A DNA stretch of 64,000 bases, taken from Oopsacas minuta (lineage: Eukaryota; Animalia; Porifera). The notes below the pieces were generated by a model. That model ran no database searches. It saw only the letters and a program-made list of their open reading frames with translations, and was not told the DNA's origin. The translations under genes were made by a program, and so were the position numbers. Positions 1 to 64,000 of the stretch are shown here, piece after piece. The stretch is taken from NCBI GenBank assembly GCA_024704765.1, contig JAKMXF010000302.1, positions 62,001 through 126,000 of the forward strand, in the 5' to 3' direction. The first letter of the stretch is position 1; every line of letters begins with the position of its first letter.

Positions 1-2
1 AT

Positions 3-1088
3 GATATTACTACAGAGCTGTCTGGCTTTGCATTGAACATAAACACGAATACTACTATTAGTAGAATTGAACCTTCAAATTATGACCATTCTCTCTCCCT
101 GATTCCTACAAATGATATTTCCCCTATCCTCCCAGAACCATTTCCTGAGATTTTAGAGCCCAATTATATTGCCCCTGTACCTGTATGTCTCACACCATCA
201 GATGGTACCTCTGCTACGAATTATTCCGATAAAGTTCGCAGAGAATTACCAGATCAGTACCGATCAGCTGGTGTCCCTATCTACTCTGCTTGTCCTTACG
301 GTAGCGGAAGATCTGAGCTTATGGATGCTAGAGGAATAGCTGTACAAAGGAATGCTAAGAGAATATACATTGCAGATAGAGGTAATAATCGTGTACAAGT
401 TTTTCGTGACACAGGGAAATTCGTATTTAGTTTCACTGACATAGAGATGGAAGGTCCAAAAGGTATTTGTATCAAAGAGAACCTTGGATTAGTATTCGTT
501 ACAATGTGCGACAAGAACTCTGTTCATTGTTACTCACTAGATGGTTACTTACTCAGAAAGATAGGTCGTTCAGGTGTGGGACTCTCTCAATTCAATCAGC
601 CCTGTGGTATAGCTACTGATAACATCTGTAAGGTTTATGTGTGTGACTTTGGAAATAATCGTATACAAGTGTTTACTAAGGATTTGAGATGCATAACAAT
701 CCTCACCAATAAAGTTACTGAACCAACAGACGTTAAGATTATTAACGATGTTGTGTACATATTAGATCATAGAAAGTTGTGTGTCAGTACATTCAGTAGG
801 GGAGGAGCCTTCATGAGTGAGATTGTATCTTGTGGACCTGAATCGTACCAGGTTAAACACCCATACTTCTTTGATATCGACTCCAGAGGCAATTTCTTGA
901 TATCAGATCTCTATAACGATTGTATCAAGGTATTCTCTCCGAGTGGTAAATTCCTCTGCGATATTGGGGCCCCTGGAGATGATGAGGGACAATTCATAAG
1001 GCCCACAGGCATTGCACTTGTTGAATCATGTATTGTTACGATATGTGAAAGAGCGAAGAATCAGCTTCAAATTTTCAAACTGGACTGA
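3..1088 (+). CDS. NHL-repeat beta-propeller protein (TRIM71/brat-like C-terminal half), 5'-truncated by the window edge
   Basis: Repeated NHL motifs (IYIADRGNNRVQVF, VYVCDFGNNRIQVF, GQFNQPCGIA, GQFIRPTGIA). The frame is open from base 3; the ORF-track start at 33 is a TTG. Confidence 0.85.
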   Translation, partial: DITTELSGFALNINTNTTISRIEPSNYDHSLSLIPTNDISPILPEPFPEILEPNYIAPVPVCLTPSDGTSATNYSDKVRRELPDQYRSAGVPIYSACPYGSGRSELMDARGIAVQRNAKRIYIADRGNNRVQVFRDTGKFVFSFTDIEMEGPKGICIKENLGLVFVTMCDKNSVHCYSLDGYLLRKIGRSGVGLSQFNQPCGIATDNICKVYVCDFGNNRIQVFTKDLRCITILTNKVTEPTDVKIINDVVYILDHRKLCVSTFSRGGAFMSEIVSCGPESYQVKHPYFFDIDSRGNFLISDLYNDCIKVFSPSGKFLCDIGAPGDDEGQFIRPTGIALVESCIVTICERAKNQLQIFKLD

Positions 1089-1830
1089 TTATAATTATCT
1101 GTTTACTAATACGAATTATTTGGAGTTTTATTGTTGTGCAATTTTTCTATTTCTTACATATTTTAATTATTTCATATTCTTATAATTCTCCTTTATTAAC
1201 TTAATAATATTAGCTCTTATCTTACTATGTCAGAAGTAAACCATCTTCTGCACGGGACTATTACCTTCTTTATACCATTCTGGATTCTGATATGGATCTC
1301 AGCCTGTGTGTTTGGCAGAATAAAACAGTGTAAATCTCCAAATTAGATTACCTAAACTGATGGAAAATTTCTTTTAAATGTTTATAAATTTTATTTGTTG
1401 TTAATGATTGCTTAATGCAAAATTGGAAATCAATTGTTTATTTTTTTTTTGTATTATTGTCTTGAGAGTTTTACATTTGAATGAACCATAGTAACTAAGG
1501 ATTATAAAGGAATGTTAATACGTATTATTTACTTTATAATTTTCTTTAACACATTCCATACGAACTTATAACTGTTGCCATGCAAATGAACTATGTGTAA
1601 CAAGATACTATTAGCTGTAGAACTCTTACAAATACACAGTATCACCACATTATTACGATTTACTGGAAACAGTAGGAATGTGGATAAAATATCAACATTC
1701 CAATGTGTATCTAGTGAAGCGACAATAAATCCATTATACAATATAATAGCTAAAAACCACTTTTCATAGAAATAACTTTACTTATTGTACTTACATTGTT
1801 TGTTGATAATCTAATAATTTATTAGTTCAT

Positions 1831-3345
1831 ATGATGGAAGAAGAATTGAGCTATTACAAAATGCCTCGTACAGGAGAGAGAGACCTGATTCAAACTCTTA
1901 ATAATCGTCTACAGGATTATATCGAGAAAGTGAAGAGTTCTTCAGAACAAGAGGATCTTGAGCCCAGACTAGATGAGTTGGTACGTAACCGAGATAATGA
2001 CATAGACTCTATCAAGAGTAACTACGCAGAGAATCTGATGGCTGCTCGTAGAACTCTAGATGAGACTGCTAAGGAGAAGGCTCAGTACCAGCTACATAGT
2101 ATCAGCTTGAAGACACAAATAGAGAAAGCTAAGCTGAATATTGCTCGCCTGAAGAGTGAGAATGCTGAAACCGACAATAAGCTGAAACAAATAGATGCAG
2201 AGACTGAGAGAGCTGAGCAAGAGAAATTAGAGGCAGAAAACGAGAAGGAAGAACTGGAGAAGAAGAAGATAACTCTAGAAGCTGCTATACAATCTAAGAG
2301 GCATTTGATTGATGAAGCTAAACTGGCACGAGTAGACACTCAGAACAAACTACAAACTCAAAGGGAAGAAGTAGAATTCTCTCGTAAACTACTCCAATCA
2401 GAGACAGAACACGAGGAGCACCTCAAGGATCAGCTGATTGCTCACTTCGGCAAGAGTGAAGCTGATCTACAAGCTGATATCCAGCAGAGACTGGAGGTAG
2501 CTATTTCTAATCTTACCGCCCGCACACAGAAGGATCTGCTAAATTATCGCGATGATTTAGAGACTCATTTCAGTGACAAGAAGCATTCTCTAGAACAGGA
2601 TATTGAATTGCTGCAGGAGAGAATCGAAGTTATACAGAAGGAAATACAGCGATTAAGTCATCTACAGAGTAGTTGTGACAAGAGAGAGACTAGCATACGT
2701 GAGAGAATGAAGTTCTTAAATGTGAAACTACAGCAACAGAAGGACCTGATAGAAGTAGATATACAGAGTCATGCTGAGAAAAAGCGCGATTTAGAAGAGA
2801 CAGCTCTCAGTATTGAACAGAATTATTTACAACAAATTGAAGAGTTGAGAGGATTACTAGAGCTTAGAAACGGATTAGATTTAGAGGTAGAGACCTACAA
2901 GAGAATGCTGAATGATGAAGAGAGACGGCTAAGCATACGGTTAGTTCATATTTGTAACGAAGGGGATCAATACACTACAGATAATCCCACTACTTCTGTG
3001 AATAACGAGTTCAGCTGCTCATTCGTAATCAGTCAAGTAGATTCTACTGGTAAATTCGTAGAGATAACTAATCCCAGTGATACTCTCCTCTCTCTTGCTA
3101 ATCACAAGATTAGAAATTCAGCTGGAGATTCTGAACAAGTTTACAAGTTCCATCAGCGTCATAGGATAGCTCCAGGCGGTGCTATGAAGGTGTGGGCACA
3201 TTGTCCAGAGGCGGTACGTGACCCTCCTAATGACATCATATGGAAGAAAGGGTCAGCTTGGAATATAGCAGCTGGGCAGATTGAACTTCTTAATGAAGCT
3301 GGTGAGGTTATCTCTTCCTATGAAAAGGATGCACCTCTGACCTAA
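1831..3345 (+). CDS. Lamin-type intermediate filament protein (long rod plus lamin-tail Ig domain), no CaaX
   Basis: IF rod start LNNRLQDYIEKV, rod end LEVETYKRMLNDEERRL, and lamin-tail-domain motifs (SQVDSTGKFVEITN, VKVWA, LLNEAGEVIS). Ends in DAPLT*. Confidence 0.9.
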   Translation: MMEEELSYYKMPRTGERDLIQTLNNRLQDYIEKVKSSSEQEDLEPRLDELVRNRDNDIDSIKSNYAENLMAARRTLDETAKEKAQYQLHSISLKTQIEKAKLNIARLKSENAETDNKLKQIDAETERAEQEKLEAENEKEELEKKKITLEAAIQSKRHLIDEAKLARVDTQNKLQTQREEVEFSRKLLQSETEHEEHLKDQLIAHFGKSEADLQADIQQRLEVAISNLTARTQKDLLNYRDDLETHFSDKKHSLEQDIELLQERIEVIQKEIQRLSHLQSSCDKRETSIRERMKFLNVKLQQQKDLIEVDIQSHAEKKRDLEETALSIEQNYLQQIEELRGLLELRNGLDLEVETYKRMLNDEERRLSIRLVHICNEGDQYTTDNPTTSVNNEFSCSFVISQVDSTGKFVEITNPSDTLLSLANHKIRNSAGDSEQVYKFHQRHRIAPGGAMKVWAHCPEAVRDPPNDIIWKKGSAWNIAAGQIELLNEAGEVISSYEKDAPLT

Positions 3346-3888
3346 CTCTACACATTACATCACTATAATTAGTTCTGTTCTATAGATTATTATTATTCTA
3401 AGCTCTAAGTTGTATATACACTTATTCCTTATATTCATGTATCATCCTGCTCTCTCTAATATTTGTTACTTGTCTATCTTTATTGCAATGAAAGGATTTA
3501 CATTATTTTACTAGAAATGGCAATATTTAGAGTGGAACATATTACGATGCTATATTTAGAGTGTCCGGATTATACAATTGAATCTAAACTTGCATTATAA
3601 TATGACATTTGGAATTGTTAATTAAATCATTCATCACGAGAACTAAAGGTCAGATTAGTTCCATATCGTAAAGCTAATGTATCCTACTAGCGTGTTAGAT
3701 TCATATATTCTATGAGCCGCATTGGGAAGCCGTTATAGATAATATTGTGGCTTTCTACCTAGGACTATCAGTTAGTGTCTATATATGTAGATCTCGCATG
3801 TTGTGCTTCATTTGACAACTATATAAACACTATATTCTATACATTATTAATTAATATAACCGATAGTATTAGATATAAAGTATTAGAA

Positions 3889-6657
3889 ATGGCAACACAA
3901 CCTCCCAGGTTAAGATCCAGATCATTAGCCAGTCGACCTGTCCGCCGCTCCACCCCCGCTCCTCTCATTTCGACACATAGTTCTACCTCGTCGGGCTCTT
4001 TTGTTGACTTATTCAAACAGCTGAGTCTAAAGGAGATGAAGATGCACGCTCCCTCTATTTGGAAACATGAGCTTGGTGCATTGAATGAAGACTGCTCGGG
4101 GCCTTTAGGAGTTAGTCAGGATAACTACACCAAAGACTACGTGCAGATAATCAGTCATCTGGATGTAGCAACCAAATTCTACAGCTCAGAACGTGCTGAT
4201 ACAGATAAACAATTCTACACAGTCTTGCTACTTATGAGAGTAGTGACGGATATCATGAAACAGCTGATGGATGAAATGTTCGTGATAGCACCTAATTACG
4301 ACTTTATTGACAATAACAATGAACCTGTTATAGGTAATGGGTATAGGACATTACTACATACTTCTGAGCGATGTTTGAAGGCTTGTCTGAGAGATTTGCA
4401 AGATTTCGCTAAGGCTAGAAGTAGTCGTAGTTATAACTGTAATAAGCATTACAGACACCTGACTACTGTATACAGACTGTTACTAGCTAAAGTACTGCTA
4501 ATCGACCAATCTCTGCAAATACAGATGTATTCTAAACAGGATTGTCTTCTTGCAGACAGAGATAAGCTACCTGATGGATTCATAGACAGAGCTATAGCGT
4601 TACCTATTGAGAACTTCTACGGTAGACATATGGGTCTACAGTACTCTAATCTATTGAGACCAATTCTTAACATGCTTGTGGTAGCCATGGTAACCCTTCA
4701 TGACTGTAAGAACACGACTAATGAGAACATCATCCAGCAGGCAGCTTCTACAATGGTATACGGGGGTCAGTATATGCTGGGAGATCCTGAAGTTAGAGCC
4801 AAGAAGGTAGCCAGGATGTCTATTGAATCTGATATAAGATTTACTAAGAATTTCTGGTCTATTTCAGAGAGTATAAGTGTGAGAGAGGTTATGGGTATGT
4901 TAGGACATCCTGCTGGCCTATCAGAGGAGATTACTATAGCAGCTAAACCTATAGAGTATGTAGGAGAGAATGGTCATAAGGTAGTGCTTACTCCCCCATT
5001 CAAGGGGATGGGATATGAACCTCTGCGTGCTCGTCTTATCTCTTATCTCTGGAGAGATGGACAGGAGAGAACTTCTAACCTTCTAACCCGCAAGCCTAAC
5101 TTGTACGCCAAAGCTTCTGGTCTCATAATCCATTTCCATGGTGGTGGATTTGTAGCACAATCCCCTAAATCCCATGAACTGTATCTCCGCTCCTGGTCCG
5201 AGCATCTGAACGTACCTATTCTCTCAGTAGACTATTCTAAGGCTCCGGAGGGACACTACCCCAGACCTATGGAAGAGGGCGTGTTCGCGTATACCTGGGC
5301 TCTACTGAACCTACACAAACTAGGTACCACAGGAGAGCGTATTATAATCGCTGGAGATTCTGCTGGAGGCAATATCTCTCTAGCAACAAGTCTGAAGGTT
5401 GTAAGTTTAGGGATACGTCCTCCTGACTCCATCTGTATAGCTTATCCCGTTACTTATATCGACAGAATTCCTAGTCCTTCTCGTATGCTGAGTTTGCTAG
5501 ACCCTGTCCTACCGTTTGGAATTCTACTCAGTTGTTTAAGTGCATACACAGGAGAGATTAATCAGATGTTAGATATAGATAATGATAAGAAGAGAGAAAT
5601 GGTGTGTGATCTATCTCGCTTCGCAAAGGAATTAGATTTGAAATCTAATCCGTTCTTATACGAAAGTTCTCACTCACTCCTCCCTAAATCTACTCCTAAG
5701 CGTCCTGCCCCTCCATTCTCCCGTACCAATAGTGACGGAGCTATAGTTCAATTCGAATCAGACACAGACTCTACGAAATCATTTGATATGTATAGCATAT
5801 CAGATTTAGACTGTTTCCATGATATACCAGAAACCATGAGCTTCTCTTCCTGCGAGACTCTAACTGGCAGCTTTACTACAACAGATAATTGTGACGTCAA
5901 ACCAAAGCGTATACCTCCTCCCAGACCCCCTCCTCCTAAGGACAGCTCTCACTCTATCGCCTCTTTTCGCTCTCTGGACATTGTAGTATCAGAAGAGATT
6001 GAGTGTCCCAACTACCTTCCTACACCCAAACCTATATACTACTCCGTAGCTCATCTAGCTAACGCACTAGCTAAGCCTTATGACGTAGTTAAGAAGCAAG
6101 ATGCTGTTGCTAATACCATGGATTCATCTGACTACATATCCTCTAGTTCGGATGATGAGAGAGCTCTAGCTCTCATTGAGCAGTCAGAACAAGATAGTTA
6201 TCATTCCTGTGATGATGATTCTGGATCTGAGGATGAGTTGAATAAACTAGAGGATTTATTGTGTGTGAAGTGTAAGCAAGTTGTGTCTAATTTCCGAGAG
6301 AGTGCTCCTAATGGGACTATTGATAATCTATTCAATGGTACTAAGAACACAGAGCAAAACACTAATTCACTCAAATCAGATCCATTCCTATCTCCCTATC
6401 TTGCTACTCCAGAAATGTTCCAAGGTATGCCTCCTGTCTATATCTATGCTAGTGCTCTGGACCCTCTTCTAGATGATTCTGTAGAATTTGCTAAGAAACT
6501 TAAAGCTATCGGCCATCCAGTCTATCTGTCAATTTCTCAAACTCTCCCTCACGGGTTCCTTTCCCTGGCACTCTCTCAAAAGTCAGGACCTGGAGAAGCG
6601 AACGAACTATTCATGCAGTATTTGAGACAAGCCCTTCTTAATGAGGAAGATGACTAA
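3889..6657 (+). CDS. LIPE: Hormone-sensitive lipase
   Basis: HSL N-terminal domain (FYGRHMGLQY), HFHGGGF oxyanion motif, GDSAGG nucleophile, LDPLLDDS Asp and HGFL His. Intronless; first ATG is at 3889 (the track start 3775 is GTG). Confidence 0.92.
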   Translation: MATQPPRLRSRSLASRPVRRSTPAPLISTHSSTSSGSFVDLFKQLSLKEMKMHAPSIWKHELGALNEDCSGPLGVSQDNYTKDYVQIISHLDVATKFYSSERADTDKQFYTVLLLMRVVTDIMKQLMDEMFVIAPNYDFIDNNNEPVIGNGYRTLLHTSERCLKACLRDLQDFAKARSSRSYNCNKHYRHLTTVYRLLLAKVLLIDQSLQIQMYSKQDCLLADRDKLPDGFIDRAIALPIENFYGRHMGLQYSNLLRPILNMLVVAMVTLHDCKNTTNENIIQQAASTMVYGGQYMLGDPEVRAKKVARMSIESDIRFTKNFWSISESISVREVMGMLGHPAGLSEEITIAAKPIEYVGENGHKVVLTPPFKGMGYEPLRARLISYLWRDGQERTSNLLTRKPNLYAKASGLIIHFHGGGFVAQSPKSHELYLRSWSEHLNVPILSVDYSKAPEGHYPRPMEEGVFAYTWALLNLHKLGTTGERIIIAGDSAGGNISLATSLKVVSLGIRPPDSICIAYPVTYIDRIPSPSRMLSLLDPVLPFGILLSCLSAYTGEINQMLDIDNDKKREMVCDLSRFAKELDLKSNPFLYESSHSLLPKSTPKRPAPPFSRTNSDGAIVQFESDTDSTKSFDMYSISDLDCFHDIPETMSFSSCETLTGSFTTTDNCDVKPKRIPPPRPPPPKDSSHSIASFRSLDIVVSEEIECPNYLPTPKPIYYSVAHLANALAKPYDVVKKQDAVANTMDSSDYISSSSDDERALALIEQSEQDSYHSCDDDSGSEDELNKLEDLLCVKCKQVVSNFRESAPNGTIDNLFNGTKNTEQNTNSLKSDPFLSPYLATPEMFQGMPPVYIYASALDPLLDDSVEFAKKLKAIGHPVYLSISQTLPHGFLSLALSQKSGPGEANELFMQYLRQALLNEEDD

Positions 6658-6948
6658 TAAGAATCTCTCTTTTCTATCTAGCCCCTATTTACAATACACG
6701 AGCTTATTTGTACCTCTGTTATCAGCTATTGCTTCTCGTAACGAAAACTTTCAGTTTCGGAGAAATTTATATATTCCAATTCCAGCTTCTTAAAATAGAA
6801 AATTTCAATTATTGATTACTTTTACTACCAACAATTGTTATTTGAGAATTCCTAATAATAAAATACTTTTTGATTTATGCAACAAGCAACTGCCATTGAT
6901 GAATTTACATTGTTAGCTATTAGTGTGACATCATATATCAGCTGTATC

Positions 6949-7863
6949 ATGCATAGCCGCGTATTTGTAGCCGCAGTATCCTTAGTAACACCATCGGCTA
7001 TATGTTATGTATACTCACGGGAAGACATGCCAGGTGCTGATACAGTCAGAAGACTGTTTGGCAGAATATCAGTACTGTGCTCCAATGGAATTGGCACAGG
7101 AGAGGATAGCACAATAGTGGACACTTCATTCTACACGAAATATATCACATGGGACGATAATTGGGACAGACGAGAGCCTGTAAGCGGGAAGGAGAGGGAT
7201 TCAAAGGAAAGTGGTCCCCCTGATTCCAGTGGTGCTGATGCTTTTGATAAGAAGAACGAGAGAGTTGAAAAACCAACTGCTACTCGTAATTTGATTCTCA
7301 TACGTCACGGACAGTATGATTTATCAGGTAGTGAGGATGCTCATAAAACATTGACAGAGCTAGGAAAACTTCAAGCTAAACAAACAGGCCTTAGACTTAA
7401 AGAGATGGGAGTTATATTCGAGAAAATAATATACTCTACTATGACACGGGCTACAGAGACAGCTAAGATAATATCCTTGAGCTCTCCTGATATACCAATA
7501 CAGAGCTGTGAAATGTTACGAGAGGGAGCACCTTATAGACCTGATCCCACCCTCCGTCACTGGAAGCCTACTAATCGTCAGTTCTTCCAGGACGGAGCTC
7601 GTACCGAGGCAGCCTTTAGGAAATATTTCTACCGAGCTAGTCCTGATCAGAAAGAGAATACCACAGAGGTATTGGTGTGTCATGCTAATGTAATTCGTTA
7701 TTTCGTGTGTAGAGCCCTGCAGCTGCCTCCAGAGGCATGGCTGAGGATGAGTGTTGGCAATTGTAGCTTAACATTTATCACTATACGTCCTAATGGTCGT
7801 GTATCACTACGAGGCATGGGGGACACTGGTCATCTACCACATGATAATGTTACATTCAATTGA
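6949..7863 (+). CDS. PGAM5: Mitochondrial Ser/Thr phosphatase PGAM5
   Basis: WDDNWD regulatory motif, LIRHGQY, STMTRATET and VCHANVIRYFVCRALQ. Start uncertain (6877 or 6949). Confidence 0.93.
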   Translation: MHSRVFVAAVSLVTPSAICYVYSREDMPGADTVRRLFGRISVLCSNGIGTGEDSTIVDTSFYTKYITWDDNWDRREPVSGKERDSKESGPPDSSGADAFDKKNERVEKPTATRNLILIRHGQYDLSGSEDAHKTLTELGKLQAKQTGLRLKEMGVIFEKIIYSTMTRATETAKIISLSSPDIPIQSCEMLREGAPYRPDPTLRHWKPTNRQFFQDGARTEAAFRKYFYRASPDQKENTTEVLVCHANVIRYFVCRALQLPPEAWLRMSVGNCSLTFITIRPNGRVSLRGMGDTGHLPHDNVTFN

Positions 7864-8027
7864 GTGCTATTTGAATTGAAAATATTCGAGAATATCTAGA
7901 TTGTATTTACAGAGAGGATATGTTACATAAATTTGGGTAGATTTATTATTGTTAAAATGTAACGGAGCAATAAATATACATATATATTAATTACATTATA
8001 TATCTAATCGTGGCTAACTTGCTTGTA

Positions 8028-8645
8028 TCACAATTCGTTCTGCATAAGAAGAGGAGATCTGTCTGGTTCTAAGAGAGGATCGTCATCTTCGTCCCAGAAG
8101 AACCCCTGGTCCTCTCTCCCCCCTAAATAACTTGTCTCTATCCTTGTTGTTCTTGCCCATTCTATTTTACAAAACACTGCAAAATCCTCTGAATTTGAGA
8201 ATTTATGGTACTCCAGATGGCTAGGATTGTTTGCTATATATGCTGCTATGTTTATAACGTCATCTGGAGCCTTAAGATTCGATCGCTCATCGTACATAAC
8301 TCGATACAGGTTGTAATTAGAAGAGAACTTGAGTATATCTATGATCGAGCAGTTCTCTCTCTTCCCTTTCCTCTCATACAAAGCTACTTTAAGAAACATC
8401 TCATTCATAGGATCATTATCTAATAATATTCCATGAACATATCTCGTCTTCTTGAAGCACGGGGCTATGCATAGAAAAGGTTCTATCTTCTCTACCACTA
8501 TATGTTCTGCTGCATTCAGAGCGCTTATCTCTGATACCAGCTCAATCTCTAGCTCTGTGGCATTCGGGCTTATTTCTTGTAAATATTGATTGCTGTAAGA
8601 ACTAGTGCCGTTCTGCTGTCTCCTTCGATTGAAACGTCTGAACAT
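8028..8645 (-). CDS. LRAT/NC-domain protein with Cys-to-Ser change (FAM84/LRATD-like)
   Basis: YVHGILL resembles the LRAT HxGIY motif. PDDVINIA...Y...NSEDFAVFCK matches the NCEHF region with Ser in place of the catalytic Cys. Confidence 0.6.
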   Translation of the reverse strand: MFRRFNRRRQQNGTSSYSNQYLQEISPNATELEIELVSEISALNAAEHIVVEKIEPFLCIAPCFKKTRYVHGILLDNDPMNEMFLKVALYERKGKRENCSIIDILKFSSNYNLYRVMYDERSNLKAPDDVINIAAYIANNPSHLEYHKFSNSEDFAVFCKIEWARTTRIETSYLGGREDQGFFWDEDDDPLLEPDRSPLLMQNEL

Positions 8646-9201
8646 GATGTCTATCTGAATAACTACTACTACACCAACTGATTAATTGTGTCGTTCTAGT
8701 CACAACTTATAACTTATTCCATTATTGCATTGTACGAATGGTAAATAATTTGCCAAATTAGAACAGAGCTAAGTTTCAATCGAGTGTGCATACTATGCCA
8801 TTTCTGAATAGGTGAATAATTAGGATAACTTATTATGACCACTTCTTTCCGGGGATTCCTTCACATTAGCAATTCCTTGCTGGCAATGATGGCAATCATA
8901 ACAACAAAATATACAAGTTGTATAAGTGAATTCCTATGTTACAACTTGTATCTAGGCAATACACACAACAAGTGTAATCGATCACTTTAACCACTTAAGT
9001 TATTGCATTCCATTTGCTAACATTAGCATGCTAACAACCTAATATACCTATAAGTGTATATAATTAAGCCAATTATAATTAAACTGTGTAATACTCACTA
9101 GTGTGATTAAGATTCTGTATTTGTATTGATTTACCAACAAAATTTACAATTATCCATTACGTAGGAATCTTATAACATAATCATTTATCACTAGCTGTTG
9201 A

Positions 9202-10428
9202 ATGTCACAAAGGTACATTGATCTGTCTTCAGATGATGATGGAAGGAGAGAAGCTGATGCTAAGAGGAAGGTATGTCATTATTTAATTAGTTATTATCCT
9301 CTATTTTATATTTATACTTATAGGCTTACAAACGTCGATCTCTTGGAGGCCCAATTTATAGCAGGGAGCACTTTATGAGTGAGATAATGAGCTATACAGA
9401 TGAAGAGTTGTTCCAACAACTCAAGAGATATAATTTTGACTGTGGACCTATTTCCGGCAGTACACGAAAAGTGTACCAAAAGAAACTAGCAGATAAGATG
9501 GTGGAGGGTCCCCCTCCCCCTCCTCCCAAGGTGCAGAGACGCTCCATGGGTCCAACCATCCGATCTCTGCCCGCTAAACTACCTGGCCCCGAGCCAGAAG
9601 ACGATATGATATCAGGTTCATCTGGCAGCGACATAGAAACCCAGGACTTTCAACCTGACTATTATCATAAGTTAGATATTCATTGGTAGCAAATTTATGT
9701 AATGATATTATTATGTGTGTTTATTTGCTAGACGCCGTATACAGGAAGATCCTACTCAAAGTCTCCCAAACAGCAAATCTCACAAAAAGAATGTGTGTCC
9801 TGACCTCAGTCACGAGACTTTGTTACCCTCGATTCAACTTAAAAGAATTGAGAAGGACAAGAGGTCCTCCCCTCCCCCGGAGGAGATTAACAAACATCCT
9901 CTGAAAATCCAACCAATGCACAAAGAGAGCGTAAAACCAAGACCAAAGAATACGAGCACAGGTACAGCTTCAAAAGATGATGTTTCTATTTGGGTACAAA
10001 TTATTATCTTATTAATCTGTTTGTTTGTAACCGTATTCTTTCTAACTTACATCCAGTCTGCTGAGACTCTTCCTAACCCTCCTGATCTGACTGATATACC
10101 CCCGGCTGTCGTAGATACAGAGCCTCTGGTTGATCCCATCCCTATCCCTGTCAGTCAGAATAGTACCCAACCCCCCACCCCTCCTCCAGAACACAACTCT
10201 ACAATAGAACTAGAATCTCCTCCAATAGAATCAGAATCTCCTCCAATTGAATCAGATCCTCCAATAGAATCAGATCCTCCAATAGAATCAGATCCTCCAA
10301 TGGAATCAGAATCTCCTCCAATAGAATCAGATCCTCCAAAAGATTCTAATAGTGACAAGAAATCTAAGAGGAAGAAAAAGTCTTCCTCCATCAAAGATAA
10401 AAGTTCTATAAAGGAAAGCACAAGATAA
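9202..10428 (+). CDS. LEM-domain inner nuclear membrane protein (emerin/LAP2-like), 3 exons, ~370 aa
   Basis: Exons 9202-9270, 9324-9670 and 9732-10428 join in frame across GT-AG introns of 53 and 61 nt. LEM motif YTDEELFQQLKRYNFDCGPISGSTRKVYQKKL, then one TM helix (IWVQIIILLICLFVTVFFLTYI). Confidence 0.82.
10204..10338 (+). repeat. Coding minisatellite of 18/21-nt units encoding PPIES(D/ES)
   Basis: About 7 tandem units of CCTCCAATAGAATCAGAT / ...GAATCT within the LEM gene. Confidence 0.9.
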
Positions 10429-10596
10429 CAAAGTAGCAATTCCCCTCACAAATTACATTACGTTACTAATTACCAATTAATCTAGTTTGATAGATTTTAC
10501 TGAATTTAATATAACTTTACTTTTGTGTATAGAATATATTTATGTTACTTATTGTATTTGCACGACACATAACATCTAATTAAACTACTCTATAGA

Positions 10597-11655
10597 ATGT
10601 CCCAATTAGTTGCCATAGGACTTATTGAGAAGGACACCGAGGATATAATCGAGTTTACTTGGGCCTACCCTACCATGGACAAATCCATCAAAGAACTCCT
10701 TGTAAGGAAGTGTCCTCCTAGCAACCTATCTGAATCCAATCAATATCTTTTACCCTATGTATTCAGCCATGGAGAAGGGTTCTGGTATTATATGCTAGCC
10801 AGTAAGTTCAATAATAAGGAATATTCTGGTTATGTTACTGATATATGCTTCACGATTCTGTCAAAAGACTTCCACCCTGAGAAGTATTACGATATATTAC
10901 AAGCTCTCCTGCAAACATTCCTATTCTCCAACAGTGTAGTTACCGTACTGAAATCTTATCTTAGTCTATTCGCTAAGAAGAGTTTAGATATTATTGGTAC
11001 AGATAAAGTGCTAAATATTAGTTCTTATGATCCTAGAAAAGCCTTCATTGCTTGTCCATTAAAACCACTAATATTACAGTTTGGTATTGAATCTATTCTG
11101 CTATACAATGCTATGCTACTCAAGTGTCGTGTCGTGGTATACTCCTCTGAGTTAGAAGCCCTGCTTGCCTTCACTAGAACTCTGCCTCTCCTGGCGTTAC
11201 ACAGGCAGAATTGGAGTATCGTATTCCCCTACGTAGATCTTGTAGATTATGAACTGACAAGTCTAAAGGAACAGCCGAATTATGTTGCTGGGTTTCTTGA
11301 CTCCTCTGTTGAGAATAGAATAGATCTATACGATATATTTGTTAATATTTCCTCTTCTACAATAACTATACCAGAACATGCTAAGAGTAGATTCAGTCTA
11401 AGCAAGGCTCATAAGGAAATAGCTAAGCTTATGATGGAGGTTGCTAATGATACGGGTAAGTCTGATCAGCAAGCTATTAAGGAAATTAACCTTAAGACTA
11501 AGGAGATGATAACTAACTTGAAAAATTTATCTATCCAAGAAGATGGGACCCCTGGGATGATATCTTACGAAATTCTCAAACAGAGAAAGTTCACCGCTAC
11601 AATGAGTAACTTTCTTTTCGCATTAGCAACAGTGGAAGGGCTAACACAGTTATGA
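10597..11655 (+). CDS. DENND10: DENN domain protein 10 (FAM45A)
   Basis: N-terminal GLIEKDT...WAYP, FHPEKY, ILLYNAMLLKCRVVVY and YVAGFLD motifs. Confidence 0.85.
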   Translation: MSQLVAIGLIEKDTEDIIEFTWAYPTMDKSIKELLVRKCPPSNLSESNQYLLPYVFSHGEGFWYYMLASKFNNKEYSGYVTDICFTILSKDFHPEKYYDILQALLQTFLFSNSVVTVLKSYLSLFAKKSLDIIGTDKVLNISSYDPRKAFIACPLKPLILQFGIESILLYNAMLLKCRVVVYSSELEALLAFTRTLPLLALHRQNWSIVFPYVDLVDYELTSLKEQPNYVAGFLDSSVENRIDLYDIFVNISSSTITIPEHAKSRFSLSKAHKEIAKLMMEVANDTGKSDQQAIKEINLKTKEMITNLKNLSIQEDGTPGMISYEILKQRKFTATMSNFLFALATVEGLTQL

Positions 11656-12236
11656 TCCATTTTATTATAATAAAAGGGTGTTTTGAATTGAATATTTCTT
11701 ATCGTATTTTCATTTATGTAATAATAGAGTACGTCAGGTTCAGAATTTTCTTACGATAAGGTCGTAAGTACATTTAGAGAATTAGACAACTTAGGTATAC
11801 ACTATCGTAATCAAAAATATTGCAAATACAATCTCTTAGAGATTTCTATTTTAGATTTCAGGTTCATGATTCATTACTGTAGACTTTCCTTTCAGTACAT
11901 TTTACCTAGACTTAGTCTTATAAACTATTAGAAAAGGAAAATGTTAATTTCTCCACATCTTTATGATATTTGTAATATCCTAAATAGTATTTTCTTAATA
12001 CTGTTAATGAAGTCATTATAATGTGACTTGAGTGCAACATGTGGCTATATTGCTTGCTATAGCCGTTAGTATGGAATTATGAATCCAAATAGAGAAGATT
12101 TCAATGTTATCTTAAAGACTAGTGTAGCACACAGTACAAAAAAGTATAAATAATATAGTATTACACATATATACATATGTATATATTTATTTTATTGTAG
12201 CTAACCCTATTATACTAGATTATTGAACGAACAGCT

Positions 12237-14746
12237 ATGAACGATGATGTTTGTAAGTTGCAGTTAATTAATGAGATAATTCAACTTGATTTCTTATCTA
12301 ATGCCTTGTCTTTATAGTTTTCAATATGGTTGTATGCAGCACCTCAAGAAGAGAGGTGATAAAGACTCGGAAGGATGTGACAATCAAGAAAGCACTAGAC
12401 CCCATCCTCAAGAGATGGGGATATCATGACGTCAGCAATGTCAAACCCCAGCTCAGATACTATGATTCTGAATTAAGGCCTCAAACATTAGCAGGAGACA
12501 CTGCCGGTATGGAGGTATTTCTGAAGTCAGCTGATTCTGTTGACGCCATGCTAGCAGGTTTTCATCCATTTTTAAACAAAGCTTCAGTAAGTGGCCTATA
12601 CATAATGGTGTGTATAATATCATACACTTATTGATATATTATTGCTTTTGTAGATGAAAAGCTTCACACAAGGTTACATGAAATTTGATGGTTGGTATCT
12701 GACGAGAGAGAGCTCATCTGGAGATGGACAGCTGTCACTAGCTGTGACGTAAGCATAAATTTAATCGTACTTTCATACGTACTTACATTTATGAGATTGT
12801 TGAATTGTAGGTTCTCTAACCAGCTAAGACACTTCAAAATCAATTTCAGTCAGGCAGAGACTACATATAAGATAGCGTGTAGGTCTTTTGAAAATTTACA
12901 TCAGTTAATAGACTACTATAAAGACCATCCTCTCAAGAAAACAGCAGATGGAGAAATTTTCCTCTTGCATCCTATGTTAGGAAGCAAAAAGGTGAGATCA
13001 TATGTACATAGCAGTCGACTAAATCAGTCTGCCGTCTGATTTTGTATAACTATCTGTATATCGAACCTTAAGTTTATCTTTTATTTATATTTTGACCCTT
13101 TCAAGCCTGATTCACCAGAACAGCCAATGCCTGTCTCAAGTACTTACTCTGGTGAGAGACCCCTCCCTCCTATACCTGCCATACTTGCAACACCTACAGT
13201 TCCGGGATATCTAACCCGTGGTAAATCCAAAACCCTACCCCGAAAGCCCTCGAGAGAACCACGTGATGAATATAAACCTATAAATTCCATAAATCCCAAA
13301 GATCGCCCCCTACCCCCTCTCCCACCTCTCAACCATCCTCCTCCTCAGCTTCAAAAGCCAAGTATTATTACATCAAAGCCCAAACAGGATATTCTTACAA
13401 GCAAAGTTATTAATAATAATCCACCTAAGACAAAACCTGAACTTAAGCCCAAACCAGAATCAGAAATTTCTCCGAAACATGTTATTGATTTGAATCTAAA
13501 GAATAGGAAAGATTCTGGGCAATTTTCCGATCACAATGGTTTGAAATCTCCCTTGGCTCTAACTCCTCGAGCTTCTCCCAAACCTGTACTCACTCCTCAA
13601 GTCACTCATAGTGATCATAGTGTTGAAGAATATCCTCCAGCCTTGCCATGTCGACAGCAAAAATGCAATCCAAATTCTAACCATTTTGACAACTACCCTG
13701 AAATAAAGCCTAATATTAATTACAATGATAATAAAGGGGCAGATGATTCTAGACAAGATCCTTTCAAGAAAATCAAACCTCCGGATTCCTCAATATTAAA
13801 ACCAAAACAATCAGGAACAGCTCTTCCCCCTGCACAAGAGAATAACTTACCACACCCATGGACTAAGGTTTACTCCAACTCTCAGGGAAAATATTACTAC
13901 CATAATACTATCACCAACAAAACCAGCTGGAAAATACCGATACCGAATCAGCCGGTTGAAAAAAAGCCCTCTCAGACGACCTCTTCGGACAATAATTCCT
14001 CAAGAGATCCTCCCATGAGACAGAGGTCTGTTTCCACTATAGAGAAATCTCGTCACAGGAGAGCTCCCTCTCCTGACAGACAAACTGATCTAGTTTTTAA
14101 AGAAGTCCCAGAAGAACGTAAATTCAACGGAGCTGCACAATCTCCGCCTCTCTTTAGACAATCTTCTTATCCTAAACCACTACCCATAACGACGAATAAG
14201 CCTAAACGCGTGGACCCAAATTATGACTATTTATCTGGTGCCTCTTCTCCTTCAAACAATGACCATGTGGTTAATCCATCTCTAGCAAGGAAGGACAATA
14301 AGCCTAAATCTCCATCATTGAACTTATCAAAGCATTCAGATCCTGTCAATCCTTCTCGTCCTGTCTTCAATAACTCACCAGTACATAACGCTCCTACTGG
14401 TAAATCAGTAAAGGTAGGTAGATACAATATCCCAGCTCCTCCTCCCAACCTACCACCTGCATTCTCTAAAGAATCTACACCTCCTATTGTAAATAACAAC
14501 AGTAATAGTACCAATCCAAAATACAGTACTCAACCGCAGAACAATAGAAACAGTTTTTTGAATAGTATCCATGGTTTCAAACAACAACAACTAAGACCTG
14601 TTACTCCAGATCCCTCATCTAGTCCTTCTGATGAAAATTCTAATCACACTCTCCTAGGGGTGTTGAAAAGACGAATGGAGAAGAGAAATAGAGTGTTACA
14701 AGACTCAGACGAATCTGATTTCGAAAATCCTGATGATGACTGGTAA
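12237..14746 (+). CDS. Multidomain adaptor: Raf-like RBD + SH2 + proline-rich region + WW + WH2-C-A (putative Arp2/3 activator), 5 exons, ~733 aa
   Basis: Exons 12237-12252, 12318-12586, 12654-12748, 12811-12991 and 13106 (or 13124)-14746 join in frame across GT-AG introns. RBD-like REVIKTRKDVTIKKALDPILKRWGY; SH2 GWYLTRESSS...LRHFKI...FENLHQLIDYY; WW LPHPWTKVYSNSQGKYYYHNTITNKTSWKIP; WCA at the C-terminus ending DDDW*. Confidence 0.75.
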
Positions 14747-15146
14747 ATAAAGACAGTATACCCACACTAACTATGATGTATTTATCATGTGTTATATGTG
14801 GAAATCTTATGAAATTATAATCGTAAATATCTTGTAAATACTTGTAAAAATTTTACCGCACTTGTTCATCCAGGAATTGTTCATGATGAATTGACTTGGT
14901 TGTTTTGAGTTATGAAGCATATTATTTGTATGTTTAAAGAATTGGTGCAAATATTTTATGATCTGTTATTTGTATTTATTGTTCCATTTCCCTTGCGTAT
15001 GCGATATGCCTTTCGGGGCATATCTTTGTACAGATCTCATAGGTATCGCATTCATTCTTCTCCTATTTAATCGTGTTATACTAGTGAGGCTCTACTATAG
15101 TTGTGTATTGTTATTATGTTACGTTAATCTGAGAATTGAAATACAA

Positions 15147-16307
15147 ATGAAGGAAGAGAGGAAAATGAAGAAATGTACATGTAGCTTAAAGAGTTGTATA
15201 TTTATATTTTGTTGCTGCTTCAATATAATATCAGCTGTTTGTCTATGTTTCTTTATTTACCATTGCTTCATCTTGTTGATATTCACTCTTGATGCTTATG
15301 GAGGGTCTACATCTACTTGTAGAAGTTATTTCGTATCAGCTGATAATTACAAATACACTAGTAATATATCTAACCCTCTCTCCACAAACAATGCATCAAA
15401 CATTAGTGGGGGTAGATATAGGATGAATGAGGCTAGGACAATAGGGTTACACAACAGCTACCATATTATGAATTCATTATTTAGTCAGACATCTTGGGCT
15501 GCATACATGTTTGTATTTGTAAGTGCATGGAGCTACACACACCCCAGTTTAACAGGCCAATTGGAACAAGGATATCGAGTGTTTGAGATAGATATACATG
15601 CACGAGATGACGCGTTAATGGTCTACCATATACAGCTATTCGATCAGCTGACTACTTGTTATTGTCTTAGTGAATGTATAAATGAAATCAATTCTTGGTC
15701 TGATGCTAATCCATGGCATTTCCCTATAATTTTAGAATTCGAATACAAGTACTATTGGTATGAGGACGCTTACATATATCAGGGTAATAAGATCCAGTTT
15801 AAGCACATACTAGCACTTGAACAGGAGCTCATAAACGTGTTTGGAGGGAAACTAGTTACCCCTCAGTTACTAAGGGGGAAATATTCGACCCTCTTAGAAG
15901 CTATTAACGTCACTAAATGGCCAATAATTGATCAGGTGAGGGGTAGAGTATTTGCAGTGATGTGGGATGATACTGAATTGCTTGATATCTATCTAGAGGG
16001 TGACCGAGCTGATGAACCTGTTCTGTTTACGTTATATACCTCTGATAATGAACTTAACGGAGTGTTTGATAAATCTGGTAATCCAGTTGGTAAACAAGAA
16101 ATTATTAATTCGTCAGTAGAAACTGGTCGTATCCTAAGGACGAGGGTAGATTCAAGGTTGGAGTATAATCCAGAACGTAGGAATGTAGGACTAAATTCTA
16201 AAGCTCAATTACTAATCACAGACTTATTAGACAGGCCTTTATTCGAGGATTTGAAGAATCACTGTTATGTCTTAACTGATTTCTCTGAGTATGTTTGTAT
16301 TGGGTGA
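15147..16307 (+). CDS. Membrane-anchored PI-PLC X-domain protein (bacterial Ca2+-dependent PI-PLC-like)
   Basis: IGLHNSYH, YTHPSLTGQLEQGYRVFEIDIH and WSDANPWHFPI motifs. Cys-rich N-terminal hydrophobic anchor and several N-glycosylation sequons. Intronless; alternative ATG at 14958. Confidence 0.72.
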   Translation: MKEERKMKKCTCSLKSCIFIFCCCFNIISAVCLCFFIYHCFILLIFTLDAYGGSTSTCRSYFVSADNYKYTSNISNPLSTNNASNISGGRYRMNEARTIGLHNSYHIMNSLFSQTSWAAYMFVFVSAWSYTHPSLTGQLEQGYRVFEIDIHARDDALMVYHIQLFDQLTTCYCLSECINEINSWSDANPWHFPIILEFEYKYYWYEDAYIYQGNKIQFKHILALEQELINVFGGKLVTPQLLRGKYSTLLEAINVTKWPIIDQVRGRVFAVMWDDTELLDIYLEGDRADEPVLFTLYTSDNELNGVFDKSGNPVGKQEIINSSVETGRILRTRVDSRLEYNPERRNVGLNSKAQLLITDLLDRPLFEDLKNHCYVLTDFSEYVCIG

Positions 16308-16736
16308 TTATTGTATAGAATTTACGTTTTAGTTTTTATGGTTTTATAATTCTTTTCTATTAAATCGATTACTTTTCTTTTTGTATTCACAAAAGTGACA
16401 TCGTTTCTAACAAGTAAACATCTGGACTTGTTATATCCATCTATTCATTCATTGCCTTATCAGCCATTGATTTTATAATTGCATGTTAATGTGTGGAATT
16501 GTGGTGATTCGTGTTGACAGCTAAATATACGAATAGGTACACACACAGAGAGATTACAGTAAAACGGTTATAGAGTACTATGCGACTGAATTAGGTATTG
16601 TATCCGAGGTTACCATGCTGGGCACCTATGCATTGTTCGCTCAATAATAGCTATGAGATCAGGTCTACGTCTGTGTATAAATATCACAGAATTAGATAAT
16701 TCAATTCAGATTGCAATACAATATACACTAATTAAA

Positions 16737-18548
16737 ATGCTTAGTATGTCTAATGGTTCTACTGGCTCACTGACACAAGACGTAGTGAATAATCTTGATA
16801 CGCCGGTTGATATTCGAGCAAGGAGTTTCCCTGATAATAATCATGCAGAGGAATCTTCCAAAAATAAACCTATCGTTTCTAAAAAGTCTATGACCAGTTT
16901 GAACATACTCTCTGCCGTAGAGCTCGATGGTCAGACTGAGGAGGACCTTTGGGCTACTTGGAATGTTCTTCTCCAGAATTGGGATACTCTAAAGCGTAAG
17001 GCACGGTCTGGACTGGAACCACTCGTTAGAAAGGGAATCCCCATTCACTTGCGTCCAGTTGTTTGGAAGAATTTGGTCCAGACGGATACCAAGATCCTCA
17101 CACAGAGCTATCCCTCTCTAATCAACTCTGAGACTCCGTTTGAGAAGCAAATAATCAGAGACAGCACTCGTACCTTCCCCACCCATGAGATGTTCCAGTC
17201 TCCTGACAGCGATGGAGTAGAGAGTTTACGTAACTTAATGCATGCTTATGCCGTGTATGACAAGGAAGTAGGTTATTGTCAGGGTCTAGGATTTGTAGCT
17301 GGTCTCCTACTCATGATTATGCCTGAGGAAGAAGCATTCTGTGTATTCATACAAATTCTACAGGAAAATAGAATCCGTGACATGTACAAGCCCTCTATGA
17401 GTCTACTTTCTATCTGTAACCACCAGTTGGACAAATTGATAGAAGAGACACACCCACACGTGTACTATCATCTCAAACATCAGGGATTCTCCTGCTCTCT
17501 ATACGCATCTACTTGGTTCTTAACTCTTTTCTCGACTATGCTTCCTCTTGACACTGTATTCAGGATAATGGATATATATCTTATTGAAGGACTCAATATT
17601 ATATTCCAAGTAGCTCTGGCATTGATTGACATGGCTCAGTCAGATCTTATGGATTTAGAGATGGAAGGTATTCAGCATTTCTTCACTAATGATTTAGGTC
17701 AGAGATATGGAAAGGATGCTGATACGTTAATAAAACGCGCTACGAGCATAGATATTGATAAGCGTAAGCTGAGGAGATGGGAAAAGGAATATATCCGTAA
17801 AAAGGAGAGAGAGTTACAAGAGAGAAGAGAGATTATACATTTTAAGAATGAAAATAAGAATTTAACTGAGAAGGTCTCAATGTTGGAGAAAGTTAACGGT
17901 GAATTAGCTCCTCAACTGATTGCCAGTCAGGTAAAGTGTGCCGAAGCTTCGGAAGAAACCGTGAGATTGAAGAATGAGCTATCTAAGCTCCGTAAGCAAA
18001 CTGCTACCAAAGGGAACTCTCCTAACAAAGTGAAGGAAGACATTGATGTAGAAAATGACTCATTCCAGGATCTGATTCATAGCCTAGCTACCCTCAAGGT
18101 TCATCTAGCCGAGAAAGCAAATAAAATAGAGCAACAAACTCTAGAATTGAGGAACACACGAAATGAGAACACAAAGTTAAGGAGTGCTCTATTAGAAGCT
18201 CATCAAGAACTCCACAAATTTCGTAAAAGATTTTCCACCTCTCAAACTGGCAGTCAACTGTCACTCAATTCATTCGAAGAAGACATATACCCGTTTTACA
18301 CAGCTACAAACGAAAGTAAACTCGAGAAGATAGAGAAGGAGCTGAGAGAATATAAGAAATGTGAATTGAATCTACCTCGCACAGAAATGGATGATAACAG
18401 TAACAATTCCTCTATCTCCAGTCTACACGCAATAACCAATGAGTCCGATGAATATATTGATCTCAACACTAGTAATAGCAGTAGAAAGAATAACTTAAAT
18501 ATCTCTACATCCAAGAAACACAGCAGATCGCTTGATCATGTCAAATAG
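16737..18548 (+). CDS. EVI5: EVI5-like Rab-GAP (TBC domain plus coiled coil)
   Basis: LVRKGIPIHLRPVVW, IIRDSTRTFP, YAVYDKEVGYCQG and YASTWFLTLF, followed by a long coiled coil. Confidence 0.85.
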   Translation: MLSMSNGSTGSLTQDVVNNLDTPVDIRARSFPDNNHAEESSKNKPIVSKKSMTSLNILSAVELDGQTEEDLWATWNVLLQNWDTLKRKARSGLEPLVRKGIPIHLRPVVWKNLVQTDTKILTQSYPSLINSETPFEKQIIRDSTRTFPTHEMFQSPDSDGVESLRNLMHAYAVYDKEVGYCQGLGFVAGLLLMIMPEEEAFCVFIQILQENRIRDMYKPSMSLLSICNHQLDKLIEETHPHVYYHLKHQGFSCSLYASTWFLTLFSTMLPLDTVFRIMDIYLIEGLNIIFQVALALIDMAQSDLMDLEMEGIQHFFTNDLGQRYGKDADTLIKRATSIDIDKRKLRRWEKEYIRKKERELQERREIIHFKNENKNLTEKVSMLEKVNGELAPQLIASQVKCAEASEETVRLKNELSKLRKQTATKGNSPNKVKEDIDVENDSFQDLIHSLATLKVHLAEKANKIEQQTLELRNTRNENTKLRSALLEAHQELHKFRKRFSTSQTGSQLSLNSFEEDIYPFYTATNESKLEKIEKELREYKKCELNLPRTEMDDNSNNSSISSLHAITNESDEYIDLNTSNSSRKNNLNISTSKKHSRSLDHVK

Positions 18549-18770
18549 TAAAACACAAATTTACTTCGATTGTGTATATTTTGATTTGAAAAGAGACTGT
18601 TTGTTTTAAATTTGAAATTTAAAGTGTTTGCCACATGGTTTATTAATAATGTAGAAATTATCCAAGAGGTCAGATGGCTTATAGAGCAATACTGTAAGAT
18701 ACATTACGTTGCAATATTATGTTCTTTTCTTATGTATCTAATTTATACAATACATCCACTTAGTCATATC

Positions 18771-21700
18771 ATGTCACAAGAACCTACACCTAAACCTATC
18801 AGCAAGTCTACACGATACGACAGACAGCTGAGATTGTGGGGTGATAAGGGACAAGCTACTCTTGAGTCAGCTCATGTGTGTCTCATAAATGCATCAGCTA
18901 TTGGGTCTGAAACATTGAAAAACCTGGTTCTCCCTGGGGTAGGTAAGATAACTGTCGTAGACTCTAACAAAGTAATGGGGAGGGATCTGGGAAATAACTT
19001 CTTCCTGGATCAAGACTCTCTAGGATTGTCTCGAGCAGATCGTGTGAAAGAGCTGTTGTTAGAAATTAATGAAGAAGTTACTGGCGAATCTGTTGCCACA
19101 GACATAAATACCCTGATCAATGAGAATCCTGAATTCTTCAAACAGTTTAGTGTTGTCATAGCAACACAGGTATCCGAGGGAATTTCTCTCCCCCTCTCTC
19201 GCCTCCTGTGGAGTCAGAGAGTACCATTGATTCTTGTGAAATCATACGGGTTTATAGGCAGCATACGTGTAGCTACTCCCGAGCACTGTATAGTGGAAGC
19301 AAAGCCTGATAATGCATTGGAAGATTTGAGGTTTGATAAACCTTTCATTGAGCTAGAAACACACGTAAACTCCGTCGAGTTAGATAAACTGGATAAAACC
19401 GAGCATGAACATGTACCATATCTAGTGCTCATTTATAAATACCTGCAGAAATGGAGTGAGCAGAATGGAGGGAGATATCCTTCTAAATACAAAGAGAAGA
19501 AAGAAGTGAAGGAGCTTATTCGACAAGGAATTAGGATTAATCCAGAGACAGGTGGGCCTGAAGCTGAGGAGAATTTTGAAGAGGCTATGAACAATTTGAA
19601 CACAGCTCTAACTGAGACCAAAGTTCCTAGCAACATAGATACTATTCTAAAGGACGATAATTGTGAACAACTAACAGCCCAATCTACTCCTTTCTGGATA
19701 TTGACTGCTGCATTGAAAAAGTGAGTTATAGAAAAATTTATTGAATTATTATGAAGTAATAATAAATAATAATTAGAGTAAATAGTCTAACAAGTCACTA
19801 TTCTACTCAAAGCACCATTTCCCTACCACAATAAATAACAACAAAACAACAAAACAACAAAACAACAAACCTAAGCGATAGAGATCAGTTTTCATCTTCT
19901 TCACAAGGGCTTCTAGTTGATTCATTTCCAATCTTGTTACAGACATCAATGTATCATTCTGCCTATCTTTGCAGATCCCTACATCTACCCAATATGAGAT
20001 CTCATCTAATTCCCTGTGAATATTCACACAAAGTGTTTCATTCACTTTAGGGAAGTTCTGTATCTCTTTTTGTCTGATAGCGGTTTTCAACTTGTTTATG
20101 GATTCGATTATTCTTTCGTATTCTACCGTTTTATTATTCAATCTCACGTTCAGCTGTCCTATATCTACTTTTGTTGCGTATTCAGCCTTTTGCAATTCTC
20201 CCATTTTCTCTTCTACCTCTGCTTTGAAAGACTGTAATTTATCGTATCTTATTTCCAATACATTGTCAAGTTCTGCTTTATTCGTCTCTTCTAACTTTCG
20301 TATTTTATCTCCCAACTTCTGTACTGCTTTTCTCATTACAAATTCGTGTTTTTCTTTTCCCTCTCGAATATGGATAATCATTTCACACCTCTTCAGTTCC
20401 TTGATTTCACATCCTAACTTCCCATACAAACACTTTACAATTGTTTCAGAGCACTCACTATTGAGATGGATAAGCATGTCCTCTCTTGCTACTTCATTGT
20501 CACAACCTTGTGTACATTTGATAGGATAGCGTAGACACTTTGCGAAATGTTTTTGCTCTTCATGAGATCTGTATTCGTTATCACAGAATTTACAGATCTC
20601 ATTTTTGTTTCTGCACCCTTGGTTATGGGAATCTCTTTCCTTTCTTAGGAATTGTTGCTTACAACCTAATTCGCATATCATTATTATATGAGGACACTCT
20701 CGCAAATGGGTAATAATCCTCTCTAATTCTCCTACCCAGTCACACCCCCTCTCCATATAAGGACATCGTACCTCTAGCATACCCACCATCTTTCTGGCGT
20801 CATGAGGAATGTGTCCCTTCTTTTTCCCTGCCTGTACCCCTGAACAAGGAGAACATGCTAGTTTGTCCTCAGATTTATGATTCTCCTTAACTGCATTTCT
20901 AAGAATGTTATCGCATTTATAACAGAGAAATAATTCTCTTACCATGGGATGGAGTTCTTTGAGCAAAATCTCTGTTTTATACCCTCCAAAATTTCCTGGT
21001 GTTATTTCTACGCACAATGCCTGTATCAGAGTTTCAGGAGTATCATTATTTTGTAGTTTTTCTGCCATATTGCTTTCCAATATCAGAGCATTGATAATTC
21101 CTTGCTATACCATATTTATGTGTAGCATGTCAGAATCCTTACAATATAGTTGTCATCTTGTGATAAGAGCTTACAGGTTACAAATATTAGCCGCAACACA
21201 ATGGTTCAATCAAAACATTACGTAATAGAGATGATGGATCATTATTTATTCTTTGTAGGTTCGTCTTAGCAGAAGGGAAAGGAGATCTTCCTCTCCGCGG
21301 TACTATCCCTGACATGACTAGCAGTTCTAAGCAGTATATTGATCTACAGAATTTGTACAGAGAAAAGGCCCGAAAAGATGCACTAATTGTACACAAATAT
21401 GTCAGTGATATCTGTAGCTCTCTTAGTCTATCAGCCGATTATATCAAAGAGGAAGATACCCTTCTATTCTGTAAGAATTCTTCCTTCCTGAACCTCATCC
21501 GTACTACACCGTTAGAAGCAGAGCTATCAACTTTACACTTCAATAGGGATTACTTCGACATGTCTCTTGGTGATGAAGACTCTGATCTAGCCTGGTACGT
21601 ACTGCTACGAGCAGTGGAGAGATTCAACACCAAGTACTCTCACTACCCCATCCCCACGGATATCCCTCTACTGACAGTATGTGTAGAAGAGCTGTTGATT

Positions 21701-21910
21701 GAATGGGGGCTAGTAGGGAAGAAGATCAAAGAGGGGTCTATTCTTGAAATTTGTCGATACAATGGCTGTGAGATTCATACAGTGTCTGCATTCTTAGGAG
21801 GTTTAGCTGCCCAGGAATGCATTAAACTAATCACAAATCAATATATACCTATCAACAACACTATGTTATACAATGCCATAACGTCTACTACGCTTAGCTT
21901 CGAGGCTTAG
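18771..21910 (+). CDS. NAE1: NEDD8-activating enzyme E1 regulatory subunit, 2 exons, 533 aa
   Basis: RYDRQLRLWG and LKNLVLPGVG motifs. Exons 18771-19720 and 21259-21910 join as [29 protein letters not shown]. Intron 19721-21258 (GTGAGT...TGTAG). Confidence 0.95.
19803..21068 (-). CDS. TRAF-type zinc-finger protein (degenerate RING, tandem Zn fingers, coiled coil, C-terminal TM helix), nested antisense in the NAE1 intron
   Basis: CYKCDNIL...CSPC, CPYMERGCDWVG...HLRECP, CELGC...H..C and CTQGC...H...C. No MATH domain; hydrophobic C-terminus. First ATG at 21068 (track start is TTG). Confidence 0.85.
   Translation of the reverse strand: MAEKLQNNDTPETLIQALCVEITPGNFGGYKTEILLKELHPMVRELFLCYKCDNILRNAVKENHKSEDKLACSPCSGVQAGKKKGHIPHDARKMVGMLEVRCPYMERGCDWVGELERIITHLRECPHIIMICELGCKQQFLRKERDSHNQGCRNKNEICKFCDNEYRSHEEQKHFAKCLRYPIKCTQGCDNEVAREDMLIHLNSECSETIVKCLYGKLGCEIKELKRCEMIIHIREGKEKHEFVMRKAVQKLGDKIRKLEETNKAELDNVLEIRYDKLQSFKAEVEEKMGELQKAEYATKVDIGQLNVRLNNKTVEYERIIESINKLKTAIRQKEIQNFPKVNETLCVNIHRELDEISYWVDVGICKDRQNDTLMSVTRLEMNQLEALVKKMKTDLYRLGLLFCCFVVLLLFIVVGKWCFE
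19838..19869 (+). repeat. (ACAACAAA)x4 perfect tandem repeat
   Basis: Four exact 8-mers, read directly from the sequence. The minus strand encodes LLFCCFVVLL. Confidence 0.95.
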
Positions 21911-22035
21911 TATTATATAATTAGATTTAGAAATGTGTATATTTCATATTAGAGAGATTCGTGTTGTTATCAACTTTTATTATTATTGAATGGCTGTTGT
22001 ACTAATATATTATTATTACACATGCAATTAACAAG

Positions 22036-22347
22036 CTAGTCTGAGTCTCCTGACTCATTCTCCTTCTCCTTGTACTCCGTAATTAGGACAGTAAAGCTGT
22101 CAACTGTCACATATCTGTGCTGTCCTGAGTTGAGGTCTAAGTTGGATATTTTAGGGGGTACTCTATACAAAAGATAGCATATAATATTTCTATATAGTGA
22201 TTATGTTATACTGATAACTCACCTCTTCCTGAATACCCTCTTTCTCTTCTTTTGCATAATAACCTCATTTTTATCTTCTCCCCCTTCAGCAACTTCCTTC
22301 TGCTTGTTTCCCTGTATATGATCATCTCCAGTCACTATTTCACTCAT
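22036..22347 (-). CDS. RYBP/YAF2-like small protein (C-terminal RING1B-binding domain only), 2 exons, 83 aa; not in the ORF track
   Basis: Exons 22347-22223 and 22162-22036 with a 60-nt GTGAGT...TATAG intron. PPKISNLDLNSGQHRYVTVDSFTVLITEYKEK aligns without gaps to the RYBP motif [32 protein letters not shown]. Confidence 0.8.
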
Positions 22348-22557
22348 TACTTCTTAATTCCAGTATTATTCAGTCGTAATTGCCTATAACTATTAGTAAC
22401 CACTTACACCACAATTGGTTTGTAGCTAATAGAGTTTATATAACTAACTGAGTTAATATTATTGTTCTATTCTTCCTCGAGTCCTTGCAAGTAATATTAC
22501 AATCTTAATTGGCTCTTTATCGAATTATTTGTAACACACTGTCTATAGCTTTGTGCT

Positions 22558-22869
22558 ATGGCTTCCAAACCAAACAGAAATAAACTCGAGGGTACAAGGA
22601 GAGATGAGTTGTTAAAATCACTCCTGGAGACAGGATGGAGTATTGTGACGTCAAGAGACGCGATTTATAAAGAATTTATTTTCAAAGATTTCAATCAAGC
22701 ATTTGGTGTCATGTCTCGTGTAGCGCTTAAAGCTGAATCACTAGATCATCACCCTGAATGGCTAAATGTTTATAACAAACTGCAGATAACTCTATCTACT
22801 CACACTTGTAGCGGGATATCTGAGATGGATATCACACTAGCTACATTTATAGATTCAGTGGCTAAATAA
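22558..22869 (+). CDS. PCBD1: Pterin-4-alpha-carbinolamine dehydratase
   Basis: [30 protein letters not shown] and LSTHTCSG motifs. Confidence 0.95.
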
Positions 22870-23221
22870 TGTTTCATTTTCTATCACCCGATTATCTTAG
22901 ATTAATTAGCTATAATTTGCTTACCTCACGTAATATACTAATCAAATTAATATATGCTTGTGACCTGTAACGGATCATATACAAACATGCAATAATTAGA
23001 AAATTGCTGAACGATATGAAAGAGTATATCATGTTGAAATTCAATATCATTGCTTCGTTTACATCATTGGGGCCGCCTCCTCTAGCAACTATACTCTTCA
23101 ATAATTTACTTAGGTCAAACATGCATCCTGTATATTAGATCATGTATAACACATAACATACTCATAGTATTAGCTACACACTTTCTCACTGATCAAATAA
23201 GATAACTCGTGACGGCTAAGC

Positions 23222-26200
23222 ATGCCTATGATAACGAAAGGCGACCACGTCTGGCACAAGACGGCCCCCGAATCTGATGAGTTCGGAGTAGCAATCGGTG
23301 CCAAAGTGGAGACAATAGAGAATAAGCAGTACAAACTATATACAGATGATGACGAAGTGAAATGGATAGACGTAAAGGACAAGAATCTCAAGTTAATGCA
23401 TGCATCTAGTATTGAAACTGTAGAAGACATGATACAGCTGGGAGACTTACATGAAGCTGGTATATTACGTAATCTCTTCCAGCGATACAAAAATCACAAA
23501 ATGTATACTTATACCGGAAGTATCTTAGTGGCAGTTAATCCCTATCAGCTGTTGCCTATTTATGATCAGATGCATATAAAAATGTATCAAGTAAGTGTCT
23601 AATAGAGTTTATATTAAACAGAATATTTATTGTGATATTCTATAGGATAAGAAAATAGGAGAAGCACCCCCTCATATTTTTGCGATTGCAGATAACGCAT
23701 ACTACTTTATGCGTAGAGAATTTCGCGATCAGTGCATCATAATCAGTGGAGAGAGTGGAGCTGGCAAGACAGAATCTACCAAGTTGATTCTACAGTTCCT
23801 GGCTGCTCAGTCTGGTCAGCACTCCTGGATAGAACAGCAGATATTGGACAGGTAATATGACGTCATATTTATAGCAGAATTATAGCTAATTATACTATTC
23901 ATTAGTAATCCTGTGATGGAAGCATTTGGTAATGCTAGGACACTACGTAATGACAACAGCAGTAGATTCGGTAAATACATAGACATACACTTTACTCCAG
24001 CTGGAGTTATAGAGGGAGCTAAAATAGAGCAGTATCTATTGGAGAAGTCTCGGTTAGTCCATCAAGCTGCTGGAGAGAGGAACTATCATATATTCTATAG
24101 GCTACTCGCCGGGCTGAATAAGAGAGAGTTAGACCAGTTATATCTATCAGGTATATAGCATATTCACTAATGCTATATTAGAGTATTTATATCTGCTGAT
24201 AGGTAACCCTAAGGAGTACTACTATGTGAATCAGGGGAACTGTTATACCTGTGAGGGTATGGATGAGAAGGAAGAGTTTGCTCTAATCAAAGGGGGCATG
24301 CAGGTGTTGAATTTTGATAATGATCATGTATGGAATGTGTTCAAGATTATAGCTGCTGTACTGAATCTCGGAAATGTAAGCTTCCTAGAATCTGAGAGAG
24401 GTAATATGCCAGTCAGTACGATTAAAAACAAAGACGCGCTAAGAAACGCAGCTGCTCTTCTGGAGGTAAGTTATCAGCTGTTTAACTCTATGTACAAGTA
24501 TTAACTGTGCTTTAGGTACCAGAGCAAGGACTGATAAAGGGACTGACAGAGAAATCTACTCTAGCAAAAGGAGAAGTAATTACCACTCCTCTGTCTGGTT
24601 CCCAAGCTTGTGACTACAGAGATGCATTTGCTAAGGGAGTGTATGGACGTAACTTCGTAGCATTAGTAGATCATATAAACAAGGCTATATACCGTCCACC
24701 TGATGAAAAGAGGAGGTCTAGTACCAGACAATCCATTGGAGTATTGGATATATTCGGATTTGAAACATTCGGTAAAAACAGCTTTGAGCAAATCTGTATA
24801 AACTACGCTAATGAAAATCTCCAGCAGTTCTTTGTTCAACACATATTCAAGCTAGAACAAGCAGAGTACACACGAGAGGGGATAAACTGGGAAGATATTG
24901 TATTCACAGATAATCAGGAAATATTGAATCTCCTCTCTGAGAAACCTCTCAACATGATTGCTCTTATAGACGAAGAGAGCAGATTTCCTAGAGGTACTGA
25001 TGAGACTCTACTGACTAAATTCAGCCAGCAACATAGCAAACATCCTCACTACATACATCCTAAGAGTAGTATAGGAAAACAGTTTGGAATACGTCACTTC
25101 GCTGGTGATGTATTTTATGATGTCACAGGGTTCTTAGAGAAGAATAGAGACACGTTCAGTCCTGATCTACGTACTCTAGTGTTACAGAACTCTACCTCTA
25201 GATTCCTCACATCTCTATTCTTAAAAGATAAAGTAGGGGGCAGTACTGAGACCAGAAAGAAGACTCCTACATTAGGTCTACAGTTCAAGTACTCTTTGGA
25301 AGAACTCATGCGAGCTCTTGGCAGGTGTCACCCCTTCTTCGTGCGTTGTATCAAACCTAATGAATTTAAGAATGCTATGGATTTCGACAGATCTCTTTGT
25401 GTACGACAACTCCGTTACTCTGGAATGATGGAGACTATCCGTATCAGACAGGCAGGCTACCCGATCAGACATGACTTCAGGGAGTTTGTGAAGCGATATG
25501 CTATGCTAATCCCTGGTTTCCATATATCCGCAGATTATAAGCTCAATTCTAAGAGGTTAATGGATAAGTTAATGCCTAAAGCAGATTGGCAGGTAATTAG
25601 TTACTGTTATTTTATTATATTATTAGAGTTATAATTCCTTCATTAGATTGGTAAGAATAAATTGTTCTTGAAAGATCCAGATGATCAGAGGATCGAAGAG
25701 ATGAGAGAGAGCATGATCAGCACATACGTCATCGTGTTGCAGAAGGCAGTGAGAGGTTGGCTAAAGAGACATTACTTCAAACGGCTCAAGAGAGCAGCTA
25801 TTAACTGTCAGAAGAATGTACGTGCTAAGCAGCAGAGGAAGAGATATCTGATAATGAAACGCGGTTTTTCACGCCTTGTCGTGTTAGTAAGAGCTAAATG
25901 GATCCGACACAGATATCTCATTGGTAGGAGAAGAATGGTCCTGTTACAAGCTAGATGCAGGGGATTCTTGGTGAGGAAATTCGCGAGAGAACAGCTGAGA
26001 CTTGTTAACCACCTGCAGATGAGGGTACGTAAGCTGTTGAGCACTAAGGGGGAATCTAAACAGAGACAACATGAAATAGAACATATTATGAATCCGGAGA
26101 AGCTGAGAGAGATAGAAGCTGAGGAGCTGAAACAGCTGATGGAGTTTGGATCAGAGGAAGACGCAGCTATGGCCAAGTATGTTAATATAATAATACTATG

Positions 26201-29200
26201 TAAACCATGGATTATACGATAAAACTTTAGGCAGTATAAAGAGAGATTGCTGGAATTAGAGATGGAGTCAATAGAGGATCAGGAACGGATGTTTATGGAT
26301 GCAGAAAGAAAGAGAGAGTTACTGCTCAGCGGGGTGGATAAAGACAAAGTTAAGATAGATGATTCTGAAACAATGAAAGAGCTGTTTGGCCTCTCTGACG
26401 ATGAGTTACACCCCTATCTAGCTCAAAGTCAAGCAGGCACTGGAGATCTTCCTTACGAAGCTACTGCATTCATGCCTGATATGTTAAATGATGTAGATGA
26501 GGATCTGTCTGAATACAAGTTTGCTAAATTCGCTACAACCTACTTCCAAGTAATAATAAGTTATCTATTATTCTTATATTATTTTATTCATTATATAATT
26601 CTAGGGACAAGTTACATTCTCTCACACTAGACGACCTCTAAAGCAGTCTCTACTTAATATGAAGAATCCTCAGGACAGGCACAGAGCTATAGCTGTGTTC
26701 ATTATGATACTAAGGTTCATGGGAGATCTACCTGAACCTGCTCAACATGAAGGAGGAGATAAGAAGGGATCTGTAGTTAAGAAAATTTATGATACTTTTG
26801 GGAGGAAAATAAAACCACCAAAGTTTGTATATTTTAGATAATATAAGTTTGCAATTAGTGCTTATCTTATATTGTTATAGGATAGAGGACTATGAAGGAG
26901 AGGAGGTAACACTACCCCCTGTCCCTGCCTCTGAGAAGAAGAAGGATTCTCTCAGGAAGCGACTAGTCAGCATGACTCTAAAAAGAAAGACTAAACTACC
27001 ACCCGATCTCTTATCCACTAATGCTAATACTATGAGTGAGGAGGAAGTAGCTATATCAGTACTGACTAGAGGTACAAGTAATCTAGAGAAGTTACACTTT
27101 ATCATAGGACACGGTATATTACGTCCTGAAATGAGAGATGAAATATATTGTCAGATCTGTAAACAGCTGACTCAAAATCCTAACAAGACTTCTCATGCTA
27201 GAGGATGGATCCTCTTGTCCCTGTGTGTGGGTTGTTTCACACCTTCTGAGAAGTTCATCAAGTACCTTAAGGAGTTCATAAAGGACGGACCACCAGGCTA
27301 CGCCCCCTATTGCAGAGAGAGGCTGAATAGGACAATACTTAACGGATCCAGAAGTCAGCCTCCCTCCTGGCTAGAATTACAGGTTTGATATACTGAATAT
27401 ATCCTTTATATACTTATTCTATTGAGTTTGTTATAGGCCACTAAGAGCAAGAAGCCCCTTATGCTTCCTATCACATTCATGGACGGTACTACAAAGACTT
27501 TACTAGCAGACTCTGCTACTACTGCTAGAGAGCTGTGTACACAGCTGGGAGAGAAGATCGGATTGAAGGACCAATTTGGGTTCTCTTTATATATCGCGCT
27601 ATTTGATAAGGTATCATCACTGGGGTCTGGAGGGGATCACGTGATGGACGCTATCTCACAGTGTGAGCAGTACGCTAAGGAACAGGGTGCACAAGAGAGG
27701 AACGCCCCATGGAGACTATTCTTCAGGAAAGAGATATTCTCTCCATGGCATCAGCCATCAGATGATCTAACAGCTACTAATCTCATATACCAACAGATAA
27801 TCAGAGGGATAAAGTTTGGAGAGTATAGATGTGAGAAGAATGAAGATTTGGCTGCTTTAGCTTCTCAGCAGTACTACATAGATCATGGAGTATCTGTAAG
27901 TATATGCTACATATCCATAGTCCATACTATATTGAATATTATATGGTATTATAGATGGGAAGTGAGAAGTTAACGCAAGCTGTTAGTTTATATATTCCTG
28001 ATACTTGTCTCACTGGACATGGTACTGTAGAGAAATGGGTATCAGCTCTGCAAGCATATCATGCTAAGGCGTATTACGCCAAAGAGGGTTCCGATAAGAA
28101 CCGCGTGAAAGAGGATGTTGTATTATTCGCAAAATTCAAATGGCCTCTCCTATTTTCGCGCTTCTTTGAAGCTTACAGATTTGCTGGTCCCGTCCTCCCT
28201 AGAAATGACGTCATAATAGCTGTGAATTGGACTGGTGTATATATTGTAGATGACCAAGAGCACGTACTGCTGGAGTGCTCCTTCCCAGAAATAACTAATG
28301 TAGCTGCTAACAAGACTCCTGGGAATCAGACACATAACAGCTTCTCTCTGGGTACTATTAAGAGTGATGAGTATACATTCACTTCTGCTAGTGCTGATGA
28401 TATATGTGAGTTAGTCAAGTACTTCTTGGATGGACTTAGGAAACGGTGAGTTGTTAAATCCTTATAAATACTATTTTATTGTTGTCGTTATTAATCAGAT
28501 CGAAGTATGTAATCGCCATGATGGATTACGATGCTCCTGGAGAAGGTTCCTCCTTCCTAAGCTTCAGGAAAGGAGACCTGATTCATTTGGGAGATAACGA
28601 GCAGGGGGAAGATGTTATGAACTCTGGCTGGTGTTTCGGACAGAGTGAGAAAACAGGCGCTAAGGGAGACTTCCCTGCAGAGTGTGTATACATACTTCCT
28701 ACTATTACTAAGCCCAGTCACGAGGTAATCACCCTGTTTGCTACACGTAGCTCAGATGAGACAGACAGAATACTTGCGACTACTAACAGTGCTCTAGACT
28801 ACGCTAAGAATGAAGCAGCTGACGACCTATCATCTCCCCCGTACACTTTAGAATCCTATGCTATAGATCACTTCCTCCCGCTCCCTAAGAGGACTCTATC
28901 TAAGGCTCTAGCTAAAGGTATTATTTCCTCACTCTATTTATACTTGTGTACTTATATGATTCATGTTAGGTCAGGGCTGGATTACCGCACGTGCGGAATG
29001 TGCGATCGCACAGGGCCCAAACTACGTGAATATTTACCTAATCGCAGACCCGGGCCGGGTTTAGGTAATCTTTTAGATGTTTTAGTTTACTTTCATTGTC
29101 CACTTTAATTATTAGCTAATTGCTCATAATGGAATTGTGTTTCTTTGTATTCTTCAATTCATAAGAACAATTCCTTATATTTAAGGTTGGATATTAATTT

Positions 29201-31602
29201 GTCAACAATGAACTCTATGAATTAAACTAAGGTGAAATTGTGAAAACATATTATAGTTGTTTATTAATAACTAATCATCATTTCCTACTATATATGAGAC
29301 TATTACAAATTATTTGTATATTTTGATACTTTCCTTAATAAGTTGTCTTTGCTATATTTTGATTCGATGTCTTCCTACAAACACAAAGTGGGGCGCAGAA
29401 ACGAGATGCTGCTGCTTCCACAGTGCGTTATATATCAAAGCTTTTTTTGTCCGTTTGTCTGTCTGTTTGTTTGATTGTCCGTTGTCAAGGAAAGGCCCGA
29501 ACGGAAGGTAACGCACAAGGCCCGCAATATGCTTAATCCGCCTGTGTTAGGTGCTCTGAAGCGTAAAGAAGGACAGCCGTGGAGCTTCCAGAGAGATCCT
29601 ATAAAGGCACCTCTCCTCAAGAAACTAGAACACTCCTCTGAAGAGGTAAAGCAGAAATCTCTAAGTGCCTTCTTAGCTATGCTAAAGTACACAGGAGATT
29701 ATCCTAGCAAGAGACTAAGACTCAGTACAGAGCTTACTGATCAGATATTCGAACCTCCCATTCAGTATGAGTCTCTACGTGATGAAATATATTGTCAGAT
29801 TATTAAACAGCTGACTCACAATAAGACTAGAGTCAGTATAGAGAAAGGATGGGAGTTACTATGGCTAGCTACTGGATGCTTCGGCTGCGGGTATTAATTA
29901 TATTATAATAATGGGTTGAAATAGTTATACTAGAATTATTATATATTCGTTAGTCATGCTCTTGGGAAAGATGTAAACCTATTCCTACAAACTCATGTGA
30001 AGCGGAACAACTTCGCAGCTGATTGTGTGAAGAGACTTCAGAAGACCATGCGTAACGGACCAAGAAAGTACCCCCCTCATATAGTAGAGCTAGACGCTAT
30101 ACAGAATAAGACTACTCAGATATTTCATAAGGTCTTCTTCCCTGACGAGAGCACACATGCTTTTGAAGTTGACTCCGGTACAAAAGCTAGAGATTTCTGT
30201 CAGATAATCTCTGATAAATTGAACTTAAAATCAGCTGAGGGGTTCAGTTTATTCGTTAAGATAACTGAGAAGGTTATCAGTGTCCCTGAGGGTGATTTCT
30301 TCTTTGACTTTGTCAGACATCTGAGTGAATGGCTTAGGAAGGCACGTCCTGGTAAAGAGACCATGGGAGCTAGTGTCAGTTACCAGGTAGACTTTTTTCT
30401 TAAATCAGCTGATTATTACGTGTTACTTATCAGCTGTTTATCTGCAGGTATTCTTTATGAAGAAGTTATGGACTAATGTGAATATCGGTAAAGACATAAA
30501 GGCAGATTCTATATTCTACTACCATCAAGAGCTACCTAAGCTATTGAGAGGATATCACAAGTGTTCTCTTGATGAGAGTATTCAGCTAGCTTCTCTTATA
30601 TACAGAGTTAAGTACGGAGATGATACCAAATGGTTCTCACAGTTCCCTAAGATATTAGACCAGTTCGTGCCTGTTGATCTCCTCCCCTCCATCACTCCCG
30701 ACGAGTGGAAGAGAGAGATAAGCTCTCTTCACCACAAAACACCTAGAAACAGAGATGACGCTAAAGTTATGTTTCTTAAAATAATATCTAAATGGCCTAC
30801 GTTTGGCTCTGCCTTCTTCGAAGTGAAACAGACTACAGAACCTAAACTCCCTGAGTATGTTCTCATAGCAATAAACAAGTATGGAGTAAACCTTATAGAT
30901 CCTAACTCAAAGGATATCTTAGCGACATATCCCTTCACTAAGATAAGCAATTGGAGTAGTGGTAATACATATTTCCATATGACTATTGGTAATCTGGTGA
31001 GAGGCTCTAAGCTGTTATGCGAGACTAAACTAGGTTACAAGATGGATGATCTACTAACCTCCTACATATCACTGATGCTGTCTAGCATTAATAAGCCTCA
31101 ATCTAAGGGCGGTGACTATTCACCTCCTGGTACGAAACGGACTATGCCATCCTCTCGATCAGGAGGCTCTACCTCTACTAGAACTACCAATATATCAGAT
31201 TCAACTCGTTCTGGAGGATCCATGCCCTCTAAACATCAGCCTGTTTATCACCCTCCTCCCATGAACATGCCTCCACCAGGGATGCCAATAGCTCCAATGC
31301 AAATGGGTATGCCTCCACAAATGGGTATGCCTCCTCAGATGGCTATGGTTCCCCCACAGATGCACATGTCCCCTACTGGCCCTTATGGGTATCCAGGAAA
31401 TTTGCCCAGACAGCAACGACCTATACCCGTTGGAATGCCTCAGATGGCTAAACACCGTCCCCAACACATGCCAATGGGGGCACACCCACAAACCAGGAGA
31501 CCCGTACAGCCGAGCAGTTCCGGATATGGTACTGGGTCCAGTAGCCAATCCCGGAGTATCCCCTCCTCCACACCTTCCAGAGGAGGACATAGTCGCATGT
31601 AA
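23222..31602 (+). CDS. MYO7A: Myosin VIIa (motor, IQ, MyTH4-FERM-SH3-MyTH4-FERM), multi-exon
   Basis: GESGAGKT P-loop, [25 protein letters not shown], two MyTH4-FERM modules with an intervening SH3, and [13 protein letters not shown]. The fragmented ORFs are joined by short GT-AG introns. Confidence 0.95.
28972..29544. mobile_element. Non-autonomous hAT-type DNA transposon (MITE), 573 bp, with 8-bp TSD TGTTAGGT
   Basis: Imperfect TIRs: left CAGGGCTGGATTA; right (reverse complement) CAGGCGGATTA, with subterminal TGCGG..TGTGCG at both ends. Exact 8-bp direct repeat TGTTAGGT at 28964-28971 and 29545-29552. No transposase ORF. Confidence 0.88.
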
Positions 31603-31820
31603 CTATTACTAGATGCTCTCCTGCTGAAAGGCCCATTCTATATACTTCACTAGTAACTTCGTATTTAGTTAGTAAAGTAGGTTTTTCCTTTTTATACAAA
31701 CGAACTTTATTTTAAATATTTATACTAATTTCTCCTCATTCTATTTATTTCACAAATACTCTTATATCTCTCATTTGACACTTGTAATTGTTATATACTC
31801 TGTTCTAAGCCTAACTAATA

Positions 31821-33167
31821 TTATGAGATATTGTCTTCATAATCTTCTATTTTCATCTTGTCTAACCCTAAGTCAGAATCCTGCTCCTCATTCCTGTCAT
31901 AGTGTATCACCAGCATCTCAGGGTCAGGATCTGGCGCGTAGAAGTTTTGTATGTAGCTGTTTCCACTAGGATCGTCCATCACTAAAGTTACCAACTTCTC
32001 TCCGTCCTTTACTTTCTGTAGGTTATCAGCTAGCTCATTAAGTTTAACGGAATCATGTGTAGAGGTGTCTGAGAATGGGTTTAAGCTGACTATCTGGTCT
32101 CTAACATTGGAGATTACGCCCTCTATCGTAGTGAACTTCCCTCCTAGTGTGGTTGCTCCCATGGTAATATCTAGTTCCTTAATGCAGATGGTAGCATCAT
32201 GTGTCTTCAGAATATCACGTGTTAAATCAGCTGGAGATGTCATGTTTAGCTCGTAGCGAATACCTTTCTCACTAATACCCTTGGATGGCTTTACTTCGTT
32301 AGATTTGTAGCCACATATATCACAATTAGTAGCCATTAGTAACACTTCTTTGAAGTATGGTACTGATACAGGTTTTATGTTAGTTTCACAATCTTTTGAA
32401 CAGCTGGGGCAAGGATTGGTGAAGCTGAAAATCTCATCAGCCCCAATCTCTGCTGGCACATCCTTCTCCTTAGTATCCTCTGCAGCCTCTATTTCATCAT
32501 CAACACTATCTTCCTTCTCCTCAGTACCTGAATTCTCAACCATCAATAGTTTATTCTGTTCAGGAGTTCTGTTGTAGGTACTCATTACTAAATTAGGATC
32601 TGGACCAGGACTGTTGTAATGCTCTATAAAGCTATTTCCAGTAGGATCATCCAATGTAAACGTGAATTCTCTCTTCAGACTAATGCAATCTTGTAATTTA
32701 GCTAAGAATGATTTGAACTTTACACTGTACTCTTTCTCTTCTTCTGTTTCAACTGGAAGTGATGCTGCATGAGCTGACAACTCTTCGCATGACTTTACAA
32801 GGAGCCCTTCCAGGGTTGTTAGTACTCCCTTTGCTCCCGTGGGTGGTGCCTCAAACTCAATCTCTGGGATTCCAAACACAGACTTCTCAGATCTGACAAG
32901 TTGTCTGTCCAGATCCTTGCTGGATTTGATCGTAACTATGTAGTTTAAACCAGTTTCCTGAATAGGGTTACCTGACATTATTTCGTTGTTAGCGAACTCA
33001 CAATACTCACAATGGAATGACATCAATATTATGTCACGAAACAAAGGGATATTTTTGAGGAGCATCTTGGTGACCCCCTGTTTGTAGCAGCTGGTACATA
33101 AGGATTCTATCTCTGTAGGTTTATCGTCTGCCCCGAGTTGAGTGTAAATCAAACTGTTGCTCTCCAT
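31821..33167 (-). CDS. ZPR1: Zinc finger protein ZPR1
   Basis: Two ZPR1 units (CTSC...CEYC and CPSC...CDIC) with DDPTGNSFI and DDPSGNSYIQN motifs. Confidence 0.95.
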   Translation of the reverse strand: MESNSLIYTQLGADDKPTEIESLCTSCYKQGVTKMLLKNIPLFRDIILMSFHCEYCEFANNEIMSGNPIQETGLNYIVTIKSSKDLDRQLVRSEKSVFGIPEIEFEAPPTGAKGVLTTLEGLLVKSCEELSAHAASLPVETEEEKEYSVKFKSFLAKLQDCISLKREFTFTLDDPTGNSFIEHYNSPGPDPNLVMSTYNRTPEQNKLLMVENSGTEEKEDSVDDEIEAAEDTKEKDVPAEIGADEIFSFTNPCPSCSKDCETNIKPVSVPYFKEVLLMATNCDICGYKSNEVKPSKGISEKGIRYELNMTSPADLTRDILKTHDATICIKELDITMGATTLGGKFTTIEGVISNVRDQIVSLNPFSDTSTHDSVKLNELADNLQKVKDGEKLVTLVMDDPSGNSYIQNFYAPDPDPEMLVIHYDRNEEQDSDLGLDKMKIEDYEDNIS

Positions 33168-33290
33168 CTTGTGTACTACTAGTAGTAGAAATATAGGTCA
33201 TATAACGAAGATATTTATAAGGTACATGAATGTACTAAATTTAGTTCCAAAACTTAACGCATATTATATTACTTCATTAATAATTATAAG

Positions 33291-34898
33291 CTATAACTGA
33301 TGAAGCGGTGATATTTCTAATATTCTGAAGCATATTTCCATGACTCGTTTCAGAGAGGAGATTAATTGTATTCTAGCGAATACTTTAGGGTGGAGGTGAG
33401 CTCCTGACTGCGTTAGTATCTTAGTTTTGCTGTAATAAGTAGAGAAATGTTGTGTGAGGGATACCAAGAAGTTACAGATATTTGAGATAGAATTATGCTG
33501 GAGTATATTGGAGCTCTCTTTTAGCAAATCTGGAAAAAGTAGAATATATTTTACAAATATAGACCATTCATTAGGTAGTTCTAAGAGGTTGAAATCTGGA
33601 TGTGAAACCTGAGGGAGAGCACCGTATACACCTTCTTCTCTTAGCTGTTGGAACCTGTATAGTATTTGAGTCATCCTCGCATAATTATATAACACAAACA
33701 TGCTAAAATGAGTTCCTATCTTGTCATTAGAGACTAGTTTAATTTCATGTTTAACTGTTTGAGAGAGGAGGTCTAGCTTAGTCGTGGATTCACACAATTT
33801 CCTAGCTTTTTCCACCAGACTAGTGTTATCCGCTGAATACTCTCCCTCAACACGTTCTAGCAATGTCTTGTGTAAGTAATCTCTTCTCGATTCCATAAGA
33901 GCTGTATATTCTGAGTGAGTACTAAGTGTATCAGAATGTGTTATGATATCAACCGAGCTATTAATGAGTTCTAGACTATAGAGAATATGGAGGGATTTTA
34001 ACACTAAGTCCCTCAACTTATGACTGAAGTAGAGCACTATCCTAACTGTATCCTGTAGTTCAGTAGCCTTAAACATCAATAGGATTATACTAGCGAGCAT
34101 AATCTTCAGAGAATATCTCCCATAACGATCTCTTAATTGGATTTGATATTGATTTTGCGTTTGATAGCTCTTACTTGTATATTTTAATTTCGCATGTAAG
34201 CTTTGTACAACTATTTTAGATTCTCCTTCCAGTAGTGATCCCGTATCTTGACACCTTTTATAAATATGTTCCGCTTGTCTCCTTACCCTTTTCAGGTCTA
34301 ATCTATACTCACAGCTGTCTAAGAATACAGCAGAGTTACCAGTTAATCTCAAGAGATTCCTCATTGCTAAGCAGAATAAGTTGTTTCTATAACCATCTAG
34401 AGTACATGTATGTATTTCCTGACCCAGCTCTATACAACATATGTTAATAATTACAAAGTTATCCTGTGGTATAGAGGTTTTATCGTGATCTAGATATGTT
34501 AATTGTTTCATACACTCACTAACCAGTTCATTGATGTGCAGGTGAGCTGTAATAGCACACAGTTTCTTGTTATAAATAAGGTCAAAATGATGAATGTATT
34601 TTTGAGGCAACTTTTGATTAACAGTCTTGATCAACTCCTCGAGATATTTCTCACAAAAATTGAATACTTGATAATCTTTGGAGTTGTTATCTGGCGGAGG
34701 TAAGAGCTCTAACAACTTTTGTTCCAGATGTTTACGAATTTTCGGTATAAAAATGACAGCTCCCTTGTCGGAGGATGTCTTAACATATAACTGTTTATCC
34801 TCCTCCCTATCGAACCCCAATATATCCTGTATTATTGTTATTAATTCTGTTAGTATGAAGGGTGATTGCACTGGATCAGAATCCACTCTGCATGCCAT
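33291..34898 (-). CDS. DALRD3: DALR anticodon-binding domain-containing protein 3
   Basis: C-terminal DALR domain (FVLYNYARMTQIL, EWSIFVKYILLFPDLL, FSTYYSKTKIL, ARIQLI) with no synthetase catalytic HIGH motif. Confidence 0.8.
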   Translation of the reverse strand: MACRVDSDPVQSPFILTELITIIQDILGFDREEDKQLYVKTSSDKGAVIFIPKIRKHLEQKLLELLPPPDNNSKDYQVFNFCEKYLEELIKTVNQKLPQKYIHHFDLIYNKKLCAITAHLHINELVSECMKQLTYLDHDKTSIPQDNFVIINICCIELGQEIHTCTLDGYRNNLFCLAMRNLLRLTGNSAVFLDSCEYRLDLKRVRRQAEHIYKRCQDTGSLLEGESKIVVQSLHAKLKYTSKSYQTQNQYQIQLRDRYGRYSLKIMLASIILLMFKATELQDTVRIVLYFSHKLRDLVLKSLHILYSLELINSSVDIITHSDTLSTHSEYTALMESRRDYLHKTLLERVEGEYSADNTSLVEKARKLCESTTKLDLLSQTVKHEIKLVSNDKIGTHFSMFVLYNYARMTQILYRFQQLREEGVYGALPQVSHPDFNLLELPNEWSIFVKYILLFPDLLKESSNILQHNSISNICNFLVSLTQHFSTYYSKTKILTQSGAHLHPKVFARIQLISSLKRVMEICFRILEISPLHQL

Positions 34899-34938
34899 GC
34901 GTAAATACTGCTAATAAATGTAGAATAATTGAGGTATT

Positions 34939-35010
34939 ATGTCCTTGGCACATACGCTAGGGTATGTGCCAAGGACTAGTGCCCGGGAGTAGCGTATGTG
35001 CTAAGAACAT
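34939..35010. repeat. Triple-arm inverted repeat between DALRD3 and R3HDM starts
   Basis: Perfect 15-bp stem (34941-34955 with 34962-34976; 6-nt loop). A third arm (34990-35010) matches 34939-34959 at 19 of 21 positions. Confidence 0.9.
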
Positions 35011-35499
35011 TTCAAGATAAGGCTTATGCATACAGGGGTGAACTGATGCAGGTTCTCTGGTATTGTGTATGTATGTATGTATGTTTGACAACTGCTATGC
35101 TACTACTTTTAGCTATATTCAAACATTTCGTAGAGCTTCAATTTCATTTGCACTTTTCAGACTTTCCTATTGTTTGCCCTTGCCAAATATTAATCCCCAA
35201 ATCTAACTTGCCTATATCAAAAAGTATTTGATAAAAGAATCGATTCAAGTTATTACTGGTACTTGTTATAAGTATATTCTAGCCAGCACATAAATACATA
35301 GGATCATTCTAATATTGTGATAATTGAATCTATTCTATAGTGCTTGCTGTTGACCACAATATTTCTAACCAACCAAAGGCATTACCCAAACAGCACTGTG
35401 AACTTGAACTTTCAGTTTGTTCTGAACTAATCAACTTTGCACTTCCTGTCAAAATCAAGAACGTTTTGTCATATTACGCTGAAAATCAGCAAATACGAT

Positions 35500-38166
35500 A
35501 TGTCCAATATCAACATAGAGAATTGGACAACAAACGAATCTCGTAATATTTCTGCCCTCACAAAGAATAAATCAAATGCAATCAATAATTTGCCTCTACT
35601 ACAAACACATAACCCTTCATATTTACAGTCAAGAGATACTCCGAATTTATTAGAGCAGGTAGACTCATACGAAGATATTTGTGTGTATAATGGTTTAGAG
35701 ATAAGAAACTCTATACGCACAGAGGATATTGTGGATGATACTGACCCTACTGTCAATCTACACGACTTCTTCCTCCAGCAACTGCGAGAGAGCAAGGATC
35801 GTATGTATCTGTTACAGCTTGAAGATCAGTTCGTATCTCTTATCCAGGATACTCCTCACACTCTACATTATCAAAACGTCACTTCTTACCATAGAATGCT
35901 AATTCATAGAATGGCTACTTACTTCGGTTTACATCATACACTAGATGATGAGGGTACTGGGGTCAATGTAACGAAAATCGCGAAATCTCGCTTGCCAGAG
36001 ACACGGTTTGGTGATTTGATCCCTGCACCTCAAGAGGGGGAAATTTCTGAAAAAGAACCAGTTGTTATCTTGAGGAGGAAGTACCATACAGATCAGCTGA
36101 TACGTCCTAACCCCCAAATTATACGGCCTACTTCACCTCCTACTAGTGACTCAGAGTCTAAGTCCATTAAACAACGAGAGGAGACTTATGCTATGGTGAG
36201 AGCTAGAATATTTGAGGGAGAAGGACTAGATGGAGAATTCGATCCAAACCGACTTGAGGATAATCTTGTTCAAAATGAACTCTCTACCTTTATTCAAAAC
36301 TCCGATGATCCCTCTAAACTTCAGCCTCCTTTATCCCCAGTTCATGTCCATACTCGTACACCCTCCCCAACTATTGATAACTCTCTGAGAAGCAAGGAGG
36401 AGACTGAGTGTATCCATAGTTCAAATAATAATAATAAAACACACTCTAATAACAACACACGACGTAGATACGAGAACAGACACAATCGTAGTAAGAACTC
36501 ATATCCAAACCAACAACCTTCTCATCCAGGTTCTAACTTTTCTTCACACTTGTTTGTCCCTTCAGTACCATATGTCCAAGTGGGGTCCTATTACACTCCC
36601 CAAAACGAGAGTAACATGTCTGTATACGCATTCTCCCGTCAGCCCCCTCCCCCCTCCACCCACAGCAGTCTACCTGCTACCTATCCTCTACATCCTAACA
36701 TATCCCTCCTCCCTACTCACACTAGCATTCCTCTAAATAGTCAGCACTTCATGCCTCAGACACAACATCCTGATACCACTCCTTATATCCCTAGTCCACA
36801 CATCTCTAATCCCCCTCCACAGTCTACACTACAATTACCTACTGTCAATCAATCCTCCACACACAATACCTCTTTCTCTCAATACCCCACTAGCTTCCCT
36901 ATGGTAGGACTACAACCTGCAAACAGCTCAATGCTACAGAGATCTGGTAATCCTGTATACCAGCCTATTCAATCTGCTTCTGAAGTAATGAACTATCCTT
37001 CCTACGAGTCCTCTAAAGAGGATGCATACATGTTCATGCAGAACTTCCCCCAGATGGGATCTCATGGTTACTCAGGGATCCAATGGGAACCTGGCGTCAT
37101 GAAGCTGAAGCACCAACCCAACCCCCAACCTTCCCAACAACCAATCCCTCACTCCATTCAGCAGCTAGCCAGCAGTTTAGAAATGATGGGTATACAGTCA
37201 GGTGAGGAACAAATGTATCTACAGTCTAATGCTAAACATGTACCTCCTACAGCTGATATGTACCCTAGTTATCCTCCTTACCCCACACCTCAATTGGCTC
37301 CTAGCACAGGGGTGCACGGTCAGGCTATGTATATGCAAAATAACGTAGCTCTTCTCCCATACCAACACTACCAGAATCAAGATACCTCACTGTCTCATCC
37401 AACTATGCCATTAACTAATTCAAGATTTGTCCTTACTCATCCTACATCTGCTACAGCTAGCATGCCTCTCTCCGAGACAGGATATCCCATACTAACTCCC
37501 ACACACCCTGTACGTAATATTATAGCTAATATAAGTCCTAATGGCTCTCTCACCAATGGGCAGCACCAGTACATTACCTCAGGTCAGATGAACACACAAC
37601 TACTACAACAAAACTTGTTGCCTAACCAAGTTACTGTTAGTAGTCAGAATCTGCAAGAATTTCAGATGAATAGCCCCAGTTTTAAGAAACATCCAAAGTC
37701 CACAGACCTGTCTTTCAATCATGATAACACTCGATCCAAATCGAACCGCAGTGATAAATCACGTCACAGAGCTCATCAGAGCAATCAACAAATGCAACAC
37801 AAACCCAGTGGAAGTATCTACATTCCTCCTCGTACTGGTCTTGAGAACCATATACCTGATACAGACGGTTTGCTTCCGACTCCAGCACATATGAGAATCT
37901 TGGAGATATTCGAATTAAGAGTTTCCTTTGAAGAAGCTGAGAGGTGTATACGAGGAATTGCTCATGTCCATGTTGACTTCCACTTTATAAAGCTACCTAA
38001 TAGCAACCAACAAGTGCTCTTAGCAATTTTTGAATCTGACCAATTGACTGATATTCTAAACAAAATTAATTCTAACCCTGCAACGAAATTCAAAACTAGA
38101 TATCCTGACCAATACTTGGTAAAATATCTATCTTCAACAATTCTGCAACAAACAGCTTCTAACTAG
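35500..38166 (+). CDS. R3H-SUZ domain RNA-binding protein (R3HDM1/2, ARPP21, encore family)
   Basis: R3H motif DRMYLLQLE...SYHRMLIHRMATYFGL, SUZ motif KSIKQREETYAMVRARIF, and a long P/Q/S low-complexity region. The track start 35437 is TTG. Confidence 0.88.
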   Translation: MSNINIENWTTNESRNISALTKNKSNAINNLPLLQTHNPSYLQSRDTPNLLEQVDSYEDICVYNGLEIRNSIRTEDIVDDTDPTVNLHDFFLQQLRESKDRMYLLQLEDQFVSLIQDTPHTLHYQNVTSYHRMLIHRMATYFGLHHTLDDEGTGVNVTKIAKSRLPETRFGDLIPAPQEGEISEKEPVVILRRKYHTDQLIRPNPQIIRPTSPPTSDSESKSIKQREETYAMVRARIFEGEGLDGEFDPNRLEDNLVQNELSTFIQNSDDPSKLQPPLSPVHVHTRTPSPTIDNSLRSKEETECIHSSNNNNKTHSNNNTRRRYENRHNRSKNSYPNQQPSHPGSNFSSHLFVPSVPYVQVGSYYTPQNESNMSVYAFSRQPPPPSTHSSLPATYPLHPNISLLPTHTSIPLNSQHFMPQTQHPDTTPYIPSPHISNPPPQSTLQLPTVNQSSTHNTSFSQYPTSFPMVGLQPANSSMLQRSGNPVYQPIQSASEVMNYPSYESSKEDAYMFMQNFPQMGSHGYSGIQWEPGVMKLKHQPNPQPSQQPIPHSIQQLASSLEMMGIQSGEEQMYLQSNAKHVPPTADMYPSYPPYPTPQLAPSTGVHGQAMYMQNNVALLPYQHYQNQDTSLSHPTMPLTNSRFVLTHPTSATASMPLSETGYPILTPTHPVRNIIANISPNGSLTNGQHQYITSGQMNTQLLQQNLLPNQVTVSSQNLQEFQMNSPSFKKHPKSTDLSFNHDNTRSKSNRSDKSRHRAHQSNQQMQHKPSGSIYIPPRTGLENHIPDTDGLLPTPAHMRILEIFELRVSFEEAERCIRGIAHVHVDFHFIKLPNSNQQVLLAIFESDQLTDILNKINSNPATKFKTRYPDQYLVKYLSSTILQQTASN

Positions 38167-38843
38167 TAAATTTTTTATTGTCATGGATTATTTTGTTGTA
38201 ATTTTCTGTAATTATGGAAAGATCATGTATAAATAGTGGAAGTTTAGATAATTTGGCTACAGATGCGTTTAGACCTCCACATTGACATGAATCAATAAAT
38301 ACCCGAATTTTAAATATCATTTGCTTCTATAACAATCATTTATAATCAATTACAAATACATAGCTGAATTTTTATACCCGCCCATGTTTTTGAGAATACG
38401 TTTAAATTGGCCATTTAGACACACTCCCAGCAATTTCCATATATGGTTATTTATGCATTGAATTGATCTACGTATAATACTTAGTTCACCTCATTTAGTA
38501 ATATCTAATAGGTATTTGTAATGTGTATATTACCCATTTAGAGATTGTGTTCATTGAAAAAGTAATCTTAAGCATTTATGTTGTATCTGTTGCTTTATAC
38601 ATCACTCAATTGAAACAATTATCCATCTGTGAACCATATCATACCAAAAATATTACAAATAGCATACAGAGTAATACTATTGTTACTTGTATATGAGTGA
38701 TTACCATATTTTGTAATCAACCTGGCCATTTATCCAATGCTCTCGCAAATAGGCATTGACTAGCTAAGTAAGAGAGCTATAGAATCGAATACCAGATCAT
38801 AATTACGATATAATTAACTTATATAATAATTGTTAGATTTACA

Positions 38844-40421
38844 ATGTCTGATTTATCTGGAGAGGATCTATTCGGTGAACCAGACGTAAAAGAGAAAGCA
38901 CCTGCTATCCCTGATCCCTCTCCTACCTCACCCCCCTCTGAACCTGATCCCAATCCTATAACTGACCAGCAGGAACCTGCTGTTACGGATCCTCTAGCCC
39001 AGTCTGATGATAAAGCTACGCCTGAAACTGAAAGTATAGAACCTGACATTACCCAAACTAATGATGAACCTGTATTAGAGGAAGATTTTGTTCCTTCGAA
39101 ACCTTCCCCCTCTCCCCCTAAAGAACCAGTCAGCCCCGGAGAGTACACAGAGGTGAAAAGTAAGATCCCAGAAGTGACAGAACCTAAATCAAATTCTCAG
39201 GAACCCAAGGGAATTCTGACCCTACTTGATATAAAGATAGCTGAGTTTGAAAAGCGGAAAGATTTCGTTGCATTCAAAGTAACCTCCAGAGCCCGTCTGA
39301 ACCCTGGCATGACCTTACCTGGAGAGACACAGATAGAACATCAAGGAAATGATATATTGATAACTATCATGAGACGTTATTCAGATTTTGAGTTGCTTCG
39401 TAACTTCCTGAACGTGAAGTATCCCTCCTATGTAATACCTCCTCTACCTGACAAGGCTTCTACCAACTATATTATGAATAAAGTATTCTCTTCTGACAAT
39501 TCTGAATTTCTATCTCAAAGACTTTCCTTCCTAGAGATATTCCTCACACGCATACACAGACTGACAAAACTCTCTAAAGATATTTGGTTTGAACGTTTTC
39601 TCTTTGTAGAGAAATGGAAAGATGATGTACAGCCCGAGTTTCTTACAGCAACCAATCTTGCGAAAGCTTACAGCTCCTCCATATTCTCGCGAGGCCCGAA
39701 TTCTCCTAACCCAGAGATGGCTGAGATATCTACCTTTGCTACCAAAACTCAAGAATTCCTTTCTGCTCTATTGAAGTCTTACGACAAGCTAAAGTCTACT
39801 CGTCAGAGCATGTTCCATAGCACAAGTGATTTCGGTATAACTCTACAGAACTGGTCAGATGTAGATTCTTCTCAGAGTGAAATGTTCCAATACTCTTCTG
39901 GGGTTATTGAGACTTTCCAGGATGCGTTGGCTAAAGTTGAAGAGGACGAGGAGTACAAACTGGTAGGACCTTCTAGAGAATACATAGCATACTCAGAAGC
40001 TGTCAAATCAGCTGTCAAACGTCAATACTCTATGACAGCTGCCTCTGAGAAAGCAGCTGATAATCATAAGAGCAAGACACTCGCGAAGGATAAGGCAGAC
40101 AGACAGCTGGAAGAAGCTAAAACTGCTAACAAGAATGTCCCAAAAGCAGAGGAAAGACAGAAGATAGCTGTAACTCAGATGGAAGAAGCAAAGCAAGACA
40201 TGGATATCAGAGAGAAAGCTGTGAAAGAATTCACTGATGAATTCCTATTGAATTACAAGAATTATCAAGCTCAGAGGAAAGTAGACTTCAAGGCCATCTT
40301 CCTAAACTTCAGTCGCTCTCAGTTCCTCCTGAACAACTCTCTTCGCGAGTCATGGGAGAAAGCCCATAAGAACTTCAAGACTGAGGTCGGGATGTCTTCC
40401 CATCGCACGAGCAGCCCATAG
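38844..40421 (+). CDS. PX-BAR sorting nexin (SNX4/7/30 group)
   Basis: PX motif RRYSDFELLRNFL...PPLPDK...FLSQRLSFLEIFL followed by a helical BAR region. Confidence 0.85.
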   Translation: MSDLSGEDLFGEPDVKEKAPAIPDPSPTSPPSEPDPNPITDQQEPAVTDPLAQSDDKATPETESIEPDITQTNDEPVLEEDFVPSKPSPSPPKEPVSPGEYTEVKSKIPEVTEPKSNSQEPKGILTLLDIKIAEFEKRKDFVAFKVTSRARLNPGMTLPGETQIEHQGNDILITIMRRYSDFELLRNFLNVKYPSYVIPPLPDKASTNYIMNKVFSSDNSEFLSQRLSFLEIFLTRIHRLTKLSKDIWFERFLFVEKWKDDVQPEFLTATNLAKAYSSSIFSRGPNSPNPEMAEISTFATKTQEFLSALLKSYDKLKSTRQSMFHSTSDFGITLQNWSDVDSSQSEMFQYSSGVIETFQDALAKVEEDEEYKLVGPSREYIAYSEAVKSAVKRQYSMTAASEKAADNHKSKTLAKDKADRQLEEAKTANKNVPKAEERQKIAVTQMEEAKQDMDIREKAVKEFTDEFLLNYKNYQAQRKVDFKAIFLNFSRSQFLLNNSLRESWEKAHKNFKTEVGMSSHRTSSP

Positions 40422-40725
40422 GTTGGGAGGACCCTCTATTATATTATTATTATTATATTCATTCTAGGCTGCTCTACGTAGTTTGTATAATTAGATATTT
40501 TTATGTGACATACATGTTCCATCCCTCTTAGGTTAGATCAGCTCAGACAGTGCTATAGGTTTTGAATTGTATTAGTAGATTGTCCTGCTCAATCTACTTG
40601 AATTGGATTGTCGTTATTATTAGTTGTACAATTATCAGTTTGAGATTACTATTTATGTAGTTATAAGATAATAATGAGTTGTTGTATACGTATGTTAATC
40701 AATTGACTTTTGAGATATCGGTTGG

Positions 40726-42504
40726 ATGTCTGGCACACCAGATCCCAAACGTGGTCGTTATAGCCATAGCCCTACAGATGATCTGTTCACCGACGATTCT
40801 GTTACTGAGGCTTTGAATTGGGATCAGTCTCAAAGATTTATACCTGCTTCCGCTTCTCCTCCCCTGACCACCTCCCCCTTATGTGTTAGCTGCAGCTCAG
40901 TTGTGTGTCCCCCCTGTACTCATAAAATACGTGATCTCAAAAACACAGAGACACGCCTCCAGTCGCAGAGCCCGCATGTGGATAAAGATCTCCTGCAATC
41001 AATTCCCAAACCGATACAGCGTCCTCACAGGACACCAGCAGATAAGCCAGAACGTGTACAACATTTTAGATTGCCATTACTTAGTGATGATATGGACCAT
41101 CAAGTAAATGCTGCTATAGTTGAGGACATATTTATAGATAATGTGTATGCAACCCGATCACATGTTAATGTATACCATAAGGTAGATACACTGAGTGAAA
41201 GATTTACATATCAATCTATCCTCTCTCACTCAGAAAGTGAGATCAAACAACTAACTTTAGACCTCAACAAGTTACCTAAGTTTACCAAACTTGCGATTTT
41301 AGGTCCTCTTTTCCAACAATGTACTGCAAAGCTTAATTCTATAATAGAAAAGAGTCAGGTAGAAGGATACAGTCATGTCCCAGAACAAATCCCAACCTGT
41401 ACACAGCTCAGTACAGTTGGTAGTTATGGATTACGAACACTGCTAGATTCCTGTGACAATCATCCTAACTACCTATTTACACCGAAGATATGTAATCAGG
41501 TCTTGACCATTATATCTTGTATTTCTCATATTCTCCTATCTATCCCTGAAGTGAGGGAATTAGTCTTTTTAGATGAAAATACTGAAATAAGTTCCCCACC
41601 CCCTTCTAGAGAGGAGTTGATATTATCTCTAGCACCACCGCCAGCAGTTAGCCGAGTTACCTCTGCTTATGATGGAATAAGATACACTACAAAGCCAAAA
41701 TATCCTAAAAAGACTCTCTATAACCGTAGCGATACTATAGACAAGTTATCATTATTTGATAAGTGTACAACTAAAGATCACGAATCATACAGCTACAGCT
41801 CCATTGTCCGTGACCTTGTTAACCAGATCAGCATCATCCTTACACACCCACAAATGAATCTTAAAATTATCATATCCTGTCTTAATATGTTCTCAAAACT
41901 TAATGTGTATAACCCTGGCAACGGCCCGGAATGTGTGAAGAACCTCCTAAGAGATGGCCATCTTAATGTCATATTTGATTTAGACACCCACGATCACAGT
42001 GTACCTAGCGCTGTAATGAGATTATATACAACTATACCACTAACACCCTACTTCACCCCCTGTTTCAATTTGGAATTATTCAAAAGATTTATCAGCTTTA
42101 TCCGAGCATACCAGAAGCCTGTTATGAGTATCCTTCAATTGAAATCTAGACTACTCTCCCTACTCACTAACACTATACAGATGCACCCGCTTCCATTCAG
42201 CAATTGTCATTTATTTCTCATTTCCGATTTGACTCAGAATATTTTGAGTTCATATTCATTCCATAACAAGTATAAAACCTTGATTGCATTCCGGGACCTC
42301 TTGTTAACAATTCAGTTAGCCGGTTCCTTTCTCCTCCGAGATCATCCGGATAAATTACAATGTAAGAATGACAAACAAGAACAAGATAAACTATTCTTTC
42401 AAAAGGTTGACGAGAGCCAAGTTTTCGCGAGTATAATTGCAACATTTGAGCTTCTTGAAAATGATAATTTACAAACTCACAAGAACGTCATACTATGTAG
42501 CTAG
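40726..42504 (+). CDS. Hypothetical protein, 592 aa, with a helical-repeat-like C-terminal half
   Basis: Long intact ATG-initiated ORF with coding-like composition; no family recognised. Confidence 0.65.
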   Translation: MSGTPDPKRGRYSHSPTDDLFTDDSVTEALNWDQSQRFIPASASPPLTTSPLCVSCSSVVCPPCTHKIRDLKNTETRLQSQSPHVDKDLLQSIPKPIQRPHRTPADKPERVQHFRLPLLSDDMDHQVNAAIVEDIFIDNVYATRSHVNVYHKVDTLSERFTYQSILSHSESEIKQLTLDLNKLPKFTKLAILGPLFQQCTAKLNSIIEKSQVEGYSHVPEQIPTCTQLSTVGSYGLRTLLDSCDNHPNYLFTPKICNQVLTIISCISHILLSIPEVRELVFLDENTEISSPPPSREELILSLAPPPAVSRVTSAYDGIRYTTKPKYPKKTLYNRSDTIDKLSLFDKCTTKDHESYSYSSIVRDLVNQISIILTHPQMNLKIIISCLNMFSKLNVYNPGNGPECVKNLLRDGHLNVIFDLDTHDHSVPSAVMRLYTTIPLTPYFTPCFNLELFKRFISFIRAYQKPVMSILQLKSRLLSLLTNTIQMHPLPFSNCHLFLISDLTQNILSSYSFHNKYKTLIAFRDLLLTIQLAGSFLLRDHPDKLQCKNDKQEQDKLFFQKVDESQVFASIIATFELLENDNLQTHKNVILCS

Positions 42505-43252
42505 AATCAGATCCGTATACAACAATATTGTAAAATCACTGATCCTACTTTAGAGCTAATTAGAAGTTTTATTTGTTTTTCATTCGAGTTTTAAGTCACC
42601 AAATTATATATCAATAACTAGTCCTTGAATTCTTGACTATCTAATGTCATATTGTAAACTAAAGCTATAAAGCCCAACAAAGCGTTTGTGGCTGCAAACG
42701 AGTTCAGTTGAATAAAGTTCGATAACAATTGAATAATTATGTACAAAGTTCATTACGATAATAATTATATGATTATGTCCGTCTCAACTCCTACACACAA
42801 ATGATATTGCATTTCTCACTCAAACGTAGCCACTGCTAATTATTCATTTGTTTATTCCACTCCTATCCACTTGCATATTCATATCGTGGTGGAATACTTG
42901 TTTATACGTACTTGTACTGCCATATATTCTCCAGCTGAACATTATTATACTCACAAATATTCTATACAGGATATTGCGTCTAGGCTAATTACTTCTGTGG
43001 TTTGGTATATGATTAGAGAGCACTTCTTGGGTCGTAAACTATTCATATGATTATATCTGCTAACTGCTTGATTATCCTCAATTTTATTATAAAATGATAG
43101 GTAACACGTTTGCACTCACTTATGAACAGAATATAATCTGGAATCTGGAGCCAAGCGGCAAAGGACACTTCAAAGTTTTAGCAATTTATATAATTATCTC
43201 ATACACCGCGCAACTACATTGAGCCGATCCTTGTTATTTTCGTTTAGAAATA

Positions 43253-44470
43253 ATGTCTCAACAAGACTCGTCAATTTTGAATTCTAGTCCCAACCATGAT
43301 GTTGGAGACTCTCAGCACTCAGTGCTGTACGTAGGTAACCTCCCCTTCTCAATCAATGAGGCTATCATTATGGATCTGTTCAGGCGTTATGGTGCCATTC
43401 GTAAATGTAAACTGCTGCAAGATGCGAATGGACGTGGAGACCCCTACTGCTTTATAGATTTTAATCAGCGTTGTGATGCACAGAAAGCTATTATAGCTAT
43501 GAATAATCGTGTCATGGAGGAGAAGACCATCCGGGTGAATTGGGCTACCAGTGCTACTGGGGGAAAGAAAGTAGACACTAGCCAGCACTTTCATATTTTT
43601 GTGGGAGATCTGTCGCAAGATCTGATGGAAGAAGACATCCGTACAGCTTTCAGGAAGTTTGGAAATATTTCAAACATAAAAGTTGTCTGTGATCCAGCTA
43701 CCGGGAACTCTAGAGGATTCGGTTTCATATCTTTCTATGAGAAAGACGATGCTGAGAATGCTATCAAACACATGCACGGACGTTCTCTAGGTGACAAGGC
43801 TATTCGCACTAACTGGGCAGTGAGGAAGGGACCCATAACAAAGGACTCTATGAATGGTAGGACTGTTTCTCACGAGGAGGTGTCTTGTCAGGCCTCTCCC
43901 AGCAATACTACGGTCTATGTAGGGAATCTAAACGGGATGATAGGGTCAGAAGAATCATTGAAGATGAATTTCTCTCATTACGGGAAGATACAAGAAGTTA
44001 GGACATTCGTTGAGAAAGGTTACGCTTTCATTCGTTTCAATACTCATCAGGAAGCTACCAATGCGATCGTATCTATGAACCTCGTAGATCTGGCTGGGTC
44101 TATTATCCGCTGTTCCTGGGGTAAAGAGACATCTGGCATCAATTCCAGCTTTGTGCCAAGCACTCCTACTCAACCCCCAGCGTATATGAATCCTCTCTCT
44201 TATCCTCAGCTCTACTTCTTCCCTCAGACCATGCCTGGTGCTAGCTTCATGTCTTCCAGTGCTACTAGTGCAATGCCTCAAGCTCATTCCTTCTATTTCC
44301 CCTCTCATTCTAACCCTACTAACCTTATACCAATGGCACCATCACACCAACAGTATCCCTTACAGCATCCTCTCCCGCCGCCCGCGCCCCACTTCGCCCA
44401 GATGCCCCAACTACCACACCCCACAGCACACGCACCTATGTACCCTCAGACCCCGCACCGGACCTTTTAG
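43253..44470 (+). CDS. TIA1: TIA1/TIAR RNA-binding protein
   Basis: Three RRMs (LYVGNL; HFHIFVGDLS...RTNWAVRK; TTVYVGNL...GYAFIRF) plus a Q/P-rich prion-like tail. Confidence 0.92.
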   Translation: MSQQDSSILNSSPNHDVGDSQHSVLYVGNLPFSINEAIIMDLFRRYGAIRKCKLLQDANGRGDPYCFIDFNQRCDAQKAIIAMNNRVMEEKTIRVNWATSATGGKKVDTSQHFHIFVGDLSQDLMEEDIRTAFRKFGNISNIKVVCDPATGNSRGFGFISFYEKDDAENAIKHMHGRSLGDKAIRTNWAVRKGPITKDSMNGRTVSHEEVSCQASPSNTTVYVGNLNGMIGSEESLKMNFSHYGKIQEVRTFVEKGYAFIRFNTHQEATNAIVSMNLVDLAGSIIRCSWGKETSGINSSFVPSTPTQPPAYMNPLSYPQLYFFPQTMPGASFMSSSATSAMPQAHSFYFPSHSNPTNLIPMAPSHQQYPLQHPLPPPAPHFAQMPQLPHPTAHAPMYPQTPHRTF

Positions 44471-44559
44471 CACCCTCTTATAGGGTGCGGGTCTTAGTGA
44501 GAGAGAAAGAGAGAGTAACAGTTTAGAGTAGCATCACTTCTACGCAAACTGACTCTCTC
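44470..44559 (+). other. Two adjacent stem-loops directly after the TIA1 stop codon
   Basis: GCACCCT/AGGGTGC (44470-76 with 44482-88). Nested stem GAGAGAGT/ACTCTCTC, CAGTTT/AAACTG and GTAG/CTAC (44509-44559). Confidence 0.55.
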
Positions 44560-45556
44560 ATAATTTGGATTATCAGGCATTAAATATGACTTACTAGATT
44601 ATATAGACGCCTACCGCAGAGTTGTGACAATGTCGGGAGAAGAATATTTTATAAGCGGTGCTGTATAATGCTAAGCAATGATAATTGGTAATTTTATTCG
44701 TATATTTACAGGGTAGGGGGTAATATATGGCAGTAAGTCTGGCACCACTTAAAACATTCCTAAGCCATTTACAAAGAATTCAATTGAACATAATAAACTA
44801 ATCTATGACTTCTGTAGCAATGTCATGACCACTGAAATGTCCTGTGAATAATACTTAACAAGACAAATATGTAAATATCCTAAAGGTTGAGTTCTCTACT
44901 TCTGGCTATTGTACAGTTATAGTGAATTATTATTTCTTAGCATATTATGCTGTCACAATGAATGTGACCTGTAGTCGGATTTCTGCTATCGACACTGACA
45001 TTGAATGATTCTCTAATCTCTATTACGTCATCTTTTGGCTGGTTGTAATCAACAGTTGTTAGTAGTGTCGTGTTCCTGCTAGTTCACTGAATTGCTAGAA
45101 TCGTAAGGTGACGTTAGTTCTCTGATTCGAATTTAATCTAATAAACAAGGCTTCTCTGTCTATTATGATCAAATATATTACAATCAGTTTAGATAACTTC
45201 GTAATGCCACAACTACCTCATCATCCACCTGAGCCAATTAATACTGCTGTACAACCTGATACTTCATTATACGTTCTGACTAGCAGATTTATGTGGTATA
45301 ATTAATTTAATCGAACTTTGACCTGGTGGAGGAAACCAATACCCTACATATATCATTAGACTCTATCTTAACTCTGTAACATGTATATTGATCTAGTGCT
45401 TATTTATCATTCTTTTTGTGACGAGTTTTCTGCAGCATCTCGATTAGGTAGATTATAGCTAATTTATCTAGAACTAGTTAATTTAGTTTGATTCATTTAA
45501 TACTTATACTGCTTTATACAAACTTAAGCAAAATATATTTATTATCACAACATAAG

Positions 45557-48500
45557 ATGGAGCTAAGTCTGAGTGATGTTTGTGAGAAGATCTCCAACAC
45601 TAATCTAAGAACAAATAATAAAACTGAGCTATACAGAAACGCCTCTGAATTATTCGATTCCTGTCAAATCGGAGAAATTACCGATGACTTACCTCTGACT
45701 TCACAATCAGTCAAAAACATACAGACAGACCTGACAGCTCGAGACGAGGAGCTGAAAGTATCAGCTTCTCACCTCTTCTTGTCACTTGTCCATCTGTCAA
45801 AAACAATTACGCCTCAACTATCACAACGACCAGATTGCTGGACTATCCCTATCAAATCGTTCTTATCAGACGCTGGGTATCTTGTACAGACTTGCTTCCC
45901 TCTCCTCGGCTCTACTAACATTGTATCACAACAAAAATCTCTCAGTATTGTCATGCAGTATATAGACCAGATTAAATCCTGGTCAGTACAAACGAATGAA
46001 GAAGCTCAGATGCTCCTAACGCATTTAGTGGAAATGTGTGTATTACCGCGATTGGAGAATATGCTGGGAGAACCAGAACGACAGGAAGTGTTAGCTATGG
46101 AGATATGGCAACAGCTGATCCATTCTATCGGTAATTATATTCCTATCATTAAACATGAGCTTATCAACAGGCTTCTGAAACTGATAGAATTCTGTTTCAA
46201 GAATACGCGCGAAGGAGTACAACTATGTGCTTACAAGTCGTGGAGTATATTAATAAGAACATTCTCTCTTCATCCTACTTTTCTGGTTAAGAAGCTTCGT
46301 CTCTTTAACGTTCCTCTCCTGTCTAGTGCAGTTAAGCAGGATCATCGTTATGCAGCTGTTGACGTGGAGCGAGCTAAGACCTGGTGTCAGCTTATATTAT
46401 CCCTCATGCCTGAATTACAAGATCATGCTAACTCCGTGTGTACTCCCTTCTTCTTATTCTGTATAGGTTTAGATCCTAAGCTGACTCTCTCTAGAAAGTT
46501 TAATGAGACGTTTGAAACGCATTTCAATTCTCTAACGAATAGCAGGAATTCTTCTGACAGTCTACAAGAATCTCTACCGATACATTTCACACAAGACGCT
46601 CAGCCTACTGTATCTACCGTATTATCCTCCATTGAGAATGATGCTAACTTTATGACTCTACTCTCTAGCCTCAACAACACACAACACTTGCCTAAGAAAG
46701 CCGTATTAGATCCAGAGTCTATGTTTGATTGGAGGAAACAGCTGTGTTATCAAGGCATAAAATCTCTAGCTCAATTTCTTAACATTACGCAGCCCTGTAA
46801 CCAGTCTTACACTGATACTAACACAGATAAAAATAACATTAATGTGAGGAATGCTTGGATATTGGACAACCATAAAGTACTGTTAACTCTAATCGGACTC
46901 TCAGTTCATCATTTTGATCCCTCAGAGGGCGCTATTTTATCTGAGTGCTTTGGGAATATTACTCATATTATGACGTCAGCTGAAAGTGGAGTCAATTCAG
47001 CTGATCTGCTCTATCCATCCCTGGTTATCTGTCAAACAGCTGTTTCAAGAAAACACTCAATACATACTGTCATTAGCTTGATAGAGTCTGTATATAACTC
47101 TATTCCAGGACAACTATCTCTTCCATTATCTGATTCAACCAATTCTGCTACAGCTCTCCTATTCATAGAGATATTATTAGATCATCACATGCTCAATTCA
47201 GGGGATGTTCCTGATTCTTTCTTCAACTTATACCAACAGCTCTTGTACTGTAGTAACATAGGGTCTAGAGATGTGAGAGAGTACCAGCACTTCCTCGCGA
47301 AACTTGAGACCCCTCATAATGACGTCAGCATGCTCTGGCGAAGCTGGAAGCTTACAGCTGAGGTGAGTTTAAGCCGTTGAAATACAGAATATTGTTATTA
47401 ATTTATAATTTATAATCTATAGGCACTACTGGTAAATATACAGTCATCTAATGGTGTTAAACAAGAAGACTCTACTCCTGTATCTACTTATTCCTACACA
47501 CTATCATTCCTACTCACACAGACTATAAATCCCCCTAACTCTATCTCTCTTGTTAAGGAGTGTGCTTGTGTTTGGAAGAAGCTGGCTACTAATATTCTTA
47601 AATTAATCTCAGAAGTATGTTCATCAGATGGTAACTTATTTGTAAATTCTATTTGTCAGCGAATTGATTCTGTTATTACGGAACCTCAGTTACAAAATAC
47701 AGACTATTTCTTCTTTATAACTCTACTCCTTGATGATCTCGTGTCTCTTCTAGACCTTAACCACTCCGTTGTATACACTGGTATAGATACCATCATATCG
47801 CCGTTTAAACTTCCTACTACCCCTTTTCTAGTTAGCTCTGATAAACTGGGTAATATTACGTCTTGTGTATTAGCTATATCCAGGTTCTTGAATTATGGGT
47901 ACTTCTCTGAGATTCCAGATTCTATCAATGGGAGTACTGATGTAATTATTGAACATATTGCTGCTTCTCAATCCATTTCAAATATAATAAAAACTTCTAT
48001 TTATCTATTCTCACGTCTCGACAATACTCTGCTTATACAGAATGTGCTGGCTTGTCTGTCTACACCCCTCGGTCTATACTTTGAGTTATTCTACTCATCT
48101 TCTTCGATAAGCAGTATTAAATCTTCTAGTGAGATAGAGCTGTTCACCTCTCTGATGGACAAACTCTGGGCTGCAATCAAATCTACTATTCTTACTAATT
48201 TCGAGTCTTACAATACTCAATTACTGCTTATCCTCTGTCCGATATTAATCCCTCTCTTCCATACTACTGATCGATCAATAGTATCTAGTGCTAGTGAATT
48301 CTTCTCAAGAACATTCATTGGTTGCACTGAAGATAGCGACTTTCCAGAATCTCTGAAAACTATTCTTTATTCTCTAGAAACTCTTGATATCGTAGAATCA
48401 CAGGTCAGCGAACAGCCAGATTCAAGTCTAACTGCAAAGCTCCGTAAAATCCAAGGAGTCCGTAAGATGGATGCCAGAGATGAGATATCTTCTCCAACCA

Positions 48501-50506
48501 AGAGAGTTAAACTCAGTAGTGATGAAACTCTTAACTCTAATAAAGTTAAACTAGTTTCTAATGAATCTTCAACCTTCAATTCTGATATACAGATTATCTC
48601 CAGTAATGACACTACAATAGGTCCTATGGACTTAGCTCTATCTAATCCAATCCCTTGTGAAGAAGATCCCTTATCTCTCCTTGAGAATGTTATTACTCTA
48701 TTTGATGATAGAGATAATAACATCAATGACTCCATTACTATATCCCCCACACATGTAGCACCAAACACTCCCGATACTCCTGGTCACAATACCTCTATTC
48801 GCCTCAAGACTCAATTGAAATCAAATAGCGAACAAAAGTTAAAACAAACTAAATTAAAGCTTAAAGGCAATTGGCCGGTAAGTCCAAACGAGAAGGAAAA
48901 GAAGGCCTTCTTTAAGTTAGAATTAACTCCGATAAGGTTAGAGGAATTTCCTAAGTCTAGTCCTACACATAATACTGTAAATCGTAAGCTACAATTCCCT
49001 CCTGATAATTATGAACAAGAAACTGTGTCCAAAGACTGTCCAGATGTACAGATCTTAGATTTAGACTTTGAACCAGTTCATGATACAACCACTACGTCAT
49101 TAGATAAGCCAGCTGTAGACACGAAACAATTGGACCTTGATTCAGTAGAAGAGTTTATTAAGAATATCCCTCTCTCTGATATAATATCCCCTGATGAATT
49201 AGAAACAAAGTATAACATATTTCCTACTCATTCTATAAATGACGTCAGTGTATCAGATGGTACCAGCAGCTTAATGACTCTTAGTTCTTCTTCCGTCACT
49301 CAATCGCTTACTCCTCCGATTACTCAGCCAGAGCCAGAGATACCTGTAAACGCTGATTCAGAAGCTGATTCTCTCCTCGCATTTAACAATTGTATTCAGA
49401 CTGATAATGAATCTGTACCTATAAACTTAGAGCTATTTGATGCTGTTGATGTAGAACCTATGGAAATAGATGAGGGTAAGGCTAAGCTTGAGCAAGAACA
49501 AGCTAATAACATATCTGCTGACTCTATTGCTACAAAAGATGACGTAATGAATACATCTGCATTGATGAAGGATTTCTCACCAGAAGCTAGTACTACACTA
49601 CAATCTTCTAACCAGTTCAATACTCCTAAACAGAGTATCCTAAAGAAACATACTATATTCTCTCCATCTCCTATTGACAAGAAAGTTTCATTTGCTAATC
49701 CTATCCAGAAAACACATGCTATTAGCGTCTCTCCTAGAACTCGTAAATTGAGAACTCAGAAACAGAGTCCTACCAGCAAACTAATGAGTGCTACCACTTC
49801 CATTGCAATACGTAGAGCTACTCGTTTAGGCACTACAGGAGTGTCTACTAATCCTGAAGATCCTATATGTAGTGCTCTACTAGAGTGTACTGAGCCAGTT
49901 GATGCATTAGTACCATTCCTAACCTCCCAATCTGTATCTAGAGGCATTACAGGGCTATTGAAAGCTAAGAAGATTGAAACTATTGGAGATTTAGCAGTGC
50001 TCAATGAGCGTGAGGCTGAAACTCTCCCTATACAGCCTCCTAAGCTACAAACTTTAAGAACAGCATTTTCTAAATATCAAGTCACTCAATTTGGCAGTCC
50101 TGGTGATCTAACCAGACAGTCAAACAATCCTCTATTCTTCCCTCGCCCCCCAGTAGAGGAACAAGGTGCAGGAGAGGAGGAGAAGACAGAGAACGATCAG
50201 GACCAAGTTGTACCTTTCCAAGTATTAGAAGCTACAGACTTCACCAATAACAATAATACAGATTCTATAGCAGTTGATATCCCACAATGTCCTGTAGATA
50301 TAGATGAGGGTGATAGCCCTACAGCTCCTGAACGTACCTCTACATTTGTACAGACAGAATCTATTACTTCTTCTGCACTAGTTAACGAACTAGCTGAGAA
50401 ACTACCTGGAGAGTTAGAATCCTATTCACAGGAAAAATTAAACCTCATCCTCAACTCTCTATGTCAATTAATTCCTTCTATCGCTGGTCAATTCACTACG
50501 AAATAA
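45557..50506 (+). CDS. RIF1: Replication timing factor RIF1, 2 exons, ~1629 aa
   Basis: N-terminal HEAT region (LLKLIEFCFK...AYKSWSILI). Exons 45557-47362 and 47423-50506 join in frame. PP1-docking SILKK...KKVSF motifs and C-terminal domain TIGDLAVL...LPIQPPKLQTLR. Confidence 0.9.
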
Positions 50507-51017
50507 CTCGTCACTTCTGTTTAATTAATCTGCTGGATGCAGTAGCTTTCGTTTCAATTAGTAGCTTAGTCTTTTACCTGGATCATAAAGAAGTCTATCT
50601 TTAACAATTCGACAAGAGGCAAATTATTGCTTGTCAATTAATCTTCACAAGAATTTGCACTTACATTATGCATCTATAAACTAAATTAATATTTATAATG
50701 CATTTCTTTTAGAAAACATTCTACATTTTTCCTAATTTTTATTTTCCCTTTCGCAATACAAACTAAATTGTATTCTATACTACAATAATATACAATGAGG
50801 AGGCTATAGGACAAACCGGAGTACTGTTTGCATTTCAATAGCATCATTGCATGTGGACCAACCTCTTCTAGGCCTACCTGAGCAGATTGTATCAAATAGT
50901 TTTAGAAATCTGAGATGCTTCACTAAGAATAGTACATAAGTAGAGCTTATTTAAATGCAGCAAATTTTTCCTTTAACAATTCTAATTATATAAATAAAGT
51001 TGATTGTATAACTTAGT

Positions 51018-53222
51018 ATGAAATTAAGAATTTCTGTTGTGAGCTCTCCATGTAACACACCTCAGGAAGATGGGGTGGGTAAGTCCAGTCTCTGTCAGCA
51101 ATTTATATACGGTAGACAAGTAAGAGTAAAGAAAAGATGGACAGAGCAAGAATGGCAGAGTACGTATATTAATAAAAACCATTTCTTATACTGGGGTTCT
51201 CTTCCTTTGAGATTACCAGATGGAACCGAGACATTAATTCGACTCATAGAACAAACCACTATTTGGCGTCCTGATCAAGATGCTCTACACCCAGCAGCCT
51301 TTGCAAATTTCCCTAAACAAGCCGCACAAACTTGTCTACCTTCACCTGGGAAGACATGTAGTTTTCCAGAACATGTATCAATGTATACACACATAGATAA
51401 ACGTATCCTTAAGAGTGATGGTCGAGTGGTAGATGAGGAAGATATGTTATTTCCACATCAGGAATTTGTTGATGAGGGAATTAATGGGTTTCTATGTATT
51501 ATCGATCCTACTATGTCAGCTGATAGGATGTCACGACAAATACAATTTCTCAAAAGTTTTGTAAATCTTGCAAAGCCATCTGGTAAAAAATTAGTTTTCA
51601 TTCTCACGAAATGTGACCTTGCTAGTGAAAAGCAGCTAATCGATGCGCGTCACATAGTCCGTAACAAATTGAAGCACCAAGCCCCTATACTAGAAGTTTC
51701 AACTGTTGAAATGCATAATATACAAGATTCATTCGTTACACTAGCTCAGCGTTGTTTAAGGATTAAACCGATCATACAGGTACTTACATGGTTACAACAC
51801 AAACAAGCTAAGATGTTATTGTTCTCTAGACAGATCGCTGAATACCGTGAGTATCTCCTCCGTCTTGTAGAGGACTCCAGTTGGACCTGGGATGAGTTCT
51901 GGCAACAATTAAAATCATCTTCTCAATCCTTCCTCGCTGCCAACATTCAAGAAGGAGAATTGAAGAGATTGTTCTGTCTCCATATACTTGAGTTAAAGTT
52001 GAAGGAAGCAGGAGCTAAATACTCTATGAATCCAGAAGACAAAACTTATCTTAGACTGACTTCTTCACAAGCATCAGAGAGTGCTAAATCCTATCAGGAG
52101 TTTCTCTTTAATTCTATCAAAGCTCATCCAGACCTTACTCCAAATTATTCTAGAGGTGATTATTCACACTACGCCTCTGTAGATACTAAACTAGACCCCA
52201 GTACAAGCATGAGTCCTATCTTCCCGCCTCCCTTGCCCCCTCGTACCAAGGAATCAGATGAACTTCCTATTCCGCTTGGCAGTCCTATTCTCCCTAAGAG
52301 TAAGAGTAAGCTATTCGGGTCAAAGAAGCTCCGTAAGACTATGAGCTGGGGAGGAAAATCACAAATAACCATTGAAAATTCATCTCAGTCAAATGATAAC
52401 ATTCTAATGCATCAATCACCAACTGAATATGAAATAAGTCTATTTCACTCTATGCTGGGAAGCTCTACCCCCGGGAGTCAATTTGAGGATCTGCCTGCGA
52501 ATAAAGATGATACTTTCCGCAGGAGAGCAAAGACAACATCTAGTGGAAAGTATCTTCACCGTCCCTTACCTCCTAGTCCTGGCTTCGGTAGGTCAGATAA
52601 ACCAACTTTTCCAAAGGTTCTACCTTCTGGTACTCGTAATTCACCTCAACATACCAGGTCTAGATCTGACCAGCTGAGTATCGTCCCTGCTAACCTCTCC
52701 TTCCCTGACCTCTCTCGGATATCTGTTGTTGATCTAGGGGAGCCTGCACCATATCTAGACCCCATGGAACTTAAGTTACATACTCTTCCTAGATTCAGAC
52801 ACTCCCAGGCCTCAGTTGAGGGAGATTCTGCGTTTCAAGCAGAATTTTCACCCAAAAGGTTGATCAAACGGGAGAACTCGTTCCCTCTTCATGATTTTAA
52901 TATGAGACACTCGTTAGACCCGATCTTCTCCTCCAATATTACTGCTCCTATAAAAACCAAGATAGATGCTTCTGTCCAAACTTACCTGAGGGGAGAGAGA
53001 CGAAGGGAGAGTAGATGGGAGAGTAATACTCCTAAGCTATCTCACAGGAAACGTGATATCAGTACTTCTTGTGCTTGTATACAGGAAAATACGAATGAAC
53101 TAGACAATGAACAAGACTCTGGTACCGCTTCCTTTATTTGCACTCCCCCTCCTCCTCCTGATCCCCAGACCTGTGATCCTCTGAACCCAGTGGTCATGTA
53201 TGACATAGTAGAACCTGTATAA
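51018..53222 (+). CDS. p190RhoGAP-like N-terminal pseudoGTPase plus FF-like region, lacking the RhoGAP domain
   Basis: ISVVS...GVGKSSLCQQFI, HFLYWG, LIEQT and LTKCD match the ARHGAP35/5 N-terminus. The remainder is low-complexity with no GAP motifs. Confidence 0.75.
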   Translation: MKLRISVVSSPCNTPQEDGVGKSSLCQQFIYGRQVRVKKRWTEQEWQSTYINKNHFLYWGSLPLRLPDGTETLIRLIEQTTIWRPDQDALHPAAFANFPKQAAQTCLPSPGKTCSFPEHVSMYTHIDKRILKSDGRVVDEEDMLFPHQEFVDEGINGFLCIIDPTMSADRMSRQIQFLKSFVNLAKPSGKKLVFILTKCDLASEKQLIDARHIVRNKLKHQAPILEVSTVEMHNIQDSFVTLAQRCLRIKPIIQVLTWLQHKQAKMLLFSRQIAEYREYLLRLVEDSSWTWDEFWQQLKSSSQSFLAANIQEGELKRLFCLHILELKLKEAGAKYSMNPEDKTYLRLTSSQASESAKSYQEFLFNSIKAHPDLTPNYSRGDYSHYASVDTKLDPSTSMSPIFPPPLPPRTKESDELPIPLGSPILPKSKSKLFGSKKLRKTMSWGGKSQITIENSSQSNDNILMHQSPTEYEISLFHSMLGSSTPGSQFEDLPANKDDTFRRRAKTTSSGKYLHRPLPPSPGFGRSDKPTFPKVLPSGTRNSPQHTRSRSDQLSIVPANLSFPDLSRISVVDLGEPAPYLDPMELKLHTLPRFRHSQASVEGDSAFQAEFSPKRLIKRENSFPLHDFNMRHSLDPIFSSNITAPIKTKIDASVQTYLRGERRRESRWESNTPKLSHRKRDISTSCACIQENTNELDNEQDSGTASFICTPPPPPDPQTCDPLNPVVMYDIVEPV

Positions 53223-53434
53223 ACTTGTGAATTTTAATTTTACTAACGGATCCATTGTTTGTTATTATTTTTATTATGTAAATACTTTTACCTGTTTGTT
53301 GGATATTTCTGCTATTTATTGCCTTTTCCGAATAAATAATATTTATTTTTACAGTTTAACCTTATAACACCAACTTATAAGAAATAATTGTATTATTTTA
53401 TTCCCTCCATAGTCCTTGTTGTACTTCTTATTCG

Positions 53435-54109
53435 ATGAGTATTCAATGGACCCTGACTGCAGGCTTCCTGTATTGCGAGGTTATTATCGTTATAATTCTA
53501 ACTCTACCTATCCTAAGTGCTAGGACATGGTACTGGATATTCAAAATGCGTGTCTTTTATCTTTTCGATTCTTGGAGGAACTTCACCTTCGGGTCTCTTT
53601 TCGTTTATTTGTCCATAATGTGTGTTGATTCTGTATTGAGTATGTTTCGCGCAATGGATGAGAAGGGGAGCAGTGTATCTACTGTCCCAGGTAGCGAAGC
53701 TATGATTAATTCTAAATTATTTCGTGCTCAAAGGAACCTCTATATTTCTGGTTTCGCAATACTACTCGCTCTTGTTATACGTCATTATATCTTGCTGTTA
53801 TCAACTCAAGCACAGTTACAGAAGAATCTATCTACTCTACAGAAACAAGCACAAAATGCAGCTCGTTTCCAAGCTCAGCAACAACAAGCTCCTGACAACA
53901 CTGAAGAAGTAGATAGACTCAAAGATATTATCAGGCAAAGAGAAAAGGAACTAGAGGAACTTAATATAAAGTTAGATCAGAAAAACTTAGAATTACAAGC
54001 TATGAAGAGACAAGCAGAGGGTGTATCGAGGGAATTTGAACGGGTAGCAGACCAGGCTCAGAGTATGCAAAGGGCACTAGATTCTGTTTCTAACAAGAAA
54101 GATGATTGA
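53435..54109 (+). CDS. BCAP31: B-cell receptor-associated protein 31/29
   Basis: MSIQWT start, three TM helices, KLFRAQRNLYISGF, coiled coil and a C-terminal KKDD ER-retrieval signal. Confidence 0.92.
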   Translation: MSIQWTLTAGFLYCEVIIVIILTLPILSARTWYWIFKMRVFYLFDSWRNFTFGSLFVYLSIMCVDSVLSMFRAMDEKGSSVSTVPGSEAMINSKLFRAQRNLYISGFAILLALVIRHYILLLSTQAQLQKNLSTLQKQAQNAARFQAQQQQAPDNTEEVDRLKDIIRQREKELEELNIKLDQKNLELQAMKRQAEGVSREFERVADQAQSMQRALDSVSNKKDD

Positions 54110-54442
54110 GATAAAAATAGAGTTTGCCTTGTACCAATAATTATAAAGATATTTGTACTAAATCCCATAGCTTAGAAGATACATACTACTCAGTATGTAG
54201 TTATTGTAATGGAGTTATTATGACTATGTTAGTGGAATATGTGATCTATAAGTTCTTTCCATTTATTAATTTTCAGGTTATGTTTTTCTTAAAAATGAAT
54301 GCTTTTGAGAACCAAAATTTGCTTAATTTCTCCGAATTTCATTTGAATCGGATCAATAGGTCGTTTGAATATTAATATAATTGCTATTTAGACTTTTCAT
54401 GAGCAAATAAAGAGCTGATTATAATTATCACAAGATATCGAC

Positions 54443-55918
54443 ATGGAGGAAAGTCCTGCTGAAGTTATGAACTTCTGCATATTCAATACTGAGCTTGGAT
54501 TGAAAGAAGGTTTGGAACATGAAAAGATCATGTATTTCTATGGGCTATCTACTCAGACTACTTTAAAGAAATTCACTACTACTACTACTGGTGCTTCTAA
54601 TGGAATTACACAACTTGAATTAGATGGACAGATAAAACAAATTGGATTAGCTGAAGCAATGATTCAATTCTCTTCTACATTCTCTGATGATGGATGTCAT
54701 TTTATTCACACTAAGAAAACTAGACAAGTTATATACAACCCAGAACCTAACTATATTATGAAATTAACAGTCTCAGTTCCTTCTCTAGTTAACCCTCCTG
54801 ATCCAGGTAACCCTTTCTATATGGAGGATTCTGTTCAGGATTCCCTTTTAGATGCAATTATCAAACAATCTTATACATTTTTCACATTCTTCAATCGATC
54901 GTATACAGAAATTTTTACGCAATGTGGAGTAGAAGGTTTGAAAGAATGTTTGAGCGATTTCTATGATAAATTCTGGTCTAGCGTTTCTATTTCAAACTTA
55001 TCTCTTCTCAACCTATTCCAAGGTATCGTATTTCTTCCTCTGGGCAAGAACCCCTTCCTACGAGTCCATAGCTTCGTGTCTTGCATAGAAGCATCTTTCC
55101 CAATAATAAAGTACACTGTATTCTGCTATAGTTACCGTATGGTATGGTGTAGTCTAGAACAAAAGTATATGAGAATAGTATACAGATACTTAACCGATTT
55201 TCTTATGCCAGCCTGTTTTGATGATTCTAGTTCTTCCTACAAGCCTAAAGCCCTAGGTAAGATGAAGCCTAGCAGTCAGTGGGGGAGTATATCCGGTAGA
55301 AGCACCAGTACTAGTATCAGGGGGAACATGCAGAGTGGTTACATCATTGGTCCTAATAACATTAAAGATATAGAGCAACACATATCTACAGAGAGGGTGT
55401 ATATTATGGTGGATGATTGTCTTAAAACCTTCTACTTTGTTGTCTACCACGCGTATAATATCACTCTATGTCTCTTCTTAGAATCAGAAGATCCTCCTCT
55501 CCATAAATTCTATCAACAACTGCATCAGTGTTTATCAGCTGAGCTGGCTACACTAGCTCAAGAACTGAATGAGAACAGTACTAGCTCTTCCTCAGATGCT
55601 CAATACAAATTCCTGTATTGTAATAATATGAATCTAGCAGTCAAGAGCACTCTACACTCTGTTTCATATCCATACGAGTTCCAAGCTAGCAATGAACTTA
55701 TGCGACTTCTAGCTGATATGCATGATGATTTTGAATGCTCTAAACATGGTGAGATATTCATACGAACACGAGACGATACCTGGGTAGTCGGGCGCCGTTC
55801 TGACCAGAGAGAATTTTTTGTGGTTCTTTATTATAAAAACGCAACTTTAATGAATGTCCATGAAGAAATTCGGAAGATAACTAACGAGCAATTCACGAAC
55901 GTATTCTTTGTTGACTAA
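54443..55918 (+). CDS. CCZ1: Vacuolar fusion protein CCZ1
   Basis: FCIFNTELG.KEG.EHEKI, QIGLAEAMIQF, FLPLGKNPFLRVHSF and WVVGRRSDQREFFV motifs. Confidence 0.93.
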   Translation: MEESPAEVMNFCIFNTELGLKEGLEHEKIMYFYGLSTQTTLKKFTTTTTGASNGITQLELDGQIKQIGLAEAMIQFSSTFSDDGCHFIHTKKTRQVIYNPEPNYIMKLTVSVPSLVNPPDPGNPFYMEDSVQDSLLDAIIKQSYTFFTFFNRSYTEIFTQCGVEGLKECLSDFYDKFWSSVSISNLSLLNLFQGIVFLPLGKNPFLRVHSFVSCIEASFPIIKYTVFCYSYRMVWCSLEQKYMRIVYRYLTDFLMPACFDDSSSSYKPKALGKMKPSSQWGSISGRSTSTSIRGNMQSGYIIGPNNIKDIEQHISTERVYIMVDDCLKTFYFVVYHAYNITLCLFLESEDPPLHKFYQQLHQCLSAELATLAQELNENSTSSSSDAQYKFLYCNNMNLAVKSTLHSVSYPYEFQASNELMRLLADMHDDFECSKHGEIFIRTRDDTWVVGRRSDQREFFVVLYYKNATLMNVHEEIRKITNEQFTNVFFVD

Positions 55919-56354
55919 TGTAAGAGATCTTCCTATCTCTTTTCATTGGCTTTCTAACAATTGAGTTCCATTTTCGTACGTGTATATATATAGTGGTATA
56001 TTATGCTTTGTATTTGTTAATTACACGCTCCATAACTAATTAAACTGAGCAATTATTGAGCTCATCTGCTGTATTCATCTGATGTACACCCGCATGACCT
56101 AGATAATGACATGCAAATGGCTGCCATCAAATTACAGTAGGAATATAGATGATTATGTATCTGGAAGGTATCTTTCATTGAAACGTTCATACTTATTAGC
56201 AATAATTATCAATAAGTTTTCTGTTTTATTAAACTATACGAAATTACTCTCCCATCCACCTGCTATAACATCGTTATTAACTACGTAACAGACATAATTA
56301 ATATAAAATATACAACTCTAACCCTTACATTGTTTTAGAATTAATAAATAGTGA

Positions 56355-57203
56355 ATGTCCGCTAATATCGGTACTCACCAGAACCTATTCGACTACAATG
56401 GCACCAGTATGTTAGACACAGATCTATCTCCTATCAATTCTAGACAAACTAAACTGAACGGGCATGGAGTTGTGGCTAAGCCGAACTCTAACTTTCCACT
56501 CGTCTGTCCCTCATGCAAGGGAACAGGAAGATTGCCGAAAGGAATGGAGCAAGAGCTTGTCGCACTCATCCCATACAAAGATAATAGATTGAAGCCTCGT
56601 CCTGTTTGGCCCTATATAACCGTGGCTGTAGGTCTACTATCCTTAACTCTATTCACAGGAGGAGCCTTACTATTCTTCATGTACCCGAGACAGGTAGCTG
56701 CTTCCACATTTGATGCAGTAGCTACTACACCTAATGATAGCTTTGTTGTGACTAGTCGGTTAATGAATATGTCATTGAATGCTAGCGTATTCGTGAATAA
56801 CTCTAACTTCTTTTCAATCAGTGTTCTTAACCTCAACATTACAGTATTTCACTATGATATAATTGTAGGCACTTATAAAGAAAAGGAGTTTTCTGTTGGC
56901 TCATTTGAACACAAGCTAGTCCAAACAGTATTTAATCTAACTTTCAAAGGTACGGACATGATCAAAGTACGTAACAATTGCTACGGAGAAGATTACACAC
57001 ATATGGTGATACTCACATTTCTTGTATCCTCTTCCTATTCCTATCTCTCTCACGTCAGTGCTACAACAGATACTGACTGGATGTATATTTCATGTAACTA
57101 CAACATGCGGGATAATGCAATTACGGTGGATAACTCAGTTGATAATCCAGACACCTGGGTTTATAACGAGGGAGGAGGTCAGAACGGTAATTGTGATTGT
57201 TAG
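56355..57203 (+). CDS. TMEM106B: Transmembrane protein 106 (B-like)
   Basis: CPSCKGTGRLP...LVALIPYKDNRLKPR, a single TM helix and a luminal LEA-2-like domain (NSNFFSI). Confidence 0.88.
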   Translation: MSANIGTHQNLFDYNGTSMLDTDLSPINSRQTKLNGHGVVAKPNSNFPLVCPSCKGTGRLPKGMEQELVALIPYKDNRLKPRPVWPYITVAVGLLSLTLFTGGALLFFMYPRQVAASTFDAVATTPNDSFVVTSRLMNMSLNASVFVNNSNFFSISVLNLNITVFHYDIIVGTYKEKEFSVGSFEHKLVQTVFNLTFKGTDMIKVRNNCYGEDYTHMVILTFLVSSSYSYLSHVSATTDTDWMYISCNYNMRDNAITVDNSVDNPDTWVYNEGGGQNGNCDC

Positions 57204-57417
57204 AACACCCCTGGAGATTTAAAAATGTATAAATACAGCGACTCATCACGGTCAATTAATATTATATGCATTCACATTTCCGTTTTATGAATAAATTGCA
57301 GAATTTCTGATGAAAATTGTACAAAATTCTCAATTTGTTTGTATTTTGGGTATTTATTTTAAGATTATTTATCTATAATTACAAATATATATTCATTAGC
57401 AGATAGCAATACGTAGT

Positions 57418-60291
57418 ATGGCAGAGAACAATCCTAACAAATTGGACACAACTTCTACCTTAGAGGTTATAGTAACTCAACAAGATTCAGACAGTCCAGG
57501 ACGATCAGACGGACGGGAGAGGTCTGTCTCTCCAACTGAGAACGAGTATAGAACAGATCTCACAAATATAATTATTTCATCAGAGACATCACAGCCAAAT
57601 ATATCCCGTTATGACGTTATTCATAAGGTCTCTCCTGAGGTGGATACTCTTCGTATAGAATCATGTCCAATGGAGACTAATACTCCTATACAAGCTACAC
57701 TGAAGAGAGATGATGATCAAACCAATGAAGACGGGAAAACTAAAATGCGTATTTCGTCTCAAGAGCAGTCACCTGTCAATCAAGCAACCAGTGACGTAGA
57801 TTATAAGACAGCTGACATTGTTTCTTCTGTCGAAGATACGTCTGATGTTTGTGAACTACGGAATTCATATGATACTCCAGTTGTTGTGATACGGGCTCCT
57901 ACATCTCTTGATGTACCAGACCAAGAAATGAGAGAGCTACATGATACAGAAATTCTACCCAATGAAAGTACAGACTCTATTTCCTCTGAACTGATCACTG
58001 ATTCACAGCAGTTAACAAGTGAGCCTATTCCTTCTATATCGATGAGTAGAGCTGATGAACAACCTGTAGAGATGAATGGTGACCTTTCAATGGATCTAGC
58101 ATCAGACAAGAATCTACAAACCTCCCACAGAGAGTACTTGGATAATTCTGAAGAAGCATTGACTCTAAATGTGAACGAATCACTGAACAGCAGTGAAGCT
58201 AGCTCAGGACAGGAAAAGAAAGGAGGTATAAGAGGGGGAGCTGAAAACTTTGATGAAATATCTGATATAGAAAATTGGGATGATATTGAAGGAGGAGACG
58301 ATGAGTTATGGAAATTGAGTTTCCAACCTTCCTTAACCGGACCTGAGGCAGAAGAGAGGGACGATGAAGAGGAGAAGGACACACCAGAAGAGTCACGGAG
58401 TATGAGGGAGCAGATGTCTCCCATCTCCTCGGGAGACGAATTCGGGGAAGCAGAGGATAAAGAGAAATATTTCCAGAAAGGAGGATACAGAGATTTTTAT
58501 GATTCAGAAGGAAAGGGAGAAATGATAGGTCAGAGTATCATAGTTATTGGAGGAGGTGCTGCTTCCCACGGGCGTTATCAGTCTCGTTCCAGAGACAGGG
58601 TGTTTGAATTTAACGAACCTCTAAGCCCAGCTCCTAATGATTCTGTTCCTAAGCAATTAGATTCTAAAAGCGCTAATTCTAACCTAACTCGTATCGTCAA
58701 ATTGAGTGAAGACGCTACCTCAGATATATCTGACAGTTCTTTCAAAGACACCATGGATGATTATGAAGAATCAAAAGTGAAAAACAAACGTGTGAAACCA
58801 CATCACTCTCGTGTCCGCGAGTCAAGCTCACATCCAAAAGATTTGCCGTTTTCTGATAAGTTGTTTGTGGATGCTAAGTATTTTATTATGAAAAGTAATA
58901 ATCATGAGAATATTCGTATCGCCAAGGAAAAGTACGCCTGGTCCACACCTCTGCCCAATGAGAAGAAACTGAGTCAATCCTATCGTCAACATAAGAATAT
59001 TATCTTATTGTTTTCTGTTAGGGAGAGCGGTAGGTTCCAGGGTTTCGCGAGGCTTGCTTCTGATGTCAAACGGAGTGGTCCTCCTATTCAATGGCATCTT
59101 CCACATGGGATAAAGGCCAACTCACTGGGAGGTATATTTCGTTTGCAATGGGTATATAAGGAAGATCTAGAGTTCTCTAGATGTCAGGACGTGTCCAATC
59201 CTTGGAATGACAATAAACCAGTTAAGATAAGTCGAGACGGCCAGGAGCTTCCTCCAGGTATCGGCGAGAAACTTTGCCGTTTATGGTTTGAACGTCCTGA
59301 CACTCCACCCGATATTTCGTCTCCCTCTAAGACCTCTAATTCCAACCTTGAAACAACATCCACTTCTCCTACTACTCACCAACCTACAACAACAACAGCC
59401 ACAACATCTAGTGCTTCTACTACTTCAGCTACACCCTTCCCAGCCCCTGCTACACAGCTACCCTATCCTACATTCCCTTACCCATACGGTATCCAGCCTA
59501 GCACAACTACACCGCACAATGTACATCTACAAAACTACCTAGCACAAGCTCAGCAACACCAGCTGCTTGTGGCTCAGGGTGTACGTCCTCCTGCTTCTTA
59601 CAGTACCTATCCCTATCTGCACCAACAAATGCAGAACTATGCTATGGCTCAGTCAATGCAAGCATTTACACAAGCTAACAAGATGGCTATGTGGAATGTA
59701 GAATCACAGCAACAAAGGAAGGCAATGGCTGCTGCTGCCATGAATTATCTTAAAGAAGCAGCAGCTCTCACAAAGACAAAGTCTCCTAAGAACAGGACCC
59801 CATCTCCTACATCCAAACGACGTAGAATATCTTCAGACAGCTCCTCAAAGAGATCTCACCACGATCTCAGACACGCTCTGAGAGGAGAGAAGGATAAGTC
59901 TCGTAGCTATCATCGAAGTAATTCCAGTCGTTCTGCTAAGACAAGACATTCTAGTTCTAGCAAACATAGACGTTATTCCAGCTCCAGAAAGTATTCAAGT
60001 TCTAAGATAAGAAAAGGACATCATGCCAATCGATCACGGACCCACTCATCTTCTCCTACACCTCAGGAGAGGGAGTATGAATCTCCAAACAACGATTTCA
60101 AATCCCAAGAATCCCCTAGTTCCCCTGAATCAATCGAATTAAGTCCTTCCAAAGACCCCACCCAAGAGTTTGGAGTTGACAAGGAAATCCTTCTACATGG
60201 CTCTTACGACGATTATTTGAAAGAAATGCAACAAAAAGGTGTCCATGCAGCAGCTGGACTTGGAAGACAGAAGTCGAGAGAGAATACTTAG
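57418..60291 (+). CDS. YTHDC1: YTH domain m6A reader YTHDC1
   Basis: YFIMKSNNHENIRIAK...WST, LLFSVRESGRFQGFARL and NPWNDNKPVKISRDGQE, with an acidic N-terminus and RS-rich C-terminus. Confidence 0.92.
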   Translation: MAENNPNKLDTTSTLEVIVTQQDSDSPGRSDGRERSVSPTENEYRTDLTNIIISSETSQPNISRYDVIHKVSPEVDTLRIESCPMETNTPIQATLKRDDDQTNEDGKTKMRISSQEQSPVNQATSDVDYKTADIVSSVEDTSDVCELRNSYDTPVVVIRAPTSLDVPDQEMRELHDTEILPNESTDSISSELITDSQQLTSEPIPSISMSRADEQPVEMNGDLSMDLASDKNLQTSHREYLDNSEEALTLNVNESLNSSEASSGQEKKGGIRGGAENFDEISDIENWDDIEGGDDELWKLSFQPSLTGPEAEERDDEEEKDTPEESRSMREQMSPISSGDEFGEAEDKEKYFQKGGYRDFYDSEGKGEMIGQSIIVIGGGAASHGRYQSRSRDRVFEFNEPLSPAPNDSVPKQLDSKSANSNLTRIVKLSEDATSDISDSSFKDTMDDYEESKVKNKRVKPHHSRVRESSSHPKDLPFSDKLFVDAKYFIMKSNNHENIRIAKEKYAWSTPLPNEKKLSQSYRQHKNIILLFSVRESGRFQGFARLASDVKRSGPPIQWHLPHGIKANSLGGIFRLQWVYKEDLEFSRCQDVSNPWNDNKPVKISRDGQELPPGIGEKLCRLWFERPDTPPDISSPSKTSNSNLETTSTSPTTHQPTTTTATTSSASTTSATPFPAPATQLPYPTFPYPYGIQPSTTTPHNVHLQNYLAQAQQHQLLVAQGVRPPASYSTYPYLHQQMQNYAMAQSMQAFTQANKMAMWNVESQQQRKAMAAAAMNYLKEAAALTKTKSPKNRTPSPTSKRRRISSDSSSKRSHHDLRHALRGEKDKSRSYHRSNSSRSAKTRHSSSSKHRRYSSSRKYSSSKIRKGHHANRSRTHSSSPTPQEREYESPNNDFKSQESPSSPESIELSPSKDPTQEFGVDKEILLHGSYDDYLKEMQQKGVHAAAGLGRQKSRENT

Positions 60292-60554
60292 CAAACCTCG
60301 ATATCACCACTCTAGAAATGCTATATTTACCAAATGTTTATTAATTACTTTTCTTACTTTGTCAGTTGAATTCCCAGACACGTAATCGGAAATAGATTAC
60401 TACTAACAAATCATTTAGGTGCGTCAGTGCAGTACTGTAGTGTATACCAGCCAAACTATACTATAAGAATTGACAATTTTGGATTGATTAACTATTAATA
60501 CAACTTTTAGATCATTTAAATGAGGGATTTATTGTTATATTGAGTTTATAGGTA

Positions 60555-60679
60555 CAGTGGAAGCCGGTTATAAGAAATCGTCAGCTGCATGTCCGAAGCA
60601 ACAAACATTTCCCGGAAAGAGCACCGTCTTACGACTATTTCTCCGCTCCAAACGATGCTCTTATAACTGGTATCCACTG
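60555..60679. mobile_element. Tc1/mariner (pogo/Tigger-like) MITE, 125 bp
   Basis: 20-bp TIRs CAGTGGAAGCCGGTTATAAG and (reverse complement) CAGTGGATACCAGTTATAAG, 17/20 identical. TA on the left flank, TG on the right. Confidence 0.75.
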
Positions 60680-61489
60680 TGCACACTTTACCTACTATAA
60701 TACCTATATTCTATATGTTTTATGTGTGAAACTTGGCTAATACAGAAATTGGATTCAGTTTAATGAATCCTTTCATGGATCTGTGAAGAGCACATGTATC
60801 TATGAATCTGAGAATTTAATTGATTTTGTTACACTGAATTATTCAATCTATTTACTCGAAACCTGTGTGTACAAATAGAATGTGATGTGATTTAGTCATT
60901 ACTTTGTGCGTATGCTTATAAATCGGACATCTTATCTATTTGTAAGTAATTAGTTAAAATCGATTCATCAGTGATTTTGTAAGCTTTGTGTTAAAATATT
61001 TACATAGCAGTACCCCAACAGGTAGGCTTTACGTTAATGATTCGACATCTAGCTCACTATTGCAAAGTATATATGCAAATACTTCACTTACTTCGTTTTG
61101 CCTTTGTGAATGCTCCATACATTTACACAATTTATCTCTTTTCATGCGTGTTAATACTAGGGATTCTTTCTAACGAATTGCTCTGTAGTCTAGCCAAAAT
61201 TCAGGTAACCATCTGTATAAAGCAGTGTTCGTTATAGGTTTTTGGCAGATTTAGATATTTCAATGACACCATGGTATGTATGTGTTATTATTTGTTTGAA
61301 ATGTGATTTGCTATGTATCTTGTAACATACTTACTCAGTAGAGATCTGTGGGTACATAGCCTGTGGGTGCGAATTCTATACCGAGTATAGATCTAGATAC
61401 TAGGTTTATAGGCATTGATACATATATAAGAACTGAATTATCCTAACAAATTCAATTTCATAAACCGATTTAGCTGACAAGAAAGTGTC

Positions 61490-63157
61490 ATGAGCAAAGG
61501 TCGTGTCTTGTACGATTTTGAGGGAGAAGAGAATGGAGGAGAGCTTAGAGTGAATGCGGGAGAAGAAGTAAAAATAATCCAGCACGATGTTGGTGACGGT
61601 TGGATGGAAGCTGAGCTTGTAAACGGTATAAGAGGGATTGTTCCTATTTCATATATACAAATGTTGGAGACCCCTTCTAGTGTAGTTTTTAATTCCCCAC
61701 CTCCTCCCACTGCCCCTCCCTTTGCTACCAAGCAGACTCAAAATAATGATCCCGAATGGGACGATGAGTGGGATGATAACCCTCAGTTTCAGGGACAACA
61801 ACGGAATCAATCGTATGACAACGGACAAGGTACTCCCTCGTATCTAGATCCTAATCCAGCTGCTGGGAAGGATGTAAGTTTTGAGGGCTCACATTCAACT
61901 GAGCTACAGAAGAGCAAATCTCTGAAAAAGTCTTACAACAGATTTAGTAGCTTTGTGAGGACAGGAGGAGAGGCTTACATACTTGGTACCACCACTACCT
62001 CTAAGTTTGCTAAATCATCCAAATTGTTTCGTATAAAACAGAGTAAATACGGTCCTGCTTGGGAAGAGAGTCTAATCCCATTCACTGTGTCTGTAACTGA
62101 CCCAGAGAAGAAATCCAAATTCCACGGTATGAAGACATTTATAGCCTACGCAGTAACTCCCAGTAATACAAACCTTTCAGTCATTCGTCGTTACAAACAT
62201 TATGACTGGTTACATGAGCGACTAATCGAGAAGTTCACTTGTCTCAGTATACCTCCTCTCCCTGACAAACAGCTTACAGGTCGTTTCAATGACGACTTTG
62301 TAGAGAAGAGAAGAGATCAGCTAGAGGTCTGGACTAACCGTATTGCTAGACATCCTGTACTGGGTACTAGTGATGTGTTTTCTCACTTTATGTCCGTGTC
62401 TGAGGAAGACACGATCAATTGGAAGAATGGAAAGAGAGCTGCTGAGAAGGATGAATTCGTGGGACCTTTATTCTTCTTATCAATCGATCATAACATTGAA
62501 ACTATGGAGCTAATGCAAGCTGATTATGAGGTGGAATGTTTCGGTAAGTTTGCTACAAATATCGAAGAAGATCTCCAGCATCTACGGGATAGATTGGAGG
62601 ATAGGAAACGAAAGTTTGAAGGACCATTTCGCAGAGAATTTCAGAAGTTCGCTGGAAACATTCAAGCTGTAGCTAAAACATTCCAAAAGGTTGATCAACC
62701 TTTCTCTGAGCCTCTGACTCGTGCGCTTGATCACACAGCGATTACTCTATTCGACATAGGAGAGGATCATGTGTCACAACCTCCAAAAGATTTGGTACCA
62801 TTTTCTGAGAATATAAAAGAGTATCTTAGTATTCTATCTGCATTCCCTGACCTAGTACACATCCATAAGGGTGCTGTAGCTAAGGTAAGAGAGAGTGAGA
62901 AGTTGAAAGATGAATCAAAGATTGGAGCTTCTGATGTGCTAGATGTTACAAACCGTACAATAACAGTATCAGCTGCTCTTCAGTCAGAAATATTACATTT
63001 TCAGAGACAAAGAACTATTGACTTTCAAGGGATGATGAAAGAATACCTGAAACAACAAATCATGTTTTACCAGAATATTGCGAACAAGCTACAATCTACT
63101 TTGGATATGTATGAATTTGATGAAGATACTATCTCCCCTCTTAGTGCAAATGTCTAA
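61490..63157 (+). CDS. SH3-PX-BAR sorting nexin (SNX9/18/33)
   Basis: N-terminal SH3 (VLYDFEGE...GDGWMEA...GIVPISY), LC acidic EWDDEWDD, PX motif RRYKHYDWLHERL, then BAR. Confidence 0.93.
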   Translation: MSKGRVLYDFEGEENGGELRVNAGEEVKIIQHDVGDGWMEAELVNGIRGIVPISYIQMLETPSSVVFNSPPPPTAPPFATKQTQNNDPEWDDEWDDNPQFQGQQRNQSYDNGQGTPSYLDPNPAAGKDVSFEGSHSTELQKSKSLKKSYNRFSSFVRTGGEAYILGTTTTSKFAKSSKLFRIKQSKYGPAWEESLIPFTVSVTDPEKKSKFHGMKTFIAYAVTPSNTNLSVIRRYKHYDWLHERLIEKFTCLSIPPLPDKQLTGRFNDDFVEKRRDQLEVWTNRIARHPVLGTSDVFSHFMSVSEEDTINWKNGKRAAEKDEFVGPLFFLSIDHNIETMELMQADYEVECFGKFATNIEEDLQHLRDRLEDRKRKFEGPFRREFQKFAGNIQAVAKTFQKVDQPFSEPLTRALDHTAITLFDIGEDHVSQPPKDLVPFSENIKEYLSILSAFPDLVHIHKGAVAKVRESEKLKDESKIGASDVLDVTNRTITVSAALQSEILHFQRQRTIDFQGMMKEYLKQQIMFYQNIANKLQSTLDMYEFDEDTISPLSANV

Positions 63158-63460
63158 CATAACTTGTTCAATCCCTGTTAAGCTGTTATTGACCTGTATA
63201 TTCCTGCGTAGTATATATTAGGTTCAACAATAACTTTTCTACTTCATGTACTCTTGATTTATATTTTAGTAACATCGTCTATTGTGTTATTTCATTTGTT
63301 TGTTTCGATCACATGGACTGTGTATTGTTCTAAATGTAATATATTTATTGTATTCGTTCATTTGTCAATTTATACAAACTGTCCTTAGAGGACAAATTAA
63401 ATTTCGCAGGATCTTATCCACCTACTCAAGTTTATACTTTCTTAGTTTGGTATAAGTATC

Positions 63461-64000
63461 ATGTGTGCAGTCAATATAGATGAAAATAGTCTCTACGTCT
63501 TAACTGATAGAAGCATAACTCCAACTAATAACTCCCGTGGAGATGGGATGGAGAATATCTGTGAGTTTAGTTTTGATATAGATGACATCATGGAAGGTCT
63601 TGATGTCTCGATTGATCCCTCTGATAAGAAAGAAGATATGGGTAACATACTAGATGATTATATCAATGATTTAGCTCCCTTAGGCCCAGATGAAATGGGA
63701 GAAGATGGCAATTCTACTTCCATTGGTTCTAGCATTGTTAGTAGTGAGGGGGAATCTTCCAGTTTATTTGGAAGTTCATATAATGCTATTACCTTTGTAG
63801 AACAGTGTACCAAGGATATTATGGATATGAACACTTTACCCGATGAAATGGAGATTGGTCCTGAGGACTCTCCTCCTCTCTCTCCTCTCTCTAACTATAC
63901 TAACTCATTCACACAAGAATCTCATACGATTATTCCACAGGGAGAGATATCATCCCTAGGTAGAGCTATTATAACTACACCTCTAGATACACCAGCTGAT
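63461..64000 (+). CDS. Partial ORF with an acidic N-terminus (3'-truncated by the window edge)
   Basis: 180 codons open from ATG 63461 to the window end; D/E/S-rich; family not recognisable. Confidence 0.6.
   Translation, partial: MCAVNIDENSLYVLTDRSITPTNNSRGDGMENICEFSFDIDDIMEGLDVSIDPSDKKEDMGNILDDYINDLAPLGPDEMGEDGNSTSIGSSIVSSEGESSSLFGSSYNAITFVEQCTKDIMDMNTLPDEMEIGPEDSPPLSPLSNYTNSFTQESHTIIPQGEISSLGRAIITTPLDTPAD

Follow-up and report, generated by a model that had tools for sequence, protein, structure and literature searches.

The window, i.e. the whole stretch of 64,000 nt that was analysed (Oopsacas minuta contig JAKMXF010000302.1, positions 62,001-126,000, forward strand), carries near its start a gene that consists of one intact open reading frame in a single exon and encodes a protein of 504 aa (Table 1). 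The product, referred to below as the window protein, has the architecture of a lamin-type intermediate filament (IF) protein. Pfam Filament (PF00038) matches residues 16-366 with 78.6 bits (cut-off 40, E 8.6e-22), with 351 residues laid over 312 model positions (2-313), and Pfam LTD (PF00932), the model of the lamin tail domain, matches residues 399-498 with 47.6 bits (cut-off 34.3, E 2.5e-12). Compared by sequence with solved structures, the rod finds its best match in lamin A/C (6jlb, E 3e-15), the tail matches the Ig-fold structures of lamin A and lamin B (E 4e-12 to 1e-9), and the predicted Ig-like fold of the tail is clear from the sequence.

The rod has the length that is typical of lamins. 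From R26 in the LNNR motif to Y356 at the rod end it measures 330 aa, and in the alignment with two CaaX lamins the 42-residue gap in coil 1B is absent, i.e. the six extra heptads are kept. The coil-1A motif LNNRLQDYIEKV aligns with lamin LNDRLAxYIDRV and the rod-end motif ETYKRMLNDEERRL with lamin xAYRKLLEGEExRL; both motifs, which are used in head-to-tail assembly, are invariant or nearly so among the orthologues. Head, linker and C-terminus are short in comparison with the aligned lamins. The head counts 15 aa versus 40-55 aa, the linker between rod and tail approximately 30 aa versus 60-100, and six residues follow the LTD before the stop codon, where lamins continue for 50-70 more up to the CaaX box.

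Table 1. Parts of the IF gene in the window and approximate loci of the second IF gene of glass sponges
Feature	Position	Strand	Evidence
Coding sequence in one exon; lamin-type IF lacking NLS and CaaX box	1831..3345	+	ORF, orthologues, dN/dS, no read joints
Probable 5' untranslated leader	1797..1830	+	start of X4 cover, in-frame stops, unconserved upstream frame
Short acidic head, aa 1-15, MMEEELSYYKMPRTG	1831..1875	+	lamin alignment; no CDK1 Ser-Pro site
Lamin-length alpha-helical rod, aa 16-368	1876..2934	+	Pfam Filament, 6jlb match, no 42-residue gap
Short rod-tail linker without NLS, aa 369-398	2935..3024	+	no basic cluster; least constrained part
Lamin tail domain (LTD, Ig-like fold), aa 399-498	3025..3324	+	Pfam LTD, lamin A/B Ig-fold matches
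C-terminus EKDAPLT and stop, no tail extension, no CaaX	3325..3345	+	conserved ending; X4 read-through
Probable 3' untranslated region, end approximate	3346..3546	+	declining X4 cover
Second IF gene, approximate	L016 ~3711-5669; L015 ~1585-3539; L017 ~3713-5678

Absence of nuclear lamin signals

The initial annotation had described a lamin-type rod of approximately 330 aa between the Arg of LNNR and the rod-end Tyr, followed by a lamin-tail domain, and it had reported that a CaaX box, a basic NLS between rod and tail and a CDK1 SP site in the head are all missing. The rod length and the tail domain were recovered as given above, and each of the three absences was borne out. In a scan of all 504 aa with three patterns (K-K/R-x-K/R, four basic residues in six, and bipartite) not a single basic cluster was found. 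The same scan detected a basic cluster in the linker of 8/8 control proteins, namely bilaterian lamins, the Trichoplax lamin, two demosponge IFs and the second glass-sponge gene described below; the lamins among them carry KRKR-type clusters at the place where the window protein has its NLS-less linker. Basic clusters that the scan picked up in orthologues are non-conserved and confined to the coiled coil.

Furthermore, Ser/Thr-Pro sites are absent from the whole window protein and from three orthologues; the other three orthologues contain one to three such sites in the linker, none of which is common to all seven proteins. The aligned heads of lamins carry SP/TP sites, and the window serine that aligns with the CDK1 serine of lamin heads precedes Tyr, not Pro. 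The C-terminus lacks a CaaX box and reads ..EKDAPLT*, an ending that is common to all seven species in the form ..EK(D/E)AP(Q/L)T*. The sequence also has neither a Gly2 for myristoylation nor a cysteine near the C-terminus.

Transcription and completeness of the gene model

One objection is that the missing signals represent an annotation artefact, i.e. that a further exon supplies the actual protein with an NLS, a CaaX box or an extended head. Checks of conservation and transcripts matter at this point, because signal-less lamins claimed earlier for sponges resulted from faulty gene models; CaaX- or LTD-less lamins of sponges and crustaceans have been traced to incomplete gene models (PMC10125929).

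A word search of further glass-sponge assemblies yielded six orthologues of full length (500-505 aa, 66-76% identity) and one fragment of 318 aa. The six full-length proteins agree with the window protein in start, stop and missing signals. Their heads all begin with M(E)EE.S(Y/F)Y(K/R).(P/A)R(T/A), the motif SYYK.PRT being kept, and their ends read ..EK(D/E)APQT (6/6). Start and stop are thus kept in seven species, which speaks against additional terminal exons. Moreover, stop codons lie in frame at 1804-1809, just 5' of the window ATG, and the DNA upstream of the ATG shows interspecies indels of lengths not divisible by three and no in-frame conservation, which likewise argues against a longer head. 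In one species the first ATG is GTG, hence conservation begins at the coding start. The window gene evolves under purifying selection, with a Nei-Gojobori dN/dS of 0.17 in the one unsaturated species pair and of 0.07-0.08 in the comparisons with the window; the linker is its loosest part (approximately 0.33).

The window gene is transcribed. Four public runs were compared with positions 1-5900 of the window, and splice joints were found in none of the four over this range. The runs X1 and X2 cover it evenly throughout, as DNA would. Run X4, which comes from the same sample, has zero cover at 1380-1773 and very high, fragmented cover through the open reading frame, from a contig that starts at 1797 onwards, giving an RNA-like span of approximately 1797-3447. 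One X4 contig (3335-3447) crosses the stop codon and is colinear with the genome. Cover then declines from approximately 10,000 to 884 over 3350-3546 and to 37 thereafter; since contigs can fix neither RNA ends nor expression levels, the end point of the 3' untranslated region is approximate. The run carries no RNA label, and X4 is taken as RNA because of its cover pattern. In addition, the orthologue P0004 is found as a complete open reading frame in a Trinity transcriptome, too. The jointless RNA-like contigs, which continue straight past the stop, and the complete transcriptome ORF make an extra head or CaaX exon very unlikely, and we regard the artefact as a whole as extremely improbable.

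Two further observations were made in the public runs. X4 covers a short patch at 1237-1330, in the interval from the NHL-repeat gene to the IF gene, at approximately 6x the level of the NHL gene, with no cover on its flanks; this patch could be a remnant of a 3' untranslated region or a small RNA. In run X5, which belongs to a second study (organism B), the locus (1-5900) was found at 90-99% identity, the non-coding parts differing by many substitutions and small indels; its source is either a closely related animal or a diverged population of this sponge.

The order of genes around the locus is common to the species compared and reads IFT122, NHL, IF, hormone-sensitive lipase, histidine phosphatase, an unnamed gene and a LEM-domain gene. 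The last of these lies in the window at 9375-10428(+), approximately 6 kb downstream of the IF gene. Its first open reading frame (9375-9689) has a LEM-like motif and the next one (9715-10428) a hydrophobic stretch resembling a membrane span; at the orthologous locus (L002/L003) Pfam LEM is present. Its product is likely a protein of the inner nuclear membrane. The gene is in conserved synteny with the IF gene, and the closeness of the two is probably coincidental.

A second intermediate filament gene in glass-sponge assemblies

The best single-LTD match to the tail profile of the window protein was a fragment of 222 aa (P0133), which begins at the rod end (..DTYHTLLEEEESRLNL) and continues with the basic cluster KPKRVFSRKRR, an LTD and a tail of approximately 45 aa ending in CNIM. 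Orthologues of P0133 exist in four more assemblies at 69-92% identity, and in all five the gene encodes a basic cluster as well as a CaaX box (CNIM, CAIM, CTVM or CSIM). Both IF genes occur together in three assemblies, namely ERZ25071281 (window-gene orthologue P0002, second gene P0175), ERZ25072730 (P0005 and P0176, both at 285x cover) and ERZ25069837 (P0003 and P0133). The finding of this second IF gene with NLS, LTD, conserved CaaX box and divergent rod beside an orthologue of the window gene is new here.

In L016, the second gene comprises approximately five exons with introns of 53-61 nt between them, the boundaries being approximate, and its head is short (MSKMDYEVVAPHM). The exons were searched and compared singly, without joining them. 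Under these conditions exon 1 gave a weak Filament match over model positions 1-43 (E 0.009), no IF match was obtained for the middle exons, and Pfam Filament stayed below its threshold on every exon. The gene surfaced as a fragment of the LTD exon only, since the exons of the rod have diverged too far and gene calls are split at the introns. According to the summed exon lengths its rod measures approximately 350 aa, equal to that of the window gene. A comparison of two species gave 64-81% identity for all exons, and in two more closely related species dN/dS ranges from 0.03 to 0.43 per exon; the second gene, too, evolves under purifying selection. A lamin with a nearly unrecognisable rod that is missed by IF profiles is an oddity in itself.

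Given its basic cluster and its CaaX box, the second gene likely encodes the nuclear lamin of glass sponges. Because it is present in the same glass-sponge assemblies, the window gene would not be the only lamin of the animal; we infer its presence in the genome of O. minuta itself from the related assemblies.

Other candidates for a second gene were rejected. P0122/P0167 represent a canonical lamin from marine metagenomes (L006 2737-4801, also L007 and L008) with an SP site in the head, the NLS RPRKRARR, an LTD, the ending CLIM and one short intron; relatives of it are absent from all glass-sponge assemblies, and hence it belongs to another organism. The source is a compact eukaryote of 38% GC, and the lamin itself is without near relatives among the collected proteins. 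P0125 and P0150 were dismissed as glass-sponge paralogues on account of their unrelated samples of origin.

Phylogenetic position

An exhaustive profile search returned 562 proteins at E <= 0.001. The glass-sponge cluster came out at E 1e-294 and 1e-154 and was followed, after a wide gap, by the next match at 4e-40. The top matches are mostly CaaX lamins; by name, the 30 best are lamins of bilaterians, Trichoplax, holozoans and Halisarca, and a glass-sponge paralogue is not among these 30. Rod and LTD of the window protein were also searched apart, and for both of them the highest scores were those of lamins and not of cilin-like proteins. Its neighbours in the Atlas are lamin/IF clusters, with LMNTD1 at rank 27 only. 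As a side observation, the top match of the LTD profile is P0145 from the representative search, a rodless protein of 514 aa made up of approximately five lamin tail domains in tandem.

Two trees that included the rod were considered. In tree 1 (LG+C20+F+G4, 40 rows, without the second gene) the glass-sponge clade has a stem of 2.0 changes per site and is sister to two demosponge IFs (96/94). Tree 2 includes the second gene via its last exon alone, as partial rows; here, window gene and second gene are sisters (93/82), and this pair joins the demosponge IFs at 91/89. The branches of the two paralogues are long, with 1.9 and 1.1 changes per site, and the pairing could therefore be the result of long-branch attraction. 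A tree of the LTD only was unresolved and the pairing absent from it, and the AU test did not reject the pairing (p 0.49). Direct comparisons of the tails add to this picture. The window LTD matches the five LTDs of the second gene with 63-69 bits and everything else outside its own cluster with at most 54, and the motif W-(A/S)-(N/H)-C is common to the LTDs of both glass-sponge genes and absent from those of demosponges. Taken together, the two genes likely pair as sister paralogues, but the pairing is not secure; the tree fits a duplication that would have occurred within the glass-sponge line.

The trees also bear on the assumption that the window gene might be the glass-sponge orthologue of the cilin/nematocilin/cytovec/LMNTD clade, which would imply a single origin at the base of animals. 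The window protein does present the signature of this clade, i.e. no NLS, no CaaX box and a retained LTD (bioRxiv 10.1101/2025.08.21.671432). Moreover, the siliceous-sponge IF group adjoins two deuterostome proteins in both trees (88/74 and 93/87), which are putatively cilin-like and stand for the clade in trees built without its ctenophore or cnidarian members. However, the window gene is not placed inside this cilin-like pair; it groups with the NLS-bearing demosponge IFs (96/94) and with the CaaX-bearing paralogue. The preference of its rod and LTD for CaaX lamins and the low rank of LMNTD1 in the Atlas point in the same direction, and the preprint puts sponge IFs outside the cilin clade save for one Oscarella gene (bioRxiv 10.1101/2025.08.21.671432). 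We hence consider cilin orthology quite improbable. If true, it would alter the history of the window gene, not its predicted location.

Cytoplasmic filament or part of the lamina

The loss of every nuclear-envelope signal of lamins suggests that the window protein probably forms a cytoplasmic filament. Our preferred reading, which we hold with moderate confidence, is that the window gene encodes a glass-sponge-specific, lamin-derived IF that functions off the nuclear envelope and most likely assembles into filaments in the cytoplasm; location and filament formation are both predicted from its sequence. The scenario behind it would be as follows. A lamin-type gene would have been duplicated in the sponge or glass-sponge line. 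The window copy would have kept the parts for dimerisation and head-to-tail assembly, i.e. the full lamin-type rod with both end motifs and the Ig-like tail, and would have lost those for targeting to the inner nuclear membrane, i.e. NLS, CaaX tail and CDK1 sites. The sister copy would have kept NLS and CaaX box and would likely serve as the nuclear lamin. Among lamin copies that lack both signals, those examined by experiment are cytoplasmic, namely tardigrade cytotardin (PMC4829535) and ctenophore Ml-Cilin (bioRxiv 10.1101/2025.08.21.671432).

The initial annotation had named two possibilities for a sponge, either a cytoplasmic IF of independent origin or a strongly modified lamin in syncytial tissue, and had proposed to look for an upstream head exon or a CaaX exon, to count lamin paralogues and to place the gene in an IF phylogeny. 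Neither exon is indicated by the conserved start and stop, the transcriptome ORF or the jointless X4 contigs; a second IF gene with NLS and CaaX box exists in related glass-sponge assemblies; and the phylogeny places both paralogues, on long branches, as sisters next to demosponge IFs. The second gene and the sister relationship favour the first of these possibilities, with the cytoplasmic location as a prediction.

However, the existence of two genes also allows another arrangement, in which the window protein would work in the nucleus as the obligate partner of the second-gene product and would be imported by piggy-back as heterodimer or hetero-oligomer. The partner would provide NLS and farnesyl anchor, the window protein the filament-forming rod. 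The losses of the two genes are indeed complementary, since the second gene has the signals and a divergent rod and the window gene a canonical rod without the signals. In addition, both rods are approximately 350 aa long according to exon lengths, and both genes are conserved and constrained. Nevertheless, phmmer detects no similarity between the two rods, which argues against a common coiled-coil register, and NLS-less derivatives of lamins turned out to be cytoplasmic wherever they were tested (PMC4829535; bioRxiv 10.1101/2025.08.21.671432). We therefore see nuclear import with such a partner as unlikely. By analogy with type I/II keratins, the glass-sponge lamina might even be a heteropolymer of two genes whose products are obligate partners, an idea that we regard as rather doubtful.

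If the window protein is a cytoplasmic filament as we prefer to assume, its gene bears on the standing question of when and how many times cytoplasmic IFs originated from lamins, and could be a concrete candidate for a further, independent transition from lamin to cytoplasm. Glass-sponge tissue is largely syncytial, and a system of filaments outside the nucleus could serve unusual purposes there. Furthermore, the pair of paralogues represents a natural experiment on the dispensable parts of a lamin, because one gene keeps the rod and the other one the signals.

Comparison with known systems

Our literature search found no paper on IFs or lamins of glass sponges. According to a preprint from 2025, cytoplasmic IFs are unstudied in sponges; most sponges have two IF genes, which group by sponge class and nearly all possess an NLS, and the main text names no glass sponge (bioRxiv 10.1101/2025.08.21.671432). 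The nearest relatives outside glass sponges are two demosponge IFs (96/94), 'Lamin A/C' of Halisarca dujardinii (A0AAU8KYD6, P0026) and the metagenomic P0013. They share rod and LTD as well as the absence of a CaaX box with the window protein, but differ from it in their basic, NLS-like clusters in the linker and in their longer heads and tails.

Lack of the CaaX box together with a retained LTD is also known from nuclear lamins, such as mammalian lamin C, Drosophila lamin C, tardigrade lamin-1 and some lophotrochozoan lamins (PMC10125929). In contrast to the window protein, these have kept NLS and CDK1 sites and are nuclear (PMC10125929). Some cytoplasmic IFs of protostomes have the domain layout of the window protein and combine the rod with long coil 1B and the LTD with the absence of both NLS and CaaX box. 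However, they form a separate bilaterian clade (100/100) and have long heads and a typical C-terminal extension.

The cilin/nematocilin/cytovec/LMNTD clade is older, and a ctenophore member has been shown to be cytoplasmic (bioRxiv 10.1101/2025.08.21.671432). Including one Oscarella gene, it is the only candidate for a non-bilaterian cytoplasmic IF that has been described so far (bioRxiv 10.1101/2025.08.21.671432; PMC4448529). Its members resemble the window protein in the lamin-type rod, the usual presence of an LTD and the lack of NLS and CaaX box (bioRxiv 10.1101/2025.08.21.671432; PMC4448529), whereas our trees do not place the window gene within this clade and group it with the glass-sponge paralogue and the demosponge IFs.

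Finally, tardigrade cytotardin, the collembolan isomin and a lamin duplicate of copepods are lineage-specific, lamin-derived cytoplasmic IFs (PMC4829535); for cytotardin, a cytoplasmic lamin duplicate without NLS and CaaX box is documented, for isomin and the copepod duplicate it is inferred (PMC4829535). The window gene would be of the cytotardin type if it is, as is likely, a duplicate of the lamin of its own lineage; both proteins lack NLS and CaaX box and have a rod of lamin length, and the second glass-sponge gene would be the lamin beside it that keeps these signals. The differences are that cytotardin has lost the Ig-like tail and has been located to the cytoplasm by experiment, whereas the window protein, known from its sequence, has kept the LTD and belongs to a non-bilaterian animal.

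Follow-up and report, generated by a model that had tools for sequence, protein, structure and literature searches.

Class I nucleation-promoting factors (NPFs) of the WASP family are defined by their WCA module, and members of the family are classed by the region that stands before WCA, because it is this region that sets the signal to which branched actin assembly responds. To our knowledge, every WASP subfamily described takes its cue from GTPases, lipids or regulatory complexes; tyrosine-kinase signals reach them only through separate SH2/SH3 adaptors. In animals other than those considered here, the route runs from phosphotyrosine to Nck or Grb2 and on to N-WASP, a relay in trans. Tails that end in acidic residues and Trp occur also in Arp2/3 inhibitors such as Arpin; inhibitors of this type are known to bear the acidic part alone. 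Within the family proper, WCA potency ranges widely among real members, WHIMP being very weak (PMC7112243). WHIMP is a WAVE-like factor found in mammals only and is tied to Src-family kinase signalling (PMC7112243). SH2 domains and sponges both go unmentioned in the 2012 survey in which WAML and WAWH were put forward (PMC3298513).

Our analysis concerns a window of 64,000 nucleotides from the glass sponge Oopsacas minuta (GCA_024704765.1 JAKMXF010000302.1:62001-126000), from whose first letter all coordinates below are counted. Positions 12237-14746 on the plus strand are a single five-exon gene with a product of 733 aa, annotated as LOD99_4865. With a probability that we put at roughly 0.65, and on the strength of sequence comparison, we propose that this expressed gene codes for a sponge-restricted nucleation-promoting factor of the WASP-family type (class I). 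Its features are as follows.

12217..12236, plus strand: 5' UTR segment, starting at an AG acceptor (loose end of an X4 contig, see below, at 12217).
12237-12252, 12318-12586, 12654-12748, 12811-12991, 13106-14746, plus strand: coding region, 733 aa, equal to LOD99_4865.
12320..12532, plus strand: beta-grasp domain (Raf-RBD-like or ubiquitin-like), about residues 7-77, from AlphaFold2 and fold searches.
12560..12979, plus strand: SH2 domain, residues 87-183, in exons 2-4, from Pfam, with the FLVRES-type Arg113 and with His134 present.
13157..13177, plus strand: first RPLPxxP motif, R205-P211, class I SH3-ligand consensus, read from the sequence.
13304..13324, plus strand: second RPLPxxP motif, R254-P260 (RPLPPLP), read from the sequence, conserved.
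13847..13939, plus strand: WW domain, residues 435-465 (W439, W462, P465), from Pfam.
14222..14233, plus strand: tyrosine motif Y560-D-Y-L563, candidate phosphorylation site, from sequence comparison.
14396..14458, plus strand: motif TGKxVKxG+xxIPAPPPNxPP, directly upstream of the WH2, strongly conserved in the glass-sponge alignment.
14543..14602, plus strand: WH2-like motif, N667-V686, putative actin-monomer binding, from profile alignment to N-WASP.
14648..14698, plus strand: amphipathic connector helix (C), T702-L718, from alignment with its N-WASP counterpart.
14699..14746, plus strand: acidic (A) motif, Q719-W733 at 14699-14743, its last residue being the terminal Trp, then the stop codon, read from the sequence.

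Before joining, the locus falls into four separate ORF pieces. The four introns (65, 67, 62 and 114 nt) all run GT..AG, with donors GTAAGT, GTAAGT, GTAAGC and GTGAGA and AG acceptors, and joining the exons in frame gives 2202 nt or 733 codons, whose translation agrees letter for letter with P0001, entered at NCBI for Oopsacas minuta as "hypothetical protein LOD99_4865". The model in a preliminary description of this DNA, which had joined five exons in frame across GT-AG introns, is thus the annotated model. Four public runs, all from one sample, cover the locus. Three of them look genomic, having even depth and Nextera adaptors, while the fourth (X4), whose kind is a guess, we take to be RNA because its depth favours exons, its adaptors are TruSeq and its contigs are spliced. 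These contigs bridge 12252/12318, 12586/12654, 12748/12811 and 12991/13106, which are all four joints, and omit exactly 12253-12317, 12587-12653, 12749-12810 and 12992-13105; in intron 4 the X4 depth falls to about 170 (169), the exons on either side having about 800-3500. The joints and the identity with LOD99_4865 bear out the exon joining first proposed, and RNA reads across the 12992-13105 intron, which had been suggested as a check, do show the 12991/13106 joint, in a single assembler contig whose shorter arm measures just 27 nt. Upstream of 12217 the RNA contigs run on into 18 letters foreign to the window, and this 18-mer has no match within the window even with 2 mismatches allowed. 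The SH2 domain tells the same story as the joints. Scored on separate exons it yields 14.8 and 18.4 bits for complementary halves of the Pfam profile, and since the profile is matched from end to end only once the exons are spliced, this gives independent support for splicing. The locus is one expressed gene.

The class assignment depends on the C-terminal tail, which had been read as WH2-C-A. The C-terminal strings quoted at that time were located, and their coordinates were right to within 3 nt. The connector helix aligns with the N-WASP C helix (IVGALMEVMQKRSKAI) and the protein ends ...DSDESDFENPDDDW. For the Oopsacas tail the Pfam WH2 profile (PF02205) gives E 0.02 and 15 bits, short of the 23.1-bit cut-off, and across ten family tails its best value is E 0.0022. 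Most glass-sponge WH2s carry an insertion of two residues relative to the WH2 of N-WASP, which in Oopsacas comes after the helix and ahead of the LRPV motif; P0034, the most divergent orthologue, has the canonical LLDQIR..KLRPV spacing, and in demosponge members the WH2 is still more divergent. Searched alone, the Oopsacas tail has N-WASP CA as its sole PDB sequence match (E 7.1), and a two-sequence search gives E 0.39, neither value being significant. A profile of seven glass-sponge tails matches the N-WASP VCA chain 6uhc_H with E 1.3e-6 over residues 428-499, and the alignment is colinear through the second N-WASP WH2, the linker, the connector helix, the acidic stretch and the final Trp. 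The remaining PDB matches of this profile with E<0.001 are all N-WASP VCA chains, the WASP chain being weaker (E 0.13). A profile of ten sequences that takes in other sponge classes matches N-WASP with E 9.6e-6 and the WAVE1 VCA with E 2e-4. For both profiles every match below E 0.001 is a WASP-family VCA chain, and it is this significance and specificity that rules out a chance look-alike of WCA. Three sponge classes share conserved W, C and A elements, the connector keeps its conserved Arg, the terminal Trp is invariant (10/10 aligned tails), and among 165 proteins compared the acidic-Trp type of tail is confined to family members. Judged by this profile homology to the N-WASP VCA, which bears out the earlier reading, the tail of LOD99_4865 is a genuine WH2-connector-acidic(Trp) module.

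The SH2 and WW domains, both claimed before, score above their Pfam thresholds. On the spliced protein the SH2 profile (PF00017) matches residues 87-163 with E 3.3e-10 and 40.4 bits against a cut-off of 21, spanning profile positions 2-77 of 77. Arg113, which lies within YLTRES, is invariant across the SH2-WW-WCA family, and His134 is conserved as well. An AlphaFold2 model of residues 1-195 (pLDDT 84) consists of a beta-grasp domain and a canonical SH2, for which the best solved Foldseek matches are the SH2 domains of Nck1 (E 8e-8) and Grb2. By sequence and model we regard this SH2 as bona fide and as a predicted phosphotyrosine binder. The WW profile (PF00397) gives E 3.9e-9 and 36.8 bits against a cut-off of 26.9, and the two Trp and the terminal Pro are in place. 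The RPLPxxP motifs, which fit the class I Src-SH3 consensus, are both present in all members of the family, and the tyrosine motif takes the form YDxL in glass sponges and NYVTM in homoscleromorphs.

Relatives were first collected with HMMER, run in full against 1.84 billion representatives. In glass sponges these include orthologues of the large exon (P0002, P0007, P0009, P0014, P0034 and P0015, the last from a Vazella pourtalesii transcriptome and on a transcript that carries the WCA tail) and of the N-domain exon (P0010, P0011, P0018 and P0030). In the genomes of three other glass sponges, the exons for the N-domain and the SH2 precede the proline-rich/WW/WCA exon, and splicing all of them together keeps the frame; these three loci have one additional small intron that is missing in Oopsacas. 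Synteny is conserved, in the order LEM, an SPA/Avl9-like gene, the LOD99_4865 orthologue, an optional PI-PLC gene, RabGAP-TBC and ThiF. Full-length relatives outside the glass sponges were found in the demosponge Halichondria panicea (XP_064400015, with two SH2 domains) and in the homoscleromorphs Corticium candelabrum (XP_062522612) and Oscarella lobularis (XP_065829636). In addition, a 'complete' transcript ORF of Oscarella pearsei carries SH2-WW-WCA, and there are an Ephydatia muelleri fragment and a demosponge-like Logan contig. Full-length members share an SH2, two RPLPxxP motifs and a WW, from which a long stretch rich in proline leads to a WCA that ends D/E-rich...W, and all named members are annotated 'uncharacterized' or 'hypothetical'. 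No full-length member from a non-glass sponge has the beta-grasp domain, so that the conserved core is SH2-WW-WCA, and, judging from the sequences compared, the RBD-like domain is a glass-sponge addition. One position in the protein thus shows domain shuffling, being occupied by a beta-grasp in glass sponges, a tandem SH2 in the demosponge and a bare SH2 in homoscleromorphs, with the rest of the protein conserved. Of the architecture that the preliminary description had put forward, the SH2-WW-WCA core recurs in at least three sponge classes; the locus is not a one-off, the family being in the databases already. No members outside Porifera were found, either by HMMER or in word-indexed searches of limited sensitivity; the latter, run with the family alignment (capped at 8000 proline-rich candidates) and with the Corticium SH2-WW region, gave sponge proteins only among the matches listed. 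Because the word-indexed searches are limited by proline-rich words and short reach, the restriction to sponges holds so far only, and the family is apparently sponge-specific.

As to class, Pfam finds only SH2 and WW in the full LOD99_4865 protein and none of WH1, GBD, WHD, WAHD or WMD. The first four are the N-terminal domains with which the locus had been contrasted from the start, and lacking all of these domains the protein falls outside the described WASP subfamilies. The claim that no described NPF has an RBD-SH2-WW-WCA architecture has held up as well: we found no matching paper in the literature, nor any description of an SH2-bearing WCA protein, and the Oopsacas genome paper mentions neither WASP, Arp2/3 nor SH2. 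Atlas searches by feature and shape brought up nothing beyond generic clusters of WASP or of SH2 adaptors, with scores that count as leads. Most likely, then, the SH2-WW-WCA proteins are an unrecognised WASP-type NPF subfamily whose sequences are public but unstudied.

How could such a protein work? The SH2 would dock LOD99_4865 onto tyrosine-phosphorylated receptors or scaffolds, while the RPLPxxP motifs and the WW domain may draw in SH3 (Src-type) and proline-motif partners. Once clustered there, the WCA tail would pass an actin monomer to Arp2/3 and so lead to branching, and the conserved YDxL tyrosine is a candidate for phosphorylation. In this way the relay from phosphotyrosine through Nck/Grb2 to N-WASP would be collapsed into a single polypeptide, in which the glass-sponge N-domain may serve as an entry point for small GTPases or make an autoinhibitory contact.

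We now weigh this proposal against other ways of reading the same data. If the five-exon model were an annotation artefact, the RBD-like/SH2 and WW-WCA parts would be separate genes, and an ATG at 13127 could indeed open an independent ORF of 539 aa, the intron-4 joint coming from one contig with a short side of 27 nt. However, that joint falls exactly at the predicted GT..AG and the depth drops within the intron; moreover, three other glass-sponge genomes keep the exon order and the in-frame junctions, and SH2 and WCA stand together on the one Oscarella pearsei transcript ORF as well as in the RefSeq models of three other sponges. RNA joints, conserved exon order and single-transcript orthologues together rule out two genes for practical purposes, and we would give the artefact scarcely any credence. 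A less drastic departure from our proposal would make LOD99_4865 a scaffold with SH2 and WW, its tail binding to actin monomers or Arp2/3 but causing no activation, either because it is very weak like WHIMP or because it acts as an Arpin-like competitor or inhibitor; it would then tune rather than drive branched nucleation at phosphotyrosine sites. The sub-threshold WH2 with its insertion, the greater divergence of the demosponge WH2 and the broad published range of WCA potency (PMC7112243) all lean this way. Yet the tail has complete W, C and A elements colinear with the N-WASP VCA, down to the connector Arg and the terminal Trp, and all three elements are kept across three sponge classes. 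Inhibitors of the Arpin type, moreover, are known to have the acidic part only. We consider a non-activating tail unlikely, and an NPF in the proper sense remains our preferred reading.

The N-terminal domain, which had been described as a Raf-type RBD, poses a closer choice. Its AlphaFold2 model has a pLDDT of 81-84 and the order beta-beta-alpha-beta-(alpha)-beta, five orthologues are 45-68% identical, and among the family members compared it is found only in glass sponges. Judged from substitution rates, the N-domain and SH2 exons are under purifying selection (dN/dS about 0.1 for the N-domain exon, with dS saturated, and about 0.06-0.13 over the N-domain and SH2 exons). Searches with residues 1-85 returned no relatives beyond the glass-sponge orthologues (Pfam at E<=10, a profile against the PDB, and phmmer against 1.84 billion proteins). 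The domain could be a beta-grasp of a generic kind, ubiquitin-like or made for protein interaction, that might for instance regulate the SH2 or the WCA from within the molecule; there would then be no Ras/Rap module and no Ras-to-actin coupling. In Foldseek searches against the PDB, Swiss-Prot models and AFDB clusters it matches SUMO, ubiquilin, ISG15 and similar proteins, which stand at least level with RBDs, those of RGS14 and SIN1 being among the matches with TM 0.65-0.76. The Oopsacas protein has no match to the Pfam RBD (PF02196) at E<=10, and demosponge and homoscleromorph members do without the domain. Set against this, the Raf RBD is favoured by three pointers, each of them weak. In VIA, CRAF/ARAF RBDs take the first five places, and no other match has so low an rmsd (1.5-1.7 A) or so high an identity (17-19%); one of six orthologues (L002) matches the Pfam RBD in register, with E 0.011 and 16.1 bits against a cut-off of 25.7; and the sole PDB sequence match of the L002 N-domain is a designed Raf RBD, 5yxi (E 0.96). 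In the 5yxi alignment the invariant family LKRWG falls on Raf LKVRG, and Arg17 and Lys37 retain the equivalents of Raf Arg67 and Lys87, conserved Arg/Lys being abundant on the beta2/alpha1 face; the invariant Pro34 and Trp39 again favour a generic fold, as they fall at Lys84 and Arg89 (Raf numbering), basic alpha1 residues that contact Ras. What survives of the original claim is a confident beta-grasp whose best structural neighbours may be RAF RBDs, SUMO and ubiquitin-like folds being nearly equal; what finds less support is a Raf-type RBD by sequence, given a Pfam match that is absent or sub-threshold and an invariant Trp at the Raf Arg89 position. On the model, the N-domain is Raf-RBD-like in shape and faintly so in sequence, with Ras binding putative, and we give the generic beta-grasp a little less than even odds. 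That the subfamily ties phosphotyrosine directly to Arp2/3 and that, in addition, the glass-sponge N-domain is a working Ras/Rap RBD strikes us as doubtful.

Were that fuller version true, glass sponges would possess a coincidence detector for GTPase and tyrosine-kinase signals that leads to branched actin without adaptors of the Nck/Grb2 type. More generally, with SH2 and WCA fused and the fusion kept by three sponge classes or more, the relay would have a natural 'short circuit'. As a compact system, SH2-WW-WCA bears on how early animals linked phosphotyrosine signalling to the cytoskeleton, and it raises the question of how much of the regulation of N-WASP is needed once recruitment is direct.

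Several known proteins resemble parts of LOD99_4865. From Raf-like RBDs (RAF1, ARAF, RGS14; PF02196) its N-domain differs in lying below the Pfam threshold and in having Pro and Trp in place of Lys84 and Arg89. SH2D2A/TSAd and HSH2D likewise have an SH2 followed by a long proline-rich tail with SH3 ligands, but they lack WW and WCA. Grb7/10/14 (RA-PH-SH2) have PH and BPS between RA and SH2, and again neither WW nor WCA. For none of SH2D2A/TSAd, HSH2D and Grb7/10/14 is orthology to LOD99_4865 detectable; as a lead only, the nearest language-model neighbours of residues 1-190 are Grb14 clusters (score 0.75). WHIMP, WAML and WAWH offer a parallel of another kind, being lineage-restricted and recognised by a C-terminal WCA behind divergent N-termini, yet, unlike LOD99_4865, all three lack SH2, WW and beta-grasp domains. 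In N-WASP and WASP, too, a proline-rich region precedes a WH2-connector-acidic module that closes the chain and has a Trp close to its end. LOD99_4865 departs from them in lacking WH1/EVH1 and CRIB/GBD and in having an SH2, a WW and, in glass sponges, a beta-grasp; with respect to N-WASP it has a single WH2, with the two-residue insertion in most glass sponges. With the Nck/Grb2-N-WASP relay, finally, it shares an SH2 for phosphotyrosine and a WCA for Arp2/3 brought to the same site. LOD99_4865 has no SH3 domains of its own and carries SH3 ligands (RPLPxxP) instead, and whereas the relay has SH2 and WCA on separate proteins, held together by contacts of SH3 with polyproline, LOD99_4865 joins the two in cis.

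The N-terminal slot of the SH2-WW-WCA family has been remodelled at least twice. In the demosponge members P0038 and P0154 (Halichondria) and P0072 (Ephydatia) a second SH2 domain is present, and this slot holds that second SH2 in demosponges, a beta-grasp domain in glass sponges and nothing in homoscleromorphs. Further towards the C-terminus, a motif that is near-invariant across the glass-sponge orthologues is missing in family members from other sponge classes, and among the possibilities for it are a profilin site, an SH3 site or an additional actin contact.

14396-14458, motif TGKxVKxG+xxIPAPPPNxPP, a short way upstream of the WH2

The orthologous loci of three other glass sponges (L001, L002 and L003) all carry an additional small exon and intron, placed after the SH2 exon and before the large one. 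The Oopsacas gene has no counterpart of these, in keeping with loss of an intron in that sponge's compact genome.

L001, 5967-6027, extra small exon/intron region
L002, about 3810-3990, extra small exon/intron region
L003, about 3850-4000, extra small exon/intron region

We consider the neighbourhood syntenic because the gene adjoining on the upstream side is equally placed in all three of these loci. The immediate downstream neighbour is present beside the orthologue in L003 and missing from L001 and L002.

10597-11655, + strand, SPA/Avl9/DENND11-like gene, single exon, 352 aa, by Pfam domains
14958-16307, + strand, PI-PLC-C1 / PI-PLC-X family protein, 449-aa ORF, E 1.7e-44

At the 5' end of the transcript, RNA contigs from the public run X4 break at 12217, immediately 3' of an AG, marking an acceptor in the 5' UTR, and upstream of this point they run on into 18 letters, TCTTCATAAAAAACTTAC, that have no match across the 64-kb window with two mismatches allowed. 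These letters could come from a 5' exon that lies far away or from a leader added by trans-splicing; in another glass sponge, Aphrocallistes vastus, a spliced leader has been reported (PMC10282587).

What the first reader, a model, noticed from the sequence alone, without database searches (positions are those of the whole stretch)
28918..29552. hAT MITE whose target-site duplication copies the myosin VII splice acceptor (possible TE-made recursive splice site)
Seen: the 8-bp TSD TGTTAGGT is exactly the intron/exon junction (TTAG|GT). Removing the element restores a 52-nt intron (28918-28969), typical for this genome. With the element, splicing to the second copy (AG at 29549-50) gives the correct frame: [16 protein letters not shown]. 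Using the first AG alone reads into the TE and stops at TAG after ~30 codons. The first AG is directly followed by GTCAGG, a plausible 5' splice site, and the right TIR supplies a branch-like CTTAAT ~15 nt before the second AG. Inference: the insertion is tolerated either by skipping the first acceptor or by zero-length-exon recursive splicing. This is a snapshot of the TSD-mediated intron-gain mechanism proposed for AG|GT-duplicating transposons, inside a conserved gene.
Basis: partly seen in the sequence, partly recalled or inferred. Interest (0 to 1): 0.78.

Follow-up and report, generated by a model that had tools for sequence, protein, structure and literature searches.

The report
Transposon sitting on a myosin intron's end
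In this glass-sponge genome a small cut-and-paste transposon recently landed exactly on the end of a very old, tiny intron of the myosin VII gene and copied that intron's end signal, so the gene can still be read correctly only if the cell uses the second copy; this is a clean but ordinary kind of event, and whether the cell does so could not be tested.

Summary
The 8-bp repeat TGTTAGGT (28964-71 and 29545-52) brackets a 573-bp non-coding element with hAT-like ends. Run contigs of two related organisms (about 98% and 91% identical) skip exactly 581 bp and keep one repeat copy. Two more distant relatives (about 82% and 78%) keep the short intron and lack the element. It is therefore a recent insertion with a true 8-bp target-site duplication, and it is not an assembly error.

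The intron is ancient: same place and phase in all relatives. This is a 52-nt intron enlarged to 633 nt, not an intron gain.

The hAT assignment is plausible. "MITE" overstates it, because only a few other copies are seen.

No RNA data could be reached. Direct use of the second acceptor, two-step (recursive) removal, and mis-splicing all remain open. Splice-site scores depend on the training set and do not decide. In one set the GTCAGG donor scores like a random GT; in the other it falls at the weak end of real donors.

The scan holds unchecked first-reader notes of other hAT MITEs in coding regions of this genome.

Verdict: new member of a known kind, modest interest.

The parts
23213..31599 (+). 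Myosin VII gene (coding part seen in the window), at least 15 exons separated by very short introns
   Evidence: Open stretches. Pfam on exons by reference: Myosin_VII_N, Myosin_head, MyTH4, RA_2, FERM_C1_MyoVII, SH3, MyTH4, RA_2, FERM_M, IRS. Named relatives are myosin-VIIa.
28499..28917 (+). Exon upstream of the insertion (SH3 domain and linker); it ends with the first base of a Gly codon
   Evidence: 91-93% identical ORFs in relatives.
28918..28969 (+). The ancestral 52-nt phase-1 intron: donor AAG|GTATTA, upstream acceptor AG at 28968-69
   Evidence: An orthologous intron of 49 nt in L001 and 54 nt in L002 lies at the same codon. It is retained in the empty-site contigs of X5, X7 and X9.
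28964..28971 (.). Target-site duplication, copy 1 (TGTTAG|GT)
   Evidence: D10, where 8 letters fit both sides of the X5 joint.
28970..28975 (+). GTCAGG directly after the first AG: candidate donor for two-step (recursive) removal
   Evidence: PWM score -0.1 bits (12 introns) or 4.5 bits (35 introns). Use is untested.
28972..29544 (.). Inserted 573-bp non-coding, non-autonomous DNA transposon, hAT-like. GC-rich ends (0.5-0.6) and an AT-rich middle (0.2-0.28)
   Evidence: ORFs lying wholly inside the element are no longer than 65 aa and the 65-aa ORF has no protein relatives. No Rfam match.
28972..28984 (+). Left terminal inverted repeat CAGGGCTGGATTA
   Evidence: 11 of 13 positions pair with the right end, with two 1-nt indels.
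29532..29544 (-). Right terminal inverted repeat (read on the minus strand: CAGGCGGATTA..); it contains TTAAT 14 nt before the second AG
29062..29064 (+). In-frame TAG reached if only the first acceptor is used
   Evidence: ORF 28963-29064 in the same frame.
29446..29495 (.). About 50 nt inside the element that match a very abundant repeat in all three organisms laid
   Evidence: summed depth 1e4-1e5 against flanks of about 100-260, with consistent foreign flanks in the loose ends. No other copy in the window.
29545..29552 (.). Target-site duplication, copy 2. Its AG (29549-50) is the frame-restoring acceptor
29551..29890 (+). Exon downstream of the insertion (linker and start of the second MyTH4 domain)
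   Evidence: The register matches spliced fragments of other animals, P0030 and P0038.

Best explanation
Shown: a short, non-coding, hAT-like cut-and-paste transposon inserted recently onto the acceptor junction of an ancient 52-nt phase-1 intron of myosin VII. It is present in this genome and absent at this site in four related genomes. The staggered cut duplicated 8 bp, TGTTAG|GT, so the element now lies between two copies of the acceptor. Inferred: the ancestral mRNA can be made only if the downstream copy ends up as the acceptor, which turns the 52-nt intron into a 633-nt one. I think this happens in at least part of the transcripts, most simply by direct pairing of the old donor (28918) with the new acceptor (29550). 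The upstream acceptor keeps its whole original context at the preferred 52-nt distance. Strong decoy acceptors also lie inside the element. I therefore expect competition and a leaky allele rather than a fully normal one. It is an intron enlargement, not an intron gain.
For: Structure: exact 8-bp repeat and element ends. Exact 581-bp skips with one repeat copy occur in X5 (97-98% identical) and in X7 and X9 (about 91%). The short intron without the element is at the same Gly codon in L001 and L002. X1 contigs bridge both junctions at the same mean word depth as the flanks (106 against 114 and 91), and X1 has no empty-site contig. Other copies exist: X5 has contigs over 28990-29398 although its myosin site is empty, and X1 has variant contigs. 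Frame: joining at the second AG gives the register seen in spliced fragments of other animals (P0030, P0038), and the downstream exons are intact. Acceptor #2 scores within the range of real acceptors: 2.7 bits with 12 introns and 8.0 bits with 35. Long introns are normal for the species according to its genome paper, which gives a mean of 341 bp (PMC10280926).
Against: There is no RNA evidence at all (one search lists no RNA run, and all four runs laid are DNA contigs with introns retained). The upstream acceptor is intact and scores 6.4 or 7.6 bits. All 12 other introns of the gene are 50-63 nt, which favours the near acceptor. Decoy acceptors lie at 29076 (7.8-9.2 bits), 29085 and 29256, and donor-like sites at 29065 and 29232. 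Apparent homozygosity shows viability, not correct splicing. No annotated or transcript-derived protein of this genome across the junction was found.
Confidence: 0.55

Rival explanations
1. Two-step removal through a zero-length exon (recursive splicing), or as two abutting introns. The 52-nt intron is spliced to the first AG, which regenerates AAG|GTCAGG. That site then acts as donor to the second AG, 581 nt on. Alternatively the 581-nt GT..AG unit (28970-29550) is removed first, which recreates the ancestral pre-mRNA. The final mRNA is the same as in the direct route.
For: The AG|GT juxtaposition is real. The unit 28970-29550 begins with GT and ends with AG, and its removal restores the empty-site sequence exactly. 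The near acceptor is intact and at the preferred distance. One real donor in a relative is CAG|GTCAGT (L001), so GTCAG donors can work in this clade. After the first ligation the donor scores 4.5 bits, above 4 of 35 real donors.
Against: With the window's own 12 introns the donor scores -0.1 bits, the median of all GT in the gene. C at +3 occurs in 1 of 38 donors. Nearer decoy acceptors (29076, 29085) would compete for such a donor. From general knowledge, known recursive sites have strong regenerated donors and serve very long introns. There are no RNA intermediates to look at.
Confidence: 0.15
2. A mostly mis-spliced allele, hypomorphic or null. The near acceptor or decoys inside the element are used, transcripts carry the TAG at 29062-64 and are degraded, and the individual lives with little or no myosin VII.
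For: The upstream acceptor context is intact. There is a strong preference for about 50-60-nt introns in this gene. Decoy sites lie inside the element, and an in-frame stop follows after 30 codons. The insertion looks young: the repeat is perfect, an identical 157-nt contig has twice the flank depth, and the site is empty in a 98% identical genome. Selection may therefore not have acted yet.
Against: The insertion appears homozygous in the sequenced wild individual. The downstream acceptor is of normal strength in the larger training set. All downstream exons are open, though that is expected anyway for a young insertion.
Confidence: 0.28
3. Not an insertion here: an assembly artefact, or a precise deletion in the other genomes.
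For: The inverted ends are short and imperfect. On sequence alone the repeat plus ends is not beyond shuffled controls.
Against: Run contigs of the source sample bridge both junctions. Four separate genomes at four distances lack the element cleanly, with a single copy of the target. Other copies of the element exist elsewhere.
Confidence: 0.02

Closest known systems
Introners: intron-generating DNA transposons of algae, dinoflagellates and other eukaryotes (Huff et al. 2016; Gozashti et al. 2022, PMC9860276; 2025, PMC12130899; review PMC11282704)
   Same: A short non-autonomous DNA transposon with terminal inverted repeats and a target-site duplication. One or both splice sites can come from the duplication. 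Here the unit 28970-29550 gets both its GT and its AG from the two repeat copies.
   Different: Introners land in exons and create new introns, in families of many near-identical copies. Here the element landed on an existing, ancient intron and only lengthened it. Only a few copies are seen, and splicing is untested. [quoted passage not shown]
Recursive (ratchet-point) splicing at AG|GT sites in long Drosophila and vertebrate introns
   Same: An acceptor is directly followed by GT inside what is now a longer intron. Ligation to the first AG would regenerate a donor.
   Different: Known sites have strong regenerated donors, are conserved and serve introns of tens of kilobases. Here the donor is weak or ordinary depending on the model, the site is an accident of a duplication, and the intron is 633 nt.
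Ac/Ds (hAT) insertion alleles of maize whose element is spliced out of the pre-mRNA
   Same: A hAT-type non-autonomous element in a gene, with leaky function possible because the element is removed by splicing.
   Different: There the splice sites lie mostly within the element ends and removal is usually imprecise. Here a precise restoration is possible because the duplication itself carries the native acceptor.
MITE-derived introns of the tunicate Fritillaria borealis (Henriet et al. 2019, as summarised in PMC11282704)
   Same: An animal genome with tiny introns in which small inverted-repeat transposons with duplications sit at intron borders.
   Different: Those are numerous, non-canonical (AG-AC or AG-AT) new introns with an adapted spliceosome. 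Here there is one GT-AG case at an old intron position.

Membership tests
hAT superfamily, non-autonomous element | 8-bp target-site duplication | tested here: met
   Exact 8-bp repeat. Empty sites skip exactly 581 = 573 + 8 bp, and 8 letters fit both sides.
hAT superfamily, non-autonomous element | Short terminal inverted repeats beginning 5'-YARNG (criterion from general knowledge) | tested here: met
   The ends read CAGGG.. and, on the other strand, CAGGC... 11 of 13 positions pair, with two 1-nt indels. This is weak on its own.
hAT superfamily, non-autonomous element | Loose target consensus nTnnnnAn (criterion from general knowledge) | tested here: not met
   TGTTAGGT has G at positions 2 and 7. 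This is a weak, statistical criterion for a single copy.
hAT superfamily, non-autonomous element | An autonomous partner with the same ends that encodes a hAT transposase | not testable with these tools
   The rest of the genome could not be searched. There is no other copy in the window.
MITE | Small (<800 bp), non-coding, with inverted ends and a duplication | tested here: met
   573 bp. ORFs lying wholly inside the element are no longer than 65 aa, and the 65-aa ORF has no relatives.
MITE | High copy number, homogeneous family | tested here: inconclusive
   Summed contig depth over the interior is about 4x the flanks in X1 and about 2.5x in X5, and nil in organism C. The tool warns that depth is not a copy number. 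Only a few variant contigs are seen.
Introner (intron-generating transposon) | The insertion creates an intron where the ancestral gene had continuous exon | tested here: not met
   The intron is present without the element in X5, X7, X9, L001 and L002, at the same codon and phase.
Introner (intron-generating transposon) | Many near-identical copies that serve as introns in unrelated genes | not testable with these tools
   This needs the whole genome and RNA. There are only unchecked first-reader notes of other cases.
Recursive splice site | Acceptor directly followed by a donor (Yn-AG|GT) | tested here: met
   TGTTAG|GTCAGG at 28964-28975.
Recursive splice site | Regenerated donor of working strength | tested here: inconclusive
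   -0.1 bits (12 introns) against 4.5 bits (35 introns). GTC donors are 1 of 38.
Recursive splice site | RNA intermediates or lariats from the internal site | not testable with these tools
Myosin VII | Motor, IQ region, then MyTH4-FERM, SH3 and MyTH4-FERM tail | tested here: met
   Pfam on nine exons by reference. Named myosin-VIIa hits at 60-70% identity.

The most novel reading that the evidence does not exclude
The element plus one repeat copy (28970-29550) behaves as a self-contained GT..AG intron abutting the old one. In that case an 8-bp duplication spanning AG|GT automatically gives this hAT family its own splice borders. If the family prefers AG|GT targets, it would be an animal (sponge) introner caught at an early, low-copy stage. 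The unchecked first-reader notes of exonic hAT MITEs with GT/AG-bearing duplications elsewhere in this genome hint at such a preference.
Probability: 0.1. Interest if true: 0.65.

Novelty: new member of a known kind. Interest (0 to 1): 0.3.

Why it matters
This is a tidy natural experiment. The same 8 bases that end a tiny, ancient intron now occur twice, 581 nt apart, and one allele state (present or absent) is documented in closely related genomes. With RNA from carriers it would show how a short-intron animal chooses between an old near acceptor and a duplicated far one. It would also show whether a duplication alone can make a transposon harmless in a gene. That would bear on how transposons become introns. 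As it stands it adds one more transposon-at-a-splice-site case, and it does not show intron gain or recursive splicing.

Tried and rejected
- Other copies in the window: none for either end at up to 3 mismatches and none by blastn against the masked window.
- A window-wide scan for 8-bp repeats with inverted ends ranks this element first. Shuffled windows reach equal or higher scores, so that statistic alone proves nothing.
- A JGI metagenome scan with the left-end 19-mer gave 4 hits. None extends beyond 19-20 nt, so they are chance matches.
- A word search with the element's longest ORF found nothing.
- Word searches with the upstream exon and the last exon found no protein of this genome. 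They returned only DNA-derived ORFs of relatives and myosin-VIIa of other animals.
- Rfam found nothing on the element or on the whole window.
- RNA folding of the enlarged intron and of both acceptor regions is no better than shuffles (z = -1.5, -1.3 and +0.7). The two ends do not pair in the predicted fold, so there is no structural argument for either acceptor.
- An automatic intron finder over the whole window drifted into false positives and was dropped. The hand-checked introns of the gene and their orthologues were used instead.
- The branch-site motif yTrAy is present before only 15 of 37 real acceptors, so it does not discriminate.
- The large exhaustive protein search was not used.
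Exons were searched by reference only, so a full-length search for an annotated model was left out.
Full report
**What is there.** The window carries a myosin VII gene on the + strand (about 23213-31599). Nine exons translated by reference give Myosin_VII_N, Myosin_head, MyTH4, RA_2, FERM_C1_MyoVII, SH3, MyTH4, RA_2, FERM_M and IRS. Named relatives of the last exon are myosin-VIIa. According to follow-up notes of this scan the genome is the glass sponge Oopsacas minuta; I did not verify the species name myself.

**The junction.**
- The exon with the SH3 domain ends at 28917, followed by GT at 28918.
- The 8-mer TGTTAGGT stands at 28964-71 and again at 29545-52, and the bases just outside differ.
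- Between the two copies lie 573 bp that begin CAGGGCTGGATTA and end with its imperfect inverse (11 of 13 positions, two 1-nt indels).
- The element has GC-rich ends and an AT-rich middle. ORFs wholly inside it are no longer than 65 aa, the 65-aa ORF has no protein relatives, and there is no Rfam match.
- Splicing 28917 to 29551 reads ..[16 protein letters not shown]...
- Using the first AG alone runs 30 codons into the element and stops at TAG 29062-64.

**Is it more than chance?** On sequence alone it is not. A scan of the window for 8-bp repeats with inverted ends ranks this element first with a score of 8, but shuffled windows reach 9. The comparative evidence settles the question.
- Four public runs were laid on 27400-30500. 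All four are DNA contigs, since introns are retained.
- The source sample (X1) has contigs that bridge both junctions. Their mean word depth matches the flanks (106 against 114 and 91), and there is no empty-site contig.
- Run X5, a differently labelled organism 97-98% identical, has a contig that skips 28963 to 29545. That is exactly 581 bp, and 8 letters fit both sides.
- Runs X7 and X9, a third organism about 91% identical, skip the same 581 bp.
- A word search with the upstream exon led to two ENA assemblies. L001 is about 82% identical and L002 about 78%.
- Both have a 49-nt or 54-nt intron in the same Gly codon, in the same phase, and no element.

The element is therefore an insertion with a true 8-bp target-site duplication. 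It is young, because it is absent in a 98% identical genome. It is neither an assembly artefact nor a deletion in the others.

**What kind of element.** An 8-bp duplication and ends that start CAGGG fit the hAT superfamily; that criterion comes from general knowledge. The loose hAT target consensus is not met, and an autonomous partner could not be looked for.
- Other copies exist. X5 has contigs over 28990-29398 (97-98% identical) although its myosin site is empty, and X1 has variant contigs with 5-14 differences.
- One 157-nt contig in X1 is identical to the window apart from one gap and has twice the flank depth.
- Summed depth over the interior is only about 4x the flanks in X1 and about 2.5x in X5, and nil in the third organism. 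The tool warns that this is not a copy number.
- "Low-copy non-autonomous hAT-like element" is therefore safer than "MITE".
- The stretch 29446-29495 belongs to something else as well, an extremely abundant repeat in all three organisms.

**Not an intron gain.** All 13 intron positions of the gene that I mapped are shared with L001 and L002. The one exception is the intron at 24151-24202, which L001 lacks cleanly. The intron hit by the element is one of these old introns. The event enlarged a 52-nt intron to 633 nt. The other 12 introns of the gene are 50-63 nt. The genome paper gives a mean intron size of 341 bp (PMC10280926), so longer introns are handled by this animal.

**How it may work.** The correct mRNA needs the downstream AG. 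Spliced fragments of other animals (P0030, P0038) show the same register across this linker (..PPKRTLSK.., about a dozen residues, then W-x-aromatic-x-basic-acidic-P..PLLKKL), so the 29551 junction is the ancestral one. Three routes give that mRNA:
- the old donor pairs directly with the far acceptor;
- the transcript is spliced to the near acceptor, and the regenerated AAG|GTCAGG donor is then re-spliced to the far acceptor;
- the 581-nt GT..AG unit is removed first.

I scored the sites with position weight matrices built from this gene's own introns.

| Site | 12 window introns | 35 introns incl. L001 and L002 orthologues |
|---|---|---|
| Near acceptor (28969) | 6.4 bits | 7.6 bits |
| Far acceptor (29550) | 2.7 bits | 8.0 bits |
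| GTCAGG donor after first ligation | -0.1 bits (median of all GT in the gene) | 4.5 bits (above 4 of 35 real donors) |

- C at +3 occurs in 1 of 38 donors, and that one is CAG|GTCAGT in L001.
- Decoy acceptors inside the element score as well as the real ones: 29076 (7.8-9.2 bits), 29085 and 29256.
- A yTrAy branch motif lies 14 nt before the far AG, but only 15 of 37 real introns have one.
- Predicted RNA structure gives no argument either way.

The sequence therefore allows all routes and decides none. The near acceptor keeps its full native context at the preferred distance. For that reason I expect competition and a leaky allele.

**What could not be done.**
- No protein of this genome across the junction was found by the word searches.
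- The exhaustive protein search was spared.
Exons were searched by reference only, so the full-length search was left out.
- A note of this scan says glass-sponge U2 snRNA has an A-tract in place of the branch-site reader. If true, branch-motif arguments are weaker still. I did not test it.

**Comparison and verdict.** The closest known systems are the introners, in which duplications supply splice sites (PMC9860276, PMC12130899, PMC11282704). The defining feature, a new intron in a former exon, was tested here and is not met. Recursive splice sites share the AG|GT juxtaposition, but their use is untested and the donor is weak or borderline. This is a well-documented transposon insertion on a splice junction, differing between closely related genomes: a new member of a known kind, of modest interest. 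Its value lies in being directly testable with RNA from carriers.

Noticed in passing
window 29446-29495: About 50 nt inside the element (a T/G-rich stretch ending ..GTTGTCAAGGAAAGG) match a repeat with summed contig depth of 1e4-1e5 in all three organisms laid. The loose ends show consistent foreign flanks on both sides. It is a separate, very abundant repeat family that shares this module with the element. There is no other copy in the window, and a weak 42-nt match in L002:443-484.
   Followed up: partly
window 24151-24202; L001 about 1702: The 52-nt intron of myosin VII at this place is cleanly absent in relative L001 (exons are contiguous). It is present in the window and is 100 nt long in L002. 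This is an intron presence/absence difference among related glass-sponge genomes.
   Followed up: yes
window 28985-29009 and 29492-29524: The element's left subterminal region holds two perfect palindromes, CCGCACGTGCGG (28985-96) and GCGATCGC (29002-09). The right subterminal region repeats AAGGCCCG twice (29492-99, 29517-24), and the complement CGGGCC occurs near the left end. These are possible transposase-binding repeats.
   Followed up: no
window 30436-31596: Animal myosin-VIIa proteins outside the glass-sponge relatives cover only about 56-58% of the last exon's translation. The two closest relatives cover 98-100%. This suggests a clade-specific C-terminal extension after the second FERM domain.
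   Followed up: no
window 19722-21190: Two long open stretches on the + strand, 18585-19721 and 21191-21907, lie about 1.45 kb apart. If they are exons of a single gene, that would be a long intron among genes whose introns are otherwise about 50-60 nt. I ran no family or homology search on either stretch, so neither a shared gene nor its identity is established, and the content of the gap was not examined.
   Followed up: no
L001 4875-4926: One orthologous myosin VII intron in relative L001 uses a CAG|GTCAGT donor. It is the only donor with C at +3 among the 38 examined.
   Followed up: yes
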